Source of the DNA: the human T2T-CHM13v2.0 reference genome, Homo sapiens
Length of the DNA stretch: 64,000 nt
Direction: 5' to 3' (one strand)
NCBI RefSeq assembly: GCF_009914755.1
Contig: NC_060942.1
Part shown: in pieces, positions 1-64,000 of the stretch
Position numbering within the stretch: position 1 is the first letter of the stretch
How the letters are laid out: every line of letters begins with the position of its first letter
Notes under the pieces: model-generated
What the model saw: the letters and a program-made list of their open reading frames with translations, nothing else
What the model was told of the DNA's origin: nothing
Databases searched by the model: none
Made by a program: the position numbers and the translations under genes

Positions 1-3952
<3,952 letters not shown>

Positions 3953-4741
3953 TTCAGTTTTTCTTGGGAGAATGGTTTTGAAATATCACAAGATGTTTCC
4001 CAGTCATTACCTAAGACATCATCACCACAGCACCCAGGGTTTTCTTTAGTTTTACTTTCTCAAAAGTTTGGATACCATTTACTTCTGGATGAGAACCATT
4101 CCTTTTAAGCCAAAGATTTAATAGGCACAGAGTGAATGGTTGTGTTTGTCATATCCACAGTAGATCTAAAAAGGCTCAAATGTAAGAATTTATCTCTCCT
4201 GAGAAGACGGTGGTAGAAATTGACAGGCATATAGTATCTCCACCATTTTTTAACTAAGCAAATACTTTACAGTGTGGGTAACTCCTAGTTAGAACACACG
4301 ATTTTGTTACATAATAGCCAGTTTACGTACAACCTAAAAGCAATACTTTGGACCACACAGCTATGCTTCATTGTGATGTTCTGTGACCCAAACTGGTTTC
4401 CAAGCTGCTGTGAATGCGTCTCCCATTTTCTTGTATGACTGTCCTGCATTCCACAAAGCCAAAAAAGAAAAAAGTGGATTTATGTATAGAAGTGCCCCCA
4501 AACCCAATATGTATGTGCTTGTAGGCCTAAACTTATTATAAGCTTTGGAAAACCTAGAATGAGAGCTCCTGAACAGTTGTAGCTTTCCAAGCTGTGCCAG
4601 TATGGGCTTCCGCTCCCTGGTTGACTCCCGTTTTCCATGGGAGTCCTTTTATGTAGTTTTCCTTCTTAAGGAAAGAGAGAGGAGAATAGAAAAGGTGACA
4701 ATGGTATGAGACGTGGTCCCTCTTGCCTTCAAGATATTTTA

Positions 4742-5071
<330 letters not shown>

Positions 5072-5449
5072 TCAAGTCACTTGTTCCTGTTTTTAAAATA
5101 GCATGCTGAGGGATTTGGTCATATCATTAGCCCAGACATAGCCTGACAAGACCAGCCCTTGTGTAATGAGATTGGTTTGAGGTAGGAACTGTACTTGCTT
5201 TCTATGATGGGCAAGAGGAGACCCCAGGCTCTGGATGGGAAGCTGAAGGCTGACCAAGGGTGGATGAGGCAGAGGGCCTGCGAAGGGGACTCCACAGAGG
5301 CCACACGCAGGACAAGAGCAGCACTCTACTCCAGGCTTCATCCATCGTATGGAGGTCTGTGGTCATTTCACCCATTCATCTTGCTCCTCTGGAGAACCCA
5401 AACCCCGGAAACCACAAAGGGAATCGACTGCTGCTTCACAGGAAGGGTT

Positions 5450-5509
5450 TCATTCATGGTCACATTTCTTTACTGAAAAAGATGGGTATATTGAAGCGTT
5501 GACTGCCTC
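5450..5509 (-). pseudogene. Relict terminal coding exon equivalent to SELENOI exon 10
   Basis: Acceptor cttcctgtttcttcttgag; RQ-(deletion)-QRFNIPIF(+1 T)SVKKCDHE-TGA versus [22 protein letters not shown]. TGA at 5450-5452. Confidence 0.75.
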
Positions 5510-5698
5510 CTCAAGAAGAAACAGGAAGTGATCATTACCAAACAGAGGCTCCCTTTAAATTTAAAATATGTAGCCAAGAAAGAGGCTAACACTACCTAAG
5601 AAAGACCCCAATTAAATGTTTAAGCTAAAAAAAGCAGAGGGTTGGGGATAGGGCATGTTTTTGTTTTGTCTTCCAATTTCAGTGTTTTTAAAGGCTGA

Positions 5699-6007
<309 letters not shown>

Positions 6008-6308
6008 CATCTAACGATCTTTAAGTTATTCTAATGGAGCTCTATAGAGAGGGGTATTCTGAATCCATTAAGTTAGGTCTTGCCTTAATCCAAAAAAATA
6101 AACTAAAGCTGTCTGCATATTTTTAAGGCAGTATATTACATATAAATGAGGAAATCAGCATGAAGGGAAAGTAAGGCAGGAGGGAAAAGACAAAGCCAGA
6201 GGTAAAGTTAGGAGCCTTACACATGCCCTGAGGTCTTCTAGACTTTACTAGGACTAAAGGAGAAAAAATGACCTCTGTGCTTCCTAGTAGCCAACAGAGA
6301 GGAAAGTA

Positions 6309-6720
6309 CAACCAGCCCTCTGTATCTGAAGGGTCTACATCTACAGATCAACCATGTATCAAAAATATTTTTAAATAAATAGAAAATAATACAAATTTTT
6401 AAAAAATACAATATTAGAACTACATATAGTCCCTGATATACAATGGTTAAACTTACAATTTTTGGTCTTTATGATGAGTTTATCAGGATATTGAATGCAT
6501 TTTCAACTTATGAAATTTTTGACTTAAAAATGTGTTTATTGAGAAGCAACCTCATTATAAGTGAGAGCATCTGTACTTAACATTTACATCGCATTAGGTA
6601 TTATAAGTAATCTAGATATGATTTAAAGTATATGGGAGAATGTGTGAGGGTTGTATGCAAATACCATACCAGTTTTTACTAGGGACTTGAACATCCGTGG
6701 ATTTTGGTATTTGCAGGAGC
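6309..6720 (-). mobile_element. MER2-like (TcMar-Tigger) fossil with a nested MER47/Tigger5-like piece at ~6423-6575
   Basis: cagccctctgtatctgaagggtc...aaaatatt and ggacttgaacatccgtggattttggtat match MER2 reversed. The inner segment ends gagcatctgta, like a Tigger5 TIR. Confidence 0.65.
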
Positions 6721-7828
6721 AGTGTGTGTGCGGATGGGGGTGGGTGGAGGAGGGGTCCTGTTTAAACAAATCAGTTACTTGGGAGCACAGATATTTCTTG
6801 GCGTTACCTCCTAGGAAGAAATTGAATGATGTAGGGAGCCTGACCTCAACAACATCTCACAGCAAATACAGTAACACTGTAATAGGACTGCTTCCAACTA
6901 TCCCTGATGATATAATGCCAAGATGTGGTTCAGTCGAAAGCAATCTACCAGGGACTGGAGCTGTCTGTGCATGTAAACAGCTCCTGGGAGGTCGGGCTTC
7001 ATCCCAGGATAAACTATAGAATCATAGGGCAGTGATGGGGGCGAGGGGAAGGGTACTGCAAGTGCTACTCCCTGCAGCCTAAGTTTAGTAAATACTGAAT
7101 GGCAGTGTGACCTTGGCAACTACTAAAGGACAGACACTGAATGCTGCTGATCAACACCCGGTTCCTTTCCCAACAGTCAGCACATGGAGGGGAGGGGCTG
7201 TTCTCAGGCTACAGGCTGAGGAGCCCGGCCAGGCCACAAGCCACAGGCCACCCCACCCCTGGCAGGTGGGAGGAGGGGTGCCACGGTCCGGGTCACACTT
7301 TTCCCCAGAAGCATCATAAGGGTTTGACTTTTGTGAGTCTGTTTTGCGTTTGGTTTTGGTTTTTCAATTATCCTTGGCAATTCACTGATAGGGAAATTTT
7401 CAGTGTAGATTATAGATATGAAGCTATTAGCTGTTCCACACTCCTGTAAGCCTTAAAATTGTCCTGGAGAAAGCCCACTGACAGATGGTATGCTTCCTAA
7501 GTCAAAACACAAGTCTGTAGGGGAAAAGAGAGTATTTTAATAAAAATCTTATTATATCTATAAAACCCTTTACAGGTTGCAAAATGGCTTCAAAGATGAT
7601 AATTATTAGAGGAGAAAGAGAACAGGCTTTGAAAATTACCTAACTGGATTCCAATTCCAGCTACACCACTTCTACCTGTGTCCTTTTAAATAAATTACAC
7701 ATAATTTCTGAGCCTCAGTTTCCTCATCTGAACATATAGATGATACCTACCTTGCACAGTTGTTTTGAAAAATAAGTGAAGATGGTGTGTATAAAGTACC
7801 TTGCACATAGTCGATACTTAATAAATGG

Positions 7829-8404
<576 letters not shown>

Positions 8405-8540
8405 GAAAGAAGAAAGGAAAAGAAAGGAAGGGAAAGGAAGAGAAGGGAGGGGAGGGGAGGGGAGGGGAGGGGAGGGGAAGGGAAGGGAAGGGAAGGGAAA
8501 AAGAAAGGAATGGAAAAGGAAAAGGAAAGGACAAAGAAAG
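8405..8540 (+). repeat. Purine-rich (GGAAG/GGAGG/GAAAA)n tract
   Basis: Almost purely A/G for ~135 bp, derived from the Alu tail. Confidence 0.9.
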
Positions 8541-8987
8541 CAAAGTTAGCTATTACTACTAATTTTGGCTTCAATAGCAATCCTGTGAGGGAGGTAGTAC
8601 AGATATTACTGATATTATAATAATAATCTTCTTAGCCTGATGCTAAACATTTCAACACCGCCCACTGCTTTCACTGCCCTGCAGCAAGAGCAGTCCTAGG
8701 CAGCCATATGTTACGTGGTTCAGAGTGGGCGTCTAACCCAGGGCCAGTCAGTATTAGGGTTTTCAAGTGACCACATGGTCTGCCTCTCTGATGGCAATTA
8801 GATCCTCCCTCTGCTCTCCCCTTCCCTCTCATTTGCACTAAGGATTGAGAACCTTAGCAGTGAATACCAGAGCTTGAAAGGATGCACAGGGAACGAAGCC
8901 ACGAGGAAGGATCACAGCATGCTGATGTTATATATGAGCAGTTGCTCTGAAATAGAAAAAAGGTGAAAGTGGTCAAAAGAAAAGAGA

Positions 8988-9292
8988 GGCCTGGGCACAG
9001 GGACTCCCACCTGTAATCCCAGCACTTTGGGAGGCTGAGGCAGGAGGATTGCTTGAGGCTAGGAGTCTGAGACCAGCAATGTCAACATAGCAAGACCCTG
9101 TTTCTACAAAAAATGTAAAAATTAGCTGGGTGTGGTGATGCACACCTGTAGTCCTAGCTACTTGGGAGGCTGAGGCAGGAGGATGGCTTGAGCACAGGAG
9201 ATTGAGGCTGCAGTGAGCTATGATTGTGCCACTGCACTTCAGCCTGGGAAGCAGAGCAAGACCCTGTCTCTAAAAAAAAAAAAGAAGAAAAA
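8988..9292 (+). mobile_element. AluJ
   Basis: Diverged dimeric Alu with polyA. Confidence 0.9.
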
Positions 9293-9509
9293 GCAAACAC
9301 TCAGGAAAGAACCAAGGAAGGTTTTAAATACGATTTTCTGGAATCTAGTTGACCAGATTTATAGAGCTCACATTTATGTGTAATTAACATAAGTCAGAGG
9401 TAACTTAAATGAGTCGCTTCCTTGCAACCCAAGACATTCTCATGAAGTGAGGTTCTCGAAAGGGAATAACTTTCCCAAGTTGATAGAACAGAAGGGACCT
9501 TCAAGACAA

Positions 9510-9770
9510 TCCAATACCAAGCCCAGCTGAGCACCTAGATGACAGCTAGCATCACCTGCCAGGCCTGTGCGGGAAGAAGCCAACTTGGACATCCAGCCCC
9601 CTTGGGCCTTCAGATGACTCCGAGCATCTGTCCATCTGACAGCAACCACAGGAGAGACCTCAAGCAAGAACTGCCCCGCTATCCCATGGAACCATAAGAG
9701 AATAATAAATTGGTTCAAGTCACTAAGTTTAGGGTGGCTTCTTGTGACACAGCAATAGATAACTAGAACA
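9510..9770 (+). mobile_element. MLT1-type MaLR LTR fragment
   Basis: 3' end aataaattggttcaagtcactaagttt...cagcaatagataactagaaca is typical of MLT1. Confidence 0.7.
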
Positions 9771-10598
9771 ATGTAGTTGACAGTGAAGGATAGATTTCAT
9801 TTTGTTATTTTATACAGGCATTTTGCAAAAAGAATGTGAATTGAGTCACATTTATGCTGTAACAGCTGTGAAATAATTTGAGCATATCACTTTGGTGAGC
9901 TTCATAAAATTAAGTGTAAAATGAGGGAATGAGACTAGGTAATCTTTGACATCCCTTCTGGCACTTAAAAATTCTGATTCCCAATAAACTACACAATGAA
10001 AAACAACATGGCCCCCAGGGGATAGTTACCTGAGCTAGGCAGAACTTTCCTACCCTAGAAGCGGAGGATAGGAGGGGTGGGGAGCAGGAGGATAGGAATC
10101 AAATGCAAGTATTTTTTATAGGCTGCTTCCCAGCACATAGTAGATGCCCAAAAAAGTTGTTTGAATGAAATGTCCCTTTCCTGGGTGCTTTGATTTAATT
10201 TGTTTTTCTCACTCAGTTATTTGATCTGAGGTCACTTCCCATGCAAATGAAATAAGAAAGAGGAATCAGAAACACAGACAGGTCCTAAGTGAATTTTTGA
10301 CATAAATGAGTTTTTAAATGATCTCCATGTTGTTCCTTCACTCTCCTCTATCGACTTGTACTGAAGTTCCCAGAGTGTTCCAGGCAATGGGCATGTCTAA
10401 GTAACCTGTTGCCTCTTGGGTTATCCCACTCAGGGGGCTGAGCAGGTGGAAGCCACAGAGAAGTCACACATTATATACAACACTCATTCTTCATACAACC
10501 CCGTCTCTGCAATAAGGAAGTGGCCACATCTGCCTCCACCTCATCTGTGGCACTTTATTTTCCACTTCCTGAAAAGAAACAAAGCATCATATATTTAC

Positions 10599-10768
10599 CA
10601 TGCACACTGTCATGGCCATTACTCAGTTTGTGATGCAATGGATGGGACAAGTGTCAACTCCTCCAGCCTTTCCAGAGACCCTGTAACTGCAGAGAGGACC
10701 ACAGGGCCAGGAGAAACAGGGCCAGTGAGAGACTCTGATGTCACTCCTCAGACCAACATCACTCTGCG
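10599..10768 (-). pseudogene. Relict exon equivalent to SELENOI exon 9
   Basis: Acceptor ttgtttgctgttgaacag; RRVM...SES-HWP-FLLAL-VLSAVTGSLERLEELTLV...HDSV with several frameshifts; donor gtaaat. It resembles [33 protein letters not shown]...AHIHYGV, with weaker similarity than exons 5 and 8. Confidence 0.65.
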
Positions 10769-11458
10769 CTGTTCAACAGCAAACAAGCACATACTATGAT
10801 GACAAGGGAGGTAACTAGGCTAAAAAAAGCTCATTAAAAATCAACTTTATCTATAAAAATTTCCTCTTCTTCCTGCCCTGCTCTCTCCCCACAACTTCCT
10901 TCTCCTGAAAATACCTTCGTTAAACTAAGGACTAGAAAACCTGGGTTATTTCCAAAGGGAAGGTCATGGGAAACGCTTCCTTTGGACAGTTTTCTTCATT
11001 GGTTATAATTTAAAAAACAGCTCAGGGGTAATTTAAAACACATATTTTACTGGACATGCTGTTCACTTTCAACACAGAAATCATGCTATATACCTTTCTC
11101 CGTATTCCCAACTTCTGAATATCCAAGGAGGAAATCCAGTCATTGCCTCATTCATGAGGATAATGGCTCCCAATTGCCCAGTGAGAACCCATAGCACACT
11201 CTGCTTTAGCCACCTCTAATGATAACTAAGGCAGTGACCCACTGATGGTCTATTCTCTGCTCCTTCCGACATGCACTGAGTCATTCTTCTACCAGCACAG
11301 TGAGTAAGGACTCGTATTTTAAGTGTGCAAGTTGTTGGGTTATTTACTGAAACTTACTCAGCTTCCTTCTCTGGAACCTAGAGACAATAGCAGTAGTCTT
11401 GTTGTATGCCCACAGCCTGGTATACAATAGGTGCTCAATGAATAATAGTGTCATACAT

Positions 11459-11740
11459 GTGCAGGGCACAGTGTCTCATGCCTGTAATCACAGTGCTTTG
11501 GGAGGCTGAGGCAGGAGTATTGCTTGAGGCCAGGAGCTGGCCAACTAGCCTGGGCAACGTAGTGAGATCCCATCTCTAAAAATACAATAATAATAATAAT
11601 AATAATCAACTAGCCAGTCATGGTGGCATGCACCTGTAGTCCTAGCTACTCTGAAGGCTGAGCCAGAGGTTCAAGGCTGCAGTGAGCCTTGATCAAGCCA
11701 TTGCACTGCAGCCTGAGTGATCTCTTAAAAAAAAAAAAAG
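11459..11740 (+). mobile_element. AluJ
   Basis: Diverged Alu with (AAT)n linker. Confidence 0.85.
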
Positions 11741-11807
11741 TTACATACATGAGCACAGTGTATAATTAACTACCTACATATAATTACTAGTGAGATTATT
11801 TAGCTAA

Positions 11808-11952
11808 TTTCTTTTCTTTTCTTTTTTTTTTAATAGAGACAGGGGTCTCACTATTGTTTAGGCTGGTCTTAAACTCCTGGCCTCAAACAATCCTTTCACC
11901 TCAGCCTTCCAAAGTGCAGAGATTACAGGTGTGAGCCACTGCACCTGACCCG
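11808..11952 (-). mobile_element. Alu monomer (FLAM-like)
   Basis: Left-arm Alu sequence with polyT. Confidence 0.8.
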
Positions 11953-13244
11953 TTTGGCTAATTTCTAACCTTTTACTGCTAAACTCCATGCACCATCACC
12001 ATGTAGACTATGTCTGCCTGGCTCACCATCCTATCCTTAGCAACTAGCACACTTAACTAATACAAAGAAGGTGCACAATATACTTATGAATGAATGGAAT
12101 GAAAAGTGCCTAGATGTAAGGTTGCTAAGAGGATGTAATAAAATAATACATGCAAAGAGCTTATTATTGTGCCTGGCACATAGTTGTACATTGTTGCCTA
12201 CTGCAATTAGTGGTGGTGATGGTGGTATTGGTATAATTTCTCTCAGTCCATACCCAAACTAAAGTGTGATGTGCAAGAGAGATACTCTCTCTGTTCTCCA
12301 GAGACAGCCACCCAGAGATAGCCCCTATTCTACTGCTCCTTATTAGGCCCCCAGCACAACCATTAGCACTTCTAGCTCTAAATTCCTGCCTCCCCTTCCC
12401 ACAGTTCATCCGCCTGCCATATATTCAACTTTCTAATGTATGTTGAGTCCCCAGAAGAATAAAGACTTTCATGGCTAACTGCTAGGTGGTAAGCTTTCTG
12501 CGCAACACTAGGCACTGGATCTACAGTGCTTTTTGGATCTACACATGGTCTCTTTTGACAGAAGTGGATTGGAGATCATCAGTCACCTACTATTGTTTTA
12601 GAAGTCAGAAGTACCTTGCCTCAGGTCACTACACATTTCTTCTGAAGGGGTTAGATCTTCTCTTTTAACACATTATGTTGTGATTGCTGGTGCTGAAGAC
12701 TGTGTTCACCCTAGGGCATGATTTTAGGGGTGGGACCATTTTGTCCACGAATTTAATGTCCCCAGCACCTAGCAGTTTTGAGCACATAACAGAACTTGGT
12801 TTACCAAATAAAAATAAAAGAGAGAAGGGAAAAGGTGCAGTGGTGAAGTTTAACATCAGAGTTATTTCCTGTATATTCATTTTTCTCTCCATTAACACAG
12901 AGAACAAAAATTTAATTTTACATCAGAGAAAATTTACAATCCAGGTGGTCAGAACAAGAGAGATGAAAATGCAGAATTGCAGAGAGCCATGAAGCGTAAC
13001 TTGACTCTCATGAGCATGGAAGTTTAACATCATGACTTTTAAAAATCTGTCATTTAACATATGATGTGTTTTCAAGCTTCAGAGACTGAATTCCATCAAT
13101 GAATATTATATTCTGACTGCATGCTTGTGTTTGATTTTGAACTTTCCTTATATAAACCTCAAAACCAAAATTGAAAAGCCGTGTACAAGAAAAATAAAAT
13201 GTCAAGTTAGAAAAAGATTTAGCAACACTGTACATCAATGATTT

Positions 13245-13450
13245 CAAATGTGATTCTGAGACCCTTGGGGAGTCCCCAAGAGCTTATTAGGAAATCTTCC
13301 AAGTCAAAATTATTTTCCCAATGAGCCTGAGATGTTATTTGCCTTTTTCATTCTTATTCTTTCACCAGTGTACAGTGGATCTTTTCCAAGGTTACGTGAG
13401 GTGTGATATCACAGCAAATAGTATGCAGAAGCAGATATCACAGTCCAACT
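13245..13450. mobile_element. hAT-Charlie-type DNA transposon fragment
   Basis: gtgtacagtggatcttttccaaggttacgtg...atgcagaagcagatat resembles recalled Charlie-family consensus. Confidence 0.5.
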
Positions 13451-14071
13451 GTCTAACAGTCCAACTGGCAGAAAAGTAGTGCTTCTAGCAGTCAAGAGCA
13501 GCCACGTTGAGATTGGTGAAGTCAATGAACCCAGTGCTGGATGGCAGGTACTAAAGGTGGAGATGTCCTGCCGATATCAAGATACAGAACTGCAGTGGAG
13601 GTGAGTGGTCAGAACCAGTGATGTGGATTTAAAGGTTAGTCCTCTGTAATGACAAGTAGCACCCCAGCAGTGAATAATCCTACGGAGTAATGAATGCAAA
13701 ACACGGAGCTGTCCAAGGCAGAAGCTGTGGGAACTGGCACATTTTGGAGCAGGAGATAAATAAGAACCTAGATGTTGGGAAAGACTCACTGAGCGACCAG
13801 CTATGCAGGGCCCTGAAAAAAGTACCTTGGCATGACATAGCTGATAGACAGAAGGAAGGACAAAAGAGAGAAAGATGGAAACCAGAGGGGACAGCTTCAA
13901 GGAAGATTAGTCAACAATATCAAAGTCACATGAAAGACGCGAATGGTAAATTCCGATAAGCTAATGGATTTGACAAGAATTGGGTCATTGTCAGCTTCAA
14001 AAGAGAATTTTTAGTAAAGTAATGAGGTCAAAACAGCACATGAAAACTGCATGGGGAAAAGTCTAAAAGCA

Positions 14072-14220
14072 GAGCCCAGCACGGTGGCTCAACTCTGTAA
14101 TCCTAGCACTTTGGGAGGCCGAGGCAGGAGGATTGCTTGAGCCCAGGAGATCCAGGCCACAGTGAGCTATGATGGCATCACTGCACTCCAGCCTGGACAA
14201 CAGCATGAGATCTTGTCTGT
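14072..14220 (+). mobile_element. Alu monomer (FAM-like or deleted Alu)
   Basis: Single-arm-length Alu sequence. Confidence 0.8.
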
Positions 14221-16223
14221 AAGTTTTAAAACTTTTTAAAAATAAAACCATCTAAAAGCAAAAGGAAAAAAATAAAAGGGATACAAAACCCAGGAAAGAA
14301 AGATTTTTGGTTTAAACCAAGACTGTATACGGACATGAAGGCAATCCCCAAGGACCTCAGAGCCACTGAAGGTGCTGAAGGCAAAGGGAGGGTACCAAGG
14401 TATCTTGTGGGTACCAGGACACAGACTCTTCTCTTAAAAACACCCTGCTCATAAGACTACTTCCTGGTCCATCAAAACAGAATCCTAAGGAATCCTATTA
14501 TTCACCAGTCAGCAAATATTAGGATGATGATGTAATGGTTAAAAGATCTACTCTAGTCAGATATCATTTAAAAGGCAACATTCAGATTTGAATAGGTCTT
14601 TTCTTGACATGAAGTACAAATAATAAAAATCCAAGTATCAGAATTTCATGTAGGAAAATAAATTGCTATGACAACCACAACTCAGTCTCCACAGAAAATA
14701 TAAATAGGAACCAGAATGAGAAAATTATAGAGAATTTTTTCTGATTTGGAAACAATTTCAACTATGATTCTTTAATGTTTTGCTCATTTGGCTCTAATAT
14801 GAGAACAAGAAAATATTCTTCTACTTCAATAGCTTCTTTGTATTACAAATTAAAATGACCAGACCAGCACGTATTGGAATGAAACTAGAAACCAACACCA
14901 TCTAGTGACTTACTCCACCAAGATACCCCTGTTCCCTTCACTGCTAACTTCTAATATTTAAAGGACCACACCTAAAATTAAAGAATAACTTGCATCAAAT
15001 GCATTATATTTATATTACAGGCCAAATAGTAAAAGCAGATAACAGGGGATATGAAATCACCGCATCTTCAACTGCCAGGTTATAAAGCTTCAAGTCAGTT
15101 GTAAAGGACCAAAGTTTCCTACCTTTTCTCCAGCATTTGCCTTTAACCATGACTATTCTGGACTCCTGCTATGAGGTTTGCTATTATTTGGATGACGAGA
15201 GAAGGCAGAGTAGGGCAGAGTCCAATATTCCCACTTCTCTCAGGATAACCAAGGCACTCCCTGGAGCCCACTCTCCCGAAGCCAGAACAACGAGACCTGC
15301 AAGCCCAGCTGGGGTCTCCAGGGATTCGATCTTTTGCACAGTGCTTTTGACTTAAGACATTTTCACTGCAAAGTGAGTGAGTGGGTTGCATATAGCTCTG
15401 TAATTAGCCAGGTTGTCCAATGCTGCCCAGGGCCCTTTAGAGTTCTGCCTCCGACCTGCCCTTGTATATGCCCTCTCTCAGTCCAGTGTCCTCAGATACA
15501 GTGCCCTCGTTTCAAGCCCAGTTTTTCTCTCCCTCCACTGGCATGCTTCTCATCTGGTCTGGCACCTTACTCAAGCTTTGGCCTCGATTCTGTCATTTAA
15601 TCATCCATGGCTCTGTGCTGTGCAGCTCACGGGCCAAGCCAGCCCTGCTCTTCCCCTAAATGCATCTCCAGCTCCAGGAATCTGTTTGGAACTTCAAGCC
15701 ACTTCCTTGTTGGGTGGAGTGGTTTGGACATGGAACAATTCTAACTACAGGCATTCTCCAACAGTACCGAGCTTCCTCCCATGGCGCCCAAGTTCAACAC
15801 CTTCCCAAACAGAAGGAAAATGATTCACTGATTCAGTGTGCCTGACAAAAACAATCAGTACATGAGAGAACTTTTGATGCTGCTATTGAACCATAAGGAG
15901 AATCATCCCCTGTATTAGCCAAACTAATTAAAATCTGTCAGTTATGCCATAATAAATAAATTATAAATTAAAACACTAGTGTCACCATATTCAGAGTATA
16001 TTTTGATAGATCTTCCATAAATAAACTTACATAACTTGTAATCATTAGCAGGTACAAATGTCAAAACATACAGGTCATCCGAATTAAGTTCAAGTTCTAT
16101 GAATCCAAGATCTTTAGTTTTGAGAATCTTCTACATACCAACCCATATAAACTCCAAGTCTTAATATAGGATCATCAAAGCTCAGGGCATCCTAAGATAA
16201 CTTCAGCCATCCCTAGCACCTGA

Positions 16224-16447
16224 AGGCCTGGGCAACATAGTAAGATCCCCATCTTTACTAAAAATTGAAAAAAAAAAAACACCCAAATAGCTAGTTGTGG
16301 TGGCATGCGCCTGTGGTCCCAGCTACTCAGGAGGCAGAGGTGGAAGGATTGCTTGAGCCTGGAGTTTAAGGCTGCAGCGTACCATGACAGTGCCACTGCA
16401 CTCCAGCCTGGGAAACAGAGTGAGACTCTGTCTCAAAAAAGAAAAAA
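16224..16447 (+). mobile_element. 5'-truncated AluJ
   Basis: End of the left arm, linker, right arm and polyA. Confidence 0.85.
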
Positions 16448-16581
16448 GATAGATAGCTAATAAATATGCAAGGTATATTCTGCCTGGATTTATCAAAGCA
16501 AGCCTGGTTCAAGGATTCACATCAAACTTTGGAGGAGCCTTTGCCAGGGAAATGACAGTAGTGAGGCCTTGAGATCCTTAC

Positions 16582-16731
16582 TGACATTGGAGAAAACAAC
16601 ACCGGATATGAATATAAACATGGGATAAAGCCAAACATAAAGTAAGGACAAAAAACAAGAAGGCAGGAGACACCAAAGGGAGCAAAGCTTCCTGCAACCT
16701 ATCTCTCTTCAGGCTTTTCTACAGATATGCC
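16582..16731 (-). pseudogene. Relict exon equivalent to SELENOI exon 8
   Basis: Acceptor tttctctttgcag, then AYL*KSLKRDRLQEALLPLVSPAFLFFVLTLCLALS [~30-nt deletion] MFIFISGVVFSNV, donor gtaagg. SELENOI reads [36 protein letters not shown]...VFYFMVGTAFANST. In-frame TAG at 16719-16721. Confidence 0.88.
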
Positions 16732-16792
16732 CTGCAAAGAGAAACATAGAAATTGGCATTAGAAGACTTTCTAGTGATCATGCTAACTCTCA

Positions 16793-17348
<556 letters not shown>

Positions 17349-17639
17349 CTAAGGCAGCAGGCCCGGCTGGGAACTACAGTTTGTCTTATGAAAGATCCCT
17401 CTTACTGGACACAGAACCTATGTCAAGCAGAATTTCATGAGATTCAGTGTCTTTTTTTTTTTTTTTAAACACACCATTGCTGGCTTGAAGGCTATGTCTT
17501 TTTCCAGAAGATCTAAGACGGAAACTGTGCCACACAGCTAGTGAGTTTCACAGCTGAGCTTCAAATTCAGCCCGATCAGAACCAACAGCTCCTTTTTCCT
17601 CTAGTCCCTTCTATTTTACCTTTTTAGGTTTAAATTTAC

Positions 17640-17688
17640 CCGTAAATGCTGTGCAAAGTCTGCATAAAGGCAAGAAATGCACAGCAAG
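17640..17688 (-). pseudogene. Relict exon equivalent to SELENOI exon 7 (49 nt, phase 1-2)
   Basis: Strong acceptor gtttttttttctgtcag, 49 nt, donor gtaaat. It reads (x)CCAFLAFMQTLHSIY(G) versus GCALCVTLPMSLLNFFR and splices in phase to the next relict exon. Confidence 0.8.
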
Positions 17689-18141
17689 CTGACAGAAAAA
17701 AAACAGACATTTATAAATGAAGAGTTGTTTTAATTCCACAATAAGTTGTACCATAGTAAAAACAACAGAAATATTTTACTGTCTTATTATAACATAATAT
17801 AGTTCGTGACTAGACACACTAAATTGCTCCCTGTAGCAGTAATGGCATCACTAACATAATAATTGGTGGTGTTATACATATATGTTATTTTAGAAGTACC
17901 AGCTACAGGTTGTTAAGGTTTTTTAAAACCAGATGCCCAGCATTCCTAATGAGAACATGATAGAAATCTTAAATTTCAAAGAAAATGTCAATGCCAAAAC
18001 AATAAATAATTTTAAATGTTCCTCCCACAGAATACTGATTCTACATACCATGGCCAAGTGTACACATGTAATCATTAGCAGGTTCACGGGCGCACAATGG
18101 ACCAGATGCGAATGGGACTCTAAATCGCTCATTTAAGAATT

Positions 18142-18224
18142 CTGCACATGTACCCCAGAACTTAAAGTATAATAAATAAATAAACTTAAAAAATAAAAAT
18201 AATAAAAAAAAGTTTTTTTAAAAA
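18142..18224 (+). mobile_element. Very short L1PA 3' end with polyA
   Basis: ctgcacatgtaccccagaacttaaagtataataaa followed by an A-rich tail. Confidence 0.8.
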
Positions 18225-20112
18225 GAATCAAGCTCTCCAGATGCTGTTGGTCCTGAAAGACTGAATCAAATCAACCAATAGAGCACGTACAGTGGGAAGG
18301 GGGATATGGATGTCATCCAGACCAAGTGCCCATTCGGCACATAAGTCTCCTTGTAAGATCCCCAACATTCAGTCACCTGGACGCATGCGAGAGTGAGGCT
18401 AGTCACCCAGTGACACTGACGCGGAGCTCAGTACATCCTGGAAGAGGCCACCGCTCCCCCTTTGAACAGCTCTGTTTCATAATTCGTTGTAACCATCAGA
18501 GTAAACAAATCAGTGATTGGTCTGAGGGCATGGCATTGAGTTTATTTTCCTCAGTAACACAAATAAACAAGAATGTCTCCAATCAAGTAAATCTAAAGGT
18601 AATTGTGACACGTATGTTTAGCCTAGTTGAAACAGATCAGGTAACTGGGCCAGCGAAGAAAGGATACCTAAACCATATGAATAAGCTCACATGAAGCATC
18701 CACATTATGCAGAGTTTTTGCCCTCTTAAATAAATTTGCCACCGACATTTTAAAAAAAAAAAACCCTCAGATTGCTGATTCAGTACTGATCAGCAAATGC
18801 AGCATTTCAGCCAAAGGAGCTGGGTTTCATCGTTTGTATTAGAGTCATTGGGTATAGTGGATCTTTCTCCAGCCAGCTGACCTAGAGAGGGGGGATGTGG
18901 CATGGAGCTGAAATTGGCAACGTGAAAGTTGCTGAACTGCTCATATGGTTTGTGCAATTCGCTGAAATAGTAGAAGAACTAGCTTTCTAGATAGAAAATA
19001 TAGGCATTGTGTACTTGGAATGCGGAGTGTTAAAAAGTAATATCTTACCCATATTACAGGCTGCCCAGGTAATAAACTGACACTCATACCAGTTAAAAAA
19101 AAAAAAAAACACATTTTAGAGAACCACTTTTTCAGTTCTTAAGCACTATTTTCATCTTTAATATTTTCGTTTGTTTTTCAGTGTCTTTTTCTCAGAGGGA
19201 AAGTTTCTCCCTGAAATAGTGGAACAGTTTAAGGGTTTGTAATCCAAGTAAATAACCTAAATATATCTTCTCCACATGTACATGCTCAAGATTACAACTT
19301 GTATTCTCTGAGTTTAATAAGCACTACAGTTTGACTGTTTCTCATTAAAAAGAGAATGGGAGTAAGGTAGAAATTCAATAACTGTTCAAGTAAAATACAG
19401 CCATCCTAACATCTGTATTATATTAGAGGAGACACAAGACAAAACATTGACTCTTGAGGTTAAATCTAAATTTCCTGCTGCAGTCCTGAAAGAGTTTGAG
19501 AATCTAGATCAAAAAAGCAACAAAGAAAATGGGACTAAAAATGTCTTCAAGCATATTTCAAAAGCTATTGAATGCCTACACTTAGTTATTTCCTAGAAGC
19601 ACCAACTTAGTCAGCAACTACCCAATAGCCACAAACAAAAATAAATAAAAATTATGTGCCATGCTCAAATCCTTTTCCAAGTCAAAGAATATGCACCTGG
19701 AGTCTGGGTATCATAGAGGTGTCAAAGCACCTCCTCTGATTCTCATATCTCTTATGAGATGTTGTTGAATTTCCACATCTTCCTCTGTAATATATTTTTA
19801 CATCACCCTTGAATTTCAAAAGATATTATTTCAGCCTCCTTTTGGAATTGACTGATCTTTAATTTTATAACTCACACTGCAAGAAGAAAATCCAAGCTCT
19901 CAATGGGTCAGAGGGCAATAAGCAAGACAGACTATCACGGCAAAAACTAAAGAGCACGAAACCATGACCAGGATTCAGGATATTCTGTCCTTAAGCCTGG
20001 CTTGCAAGTCTACAACCTCTTCCTTGTCAAACTGGGGAGGTAAACTGAGTTTTAAGGAAGTAATGTTGACCTACTGTGTGGCTATGTGGAAGCTTCTCTA
20101 AAATGCTGCCAT

Positions 20113-20113
20113 T

Positions 20114-20163
<50 letters not shown>
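20113..20163. repeat. Compound microsatellite (TA)n(GA)n
   Basis: Directly visible. Confidence 0.95.
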
Positions 20164-20164
<1 letters not shown>

Positions 20165-20362
20165 GAAGAGTTTGTTATTGTTATACTGAACTCAGAATGA
20201 AATAGCCTCTCATACCAAATTCCAGGGGAGAGTGAGGTGCATATTTCTAAACCTTGCACATTAGAAAAATTTTCTCAACCATGAAGATTCTGATTTAATC
20301 AAGGAACTGGGATTAGAAGGAGAGATTTACCATGAAGTCATTTTAGACAAGTCTTATATCAA

Positions 20363-21215
<853 letters not shown>

Positions 21216-21532
21216 GTTCTGGAGGCCAGAAATCTGAAGTCAAGGTGCTGGTGTTGCTTTAAGCCATCCAGTTTGTTCTGTTGTTACAGCAGCCCTAGGA
21301 AACTAATACACTCATTATTTGGGGGCCATAGATTGAGCTGAGACCTGGTTAGATATTCACATTTTGAAATTATGCAGGTTGTAACACATTCCCTGAAACT
21401 GAAGTTCTTCAACTGATTGTCTTATTTCTGAAGTGACTTTGTAATTATTACTTTAGAATCATTTCATTGATAAAATGTATCATTGGGAATAAAGGAATTG
21501 TCTTTCTACTACAGTTATCATAAAGATCCTCT

Positions 21533-22203
21533 CATTGCAGAGAAACAGGAACACTTATACACTGTTGGTGGGAGTGCAAATTAGTTCTACCATTGCAGAA
21601 AGCAGTGTGGTGATTCCTCAAAGAGCTAAAAGCAGAATTACCACAGCAATCCCATTACTGGATATATACCCAAAGGAATATAAATCATTTTATTATAAAG
21701 ACACATGTACAATAATGTTCACTGCAGCACTATTCACAATAGCAAAGACATGGAATCAACTTAAATGCCCATCAATGACAGATTGGATAAAGAAAATGTG
21801 GCACATATACACCATGGAATACTATGCAGCCATAAAAAAGAAGGAGATCATGCCTTTTGCAGGAACACAGGTAGAGCTGAAGGCTGTTATCTTTAGCAAA
21901 CTAATGCAGGAACAGAAAACCAAATACTGCATGTTCTCACTTACAACTGGGAGCTAAATTATAAGAACTTATGAACACAAAGAAGGAAACAACAGACACG
22001 GGTCTACTTCAGTGGGGAGTGTGAGAGGAGGGAGAGGAATAGGAAAGATAACTATTGGGTACTGGGATTAATACCTGGGTGATGAAATAATCTGTACAAC
22101 AAACCCCCTTGACACGTGTTTACCTATACGACAAACCTTCATATATACCCTCAAACCTAAAAACCAAAAAAAAAAAGTTTAAAAAAACGAAAACCAAAAA
22201 CAA
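21533..22203 (+). mobile_element. 5'-truncated older L1P (L1PA13-16-like) 3' end
   Basis: ORF2 C-terminus remnant ([19 protein letters not shown]) and 3'UTR; TSD AAAGATCCTCT at 21522-21532 and 22204-22214. Confidence 0.9.
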
Positions 22204-22919
22204 AAAGATCCTCTGTTGTGAGTCCAAGAGAGGATGACTAAACAGCCTTATAATTTCTACAGGCAAGCTGGCCCACAAAGCTGAAGGTTAGAAAACATTC
22301 TGTACTATTAATTGGCAAGTACATGTTTGAACTGGATTCACAAAGGGGGAGAAACTTTGGAAAATCATTCAAATTTTCCAAGTATGACTAAATTCAACCT
22401 AATTGGATCAAATTTTATAAAAATGTCTGGCTTGAGTTACCTGGACCAGCTGCCTACAGTTCCTTACTTTCTAGAATAATATGCAACTAAGTTCTTGGCT
22501 TTGACAGCGTGGTACAAACCATATTCTAAAAGGTAACAAACAAGAGCTACTGTTTTAAAGTTTATACTTCAGGAATAAACTCAGTTCCTTTGCAGGCTGA
22601 GCAACTCAGCTTATTAGACCTTTCATAGATAGGAGGATGAGAACTGAGTCACATTTGGGCATGAAGGACTTTGAATTGTTTTCTTCCTGCTGTGCCTTCA
22701 GATCAGATGACATCTGCCCAGCCTCATTTCTTCCTAGAGCTAAATGTCAATAACTAAGTATTTCCATGACTGCACTGTACACCGGTCTAAAAAGAGAATA
22801 GTTAAAGTTTAAACACGCCTGTTAGTTACTGGATATTTTCCAGCAAATGAAGAATCACAATTAGCTAATCAGATAAACAAACGTCTTACTAACACTGCAA
22901 ATTACAATATTAGTCTATC

Positions 22920-23530
22920 ATCTATTGAGCAGTCTTACTAAAGCTCCAGATGTTTTTTAGACATTATCTCTAATCATCACAAAAACTATGCGAGGAAGAT
23001 GTTATTCTCCATTTTACTAGGGAGAAAATGAAGTTCAAAAGGCTGACTGGCAGAATTAGGGTTTAAACCGAGACCAGCCTGGCTGCAGACTAAGCCACTG
23101 AACAACTACCATTACAAACAGCTAGTTCCCACTACTTTCCAGAGCTTTACCTGTATTACCTGGGTCTTTAGTTTTCAGAATAATCCTCACAGATGGGTAT
23201 TGCTATGATCCTATGTCACTTATGACAGGACAGGAGTTCAGGAAGGTTAAGGGACTTTCTCAAGGTCTCACAGCTAGTGGGCTATGGAACTCGTTGAATT
23301 CCAAAGCCTTTCTTTCATTAATCTAAATACTTCCCTGTATTGAGCATTGGCCTAAGCTACTTAGAACCATTATAACCCACTCTACAAGGCAGTCCGTCTT
23401 CTCCCCATTTGCCATATGAGGAAGGTGAGGTTCACAGCGAAGACTGGACTTTTTGTGTCACAAAGCCATCAAGTGGCAGAGCTGGGGTGAGCAGCTGGGT
23501 CTGAGGATTCCAAGCCCATGCTCCTGCCAC
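22920..23530. mobile_element. Cluster of MIR fragments
   Basis: Repeated MIR core variants (attctccattttac...; aaggtctcacagctagt; agtggcagagctgggg). Confidence 0.65.
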
Positions 23531-24384
23531 TGCCCCAGGGTGCCTTGCACAGGACATTTAATAATTAAGCCAGTATCTTGTAGAACACCAGGCTAAGTGT
23601 CAAGGGCCTATTAAGGCAAAGGAGAGCACTTGAGGTAGCATAAAGGATTCAAGTGAAACAATTTGATGATACAGTAACAGGAAGAAAAAGTAAGATCCAA
23701 GGCAGCAAAAGGCGAGTTCACACTGCCAATGCACAGAGCAGCAAACATTCTCTATTTTCCAAGTAATCATGCTTTTAATTTGATTTGCATAAATTCAAAT
23801 AAATAAATAAATAGGTAAACATACATGAGTAGAGGAGGAAGGTATACCTTGCAAGAAATGAGCTTGGTATCAAGTGAGAGAGGCCAATATCAAGAATTTC
23901 TATTTGTTTTATTGATTTTACTTCAGTTTCAGAGGCTCATCCCTGCCCGTATTCCAACTCTTGTTTTCAGTAACAGAATTCTCCTGCCTCTAACCACAAT
24001 GTTGGTTTGGCAGGAAATGAGGAGAAGGTTCCTTTTGAATTCAGACTATTGCTCTATGATAAACTCTTCTCCCTTGGGTGAGAATCTGAAGTCCCTTTGC
24101 CAAAAAGGCAAAGAAAGGATAAGTTTACAAGACAATACTAGTCTTTCTGTTACATATTGCAGTGTTACAAAATACTTCCACATACATTCTCTCACTGGAT
24201 ACATCCTCTCACTTTAGCCTTAGGAGGCAGACAAAGGCTATATCATAATCCTCATTTTACTGAGAATAAAACTGAAATCCGATTAAGTGACTTCTTCAAG
24301 ATCATACTGCCAGTAAAACCCAGACTGGGACCCAGATATTCTGTTACTAAATCTCAGGTCCTTCCCATCCCATAATGTCACTAG

Positions 24385-24730
<346 letters not shown>

Positions 24731-25071
24731 TAATCATGATTACTTTGGGAACTAATGTTACCTAGGTCTCTGTCCTCCACCACTACATCCACCAGCCTCT
24801 TCACCCCACCGCTCACTGAGCATGGGGTTACCAGTCCTCTTAGTTCTGTCTAAACCCTCACTAAATCAGAATGCATAGTTCAGGCCAGACTGATTGGGGA
24901 AACTGAGACACATTTCTAACAGGACTTTCGCTTTTACAGCCTCATAATAACTACTATTGCAACATTATACTAAAAACAGTGCTGATGTTAATAATAATGA
25001 TAATAATTTATTAAGTTCTGATTATATGTCAGGTACTTTACATATTTAATCCTCTCCAAAACTTTATGATA

Positions 25072-25400
25072 GAAGGTCCACAATCCTTATCCACAATTCT
25101 GAAATACAAAAAGCTCTGAAAACCCAAGTATTTTTCCCTAAGTATATGGCAAACTCTTCTTGTGGTAAAACTTGACCTGAACCAACATGAATTTTTAAAA
25201 AATAATCTTCATTTATCCACTTAGAGTGAACATTCATACATTTTGCTGCCACACAGGTCACATGTTTGAATGAGGGAGTGCTGTCCTAGGCCCTCCTGTC
25301 ATGTCACATCTTATGTTCTTTGGAGTATATACACTTTTTTTCTTTCTAAAATCAAAATTATCTGAATACCAAAATACATCTGGCCACAAGAATTTCAAAG
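25072..25400. mobile_element. MER46/Tigger4-like DNA transposon fossil
   Basis: Ends resemble recalled MER46C termini (atccttatccacaattctgaaat...; aatacatctggccacaagaatttc). Confidence 0.5.
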
Positions 25401-25506
25401 ATCCCCACTTCTCAGATAAATAAACTGAGATTCAGAAAGAATACATTTTTAGTACACATCTCCTCTAAGTCATCAGAGCCCTTTTACTAATGTAATAGTC
25501 AATACT

Positions 25507-26025
25507 TGTTACAGGCTGAATTGTGTCCTCCCAAAAGTCATATGTTGAGACCCTAATCCCCAGCATGACTGTATTTAGATATGGGGCCTTTGAAGAGGTA
25601 ATTAAAGTTAAATGAGGTCATAAGAGTTGGGGCTTAATCCGATAGGGCAGGTGTCCTTATAAGAAGAGGAAGTGAAACCGTAGCACTCTCTCTCTCTCCC
25701 TCCCTCTTTATCCCCCTCCCCCTCCCTTCCTCCTTCCCTCCCTCTCTCCGTTTCCCGCCAATCCCTCCCCCACCCACTCCACCCCCATCCCCACTGTCTT
25801 CCTGCACAAACACAGAGGAAAGGTTGTGTGAGGACACAGCAAGAAGGCAGCCATCTACAAACCAGAAAGAGAGGCTTCACCAGAAACCAATCCTGATTTT
25901 GGGACCTTGGTCCTGGTCTCCTAGCTTCCAGAACTGTGAGAAAATAAATGTCTATTGTTTAAACCACTCAGTCTGTGGCAGTTTTTTTTTTTTTTTTTTT
26001 ATGGCCGCTCAAGCAAACTAATACA
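25507..26025 (+). mobile_element. MLT1A/B MaLR solo LTR with internal CT-rich expansion
   Basis: tgttacaggctgaattgtgtcctccc ... cttccagaactgtgagaaaataaat ... aactaataca. Confidence 0.88.
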
Positions 26026-26591
26026 AAATTTATTTATTTTTTTAATTGGGAAAAGGGTAGCTATTATGTCTTCATATAAGCTAATAGTTGTAGTTAAGTG
26101 GACCACTTCAATGTATACGCCCTTCAAACTATTTTAAAGGCCACTGGCTCATGGCTGATCTGAGAGAGCTGGGATTGCATTTATCATCTGTTGTCACCCT
26201 ATCCAGTCTTTCATGAGAAAAATTCAGCAAACAGCAATGATTTACTATGTGCCAGGCACTGTTCTAAGTGTTTCATGTATATTAACATGTTCAGCCTTCA
26301 CAACAACCCCTTGAGATAGACACTATTATATCCACTTTACAAATGATGAACTTGAGGCACAGAGAGGTTACATATATTGTCTCGCTAGTAAAACTGGCAG
26401 AGCAAGCATCTGAATCTCAGCAGAAACCAAACAGGAAAAAATCCTTTTCCTCATAGTGCTTATAGGGAAAGGTAGGGCAGAAGGCAAATAAATAAAATAA
26501 ATAAGCAAATTATATAGTAAAGTAAAAGGTTATAACTCCAATGGAGAGGAATTATCTAAGCGTTTAACAACTAGACCGGGCACTGTGGCTA

Positions 26592-26889
26592 GCTGGGCAC
26601 AGTGGCTCACACTTGTAATCCCAGCACTTTGGGAGGCCAAGGCCAGTGGATCACTTGAGGTTAGGAGTTCCAGACCAGCCTGGCCAACATGGTGAAACCC
26701 TGTCTTTACTAAAAATACAAAAATTAGCTGGGCGTAGTGGTGGGTATTTGTAATCCCAGGTACTCAGGAGGCTGAGGCAGGAGAATTGCTTGAACCTGGG
26801 AGGCAGAAGTTGCAGCGAGCCAGAATTGCACCACTGCACTCCAGCCTGGGCAACAAAGTGAGACCCTGTCTCAAAAAAAAAAAAAAAAA
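26592..26889 (+). mobile_element. AluS with a short duplicated 5' end at ~26575
   Basis: Dimeric Alu with polyA. Confidence 0.93.
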
Positions 26890-27039
26890 CGGTCTCACAC
26901 TGAATGGAATACCAGGTCTGGTGTCTGAAGGGTAAAAGAGAAATTTCAGCACAAATATACTAAATAATAAACTCAAAGCAATCAAAACAATGCCTAAAAA
27001 TAAATGTATTTGTTTAAAAAATACATAAGAACATTATGT

Positions 27040-29225
27040 AAAGCTACAGAAGAACTATGATGGAGTCACAGGGACCCGATTGTCCCCTCCTACCTGAAGG
27101 AATAAAAATTTTTAAAAACCAGACTATATATATGAAACGATGATTCTCAAGACATACTGGATATCAGGTGATGAAGGACAGTGATTTCTGAGAGATGAGA
27201 AACAAATGAAGTGAGCCCTGTGATTTACCCAGCCTACTGGCTTGAGAGAATTTGCAGGCCATGGTGCAGGGATGCGGAACCACAGTAGAACCCATTATGA
27301 GATGCCATTAAAGCAGTATTTGAAGACAAATGTGTAGCTCTAACTGCCTACAAGAGAAAGAGAAAAGAAGAAAGGTTTTCTTTGAAAACCTTTGAATCAA
27401 TAACCTCAGCTTCCACCTTAAACTGGAAAAGGAAGAGCAAATTCAACCCTAAGTAAGATGAAAAAAGAAGATGATAAAGAATAGAGTTGAAAATGATAAA
27501 GTGGAGAATGGAACAACAATAAAGAAAAATAGATGAAACCAAAACCTGGTTCTTTGAGAAGATGAATAAAATTGATAAATCTCTAGCCAGGCTGATCAGG
27601 GAAAAAAAGAGAGAAGAATCAAATTATCAATAATCAGGAATGAAAGTGGGGCTATCACTACATAGTCTACATATATTTAAAAGATTATAAGGAAATATTG
27701 TGAACAACTTTATGCCAATAAATTCAACAACTTAGATGGAATTAACATACTCCTTGAAAGACATAAACTACCAAAGCTCACTCAAGAAGAAACAGATAAC
27801 CTGAATACCCCTATAACTACTAAAGAAATTTAATTTATAGATTAAAATGTTCTGACCAAAAACAAAACAAAGAAACAAAACTTTTCAAGCCCAGCTGGCT
27901 TCACTGGTGCACAGGTGGATTCAACATTTTCTCAGCTACTAGGGAGGCTAAGGAAGATCACTTGAGCCCAGGAACTCGAAGCTGCAGTGAGTGGTGATTA
28001 TGCCACTGCACTCCAGCCTGAGTGACAGAGCTAGACAGTATCTCAAAAAGAAAGAGGTATCATAGACCAAAATATAAAACCAAAAACTATAAAACTTCTA
28101 GAATAAAACATAGATGAAAATCTTTATGACCTTGAATAAGACGAAGATTTCCTAGATACAATACTAAAAGTATTATCCATAAAACAACAAGTTGATAAAT
28201 TAGACTTCACAAAAACTAAAACCTGTTGAGATTAAAAGAAAAGCCACAGACTTGGAGAAAATATCTGCAAAACATATATCTTATAAAAGATTTGTATGCA
28301 GAACATAAAAAGAATTCTCAAAATTCTAAACTGAGAACACACAAACCAAATATAGATATGGGCAAAAGACATGAACAGACACTTTATCAAAGAAGATCTA
28401 CGAGTAGCAAATAAGTACATGAAAGGATGCTCACCCTCATTAGTAATTAGAGAAATACAATTAGAACAACAAGAGATAGCACTACATACCAAATAGAATG
28501 GCTAGAATTACAAAGACCCACAATAGTGAGCGTTAGGGATGGTAATGAGTACCTTTCATACACTGCTGGTGGGAACGTAAAACAGTATATTCACTTTGGA
28601 AAACAGTTTGTTAGTTTCTTCAAAAGTAAAGTATATACCTACCACATGATCCAGCCATTCCACTCACAAGTATTAATATTTATCCTAGAGAAAAGAAAGT
28701 GTACATCCATACAAAGACTTATCCACAAATGTTCATAGCAGCTTTGTTTGTAATAACTAAAAACTGGAAATAATTTAGATGCCCATTAACAGGTGAATGA
28801 TTAAACAAATTGTGATATATGCAGATAATGAATTACTCCTGAACAATGAGAAGGAATTTACTTATGATACACATAACAACCAGGGTAAATCTTAAAATAA
28901 TTATGCTAAATAAAAAAAGACAAAAAAGCTTTCATATATATGAAACTCAAGAAAATGCAAACTAATCTACAATGACAAAAAGCAGATCAGTGTTGCTGCC
29001 TGAGCTGAGGAAGGGGAAGATTAGGGTGGGAATCAAGAAGGAGCAATTATAAAAGGGCACCAAGGAAACTTTGAGGGATGATGGATATGCTCATTATCTT
29101 GTGTTGATGGTTTCATCAGTGTATACATAACACCAAAACTTACCCAGCACTATCTGCACATACTGTAAACATGAAGTTTATTATATGTCAATTGTAACTC
29201 AATAGATCATTTTTTAATTAAAACA
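27040..29225 (+). mobile_element. Old L1M fragments (ORF2 remnants and 3' end) with an Alu right-arm insertion at ~27935-28050
   Basis: Degenerate ORF2-like sequence (ctggttctttgagaagatgaataaaattgataaatctctagccagg) and L1M 3'UTR motifs. Confidence 0.8.
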
Positions 29226-29515
29226 TAAAAAACTAAACTGAATTTTTCTGTCAAATTTAGTGATATTATATTCCTTTTACAGAAAGGCATGACTGACTGC
29301 AAATAAATAAGTGGGCCCTGTACAAAAGCTAGGAAGGATTTAAAGTTCTTCAAAAGATTGTTATTAATGGGTCAGATTCAGAGACAATCAACTAGTTGAT
29401 TCTAGTTCAAGGAGGAAGAGATTTGCTATCTTTCTTTGCCTTCCTTATAAAAAAAAATCAAGATTTCAAATATTTTATAAACAACTTTTAGCACATTCAA
29501 TAAATTTGTTTATTA

Positions 29516-29866
29516 TGTATTCTGATTATCTACTGCTGCATCAAAGCCCACTCTAAAACTTGGCGTCTTAAATGCAGTTTGGGCAGAACTCAGCAGGAAC
29601 AGCTCATCTCTGCTTCACTCAGAGCAATTTAGACTGGGAGCTGGCACTATCTGAAGGTTCACTGATTCAGTTCTGATGGATGAAACTGGCTGTCAGCTGA
29701 GACCTCAGCTGGGGCTAGACCCACAACACCAAGCCTCTCCATGTGGCCTGGGCATCCTTACAACATGGTGACTCATCCCAAGAGAGAGTCAGTCAGAAGC
29801 TGTGTCACCTCTTTTAACCTAGTCTTTTAAGTCAAAGAATTTGCAGACAGTTTTTTAAACCACCAT
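29516..29866 (-). mobile_element. MLT1-type LTR
   Basis: tgtattctgattatctactgctgc...ctctccatgtggcctgggc...ttaaaccacca. Confidence 0.65.
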
Positions 29867-31319
29867 ACTGTGCTTATCAAAAATGCAGATTCCTCACCAT
29901 TCCTTTCAAATACATGGCCGTATCAGGAGCGTTAATAAAAGGAGCACTGCACCAAGACTCTGGGAAACTAGATTCAAATTCTGATACAGATTCAAGACTT
30001 TCAACATTTATGGATGTTAATTTTCCATGTTCAGAATAGGGACTAGAAAACTGGTGTGTTACAGATGAAGTTGAAGTGGGACAGAAGAACAGAGAGACGC
30101 AAGGAGACAGATTGCACAGTTCAAGTATTTAGCAGAGAAAGGTAGTGAAGGCAACTGGCAAAACGCTGTATCTAAACTCCAGTAAGATGCTTAAAACCAC
30201 TGATGGGTCAATCCCATGAAAGCAGAGTGGAGAAGAGTGGTAGGCCTGTCAGCAGCCACCAGCAGTGACATCTTGCAGCAGATAGCAGATGGCTTTGAGG
30301 CCACAATTGGGTTTTGGTACCCCTGTCCCTGGGCAGAACTGTGCTTCCTCTGGACCCTGAACTTTCTGCTATTATTGAATCAAATCATACAGAACTATCA
30401 TTGCATGCTTATATGACCAACTCTCCTGCTAAACAAATATGCTGCATATAGGCAGGGAATGTATTTTATTCATTTTTGAATCTCAGCACCTGTCACGTTA
30501 CCTTCATTGCCTGGGACTCAGCAGGTGCTCATGAACAAATGGAACTGAACTATCAAGGTCAGAATGGAAAACCAGTCTCAAAGGAGTAAGAGTTTAGGGC
30601 AGGTTGTCAGGCCAGGATTTAGAACTCAAGGTAATAAAGGCCCAGTTATTAGATGTTGTGTTGGTCTAAATTCTATAACCAAGACAGACCATCAGTGACC
30701 TGATTCAGTGCTGAGGTCCTGAGTATGAGTGGCAACAAGGCCAATCTGCCTGAACTCTTAAATAAGGGCTCCTTAATTTCCCCCAAAATGAATCCTAAAG
30801 CCTGGGGTATAAGCCCTCAGGAAGGGAACAAGTAGTAGGGATAGGAAGGTCTGTAGCTATCCCATGTGAAAGAGAGCAGCAGGCAGCCTGTGAGGCTCTT
30901 TCTGCTCTTTGCTTCTAAGATCATTCTGCTTGGAAACGGGGCTGCCTAAGACCCAGTACACTCTGGGTAACATGCCTGGGCATCTCCCACCGTGCCATGA
31001 GGCTTCTCCGGGCCAGACTTCTCTGCCGTGAGCCCATCTATCTGACTGCTTCTAGACACCCACAGGCATCCAATAGAGCTCATCGTCATCCCCCAAACCA
31101 GTGTGCTCCTCTGCATTCCCTGACACTGACTCCGAGCAACAGAATCGTCCCCAACCAGCTGGCCAAGCAGAAGCCAGGCCTTGATCATGACTTCTTGCCT
31201 CACTCATTCCCAACTTGCAGTCCTGTTCTTTATCATCACTCAACATGGTCTCCTCTTCCAAGACACCCTTCCCTGACCCTGAAAGAGTTGCTCTGCCCTC
31301 TCTCCTGTCTTCCCATGGC

Positions 31320-31366
31320 ATACCTTGATCATAACCTGCCATACCTTGATCATACCCTGCCATACT
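31320..31366. repeat. 21-bp tandem duplication (ataccttgatcata[a/c]cctgcc) x~2.3
   Basis: Directly visible. Confidence 0.85.
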
Positions 31367-34016
31367 TCCGACTTCCCCACTGGACCGGAAGTATCTTCCG
31401 ATCCTGGACCATGTGTTACTACACTGACCAAATGAAATGTTTGCTCAACAAATATTTGTTGGCCAATGAATGAACAAGCAAATTAATCCACAGTTCTTGT
31501 AAACCATGCCACCACCTAGCACTTCCTAACCCCCGACCCTTCTTCCTTTTTCTCCATAGCACTTACTGCCTTCTAACATATCATAAATTACCTTCTTTCT
31601 TTTGTGATCTCTTTGTTCTCAACACCACTCCTTGAATGTAAGCTCCATGACAAAAGGGATTTTTTTGTTGTTTTACTTCTGTATCCCAAGGGCATGAATT
31701 ATGCCTGGCACTTAGTAGGTACTTAATAAATATGAATGAATGCTGAGCCTGTGCTGCTCAGCAAGGTTCAGATGGCCATGGCATTGTCTCAGCAGCTATT
31801 CCCCTAGGTTCTCTAGCAGTCATGCCTCCCAGTGTGCTACCCTTTCCCCATCTGAGACTTACTTTCCTCGTTGGCCTGAACAACAGCTTATTTTAGGGCA
31901 GCTGCTACTGCTGCAGAATCAGCTACCAAAGAAAACACTTCTCATCTTAGCATCTGGAAAACTCACTTTGTGTTTCAACTCTTATGTGCTCATGTGCCAG
32001 CAAAAGTACCTTTTTCATTTTTTACAGTCAAATATTCAAGTGACTAGAAAATATTAGTTTCAAAATGCATTTATGAGGAACTAGTTGGTTCCTGAAAATT
32101 CAAATGTTTGTCAAATTTTAAGATTTTTTTTAGAATTTGGTTTCAGGGAATATTAAATTTTGATGTATGTTCCTAAGTCAGTGCTAGGAAAATCACCTCT
32201 ATTTTTATAATAACAAAGTCAAGGTTAGGGGCTGCCTACAGTCAGGAAAATTATGTTCTCTATCTTTTTAAAAAATTCATATGAGGTCTAAAATGCCACT
32301 AAAATGATGTTTTCAGGATTCCTTACATAAGAAAGGAAGAAACTACTGTTTTTCAGCACTTACCATATGCAGATACTTTAGATATGGCATACTGTTTAAT
32401 TCTCATGACTCTGGAATATAGGTATGACTACACCCATTTCAGAGTTGAAGAAATTCTAAATCAGAGCAGTTCAGTAATTAACGTGATATGTTAATCCTCA
32501 ACAAAAAGAAAGAGATCTGAAATTAATATGGCAAAATAAGATTTGACACAGATAAAGGGTGGGTAAGCAGTTGTTCTCGTATATATTTTTCTGTGAGCTC
32601 TGAGATACTTCCTAACCAAAAAAAAATCAATAAATGATGGCAATACTTCACCCTCATTACAGTGCCAATTAGGAGCAGAGCCCACATGCAAATTCACACC
32701 TGTTTGATTCAGAAGTCTATGTTTTTTCCACAATATTGTGCTTCCTCCCCCGAGTAGAAGCTATTATATATGCTTGAAATAATATATAACCAAGTTAGAA
32801 GACCTGCAAGGTCAGTGTAACTCATCATTAAATAGAATTCGTATTAGCAGTACTAATAATACAAACGTGACAAATATTTTGGATTCATATACTACCTTTT
32901 ATCCAAATCATTGAGATGATTCCATAACCCTAGACAAGGAGATTTGGAAAAGTATCCCCGTTCCTATGCATCTTAGGCTATTGCCTATAAGCTTAAAACC
33001 AGAATCTCTTTCTTACAATTCAAGACAGAATTAAAAATAAGGAGCATTAAATTTAGGAAATTTTATGGTCAAAGAAGAAAATGTGAATAAACCAAAGAAA
33101 GTAAGTAGGTAGGAGGTAGCTGGGAGTGAGTTCTGGAAGAGGAGTGAGAGAGAATTTTGAGACTCAAAGAATAAGAATAGGAAAGAGTGGGAGGGAAATG
33201 ATTATATAAAGAAAAAAAGCATTAAAACAAGCAGAAAGTGAGGTGAAGTCTGAAGGTGGAGAAAGACAAGAGTTAGAGAAAAGAAAAGGAGAAGAAAAAT
33301 TAAAAATTAAAAGAGAGGGGTAAAGAAATCGTGAGGTAAAATGAATGGTAAAAAGGAGAAGGCAGACACAGGCTACCAGTCATTTCAGAAATTAGTCCCA
33401 TGTCCTGCCATGTGGGCTTTTCCCTGGCTTTACTTATAGTTACAAGATAGCAACTTTGAGTGATACATTTTGCAATAGCAAGGTAATAAATTAAAAGCAT
33501 CAATGAGCAAACAGACCTCTCACAATGAAAATTAAGCACTGAGGAATGCTAATTTCAATTCCTACATGACATAATGCTTAGAAATGTGGCGTGTGGCACC
33601 TAAACATGATGTTGTTCTGGAACCATTTTCAATTCTGCAGCGAGCCTCCAGACCGCAGGCTGCTGCTACGGACTTGATTTCTTCCATCCCTAGTCCAGTC
33701 CACCAAGCTGTGGATTGGAATCTGACTCCATCTTTACTACCAAACAAGCAGGAGGAATCTTCATAGCATACCCCTAAACCCACACCCTCTCCTACCAGCA
33801 TTCTTAACCAGCGTGATGATGCGTGGAGCATCGCATCACATCAGCGGGAACACACATCAGTGAAAAGGTGCACTGTTATGAATGAGTTTTTCTTTCTCTT
33901 TTTCAGGGGATTTTTTTTTTCAGAGATTTGCTCTGTCATACATACAATCATAATTTGTCAATTAAGAAAATTTTTCAAAAAAATTAACCATATGCCAGAT
34001 GATCTATTAAAGATGA

Positions 34017-34334
<318 letters not shown>

Positions 34335-35906
34335 TGTATAGGCAGTTTCTAAGGAAAAGTGACACAAACATATATACAACATATACACACATATATGAAC
34401 ATATAAGCAATAAGCATATCTCACCCACTTTGCCATTATTTCAACCTCCTACCATTGAGAACCACTAACTCCCAACCTCCCATTGTGATGTTGAAAACTA
34501 CCCTAAGCCGTACAACCCCCAGAGCCCTGGATCTTCACTCCCCCGGCCCTTTCCTTGTACCTTCTGCCCCATCAACACTGCAGCCCCACTTGGCATATCC
34601 CACCCATCTCCGTGACTGACCCAGCCTCCCACCTGCCCAGCCAGTGCTGTTTCCTGCATGGGACACCCCGTGTGAAGCCCTGAGGGCTGCATTGCTGCTG
34701 CAGGTCAGGGGCGGAGTGGACACTGTCCTCAGGCTCAGAAGAGCTGGGTTGGAGCCTTACTTACTAATTGTGTGGCCGTGGGCAATTGATTTAACCTCCG
34801 GAAGCTTCAGTGTCTTTACGTTTAAAAATGGGGACAGGATCTCCTCTACTGTCTTCATAGGATTGTAGTGAAGATTTTGTGAGCCTAATATATGGGTAAG
34901 TATTTTCTAAGTGCTAAAGTGATATATACCTACTCAGAAGTAACCTTTTTACAGATACAAGGTGGTAAACAGTGGCTCAGTTTTACAAATTACAGTATAG
35001 TGGAAAGGTCACTGGCCTGAAAGTCAGGAGATGTGGATCTGGTCTTGCCTCTGCTGGATAACCCTAAGCAAGTCCCTTAACCTCTCTGATCCTTTGTACA
35101 GTTTAATGGTGTTACTAAATTTGAAGATCTCTGACAACCCCTCAAATACCAATAATCTGTGAGTTTAGAGCAGCATTGTTCAACTGCACATGTATTAAGT
35201 AAGCTTTTAGGAGCCAGCCTGGGAACGGAACTAACCATATAACATTGCTTATATGGAAAAATGAGTTCTGAGCGCCAACAACTAGCTTACAAGTGAATTT
35301 TTGGAACAAAATCAATTCACAGTTTGGAGATTGCTTGTGTCACTACGATAGATTTCCATTAAAAACAAACAAAAAACTGAAGTTGGGAAATATCTCCATG
35401 CTGTTCTGGAGTTGATTTTCCACAACATTGGTGCTCTGACACTGGATGAGATTCAATTTTTAGTTAACCAAACCACCACCATTTCTAAGGACAAAGTGGA
35501 TTTCCCCTTTGGCACATGATTGTGTGTTTGTGCATGTGTGTGTGTGTGCGCGCATTGCAGGGGCAGGGGAGGGGACTGACATAGGATTTTATTTAAAATG
35601 TGACATTATATGAAATTATGTTATAAAAAGTGTACTGAATTTTTAGAAAAAGAAATCTGCAATAGCCAAACACAGTTTTATTGCTAATCTTTATATTTTT
35701 CCTTATATTATTCTGACATTACTCTTTAAAGTGAAAAATGAAAGTGGGTAATACATCCCTTAAAAATTATAATAAAGGCAATGGGATTATTACTGCTCTC
35801 TGGAATTAAAAATTAATATAAAATTAAAATACTTCCTTCCTCAATTGCCATCCTCCTAGCAGGGAAGATGTGGACTTACATTAACCCAAGGGTCCTGAGT
35901 GCAGCA

Positions 35907-37420
35907 GAGAATCTCTGGGCTGACTGCCCCTATTACAGTGATGAACAGATAAGAATGTGCTGATGGATGGAATCCCAAAACATAGAAAAGTAAGTCTTTA
36001 ATTTGGCTGGCCAGATTGATCAAAATTTCAGTGGGGTTATTTTCTTACTACAAGAGAGATTCTAACGGTTGTAGTAACCGTTTGAGGGTATGAAGGAGAG
36101 TGGAGAGATCCTAGGATATTGTTGTCATAGAAGCTTAGGGATATAGAACAAAATCTTATCCTTGCTAAGCTCTGAATGGGGGACAACCCATATGGAGGAA
36201 GAACCAACAGACCCAGAAACCTGATTTTAAAATCCCACGTAGAGTGGCTCCCATCCAATTTCAGAACCCAGTTCAAGTGCAGCCTCCATTCTACCAATGG
36301 GCCCTGTCTAACTCAAGGAGATCTGGCAAGAAAACAAAACAAAAAAACACTTTTGTTCCTCCTCCAGAATCAAGAATCCAAGGAGCAATGAAAATGTCAC
36401 AAAGGCAATATAAAGAAACCTCACTATTGTGACACTGGAAAATAATTCATTTACCCAACTGTCGATCCATTCCCTTCGACGTCCTAAAGATCCCATGCTC
36501 TTCCTGCTCCCCCCATCCATCATAAACCTTCATGGCACAGGCAAAGTCTCCCTGAATATTCATGGCAGAAAGCCATTCCATCGTGACCCAATTGATCACA
36601 GCTGCTGAGTGGCAGAGGCACCAAATGTATCATCAAAAAAGGAAAGTTTATGGACGTACAGAGGGAAATAATAGACACTGGGGACTCCAAAGTGGGGCAT
36701 GGGGTAGGAAGGGGGAAAGGGTTAAAAAAGTTACCAATTGGGTACAGTGTTCACTATTTGGGTAATGGGTACACTAGGAGCCCACACCTCCCCATTATAC
36801 CATATACCCATGTAACAAACCTGCACATGTAACCCTTGAATCTACAAAAATTTTTAAATTTTAAAAAATAAAGGAAAGGTTGTAAACACTGTTTCCAATG
36901 ATCTCATAGCTGTTCCGTTACCTAAATCGATTGTGAAGATGGCAAAATTTAAGTGGTAATTTTTAATTATTCTAGAAACAGAAAAACATTCTCCACAGAA
37001 CACTATTGGAAATAATTAAATCAATGCCCCACAGACAAAAAAAAATTATAATATTCTTTTTCTAGTGTATTAGTTTTATTTCTCTACGCTGGATTTCATT
37101 CCAGAAAGGACTTGTGGTAATCAGAATGCCTTACAATCATGTGTTAAAGGCTCTGTTCTTAAAATGCCACTGAGTTTGTTCTTCAGGGTGAAACTACTTT
37201 GTTCTTGGCATTTCTTATGGGAACTGAAGTCAGGCCAAAGTGTTGCCAAACCAGAGCTGAGAATCTCTGGGCTGACTGCTCCTCCTACAGTGATGAGCAG
37301 GTAAGAAGGTACTGATAAATGGAATCTCAAAACATAGAAAAGTGAGTCCCTAATTTGGCTGGCCACATTGACCAAATTTCAGCGGGGACACTTTCATATT
37401 ATAAGAAGAGAGAATCAAAC
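35907..37420 (+). repeat. Diverged ~160-bp direct repeat pair (35907-36066 and 37259-37420)
   Basis: Both copies read gagaatctctgggctgactgc...acagtgatga...ggaatc.caaaacatagaaaagt.agtc..taatttggctggcca.attga.caaa.tttcag.gggg. Confidence 0.9.
36648..36872 (+). mobile_element. L1PB/L1MA 3' end fragment
   Basis: atagacactggggactccaaa...gtaacaaacctgcacatgtaacccttgaatcta. Confidence 0.8.
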
Positions 37421-38489
37421 TAAAAGAAACACAGAAAAGGCCTGTTGTTTATAATGGAAAAATTGAGTGTATATAATAAGTAGCTAAAATGCAATGTTCA
37501 TGGGTTCATCTTACATGTTCCAAAATTAATGTTTTGGTGGATGGTTTTTAGGATAAAAATAACCACAACCTAAGAAATCACAGTTATGAGGACATGTTAC
37601 TCTAAGACATTTTTCTCATGTATTTTCTTTCTATTGCGGATTAAGCTGTATACACTGTTGAGAAGTTAATGCTTTCCCATTCAACAAAATTTTATGTTCT
37701 ACTCATTTTGTGGCTTATGATGAGATGCACAGATGTTTTTTCCAAAGTCATGTTTAAAACATCATATTTCTAAACAAAAATAAAATGAACTATCCATGGT
37801 TAGGTTCCAGAAATAGACCGCCACACAGTTTTTCAGAAACAGTGCCAAGAATCCTGGCAGCTAATGTATAAAAGTCATTGTCCTTTCCCCAACCATGGTG
37901 GTATTCTGTGTCTCATGTACTTTCCAGAAATTATTACCATCCAGTAGATATTAACATTGTCACCCTCTAACAGTATAACGTATTCATGGAAATGAAAAAT
38001 CAGAAACAAAAAAGGTGAGTAATATCATTTTGTCAATTGTCAGACCTCTAATAGGAATCAAATTAGGGCTTCCAAGATTTAGCTGACTGGGCACAATGCT
38101 AGGCAAAGCGACAGCACTAGATGCTACTTCCCCTCTGCAGGAGGTCAAAACGGCCCCTCAGGGGAATCTTTGTCTTAGTCAATAGATCCTTCTGAGATTA
38201 AGACCAAAGCAGGCATGTGTTAAAAATATGATCGCTGGAGGATTTGATGAGCTGATTACAACAAAGATGACACTGAAGTGGCTAGCATGTATTGATCATT
38301 GCTATGAGTGAAGCATCATACCAAAGGCTTTCTATAAATTAGCTCGTTTAATCCTTACAACAACCCCTTGGGATAGGATTATCAATGCCATTTTACATAT
38401 GGGGAAATAAGCTTGTAATGACTAACTTGCCCAAAGGTACATGGCTAAGAATTAGTAAAGCTGTGATTCAAATTCAGTTGGGTCTGTAT

Positions 38490-38953
38490 GCCAGCTTCTT
38501 CATTTGCCAGATTCACTCTCCACCTAACTTCAGTGCCAGGTGGTCAACCTCTACAAACTGCATCCATGGGTGTCAGTGTCCTTCCTTCTGGATTCCAGTT
38601 GATTCATCCAATGGGGGCCAATCAGGAGATCAGAGGCTGAGGTGCTTATTCCCTGGGGTCCCCTGCTGTGGAGTCACCTCAAGCTGTCTATGTCCCTCAA
38701 CTGAAGATCACTGTGCTTCCCAAGGTGGTACTCTCTACAAGACTCTCTCCCTCAGCTTCCAGGAACCAGTTTCTCCACTCCTTCACCCCTTCAAGCCAGA
38801 GGCAGTAACAGCTATACTGTTGCTAGCTCTGAGGTTCTGCACCATCCAATGTGATTTCACTTTATCCTTGTATATAGTCTCTGAATTAAATCTCTCATAA
38901 ATTAAAATAATTTGAATGTATCTGTTGATTCCTGCTGGGGCCCTAATTAATAG
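38490..38953. mobile_element. ERVL LTR (LTR33/LTR16-like)
   Basis: ttctggattccagttgattcatccaatggggg...ttcctgctggggccctaattaata; family recalled from memory. Confidence 0.55.
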
Positions 38954-41176
38954 AGTCTGATTCCAAAAATCATGCTCTCAACCACAAGGTTAAACTCCCC
39001 ACTAAGTTATTTGAGAGTCTTAGGTGTTCGTGCTCTAGGATAAAATTACCTGGACTCCAGTATTACCTTATTATAGCCTTGAACACTGTGAGGTCCCTTG
39101 AATTAGAGTCGTTGTTAAATCATTTCCTTACACCTTACTTGTATTACTTTATTCCTTTCTAAATCATATTACATTTTATATTATGGATGGAATTATCAAT
39201 TTAAATATTAATACTTATAAAATTGATAATTTCTGATGAAATTTGATCTTTCAGAAAAAAATGGCATGTTTTTCCTTTCTAGGTCTCAGTTGTCTAGGAC
39301 TTGGCTTTCTTTCTTTTTTGAGAATCTAAGCAGTAAAATAAAGACTACTGTGAATATTCGTGTTCAAATTCTTTAGAATATTGAATGGCAAAGTAGCTTC
39401 TGCTGTCTCTTCCTCTTTCTTTTAAGGATAGTGGCCATATTGGATTAGAGCCTCATCCTTATGACCTCATTTAAACCTAACTACCTCTTTAAAGGCCTTA
39501 CCTTCAAATACAGTCACATTCTAAAGTACACAGAATTTAATCCACAATAGACACATTATAGATATTGTTGTTATAACAGCTTTTTATTGTTATAACAATG
39601 CTGCAATGAACAGTCTTGTAAATGTATCTTTGTACATGTGTCAGTAAATCCATATAACAAACTCCTAGAAATAGAACTGCTGAGTCAAAGAAATACATTT
39701 ACATATATACTGCCAAATTGCCCCAAATTTGAACCTCCATCAACAGTGTCTGCGAGCAGTCATTTCCCCTCACACCCAACACATGGCATATTATTGAGCT
39801 CTTTTTTATCTTTTCCAATCTGTAAGTAAAAAAATACCTTATTTTAATCTGCTGCTTTTAATTATAAGTGAGGCTTTCTACAATATAATTTTTTATAGGA
39901 TGATACCATCCTTTTTTTATACATGTTATCATATTTATAGTAATTAAGTGCTTACATTCTATATATTATTTTAGGGAATTAAAATTGCTAAAATATATTT
40001 ACTTGAGTCTTATAGGCCACTATTGGCACTTTGGTTCCAATATATCTAATCCAATATAAAGAAGCAAGGCCACATATGCTTTGCATAGAGTCTGTTCTAA
40101 ATAAGTACTTGCCGAATGAAACTGGTAATGATCCCATTTACTACCAGTTCTCAATGCTAACAAAGCAAGTCCCTAATTATCAGTCCATTGTTGAGTGGTT
40201 ATGCGTCTCTCAATATCTTTAAATTAAGTCACGTCTTTTTTCCTCTAGGGATTATTTTCCAGTTGGCATGTAGGTATGACCTAACCTAGTGCTGTCAAAT
40301 TGGTTGAAAGAAAAAAAAGATTGGTTTTAACCTTAAACTTACCTGGAAAAGCTGGGCAAATAAATCAAATTTAATTTTTAGCCTAAGACTAGAGCATACT
40401 AAACTGTTCTTGTGCACCACTATGCTTTTAGAGCCTCTGTAAGGCATGATACCAGAGCAGCCTCAAGATAGGAGTCCCTATTGGAAACAGGCATTCGATA
40501 TGAACCAGGACAAGTTCAAATGAATAGACAAGTTGTCGGGAGAAAGATAAGTATGTTTACTATGGAACATAAAATTTTAAAAAGAAAAATTGCCTGCAAG
40601 ACTTTGGCGTGAGTGCATTTATTGGGATGGGGGCCCCATAGTGAGGGAGGAGATCGTTTTTATATTTAATAGAACTGTCCATGTTTCCCAAGTGCCTCTT
40701 AATAGCAGCAGTAATATTTATGAACAGATACACTAGTCAATTCTGTTTGCCACATGTAAATCTAAAAGTGCAGGTTAAGTTTCCCATGTTCCAGGATTTC
40801 ATCATGTTTTTGGCAAGCATACATACACATAAGGAGACCTTTTGTTAAACCACATAACTCTGATCTTGTTTATGAGCTCTAAAATTAAATTATCTTGCAT
40901 AAATGCTCAGAAGGTAATTTTCATATTAGTCTCAATGGTCCACAGTACCACCACAAAAGATTCAGTCACAATTCATTCTGTGACACTGGGCAGCCTGTCA
41001 GCTTCTTTGGTGGTACAATGTGCTGCTTCATGGGAGTTTCATGACCTACAGACTCTCAGGCATTTGCAGAGGGAAAGAGTAGCTGGAAACACTTTTGCCA
41101 GATCTGTGGCAAACACATTTACCATCGAATAAAGAAAATATACTACATACCAATGCAATAGAAGGAAGACTATAGT

Positions 41177-41400
41177 TCAGAGCCTGCAAACTTTTTCTGT
41201 AAAGGGCCAAATAGTAGCTATTTTAAGTTTTGCAGGCCATACAATCTCTGTCACAGCTACTAAACTCTGCTTTTGTATCACAAAAACAACCATAGACAAT
41301 ACATAAATGAACAGGCATAGGAGTGTTCCAATAAAACCGTATTTACATAAAATGGATGGCAGGCCAGATTTGGCCTGTGTGCCACAGTTTAACAACTCTT
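41177..41400 (+). mobile_element. MER58A (hAT-Charlie MITE)
   Basis: caaactttttctgtaaagggccaaatagta...gttccaataaaac...gatttggcctgtgtgccacagttt. Confidence 0.85.
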
Positions 41401-43153
41401 GCTTGAAACTATATTGATCCCTCTCTTCTCTAGGATTTTCCCTTGTAAACATACACAGTTACTATGTGTCAAGCCCAACTGAGCTTTTTAAAAATAATTC
41501 CATCCTCAAAACAACTCTGCTATTATTATCTCTCCAATTTCGTAGATGAGAAAACTTAGGCACAGAGAGGTTGAGTAACTTTCCCAAGGTTGTACAACTA
41601 GTAAGTGGCAGAGCCAGAATTCAAACCCTGGCAATCAGACCTCAGAGACCACAGCTTGCCACCCTCTCCTGTGAGGTTTTAAACTGCGCTAGAGTTTGCA
41701 AAAATTCATCTGCCCTTCCAGGCTCTTCAACTCTGGCTGGTACCCAGAGCAGATTGTTCTTGGGGTCCCAGGTTGACTCTAATCCCTTGTTAGACTTCTA
41801 GAAAAGAAATACAAGGAGATTCTGAGGTTTCCAAGTCTACCCTGGTATTTGGAGGTTCTCAGATGCCTTGTAATGGGCTCTGGCACTTTATCCAGCACCT
41901 TTTCTCAATTTGCTATAAGTCAAGATGTTACTTTGTTCCCTAAGAAATAATTTAGGACAATATTATGCTACCAAAACATGCTATTTAAAAAACAAGAGAA
42001 GACACTAGAAACTTGCCATATTTCAGGTAAACTTAATGCCTCTAGAAATAAAAATGTAGGCCCGTTCATCATGTGAGGACATAGCTAGAAGGTGCCATCT
42101 ATGAACCAGGAAGCAGCCTTCACCAGACCCAAATCTGCGGGCATCTTGATCTCAGACTTCCCAGCATCCAGAACAATGAGAAAAAAATATCTGTTGTTTA
42201 TAAACTAGGAGAGAGAAAGAGATTTACCCAAAGTTCTCTTATAACCCAAAAGTATGGTTCATCTGAATGAAAACAGATGAACTTTGTCATCTTAAGTAAG
42301 GGGATACCATCGTGAGGTTTGGAATTTATCTCTTGTAAATCTGAAAAAAGTAAACAAATCCTAACTATTGATATTCTGATAGCACTGAGGACAGGAGTTG
42401 AATTGTAAATTGCTGCTTACCTAGCATTCTGCATGACTTGGTCTTCCCTCACCACCCTATCTTACCATATGGATTTTTCTTTTGATCGACACTTAACTCT
42501 TTCAGTAGGATTAAAACCACCATCCCAGATAATTAAAGATGAAAGTAAACTGAACATTCCCTTTTGGAACTTGGAAACTCCCTGCGGTTGCCAAAAAGAA
42601 CTTGAAATGCTTTAAGATAGAGATTATACATTCAGTCAAATCAGCAATTATAAATTACTAGCTTTGTGCAAGGCTTTAGAACATAAGTAGAATGAGAAAA
42701 GAGGTTATTCTCTGAAACAGCCTCTGGGAAGGGGAAGTGGGTGTTTTCACGTCCCATTCATAAAACCTAAGGACAAGTCCATAAACTTTTCTCTGGTCTT
42801 TACTGCAGAGCAAAGAAAATCCACTGTTTCTATTTGTTAAAAAGCTTCAGCTTTTATGTCTTGTGAGAACAGAGAATGCTTGACCCTAAGGGGCCCACAA
42901 ATCTTATGCAGGACCTTTTTTGTAAGTTAAAAAACAAAACAAGAATATTTTATCATGCAAATGTGTCTTGTCATTCATTAGAAAACACCACTGTGGTATT
43001 GTGACCTGGGTTCGTAATAAGCTCTGAAGTGTTCATCGAATAGGAAAGATATGAAAGAGTGGAGGAGGAGGAAACATGTGAGGCCTACTATGTGCCAGAC
43101 GCTGTGCTAGGGAATGTAATATGCATTGTTACACTAAGAAAATAGCTAGCTGT

Positions 43154-43474
43154 GGCCCGGCTCAGTGGCTCATGCTTGTAATCCCAACACTTTGGGAGGC
43201 AGAGATAGGCAGATCGCTTGAGGCCAGGAGTTGGAAACCAGCCTGGGAAACAGTGAAATTAAATTAAATTTATTTAAAAAAAGAAAAAAAAAAGATAGTT
43301 GAAAATATCTTCTGTCTTCACTTTTTGTTTCGTTTTCATTTTGACATGGGGTCTCTTTATGGTGCCCAGGCAACATAAAGAGAACTCCTGGTCTCGAACT
43401 CCTGCTTCAAGGGTTCCTCTAGCTTTAGCCTCCAGAGTAGCTGGGACTACAGGCACACACCACCACGCCCGGCT
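43154..43474. mobile_element. Two Alu monomers in inverted, tail-to-tail orientation (43154-43293 +, 43320-43474 -)
   Basis: A left-arm Alu on + followed by a reverse-complement monomer. Confidence 0.8.
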
Positions 43475-46020
43475 GTGTCTTCAATTGATGAAGATTGTCG
43501 ATGATCATTTAAAATACTTTGTCATCTCAACTGCTCTCTGGAAAATTTTAATTTTATTGGGAAAGCATTTCTTTCTTTTACACTAACACCCTCATTTAAA
43601 GCAGGCCGAGGAAGACTTCACTTTGAAGCCTTTATCCTGCTCGAGGTCAAGGATTGTACCTGCCCATTTTGTAACTGCTGTGAGAGCAATGGAAGCTCCG
43701 CAGCACTTTTAGTTATCAAGCCCTTCCTTTCCATCTCCCAATCCCCATTGTAGACTAATAAATTTTTCAATATGAAGGCTCTTGTGTGTTCATGACTGTG
43801 ATAAATGAAGCATGGCTGAAGTGGCTTTGCAAGCAGCTGGAATATCCCCTGGAGAAGTCATTTACATAATTAAACCTTGGAGTATCTGAACATGGTTCAG
43901 ACTGTGACCTACTCTTGCATCTGAGGTGCCTCAGAAGCAGTGTCATATCATACACGTCCTGCTGCTGCTTGATCAGCTTCGCTTCTCTATCAAGCCTTCT
44001 CATTGTGACCTGGAGAGCTTCTTCAAATACCACCTACGAGCTGCCTTTCCTCCCCATTTCCCACTTTGATTTTGCTGAAAACTCACTTTCCTTAACTTAA
44101 ACTAATTTAATCTTTTTGCTGTTTTCTATGTGCCCTGGATATCGGAGGGATTATTTAAGCTGTTTTAATTTTTAATATAAAGAATATAGGGCTCTGATTA
44201 TAATCATCTACTGAGTACCTAGGAATGAATGTCATACTCTGCTCTGTTTGGACAATTTGTGTTTTCTTTGTACAGATAATTCAGCTCCCTCATGTAATAC
44301 CCATGTTAACCCAGAGAGGTACATATTATTATCCCTATTGTACAGAAGAGGAATCTGACCCTTCCAAGTTAAGTTAGAAATGGGTGGGACAGTGATAATG
44401 ATTGAAACCTAAGATTTGACTCCTGAATCCCACTGCTCTTAACCTTTGGAAAATATTGCCCATCAACTTCTCTTTATTCAAAGTGCCTAATACAAAACCA
44501 CACATAAATGCATCCTCATAAATTATCTTCAGCTATATATTTAAACTACATCTTTTTTTAATTACTGTTGTAAGGCTACATGTAGATAAGCTAGTTCTCA
44601 ACATTATTTTGTTTGTGGATGCCATAATTTGACAAACACTGAGGACCCTCCATCCAGACAAAAGCACACATGCCACATATACAACAGGTCTAGATGGCTG
44701 CCAACTTTAAGGGTCTCTTTCTGACAGATTAGACTCCTTCTCAGTCACAGGCTAATGTTGCCAAGTCATCTCTCTGCAGAGGTGAACGGCAGGCACTCTC
44801 ATTGTTTGCTCTTCTTTCTACTGAAGTGAAATATACCCTTTCCATTACTACACCCTGGCCATGACACAGGGAGATGGCTTACAATAGACTTTCACACTGC
44901 TGAGTCCCCATGTCTCTAACAATGATATTAAAAACAGTGTGACCTTCTGCTCCATCAACCTCAGGGATGTGGTGTTGTTTTGCTATGCCAGTACATTTTT
45001 CCCTCCTGTTCAAATAGTCTTGACTTGTATATTACAACACATATAATAATAAGGCACAATTCGTTTTCCTAACATAGAAACTTTCAGAGAGAAAGGGTTT
45101 GACCACAAGGCATAATAAAAAAAAATACCTAGATATGAAAGGCCGTCTAGAATTGTATGGTAGTTAAGAGACCAAGTTTTGGCTTAAGGTGGCTATGAAT
45201 TCAAGTCTAGTTCTGCCACCTACTTCCTATGTGACCTTGAGCAATTTACTTAACCTCTCTGAGTTTCTTAATCTGTGAAACAGGGACAATACTACATTCT
45301 GCATGGTGTGAGTTAATGTTAAATGAGATTTGATGAGAAATACACGGAGCATGGCATAGAGTAAGCACTTAATGATGGATGCTATTATGATGTTATTCAT
45401 AATAGCAATTTTCGATGCACTGGCTATCTGGCATGATTATTAAAAAAAGGTATTCTAGTCAATAGACATTTTCCATATATATATTTATCATTGTTAAAAG
45501 TAATATGTGGAATTAAACTGTGGACTTTTTGCCTGTACACAAAAGGAAATTCAATCAATTGAATTACTTCTTTTTATGGAATTAGAATATAATAAAAATG
45601 CTTAAAGATGAAATTATATGATTACCCTATATTTTAATCATTTGGAAAGATCCTCTGGGCCTAGGGGTATAGTAAGAAATATTAATCATCATTATTATAT
45701 AACAGATAGGAAAAAGTACAGAGTAAGTGAGGCTACCTGATGATAAAATATCAATTATTCTTTTACTGTAGTAAAATATTCTATGATGTATCCTTTCATT
45801 AAGAAGTCATCTGGAAGATTTACTTTTATTGAATTAAAGGTCAAATTGAAAACTATAGATACCAGGCACTGCCTGAGCAACTTTATGTATTCTCTGTTAT
45901 CATGACTCACAACTCCCTAGCAGGATAAAGATTATTATGACTCCTTTATATTTAAAACAATTGTGTAGTACACTGTGTAAAGTAACTAGTACACTTGGCC
46001 CTCTATATCAAAGTAACTAG

Positions 46021-47075
46021 CACAGTTCTTCCTGGATATTCATGGGGAATATCCTCTGTAAATACTAAAATCCAAGGATGCTCAAGTCCCTTATAAAAAA
46101 ATGGTGCAGTTTTTTTTGTTTGTTTGTTTTGAGACGGAATTTCACTCGTCACCCAGGCTGGAGTGCAATAATGCCATCTCGGCTCACTGCAACCTCACCT
46201 CCTGGGTTGAAGAAATTCTCCAGCCTTAGCTTCCCAAGTAGCTGGAATTACAGGTGGCCACCACCAGGCCCAGCTAATTTTTGTATTTTTAATAGAGACA
46301 GGGTTTCACCATGTTGGCCAGGCTGGTCTCAAACTCCTGACCTCGGGTGATCAGCCTGCCTCAGCCTCCCAAAGTGCTGGGATTACAGGCGTGATCCACA
46401 ACGCCAAGCCTAGTATTTGTATATAACGTACACATATCCTACCATACACTTTGTTAAAATAAAATAAAATAAAATATAAAGAAGAATAAGCGAAAGGTTT
46501 TATTTACGAATATATATAAAAACAGAATTGCAATTCAGGATGTACTCACAGACCAGGGTGGTCTTCAGTATGCCCAAACAACAAAAGAAAAGATTGAGGT
46601 TTCATTGGGATAGAGAAATGTAAAACATTTCGAAAGAAAGTTCATTGGCGCTAATGAGGTCTTTCTGAGTGGACAAACTGTGATTGGTGAGTGATGGCAG
46701 TAGGTAAAGCTCTTAGAGTCAGGGCAGGTCCATTCCGCAGCTACTAAAGTTGGTCTTAAGATTACAGCAGGTCATTTCAGGGGCTGGGCTTACAAGACAG
46801 TTCCTGCAGCAGGCACTTTGTGCCCTGAGTGCTTTTTTCCCCTGTTCCTTTGAAGCATAACTCCAATTTGTATAATCAATTTTCACAACTTTATATACTC
46901 TCTATATTACTTATAATACCTAATACAATGTAAGTGCTATGTAAATAGTTGTCATACTGTATAGTTTTTTTATTTGTATTCTTTTTTATTGTTGTATTTT
47001 TTTCCCAAATATTTTCCATCAGCAGTTAGTTAAATCCATTATGAGAAATCCACAGATATAGGAGGGCCGAGTGTA
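46021..47075 (+). mobile_element. MER2 (Tigger) element interrupted by an AluS (46110-46410, -) and an ERV1 solo LTR
   Basis: MER2 5' part aaaatccaaggatgctcaagtcccttata and 3' end cagatataggagggccgagtgta; sequence resumes after each insertion. Confidence 0.8.
46452..46887 (-). mobile_element. ERV1 solo LTR (MER57/MER67-like)
   Basis: TG...CA termini with 4-bp TSD ACTT (46448-46451, 46888-46891). Confidence 0.7.
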
Positions 47076-47176
47076 ATTAGTACATCAAGATTCCAATCTT
47101 GGCCTAATTTCCAAAACCATGTTGTTGCTACCATTCTCTGCTGCCTGCCAAATTATACAAAGAAAAACACAGAATT

Positions 47177-47400
47177 TTCTTTTTTTTATTTTGAGACGGA
47201 GTCTCGCTGTCGCCCAGGCTGGAGTGCAGTGGGCAATCCCGGCTCACTGCAAGCTCCGCCTCCCGGGTTCACGCCATTCTCCTGCCTCAGCCTCCCGAGT
47301 AGCTGGGACTACAGGCGCCCGCCACCATGCCCGGCTAATATTTTTGTATTTTTAGTAGAGACGGGGTCGATCTCCTGACCTCGTGATCCGCCCGCCTCGG
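47177..47400 (-). mobile_element. AluY, 5'-truncated with internal deletion
   Basis: CpG-rich with gcaagctccgcctcccgggttcacgccattc; TSD-like gaaaaa[ca/ta][c/t]agaattttc. Confidence 0.9.
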
Positions 47401-47596
47401 GAAAAATATAGAATTTTCAAACCCATCAGGATCTCTGCAAACAAAATGTCTTACTAGTTCCATCATCAATCTGATAGCCTCCTGAGGGCGGGGGGGGGAA
47501 GGCAAATTTTAAAGAATATGTATACAGAATCTGCTCTCTCTAGAGTAAAGAGGGAGATTTCAAATTTGGAAAATAGAAGGTAAGAAGTTCAATAGA

Positions 47597-47895
47597 GGCT
47601 GGAGTGGTGGCTCACACCTATAATCCTAGACCTTTGGGAGGCAGAGAGTGGAAGATTGCTTGAGGCCAGGAGTTCGAGACCAGCCTGGGCAACAAAGTGA
47701 GACCCCCTTCCCTACAAAAAATACAAAATTATCTCAGCATGATGATGCACAGCTGTACTTCCAGCTACTCAGGAAGCTGAGATGGGAGGATTGTTTGAGC
47801 CAGGAGTTCCAGGTTACAATGAGCTGTGATCCTGCCACTGCACTCCAGCCTGGGCAACAGAGTAAGAACTTGTTTCAAAAAAAGAAAAAGAAAAA
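47597..47895 (+). mobile_element. AluJ
   Basis: Dimeric Alu; TSD AAGTTCAATAGA. Confidence 0.9.
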
Positions 47896-49860
47896 GTTCA
47901 ATAGAACTCTGATCTGAGGCAACAATTCAATTCAAAAATACAACGCTGTTTTTCTGGTTTATAATGTATCTTCATATGAATGAGCTGCCATCCCAAACTA
48001 ATTAAAACATCAGTTGTAAACCAAACTTGGCAATTTGATTACTTACTAATCTGAATAAAGCATCGCAAAGGGCAAAGGGCACATAACTGTATGCATAAAT
48101 CACGAGAATTTCTCCAATTTTAATGAATCATGTTTTTAGGAGATAAGCCACAGTTAAAAGTTAGTTTATGTGCCAATTAAGGGAGCTGTAATCATAAATA
48201 ATTTGCCTATGCCTGGAATAAAATTTAATCAATTTAGAATCATTTCCTTTTCATCTGTGCAAAGAAAAGACTACCAACTTATTTATGTAATTACCAAGAA
48301 TTTGAAAAAATAAAAAGTATTAGAATTCAAGGACTAGAGTAGAACCGAGCATCAACTGGCAATCTAACATGAACTAATAATTCAGGCACTTCTATAGGTG
48401 CTGCTTAGCCCTTGAAATGTCTCCTGTATAGCCAAGAAGACTAATGAAAGATAAAGATCTGTTATGAGTTTTGCTAAGTCTCACAGAATACAGAGAATAA
48501 AGAAATTCTGTAGATTTAATTGATTTTATCCCCTTGATACCCCTGGCTTCTCAAAATGGTACCAGGCCCCTTTGTTGTAGACGTTATCTGACTTAATTTT
48601 TCCATTAGGATCAAATTGTTATCAAGAGCCAGAAGTGTGGGTACAAAATGAGGTAAAATGTCTAAAGGTAAAATAATGCAAGTTAAGGCTCAGTTAGAAA
48701 AGCCAAGAAAAGCATTTAGATGCTTTGTTTTATTCATGAGACTGTGCCAGCAATCACTGACAGAAATGAACCAGTCAGGAAATCTCAGCCAAAGCCAAAG
48801 ATTTCTCGAGAATTCAGTCTTCTCTCTTGAGCATAGCTGTGTCATGCAACCTAATAATAAAGTCCAGAAACCATATTTTTCATAATTTTATGACAATACA
48901 CAGACATGTTCAATGCAATAATGACTGTATTAATAGAAATCAAAGCATAGCCCTCTGTCTCTGAATATAACAGAGGCAATGAAAACTTGCAGCCTGCACA
49001 ACTGTTCTAAACTTTAAGTAGCAACAGAATTCAATAGTGTAGGAAGGGGTGATCAGAGTTTAGGAAACCTCCTCTCATGGTTGCTTAAGCATTCATTTTT
49101 CCAGCTCTTCATTTTTCCTTAATTTTCCTTTTAAAGCCACAGAAGCACTAAAGAAAGTTTGGGAAATAATTAAAGATCATCACCCATATCCCTGCCACCT
49201 TAAAACAATTATCACTTGTAATATTCTCATATAGTCTTAGTTTTTCATATATATAAAATGCCATTTTTTACATCAATAGGAATATATTACATGCACCTTG
49301 CTTTTTTTCACCTAAAATGTTTCTTAGAGAGAATTTAATATTGGCATGTAGAGCTGTCTCATTCTTTCTAACAGCTACGTATTTGTTTGATGTATGGATG
49401 TAGCATAATTTATTTACCCAATTCTTACAGAATAAAATGAATTGGGTACATTTTGCTGTGACAAATAATGCTGCAACAAGCATTCTAGTACTTAAATCTT
49501 TATGCAGATATGCAAGATATTGGTGGGATAAAATCCTAGATGTGGACCTTTCACTTGAAGCTTTATGTAATTAAAGTCATTGAATAGACACATAGCATCT
49601 ATTCAATTTTGCTTCCTGGATATCTCATATTGGATATTACACACAGTGAACATTTTCCGTGGTGTTGTACAGCCTCCAAGATTAAAGTTTTAATGGTTTA
49701 TTATTTCTTATTATGCGGATACACTCAACCTTTCCTCTATTGTGAGACAGTTCAACTGTTTCTAATTATTTGCCTCATAAAGAATGCAATGACTATCCAC
49801 ATCCCCTGTGTCTTACCCTTGGCCCATTTGCGCTGTCTTCTCACTGCATTTTTCTTCACA

Positions 49861-49915
49861 GGGAGAGGCACCCCCATTCTAGAACATGGGAGAGGCACCC
49901 CCATTCTAGAACATG
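49861..49915. repeat. Perfect 27-bp tandem duplication (gggagaggcacccccattctagaacat)x2
   Basis: Directly visible. Confidence 0.95.
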
Positions 49916-50483
49916 CTCCAGGTCCCCATGACCCTGGAATTCCCTAATTGAACCCCAGTCCAGTTTCTAGGCCCATGCATCCCTTTTCCCAGCATGCCAG
50001 GGGTGGCTGTTTGGGGAGGTGCAGAGGGATGTGGAACTAGGGCTGCCACCTGGGTCTCCACTTGCATGCAAACAAGGCCTATGTCCAGTAGGACATAAGC
50101 TAGGAGTGGCAGGAGAAGCAGGGAGCAGTCCCTGGACCTCCATTTATACTAGCTTACCCAGGCCCCCTAAATGTTGGAATGGTTCTGCTATGACACCCTT
50201 ACCTTCTTTTCCCAGATTCAATAGAGTTCTCTAAAGTAGACCGCTGGATTAAAAATAAAACCGATCAACCAACCAACAACAACAACAAAAAACCCAAAAC
50301 TTCATTTTCCAAAGTTATTTGTAAACTTACCTCTTTTGCACACCTGTTATATATTGCCAAAATTTATCATTTGCGAAATTTAAAGACCTGTGCCATGAGA
50401 GATGATTTGAAATTGCAAAAAGGACAGTGTCAGGGGGAGCAGTTGACTTCACTTCTGATCTGTACTATCAAAATCCTGCTCTA

Positions 50484-50787
<304 letters not shown>

Positions 50788-51065
50788 CACCTTGCTCTAT
50801 GAATTAGAGATCACTTTTCATGCCTGCATTTTGTTTATTTTTTATTGTTTATTTTTTTTTGGAGATTTTATTATATGAACTCCAGTGTCCTTTTTTATTT
50901 TTAATTTCTATGATTCTACATAACCAATTCAAACTTAAATTTTAAAATGCATTACTTTTTGTTCAAGCTCCTGGAGACTTTTACTGATCCCCCTATTTTG
51001 TATACAAATGTTTGGGTGTTTGTTCTTCGCTTTTCATAGTTCATTTGAACTTGAGTTCCTCTTAC

Positions 51066-51162
51066 GTGAAGAACATTATGGTGAAGAGAACAAAGACGAA
51101 ATGAATGGCTTCTCTCTCAAAATAGTTATAATGAGGCTCACATTAAAAATGAGGCTCACAAC
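51066..51162 (-). pseudogene. Tentative relict exon equivalent to SELENOI exon 6
   Basis: ag|VVSLIFNVSLIITILREKPFI..(frameshift)LFTIMFF|gtaaga versus [30 protein letters not shown]. Order and length mod 3 fit, but the polypyrimidine tract is poor and there is a local 18-bp-period duplication. Confidence 0.4.
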
Positions 51163-51562
51163 CTGACACTTAGCTTTTCTACTCCTAGGCAAACAGGGGG
51201 CAATGTACATCTAGTGCTAATTAAATTAAATACCCAAATACTGGGTTTTCAACAAACACAAACAAATTCAGAAGAGTGAACTATACTACTTTACTTGGAA
51301 TATCAATGACAGCCTAAGTAACAGAAGAATAAACCTGGATAACAGTGGATGGTAACTACATAGTATAACTATTGGCCAATTTGGAGAATTTGGAACATAA
51401 TCAATGAAACAATATCAATATTTACCATCCTAATTTTAAGTGACCTCCAAAAAACAACATGATGTTACATAATCCCTTTTTACTCTTTATAAATTATGAG
51501 AAATTCTTAAATTATGTTTTCTGTAAATTGTTAGCAGAAACATGATTTTCCCTGAGTCTTGC

Positions 51563-51733
51563 TGCTTGGTATAGATCATAACCCTAAGGAAAAAAGGAGC
51601 CTCCAGTGTTGTCCTTCTCTGGTGGGAAGTTAAATAAGACAGTGCTCAGGAAGGGAACATCGTATGCACAGACATTTGTTCTCTCAACACAGAACTAGAC
51701 TGAGATCTCCTCACATGCTTCTATCTATGGAAT
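51563..51733 (-). pseudogene. Relict exon equivalent to SELENOI exon 5 (CDP-alcohol phosphotransferase motif)
   Basis: Acceptor ttctttttcattctag, then (D)SID-x-KHVRRSQSSSVLRE [deletion] MSVHTMF-x-FLSTVLFNF..EKDNTGGSFFP*GYDLYQA. SELENOI reads DGVDGKQARRTNSSTPLGE...[30 protein letters not shown]. The donor has decayed to gcaaga and the LFDHGLD part is deleted. Confidence 0.9.
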
Positions 51734-52276
51734 CTAGAATGAAAAAGAATTTTAAAAAGAAGTCGAACTCGAGAATGTTTAAAAGAATTCTACTTCGTGG
51801 ATTTTTACAGTCAATACAAAATAGTCTTATGGTTCTTTCAGCATATATACTTAAATTCAGCCTATTAAAATAGTATAATATGAATTAAACTTATTAACCA
51901 AAATTAAGAGTACATGGTGCTAAAACGATTGGTTGATTCAGTGGCAGTATTTATAAGTACACTATAAACAATTCCCCAACTGGCAATCATCTTTAGAAAC
52001 TTTAAATTTTTGATGTGGCTCAAGTCTGACTCTAAGCTTTTGGGTTTTCCATCTTAAAAAGCTCCCCTCCCTTACTCCCACATTGCCGCCCACTACATTA
52101 TAGAAACATTCTCATATAGCTTTATTTGTTACATTTATATCTTTATTGCATCCCACTCGTCTGTATTTGAACAAGCATTGCAAAAAGATACACAGCAGAC
52201 TGTTAACTTTGGTTATCTAGACTTTGCCTTTATACTGTATAACTGGATCTGTTATAATATATATATGTATTGCTTA

Positions 52277-52663
<387 letters not shown>

Positions 52664-53934
52664 CTATAAATGTAAACATTACCATGTTCACCGCCAAAAT
52701 GAGAAAAAGAATAACATAAAACAATTCACTGGGGAATATTCAAATGTAAAAGCCAAATATTAATCCAGATTCTAAATAACCAGTCCTTGTAAACTATAGA
52801 ATAGTAACTTTTTTCTTTTCCCTCAAATGATTTAACCAAATGGAACAATAAATAAACCCATATTCCATGCCAGATAAAATTAAACTGTGGTTCACCTAAA
52901 GATCAAGCTTAGGCTAATTAGTAAAAGGGGCCAGACCAGACGGTGATAACCAGCCCGACGGAAAGAGAAGCACATGATTAAGCAAACAGATGGCCACTTG
53001 CAATTTAATGAGCAGACACTTTGATTTGGTTTGATGGCCCAACTAGGGAAGGCCTTTAGCTTAAGCTTTTCCCTTGAGAGCGCTGTATGGCTGGACTCCA
53101 GTGATTTGTTCAGGTTTGAGCCCTTTTCCTCCCAGAAATGGCTTCCACAATTCATAAAAAGCTTACTGTTTATATCAAACAAGCACAGACCAGGGCTCCA
53201 CACTCCTTTAGATGGCATGCTAACTTACTCTTCACTTCTGGCCTCCGGAAAAAGCCCAGTGGAAGGAAAAAAAAAATGCTTTTTCATCTTCCAGTGATCT
53301 TGTTTAAAAAAAAAAAGATTCCACAAAACTATATCTTACTTAAATCATTTCAAGACCCACCTTAAGTCAGTGTTAGCAAAAATTTGTTGACAGCCATATG
53401 AAGGTAGAATCAGGCCACGGGATAAGGCCCAAGGATAGAAGTGGATGAATTCAGGAGAGAGAAACAAGGTACAGATTTAAGAAGGGGCCAGAAACATGCC
53501 TTCATGTATTTCTTAATTTTGTTTAAAATGAGCACATCCTGTACCATTTATGATCAGCTCCAAAAGGTCTTCCCTGGAGCGAACTGTCCATACAAATAAA
53601 AAAATGCCTGTTTATTAAATTGCAAGTGGCTATCATATATAATAGAAATTCCAAACAAAGTCATAGATATTTCTGACAAGGTATAAGCAGAATATATACA
53701 CCTTTTTAAGTATACTTTTTAATATACTTTTTAAGTATATTCTCTTTCATGTAAACATTTATAAAAACCAGGTGAAGAAACAAATGTGTAGAAAAGGAAT
53801 TATGGCTCAGTCCAGCTATGAATTTTTCAAGGGGTTGCAGCTCAAAAAGTATTTAAATAAATAAAAACTGGTGGTTTTTAAAGTTAGTCTGAAGTTACTG
53901 CCATAGTCTCTTGGGTTTTGTTTTTGTTTTTGTT

Positions 53935-54190
53935 TTCTAGATTTATATATATACAAAGCTAGGGAATGTAAAGAATATAATACATATTATAATATATAAT
54001 ATAATATATAATAAAATATATATTGTATTCTTTTTCTAGCTTTATATATGTACATGTGTTACATATTTATATATGAACATATATAAAGCTAGAAAAGGAA
54101 TATATATTTAACTGTATATATAAAATAAATATATGAAATAATATAATACATACATAATATATATTTAATCATACACATATATATATTTCT
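53935..54190. repeat. AT-rich low-complexity region with inverted repeat
   Basis: Perfect 20-bp arms at 54032-54051 and 54077-54096. Confidence 0.85.
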
Positions 54191-55099
54191 CTGTATTAAT
54201 TCCCCTTAAAAACCAAAATTTTCCAAATTATTTCTCCCAGAGTCAATATCCTTTTCATTCACAGCAAGTTCTAAGTTGAAGACTTACAAATTAACACTCA
54301 AACATTTTTTTCCCAAATAACTTCACAAACATGTTAAACAGGAAAAGGAAGTTAGAGTTAGGAATTGTGAGGCTATAAGAATTTTTCTTTCCTAAAGGAT
54401 TGGATATGACTGCCAACAATTCCGTGGTTTTAGCTGCTTTCAAAAAAAGGAATGTGATAATAGCTCCTGGGTGGAATAATTTTGGCTGCACTTGATTAAA
54501 TCTAAGCTTAAAACTTACAGAGAACAGCTTGGACTGCATTTCTTTTTTTTTTTTTTTAAGAAACAGCATTGCATTTCATTTTACTGTGTCTTTGCCAGAT
54601 TTGGGCCTTTGGGGAGTCTGGCACTAGATTAGACACTAACAAAGCGAGCTGTAATACCCTGGGTAATATGAGTTACATAACTCCAATCAACACTAATGAG
54701 TGTGTGTCTCTCTAAAACCCTGCACGTGTAATTTTGGAAAGGAGTCCTAAATGATTTTAAGGCCCCTTCCTTTCACAAAGCGCTATCTTATTCAGCTCCC
54801 AGAAAGTAATCATTCCAAAAAGCACTAGGCATACCCAGCTGGTATTTTTGTTTGTATTCTATTGTCTTTTTCTTTTGGTAAATAAATCATCTTCATTCCC
54901 TAGAAAAGCATCTACATTTTGCATCCAATATCTTAAACTTTGTTCTTGACATTTTTCTGGTGACTTCAAGACACATGATTTTAACACCACCAGTGAGAAT
55001 TTTCGAATACTTGAAAAAAATCAACTATATATTAGAGAGCTCCTCAACTCTTTGTTTTTCAAATTCTAATACAAATAATATTCAATACTAAATATTGTT

Positions 55100-57043
55100 C
55101 TATTAGTTTCTGGGTCCAGTACAAGATGGATTCCTCCCCACTCCTTCTGCTAAGTATGGCTAGAATCTCTGGATATTATATATTAAATACACATAAAAAG
55201 ACTCTGAAAGGTAGAACAAAAAAAAGCAGCCTGTCTATGGACCACATGATCCAAGAAAGATGCAGTGATAAGTTTCTTGGGTTTTCTTTTTCTTCACGTA
55301 TTCCAGACGTGGAGCTGGAAAAGCCAGCAGCTTAGAAATACCAAACATCCCAGAAAAAAACAAACAAAATCTCTCAAGAAAAGCAAGCACTCTCTAGCCA
55401 AAAGACCTAGAAGAAGCAGCCTAGAAGGAGAGAAAACTTTTTTGGACAATAACTCTCAACTCCAACCAAACACCATGAAAAAAAAATGTGAACCCCACCA
55501 AGCTCCATTAGCAAAGGCCAAAGGGCAAATGGGAAGCCTACACTTCCATCTGCATCCAGCTGTAATAAGGTATCACTCCCTCTGCCAAGCCTGTGTCAGA
55601 GAAGAACAAGTGGGGAGCTGGGACTTTCATCCCTGCTTGACAGTAACAAGGTACTCTTCTCTCTACTCAGGTAGTTTCAGAGAAGGCTGAATGAAAAGCC
55701 TGGACTTTCACCAGCACCCAGAGTTGATGACACCCCCAACAATACAGCATCAGTGGAGGCCACCTGGAGAACAGTAACAAGATGCCCTTCCCTGTCCCAG
55801 CCAGCGTGGTGTCAGCAGAGGTCTAGCAAGAAGACTGAACTCCCATCTCTATCCAGCAGTAACAAGGCAGCCTCTCCATCCTGGGTGTCAACAAATGCCA
55901 AGTGAGGAACCTGGACTCCAACTCCAATATGGCAGTAACAAGGTGGTACTACTCTTGCCCCACCAGTGTGGATTCATAGGAGGCCTGCTGAAAATACAAG
56001 ATTTAAATAGGATCCAGAGTAGTCTCATAAAAAAATACCTAATATGTGCTGGATATAATTGAAAACTCACTCAACATACCAAGAACCAGGAAAATCTCAA
56101 CTTGAATGGGAAAAGATAATCAATAGTCACTGACACCAAGATGATACAAATGTTGGAATTATCTGACGAGAATTTTAAAACAGCCATCACAAAAATGGCT
56201 AAGAACCCACTTGAAACAAATGAAAAATACAAATGAAATAAAGCAAGTCTCAGCAAAGAAACAGAAGATATAAAGGAGAACAAAATGGGAATTTTAGATC
56301 TGAAAAATATAATAACAAAAATTTTAAAACTTACCAGATGGAATGAACAGCAGAATGGAGAAGACAGATTAAAGAATCAGTGAATTTGAAGATAGAGCAA
56401 TAGAAATGACCAATTTACCAATCTGAACAACAGAGAAAAAACAGACTGAGAAAAAGATGAAGCAAATTTAAGAATTTGTGGGACTATAACAAAAGATCTA
56501 ACATTCATGCAACGGTGGTCTGAGAAGGAGAGAGAAAAAAGGGCAGAACTGAAAAGGTAGTTTTTAAATGTATGCCTAAAAATTTCCCAAAGTTGGCAAA
56601 AGACATAAACCTACAGATTCAAGAATGTAAATAAACTGTAAACAGAATAAACACAAAGAAATCTACACCATGACACAGAATGGTCAAACTGAAAACTAAA
56701 GATAAAGAAGAAAGTCTTGAAAGCAATTACAGGAGAAAACATCTTACCTATTTTGGGTGGTGAATGGAAGGTGGTGGAAGAAACAGTTTCATTGACAGCA
56801 GATTTATCATGAGAAACCATGGAGGCCAGAAGGAAATGGCACAATATTTTTCAAATGCTGAAAGAAAAAAACCCCTTATCTAGTAAAAATATCCTTCAAG
56901 AATGAACAAGAAATCAAGATAGTCTCGGATGAAAGAAAAGTAAGAGAACTTATTGTTAGCAAACCTTCTCTAAAAGAATAGCCAAAGTTTTTGAAACAGA
57001 ACAGAAATGATAAAAGGTATCTTGAACATCAAAAAGTAAGAAC
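55100..57043 (+). mobile_element. Ancient L1M 5'UTR/ORF1 remnant, interrupted by the young L1 and resuming at ~63106-63440
   Basis: Degenerate ORF1-like sequence (agaatcagtgaatttgaagatagagcaatagaaa; gaaaccatggaggccagaagg) and short GC-rich 5'UTR repeat units. Sequence continues across the TSD. Confidence 0.75.
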
Positions 57044-57061
57044 AAGAAAAGTAAAAATTGG

Positions 57062-57964
57062 GGGAGGAGCCAAGATGGCGGAATAGGAACAGCTCCGGTC
57101 TACAGCTCCCAGCGGGAGCGATGCAGAAGATGGGTGATTTCTGCATTTCCATCTGAGGTACTGGGTTCATCTCACTAGGGAGTGCCAGACAGTGGGCGCA
57201 GGCCAGTGGGTGCGCGCACCGTGCGCGAGCTGGGGCAGGGCGAGGCATTGCCTCACCTGGGAAGCGCAAGGGGTCAGGGAGTTCCCTTTCCGAGTCAAAG
57301 AAAGGGGTGACGGACGCACCTGGAAAATCGGGTCACTCCCACCAGAATATTGCGCTTTTCAGACCGGCTTAAAAAACGGCGCACCACGAGACTATATCCC
57401 ACACCTGGCTCAGAGGGTCCTACGCCCACGGAATCTCGCTGATTGCTAGCACAGCAGTCTGAGATCAAACTGCAAGGCGGCAGCGAGGCTGGGGGAGGGG
57501 TGCCCGCCATTGCCCAGGCTTGCTTAGGTAAACAAAGCAGCCGGGAAGCTGGACTGGGTGGAGCCCACCACAGCTCAAGGAGGCCTGCCTGCCTCTGTAG
57601 GCTCCACCTCTGGGGGCAGGGCACAGACAAACAAAAAGACAGCAGTAACCTCTGCAGACTTAAATGTCCCTGTCTGACAGCTTTGAAGAGAGCAGTGGTT
57701 CTCCCAGCACGCAGCTGGAGATCTGAGAACGGGCAGACTGCCTCCTCAAGTGGGTCCCTGACCCCTGACCCCCGAGCAGCCTAACTGGGAGGCACCCCCC
57801 AGCAGGGGCACACTGACACCTCACACTGCAGGGTATTCCAACAGACTTGCAGCTGAGGGTCCTGTCTGTTAGACGGAAAACTAACAAACAGAAAGGACAT
57901 CCACACCGAAAACCCATCTGTACATCACCATCATCAAAGACCAAAAGTAGATAAAACCACAAAG
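57062..57964. promoter_or_regulatory. L1 5'UTR CpG-rich internal sense promoter (YY1 site AAGATGGCG) and antisense promoter
   Basis: Complete 5'UTR with many retained CpGs; function inferred from established L1 biology. Confidence 0.75.
57295..57510 (-). CDS. L1 ORF0 (71 aa, antisense ORF in the 5'UTR), intact
   Basis: ATG at 57510; MAGTPPPASLPPCSLISDCCASNQRDSVGVGPSEPGVGYSLVVRRFLSRSEKRNILVGVTRFSRCVRHPFL* matches primate ORF0. Internal donors at 57403-57404 and 57318-57319. Confidence 0.9.
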   Translation of the reverse strand: MAGTPPPASLPPCSLISDCCASNQRDSVGVGPSEPGVGYSLVVRRFLSRSEKRNILVGVTRFSRCVRHPFL

Positions 57965-58981
57965 ATGGGGAAAAAACAGAACAGATAAACTGGAAACTCT
58001 AAAACGCAGAGCACCTCTCCTCCTCCAAAGGAACGCAGTTCCTCACCAGCAACGGAACAAAGCTGGATGGAGAATGATTTTGACGAGCTGAGAGAAGAAG
58101 GCTTCAGACGATCAAATTACTCTGAGCTACGGGAGGACATTCAAACCAAAGGCAAAGAAGTTGAAAACTTTCAAAAAAATTTAGAAGAATGTATAACTAG
58201 AATAACCAATACAGAGAAGTGCTTAAAGGAGCTGATGGAGCTGAAAACCAAGGCTCGAGAACTACGTGAAGAATGCAGAAGCCTCAGGAGCCGACGCGAT
58301 CAACTGGAAGAAAGGGTATCAGCAATGGAAGATGAAATGAATGAAATGAAGTGAGAAGGGAAGTTTAGAGAAAAAAGAATAAAAAGAAATGAGCAAAGCC
58401 TCCAAGAAATATGGGACTATGTGAAAAGACCAAATCTACGTCTGATTGGTGTACCTGAAAGTGATGCGGAGAATGGAACCAAGTTGGAAAACACTCTGCA
58501 GGATATTATCCAGGAGAACTTCCCCAATCTAGCAAGGCAGGCCAATGTTCAGATTCAGGAAATACAGAGAACGCCACAAAGATACTCCTCGAGAAGAGCA
58601 ACTCCAAGACACATAATTGTCAGATTCACCAAAGTTGAAATGAAGGAAAAAATGTTAAGGGCAGCCAGAGAGAAAGGTCGGGTTACCCTCAAAGGGAAGC
58701 CCATCAGACTAACAGCGGATCTCTCGGCAGAAACTCTACAAGCCAGAAGAGAGTGGGGGCCAATATTCAACATTCTTAAAGAAAAGAATTTTCAACCCAG
58801 AATTTCATATGCAGCCAAACTAAGCTTCATAAGTGAAGGAGAAATAAAATACTTTACAGACAAGCAAATGCTGAGAGATTTTGTCACTACCAGGCCTGCC
58901 CTAAAAGAGCTCCTGAAGGAAGCACTAAACATGGAAAGGAACAACTGGTACCAGCTGCTGCAAAATCATGCCAAAATGTAA
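57965..58981 (+). pseudogene. L1 ORF1p, disrupted by two nonsense codons
   Basis: ATG at 57965 (MGKKQNR), TAA at codon 8 (57986-57988) and TGA at 58352-58354 (CGA>TGA, R130). The rest is collinear with ORF1p to the normal stop. Confidence 0.93.
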
Positions 58982-59017
58982 AGACCATCGAGGCTAGGAA
59001 GAAACTGCATCAGCTAA

Positions 59018-62752
<3,735 letters not shown>

Positions 62753-63422
62753 AATTATGAGTTCATGTCCTTTGTAGGGACATGGATGAAACTGGAAACC
62801 ATCATTCTCGGTAAACTATCGCAAGAACAAAAAACCAAACACCGCATATTCTCACTCATAGGTGGGAATTGAACAATGAGATCACGTGGACACAGGAAGG
62901 GGAATATCACACTCTGGGGACTGTGGTGGGGTGGGGGGAGGGGGGAGGGATAGCATTGGGAGATATACCTAATGCTAGATGACGAGTTAGTGGGTGCAGC
63001 GCACCAGCATGGCACATGTATACATATGTAACTAACCTGCACAATGTGCACATGTACCCTAAAACTTAAAGTATAATAATAAAAAAAAAGAAAAGTAAAA
63101 ATTGGAGTAAATACAACAGATGTTCCTTTACCTCTTGAGTTTTCCAAATTGTGTTTGATTGTTGAAGCAAAAGAAATGTTAACATCATTTGATTTGTTTC
63201 TTAATACAGGTAGGGGAGATAATTTAAGATCATTACATGATAAATGGGGGTAAAGGGGCTTTTAAAAAGTAAGGTTTCTATACTTTATTTGAACGGTTAA
63301 ATGTCAATACCAGTAGACTACAATAGGTTGTATATATATATATACACATACATATATGTGTGTGTGTGTGATATAACACCTAGAGCAACCACTAAGAAAA
63401 CAAAACAAAGACATGCAATTAA

Positions 63423-63741
<319 letters not shown>

Positions 63742-63802
63742 AAATGTTATTTAAAAGTGTTTTAATAACTCACAATAAGGCAAAAGAGAAAAACAGAGGA
63801 AT

Positions 63803-64000
63803 TTGTCCTTTTGTGACTGGCTTATTTCACTTAGTGTGATGTCCTGATGGTTCATCCATGTAGTAGCATATGTCAGAATAGCCCTCTTTTTAAGACTGAA
63901 TAATGTTCTATTATATGGATACATCACATTTTGTCTATCTATTCATCCATGATGGACAATTGGGCTGCTTCCATGTTTTAGCTATTGTGACTATTGCTGC
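63803..64000 (-). mobile_element. L1M 3' region fragment
   Basis: tttgtgactggcttatttcacttag...ttcatccatg...gggctgcttccatgttttagctattgtga. Confidence 0.8.

What the first reader, a model, noticed from the sequence alone, without database searches (positions are those of the whole stretch)
5366..5509. Terminal TGA is in register with the selenocysteine codon of SELENOI
Allowing one extra T in a T5 run, the last exon reads RFNIPIFSVKKCDHE-TGA against SELENOI [16 protein letters not shown], with no gap, so TGA 5450-5452 sits at the Sec position. The frame stays open for 28 more codons to a second TGA (5363-5365). Inference: the lost gene was either a second SELENOI-type selenoprotein, whose living orthologs could be mis-annotated as ending at UGA, or a paralog whose Sec codon became a stop. 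I found no convincing SECIS by eye in 3960-5450.
Basis: partly seen in the sequence, partly recalled or inferred. Interest (0 to 1): 0.8.

Follow-up and report, generated by a model that had tools for sequence, protein, structure and literature searches.

The report
Stop codon of a dead EPT1L gene
The TGA is the end of the last exon of a long-dead human copy of EPT1L, a sister gene of selenoprotein I that birds, reptiles, frogs, marsupials and monotremes still have, and it most likely was an ordinary stop codon that happens to sit exactly where selenoprotein I has its selenocysteine.

Summary
On the minus strand, 5504-5450 reads SQRFNIPIF, one extra T (5477), then SVKKCDHE-TGA. The TGA (5450-5452) is gaplessly in register with the Sec codon of human SELENOI, whose last exon I read from the same genome.

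The "lost gene" is real. At least four collinear minus-strand exon relics lie in the window (about 51.7, 16.7, 10.7 and 5.5 kb), and two more lie upstream of it. They carry stops, frameshifts and a deletion in the catalytic motif.

The relic is not a SELENOI copy. It is the placental remnant of EPT1L ("ethanolaminephosphotransferase 1-like"). It is 59.9% identical to marsupial EPT1L against 40-45% to SELENOI, and it is sister to marsupials in a tree (UFBoot 99).

Of 65 living EPT1L proteins with an intact C-terminal motif, 56 end exactly four residues after FSxKK, the same register as the relic's TGA and SELENOI's Sec. Seven end earlier and one reads through with Ser. None of 65 SELENOI proteins ends earlier.

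There is no SECIS downstream and no similarity to SELENOI's tail after the TGA.

Best reading: this is the ordinary ancestral stop of EPT1L. A hidden selenoprotein is unlikely (about 7%) but not excluded, because no ortholog DNA could be read here.

The parts
5450..5452 (-). TGA: terminal codon of the relic's last exon, in register with SELENOI's Sec codon and with the annotated stop of most living EPT1L proteins
5453..5476 (-). Last eight codons, SVKKCDHE (ortholog S[ML]KK + 4 residues ending in E/D)
5477..5477 (-). Extra T in a T5 run (+1 frameshift relative to orthologs)
5478..5504 (-). SQRFNIPIF, matching ortholog SQH[FL]NIY[IT]F
5503..5531 (-). Exon start: polypyrimidine tract and AG acceptor (AG at 5511-5510), then AGG CAG (RQ, as in ortholog G|RQLSQ) in a third frame. 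This implies a second small deletion between RQ and SQ.
   Evidence: ortholog C-termini; the deletion is inference
5363..5449 (-). 28 open codons after the TGA, ending at a second TGA. No similarity to SELENOI's post-Sec tail (1 of 10). Treated as former 3'UTR.
10599..10806 (-). Penultimate exon relic (EPT1L aa ~305-366): VIIVCA.., VVLSAVTGSLERLEE.., TVCM|gtaaat donor. Contains frameshifts and stops.
16582..16731 (-). Best-preserved exon relic (aa ~244-304): cag acceptor, gtaagg donor, one TAG, one frameshift. 60% identical to marsupial EPT1L over 43 aa. Found genome-wide at E 4.3e-4.
51566..51743 (-). Catalytic-domain exon relic (aa ~99-190): LDSID / KHVRRSQSSSVLRE / ..EKDNTGGSFFP*GYDLYQ. About 35 codons are deleted, which removes the DxxxD part of the CDP-alcohol motif. 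Contains frameshifts and stops.

Best explanation
Window 5450-5509 (minus strand) is the last coding exon of a decayed, intron-containing (unprocessed) unitary pseudogene. It is the placental-mammal remnant of EPT1L, the vertebrate sister gene of SELENOI/EPT1. The gene ran on the minus strand from beyond the window (about window-equivalent 87.5 kb, near ZNF397) down to 5.45 kb, next to MAPRE2. The TGA at 5450-5452 is the gene's original termination codon, kept by chance through neutral decay. It lines up with SELENOI's Sec codon because both paralogs inherited a UGA/stop at this codon from their common vertebrate ancestor. In SELENOI that codon is decoded as Sec with the help of a SECIS. In EPT1L it simply ends the protein. 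Shown here: the relic, its orthology to EPT1L, the register, and the variable tail length in living EPT1L. Inferred: that the codon was a plain stop rather than Sec; that the loss dates to the placental stem; and the ohnolog origin, which rests on SELENOI lying near MAPRE3 on chr2 and the relic lying beside MAPRE2 on chr18.
For: Relic mapping. SELENOI proteins hit collinear minus-strand pieces. An HMM built from 31 SELENOI orthologs hits 16745-16614 at i-E 8e-6. Marsupial EPT1L (P0292) hits the same exon at E 2e-8 with 60% identity over 43 aa, and also hits 51.7 kb and 10.7 kb. Upstream exons lie in L012 at E 5e-6.

Whole-genome search with P0294. C18:35356617-35356742(-) scores E 4.3e-4, and there is no intact EPT1L locus elsewhere. 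The other hits are SELENOI, CEPT1 and CHPT1, plus weak ones with E from 0.09 to 5.6.

Splice sites are kept at SELENOI's intron positions.

Orthology. Over 149 relic residues, identity is 59.9% to Antechinus and Macrotis EPT1L, 57.8% to echidna, 55-59% to turtles and a bird, and 40-45% to 13 SELENOI sequences. In an IQ-TREE analysis the relic plus marsupials has UFBoot 99, mammals 77, the EPT1L clade 72 and the SELENOI clade 85.

Living EPT1L. The named EPT1L-type hits among the 120 listed come from birds, turtles, crocodilians, squamates, a monotreme, marsupials, amphibians, lungfish, coelacanth and basal ray-finned fishes. No placental is among them.

Tails. Of 65 EPT1L proteins with the motif, 56 end 4 residues after it, 7 are shorter (squamates, alligator), 1 reads through (Ser plus 2 residues) and 1 is an alternative isoform. 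Of 65 SELENOI proteins, 62 are cut at Sec and 0 are shorter.

No SECIS. Rfam SECIS_1 finds SELENOI's SECIS (L006 6799-6869, 19.4 bits, E 4.3) but nothing in window 1-5460 at E<=10. My pattern scan gives 1 hit in about 9 kb of SELENOI 3' sequence (the same site) and 0 in window 5449..1; shuffles give 0.07.

Synteny. EB1-domain exons lie at C18:35323384 (MAPRE2) and C2:27067593 (MAPRE3), 0.65 Mb from SELENOI at C2:26.41 Mb.
Against: The stop codon of living EPT1L genes could not be read, because no vertebrate DNA other than this genome is available here. The protein-level pattern 'ends 4 residues after the motif' is exactly what a Sec gene truncated by annotation looks like: 62 of 65 SELENOI entries look that way. 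The SECIS-negative result is weak. A relic at about 60% protein identity would rarely keep an intact SECIS core, and Rfam scores even the genuine SELENOI SECIS below its gathering cut-off (19.4 against 35). The relic segments used for the identity figures and the tree were picked with marsupial and monotreme queries, which biases identity towards them. The EPT1L-clade support is only 72. Absence from placentals rests on one hit list of 120 proteins. That the relic's TGA is the unchanged ancestral codon is probable, not shown.
Confidence: 0.8

Rival explanations
1. EPT1L is, or was in the placental ancestor, a second SELENOI-type selenoprotein. The TGA encoded Sec, and living orthologs are mis-annotated as ending there.
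For: The TGA is in exact register with SELENOI's Sec. The residue before it is acidic in both families (..QE/..AD against ..SD/..TE). Fifty-six of 65 EPT1L proteins end there, the same picture as 62 of 65 truncated SELENOI entries. RefSeq is reported to falter on C-terminal Sec families, including SELENOI to a lesser extent (PMC12822975, passage seen). The frame stays open for 28 codons after the TGA.
Against: Seven of 65 EPT1L proteins stop 1-4 codons earlier and 1 has Ser there with only 2 further residues, whereas 0 of 65 SELENOI proteins are shorter. There is no similarity to SELENOI's tail after the TGA (1 of 10). No SECIS was found by two methods that both recover SELENOI's. Vertebrate selenoproteome surveys list a single SelI and report no homolog of the C-terminal extension (PMC3316567, passages; 10.1101/2025.05.29.656587, passages). 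An open run of 28 codons has a chance probability of about 0.26.
Confidence: 0.07
2. This rival concerns history only. The pre-duplication vertebrate gene already had Sec here; EPT1L then lost its SECIS and the codon became a stop. The opposite history is that SELENOI captured a shared UGA stop as Sec.
For: Both paralogs have the UGA/stop at the same codon. A lamprey protein of SELENOI type is already cut at ..PNSD (P0351). One unnamed distant homolog (P0124) continues past this position with Ser, and its tail loosely resembles SELENOI's extension (E.ENLG against EEKNIG).
Against: Among 18 clearly distant (under 50% identity) unnamed homologs with the motif, tails run from 1 to 36 residues and 3 end at exactly +4 (P0127, P0133, P0134). 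A further +4 tail ends in an acidic residue (P0131, PPVE), but its placement is ambiguous. This fits an old plain stop near here. Mariotti 2012 describes the Sec-bearing part of SelI as an added C-terminal extension. Neither direction is decided by my data.
Confidence: 0.3
3. Chance: the 5.5 kb match is not an exon relic, and the TGA is one of many random stops in junk DNA.
For: The match is short (17 residues) and needs a frameshift. tblastn alone gives E about 1 even against 780 nt. An unshifted reading (..SIYPSFSVKK..) also aligns loosely.
Against: It is the top profile hit of the whole window on both strands, above all 20 shuffles. It lies collinear and downstream of three independently significant exon relics of the same gene. 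It is preceded by a polypyrimidine tract, an AG and RQ as in orthologs.
Confidence: 0.03

Closest known systems
EPT1L / 'ethanolaminephosphotransferase 1-like' of non-placental vertebrates (e.g. P0292 Antechinus, P0294 Macrotis, P0291 Tachyglossus, P0259 Parus, P0313 Xenopus, P0303 Latimeria)
   Same: Highest identity (59.9% over 149 residues). Tree position is sister to marsupials. Same C-terminal motif and the same termination register. Exon boundaries agree.
   Different: The human copy is dead: it has stops, at least six frameshifts, and a deletion of about 35 codons in the catalytic motif. Exons for aa ~191-243 were not found and no Pfam hit remains.
SELENOI (EPT1, selenoprotein I), human chr2
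   Same: Same family and the same intron positions. The last exon is homologous up to the codon before Sec, and the UGA is in the same register. Both lie beside a MAPRE paralog (MAPRE3 against MAPRE2).
   Different: Only 40-45% identity. SELENOI continues for 10 residues after UGA and has a SECIS 1.3 kb downstream; the relic shows neither.
Ancient unitary pseudogenes of genes lost in mammals, such as the vitellogenin relics (recalled, not checked here)
   Same: Collinear, intron-containing exon remnants at the ancestral locus of a gene that other vertebrates keep.
   Different: This concerns a phospholipid-synthesis enzyme paralog. I found no paper describing it: searches returned EPT1L only as a chicken gene symbol.

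Membership tests
EPT1L orthologs | Closer in sequence to EPT1L than to SELENOI, CEPT1 or CHPT1 | tested here: met
   59.9% against 40-45% over 149 residues. Each exon scores better with EPT1L than with SELENOI.
EPT1L orthologs | Falls at the species-tree position of a placental inside the EPT1L clade | tested here: met
   Sister to marsupials with UFBoot 99; with echidna 77; EPT1L clade 72.
EPT1L orthologs | Same chromosomal neighbourhood (beside MAPRE2) in species with a living gene | not testable with these tools
   No vertebrate genome other than this one is held. Only the human pairing of SELENOI-MAPRE3 against relic-MAPRE2 is shown.
Unitary, unprocessed pseudogene | Introns kept, disabling mutations, and no intact copy elsewhere in the genome | tested here: met
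   Exons are spread over about 82 kb with splice signals. Stops and frameshifts are present. The whole-genome search finds no other EPT1L locus.
CDP-alcohol phosphotransferase (PF01066) | D-G-x2-A-R-x8-G-x3-D-x3-D motif | tested here: not met
   Only LDSID and KHVRRSQSSSVLRE remain. No motif match in six frames. No Pfam hit in 1-28700 minus strand, and none on chr18 genome-wide. This is as expected for a broken gene.
Eukaryotic selenoprotein gene (SELENOI type) | In-frame UGA aligned with the family's Sec | tested here: met
   Gapless register from FS to TGA.
Eukaryotic selenoprotein gene (SELENOI type) | SECIS element in the 3'UTR | tested here: not met
   None in window 1-5460 by Rfam or by pattern scan. 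Both methods find SELENOI's SECIS. This test is weak for a decayed relic.
Eukaryotic selenoprotein gene (SELENOI type) | Coding conservation continues past the UGA | tested here: not met
   One of 10 residues matches SELENOI's [10 protein letters not shown]. Ortholog DNA past the stop could not be read.
Eukaryotic selenoprotein gene (SELENOI type) | The codon is invariably TGA and is never preceded by an earlier stop in orthologs | tested here: inconclusive
   Codon identity could not be read. At protein level 7 of 65 EPT1L proteins end earlier and 1 reads through, against 0 of 65 SELENOI proteins.

The most novel reading that the evidence does not exclude
EPT1L is an overlooked second SELENOI-type selenoprotein. 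Its UGA is Sec, and every database entry is cut at it, as 62 of 65 SELENOI entries are. The human TGA would then be the fossil of a 26th ancestral mammalian selenoprotein gene lost in placentals. A milder form of the idea: the shared codon shows that SELENOI's Sec was born by capture of an ordinary UGA stop after the vertebrate genome duplications, with EPT1L preserving the 'before' state.
Probability: 0.07. Interest if true: 0.85.

Novelty: new member of a known kind. Interest (0 to 1): 0.42.

Why it matters
SELENOI is an essential human enzyme whose Sec-bearing tail has no known function or origin. Published surveys state that no homolog covering the Sec position is known (passages seen). 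EPT1L is a vertebrate sister gene that ends at exactly that codon, so it gives a natural comparison. Reading its stop codons and 3'UTRs in chicken, opossum or Xenopus would show one of two things: that Sec arose by capture of a UGA stop, or that a selenoprotein has been missed. The relic also documents a gene of the Kennedy pathway lost in placentals. In the hit list EPT1L is also absent from most teleosts, which would explain why it has gone unstudied in human, mouse and zebrafish. For the finding as written, the verdict is sobering: the TGA is most probably an ordinary stop.

Tried and rejected
- Pfam scan of the minus strand 1-28700 with stops read as X found only L1 domains. The same scan for 28600-64000 was too large to print and returned an error.
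- A six-frame regex for the CDP-alcohol motif found nothing.
- PDB sequence search with the last-exon frame found nothing relevant.
- Earlier findings were not open.
- The search for homologous proteins with the 16.7 kb pseudo-exon scored 0 of 44 candidates. The word index cannot reach a decayed exon.
- Candidate exon at 15737-15654 (SELENOI aa 310-337, E 0.29) was rejected once EPT1L placed that exon at 10.7 kb.
- Candidate at 49510-49409 was rejected as L1-like by eye; the L1 likeness is recalled.
- The unshifted reading ..SIYPSFSVKK.. was considered as an alternative (IYP matches SELENOI).
- Rfam on 20 kb of SELENOI 3' sequence missed its SECIS at E<=1. It appeared only in a 4.6 kb search. 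The first negative result on window 1-9000 therefore carried little weight.
- The Atlas look-up of P0131 gave no taxon.
- The supplement of PMC13134290 held no mention of SELENOI or EPT1L (one file held as text). Figures S37 and S38 of PMC3316567 (SelI homolog alignment and tree) are images and could not be seen; they may show EPT1L-type sequences.

Full report
**Observation.** Stop-to-stop ORFs show 28 further open codons to a TGA at 5365-5363. The whole genome is held, so I located SELENOI on chr2 with PF01066. I fetched 50 kb downstream and read its last exon..[30 protein letters not shown]. From the FS anchor the relic's TGA is gaplessly in register with the Sec codon.

**Is there a lost gene?** Yes.
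- Pfam scans failed, as did a motif regex.
- tblastn of SELENOI orthologs obtained found collinear minus-strand pieces at 51.6 kb and 16.7 kb. An HMM of 31 SELENOI proteins hit 16745-16614 at i-E 8e-6.
- The 16.7 kb exon has a polypyrimidine tract and cag acceptor at SELENOI's intron position, and a gtaagg donor.
- The 51.6 kb exon ends at ..GYDLYQ, where SELENOI's exon ends ..GYDISQ.

**Which gene?** An exhaustive representative search with SELENOI returned two bird fragments that matched the 51.6 kb exon better than SELENOI did.
- Searching with one of them revealed a widespread annotated paralog, "ethanolaminephosphotransferase 1-like"; EPT1L is the chicken symbol.
- It occurs in birds, turtles, crocodilians, squamates, echidna, three marsupials, amphibians, lungfish, coelacanth and basal ray-finned fishes.
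- No placental is among the 120 listed hits. All placental entries in that list are SELENOI at about 55% identity.

**Mapping with marsupial EPT1L.**
- The 16.7 kb exon rises to 60% identity over 43 aa (E 2e-8).
- LDSID/KHVRRSQSSSVLRE is added at 51.7 kb.
- The penultimate exon is placed at 10.7 kb.
- Two 5' exons lie outside the window in L012, C18:35.4259-35.4275 Mb.
- A whole-genome search with Macrotis EPT1L finds C18:35356617-35356742(-) at E 4.3e-4 and no other EPT1L locus.
- The relic carries in-frame stops, several frameshifts and a deletion of about 35 codons that removes the DxxxD part of the catalytic motif.

**Orthology.**
- Over 149 recognisable residues the relic is 59.9% identical to Antechinus and Macrotis EPT1L and 57.8% to echidna.
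- It is 55-59% identical to turtles and a bird, 44-52% to amphibians, squamates, alligator and fishes, and 40-45% to 13 SELENOI proteins.
- In an LG+G4 tree it is sister to the marsupials (UFBoot 99) within mammals (77), inside EPT1L (72) and apart from SELENOI (85).
- Caveat: the segments were chosen with marsupial and monotreme queries.
- EB1-domain exons place MAPRE2 16.5 kb from the window start and MAPRE3 0.65 Mb from SELENOI. This fits an origin of the two genes in the vertebrate genome duplications. The wider 2p23/18q12 paralogy is recalled, not tested.

**The last exon.**
- Living EPT1L ends ..RQLSQH[LF]NIY[IT]FS[ML]KK plus four residues (RAQE, PAQE, RIQE, RVQE, RYAD, RHQE ..).
- The relic gives RQ (5508-5503, third frame), SQRFNIPIF (5504-5478), an extra T, then SVKKCDHE-TGA. 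That is 10 of 17 identities to echidna or Macrotis, plus the stop.
- A profile scan of both strands ranks this site first: 33.4 against 21.6 for the next best, with shuffle maxima of 23.9 +/- 2.5 and max 28.5 over 20 shuffles.

**Stop or Sec?**
- At protein level, 56 of 65 EPT1L sequences with the C-terminal motif end exactly four residues after it. This is the register of the relic's TGA and of SELENOI's Sec. Of the 93 EPT1L-type sequences, 28 were truncated or alternative models without the motif and were left out.
- That pattern alone cannot decide the question, because 62 of 65 SELENOI entries are likewise cut at the Sec codon.
- Against Sec, from the tails: 7 of 65 EPT1L proteins end 1-4 codons earlier (Anolis, Phrynosoma, three geckos, Rhineura, Alligator), and one reads through with Ser and stops two codons later. 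No SELENOI entry is shorter (0 of 65).
- Against Sec, from the sequence after the TGA: the relic's next ten codons match SELENOI's tail at 1 of 10.
- Against Sec, from SECIS searches: none is detectable in the 5.4 kb downstream. Rfam SECIS_1 finds SELENOI's own element (L006 6799-6869) at only 19.4 bits and E 4.3 in a 4.6 kb search. It had missed it in a 20 kb search. It finds nothing in window 1-5460 at E<=10.
- A simple ATGA..AA..GA-plus-helices scan finds one site in about 9 kb of SELENOI 3' sequence (the same one), none in window 5449..1, and 0.07 per shuffle.
- For a relic this old the SECIS negative is weak evidence.

**Literature.**
- Mariotti et al. 2012 (PMC3316567, passages) list one SelI and found no Cys forms homologous to its C-terminal extension.
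- The 2025-26 survey (passages) says no homolog includes the Sec position outside vertebrates.
- Neither passage mentions EPT1L.
- My searches found EPT1L only as a gene symbol in chicken expression tables.

**Direction of change.** Among 18 unnamed distant homologs with the motif, tails are 1-36 residues long and three end at +4. One (P0124) continues with Ser and a tail loosely like SELENOI's. I cannot decide whether SELENOI captured a shared UGA stop or EPT1L lost Sec.

**Verdict.** The TGA is most likely its ordinary stop codon (about 0.8). The selenoprotein reading is unlikely (about 0.07) but cheaply testable on ortholog DNA, which these tools do not hold.

Noticed in passing
L012 3524-3444 and 2037-1897 (C18:35425897-35427524, outside the window): 5' exon relics of the same EPT1L pseudogene (aa ~59-103; E 5e-6 and 1e-5). 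The relic therefore spans about 82 kb and fills most of the MAPRE2-ZNF397 interval.
   Followed up: partly
proteins /: In the hit list EPT1L is absent from placentals and also from sharks, lamprey and all teleosts except eels, tarpon, bonefish and a mormyrid. This suggests several independent losses. It rests on one list of 120 hits.
   Followed up: no
proteins: Sixty-two of 65 SELENOI-type database proteins with an intact C-terminal motif are cut at the Sec codon. One (P0102) shows W at that position followed by an extension, as if TGA had been read as Trp.
   Followed up: no
L006 6799-6869 (SELENOI 3'UTR, chr2): Rfam SECIS_1 scores the genuine-looking SELENOI SECIS at only 19.4 bits (gathering cut-off 35) and misses it in a 20 kb search. 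Rfam negatives for SECIS therefore mean little.
   Followed up: yes
P0124 (unnamed representative, 399 aa): A distant EPT1 homolog continues past the Sec-equivalent position with Ser, and its tail (..PEQENLGKNQ) loosely resembles SELENOI's post-Sec [10 protein letters not shown]. If it is an invertebrate, this would bear on the claim that no homolog covers the Sec position outside vertebrates.
   Followed up: no
window ~850-2300, minus strand: L1 ORF1 (trimerisation, RRM-like and dsRBD-like domains) and the start of the ORF2 endonuclease, within the masked repeat at the window start.
   Followed up: no
window 5235-5334: A RefSeq 'enhancer' element (hub table) lies about 120 bp downstream of the relic's TGA, inside its former 3' region. 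I did not test any relation to the relic.
   Followed up: no
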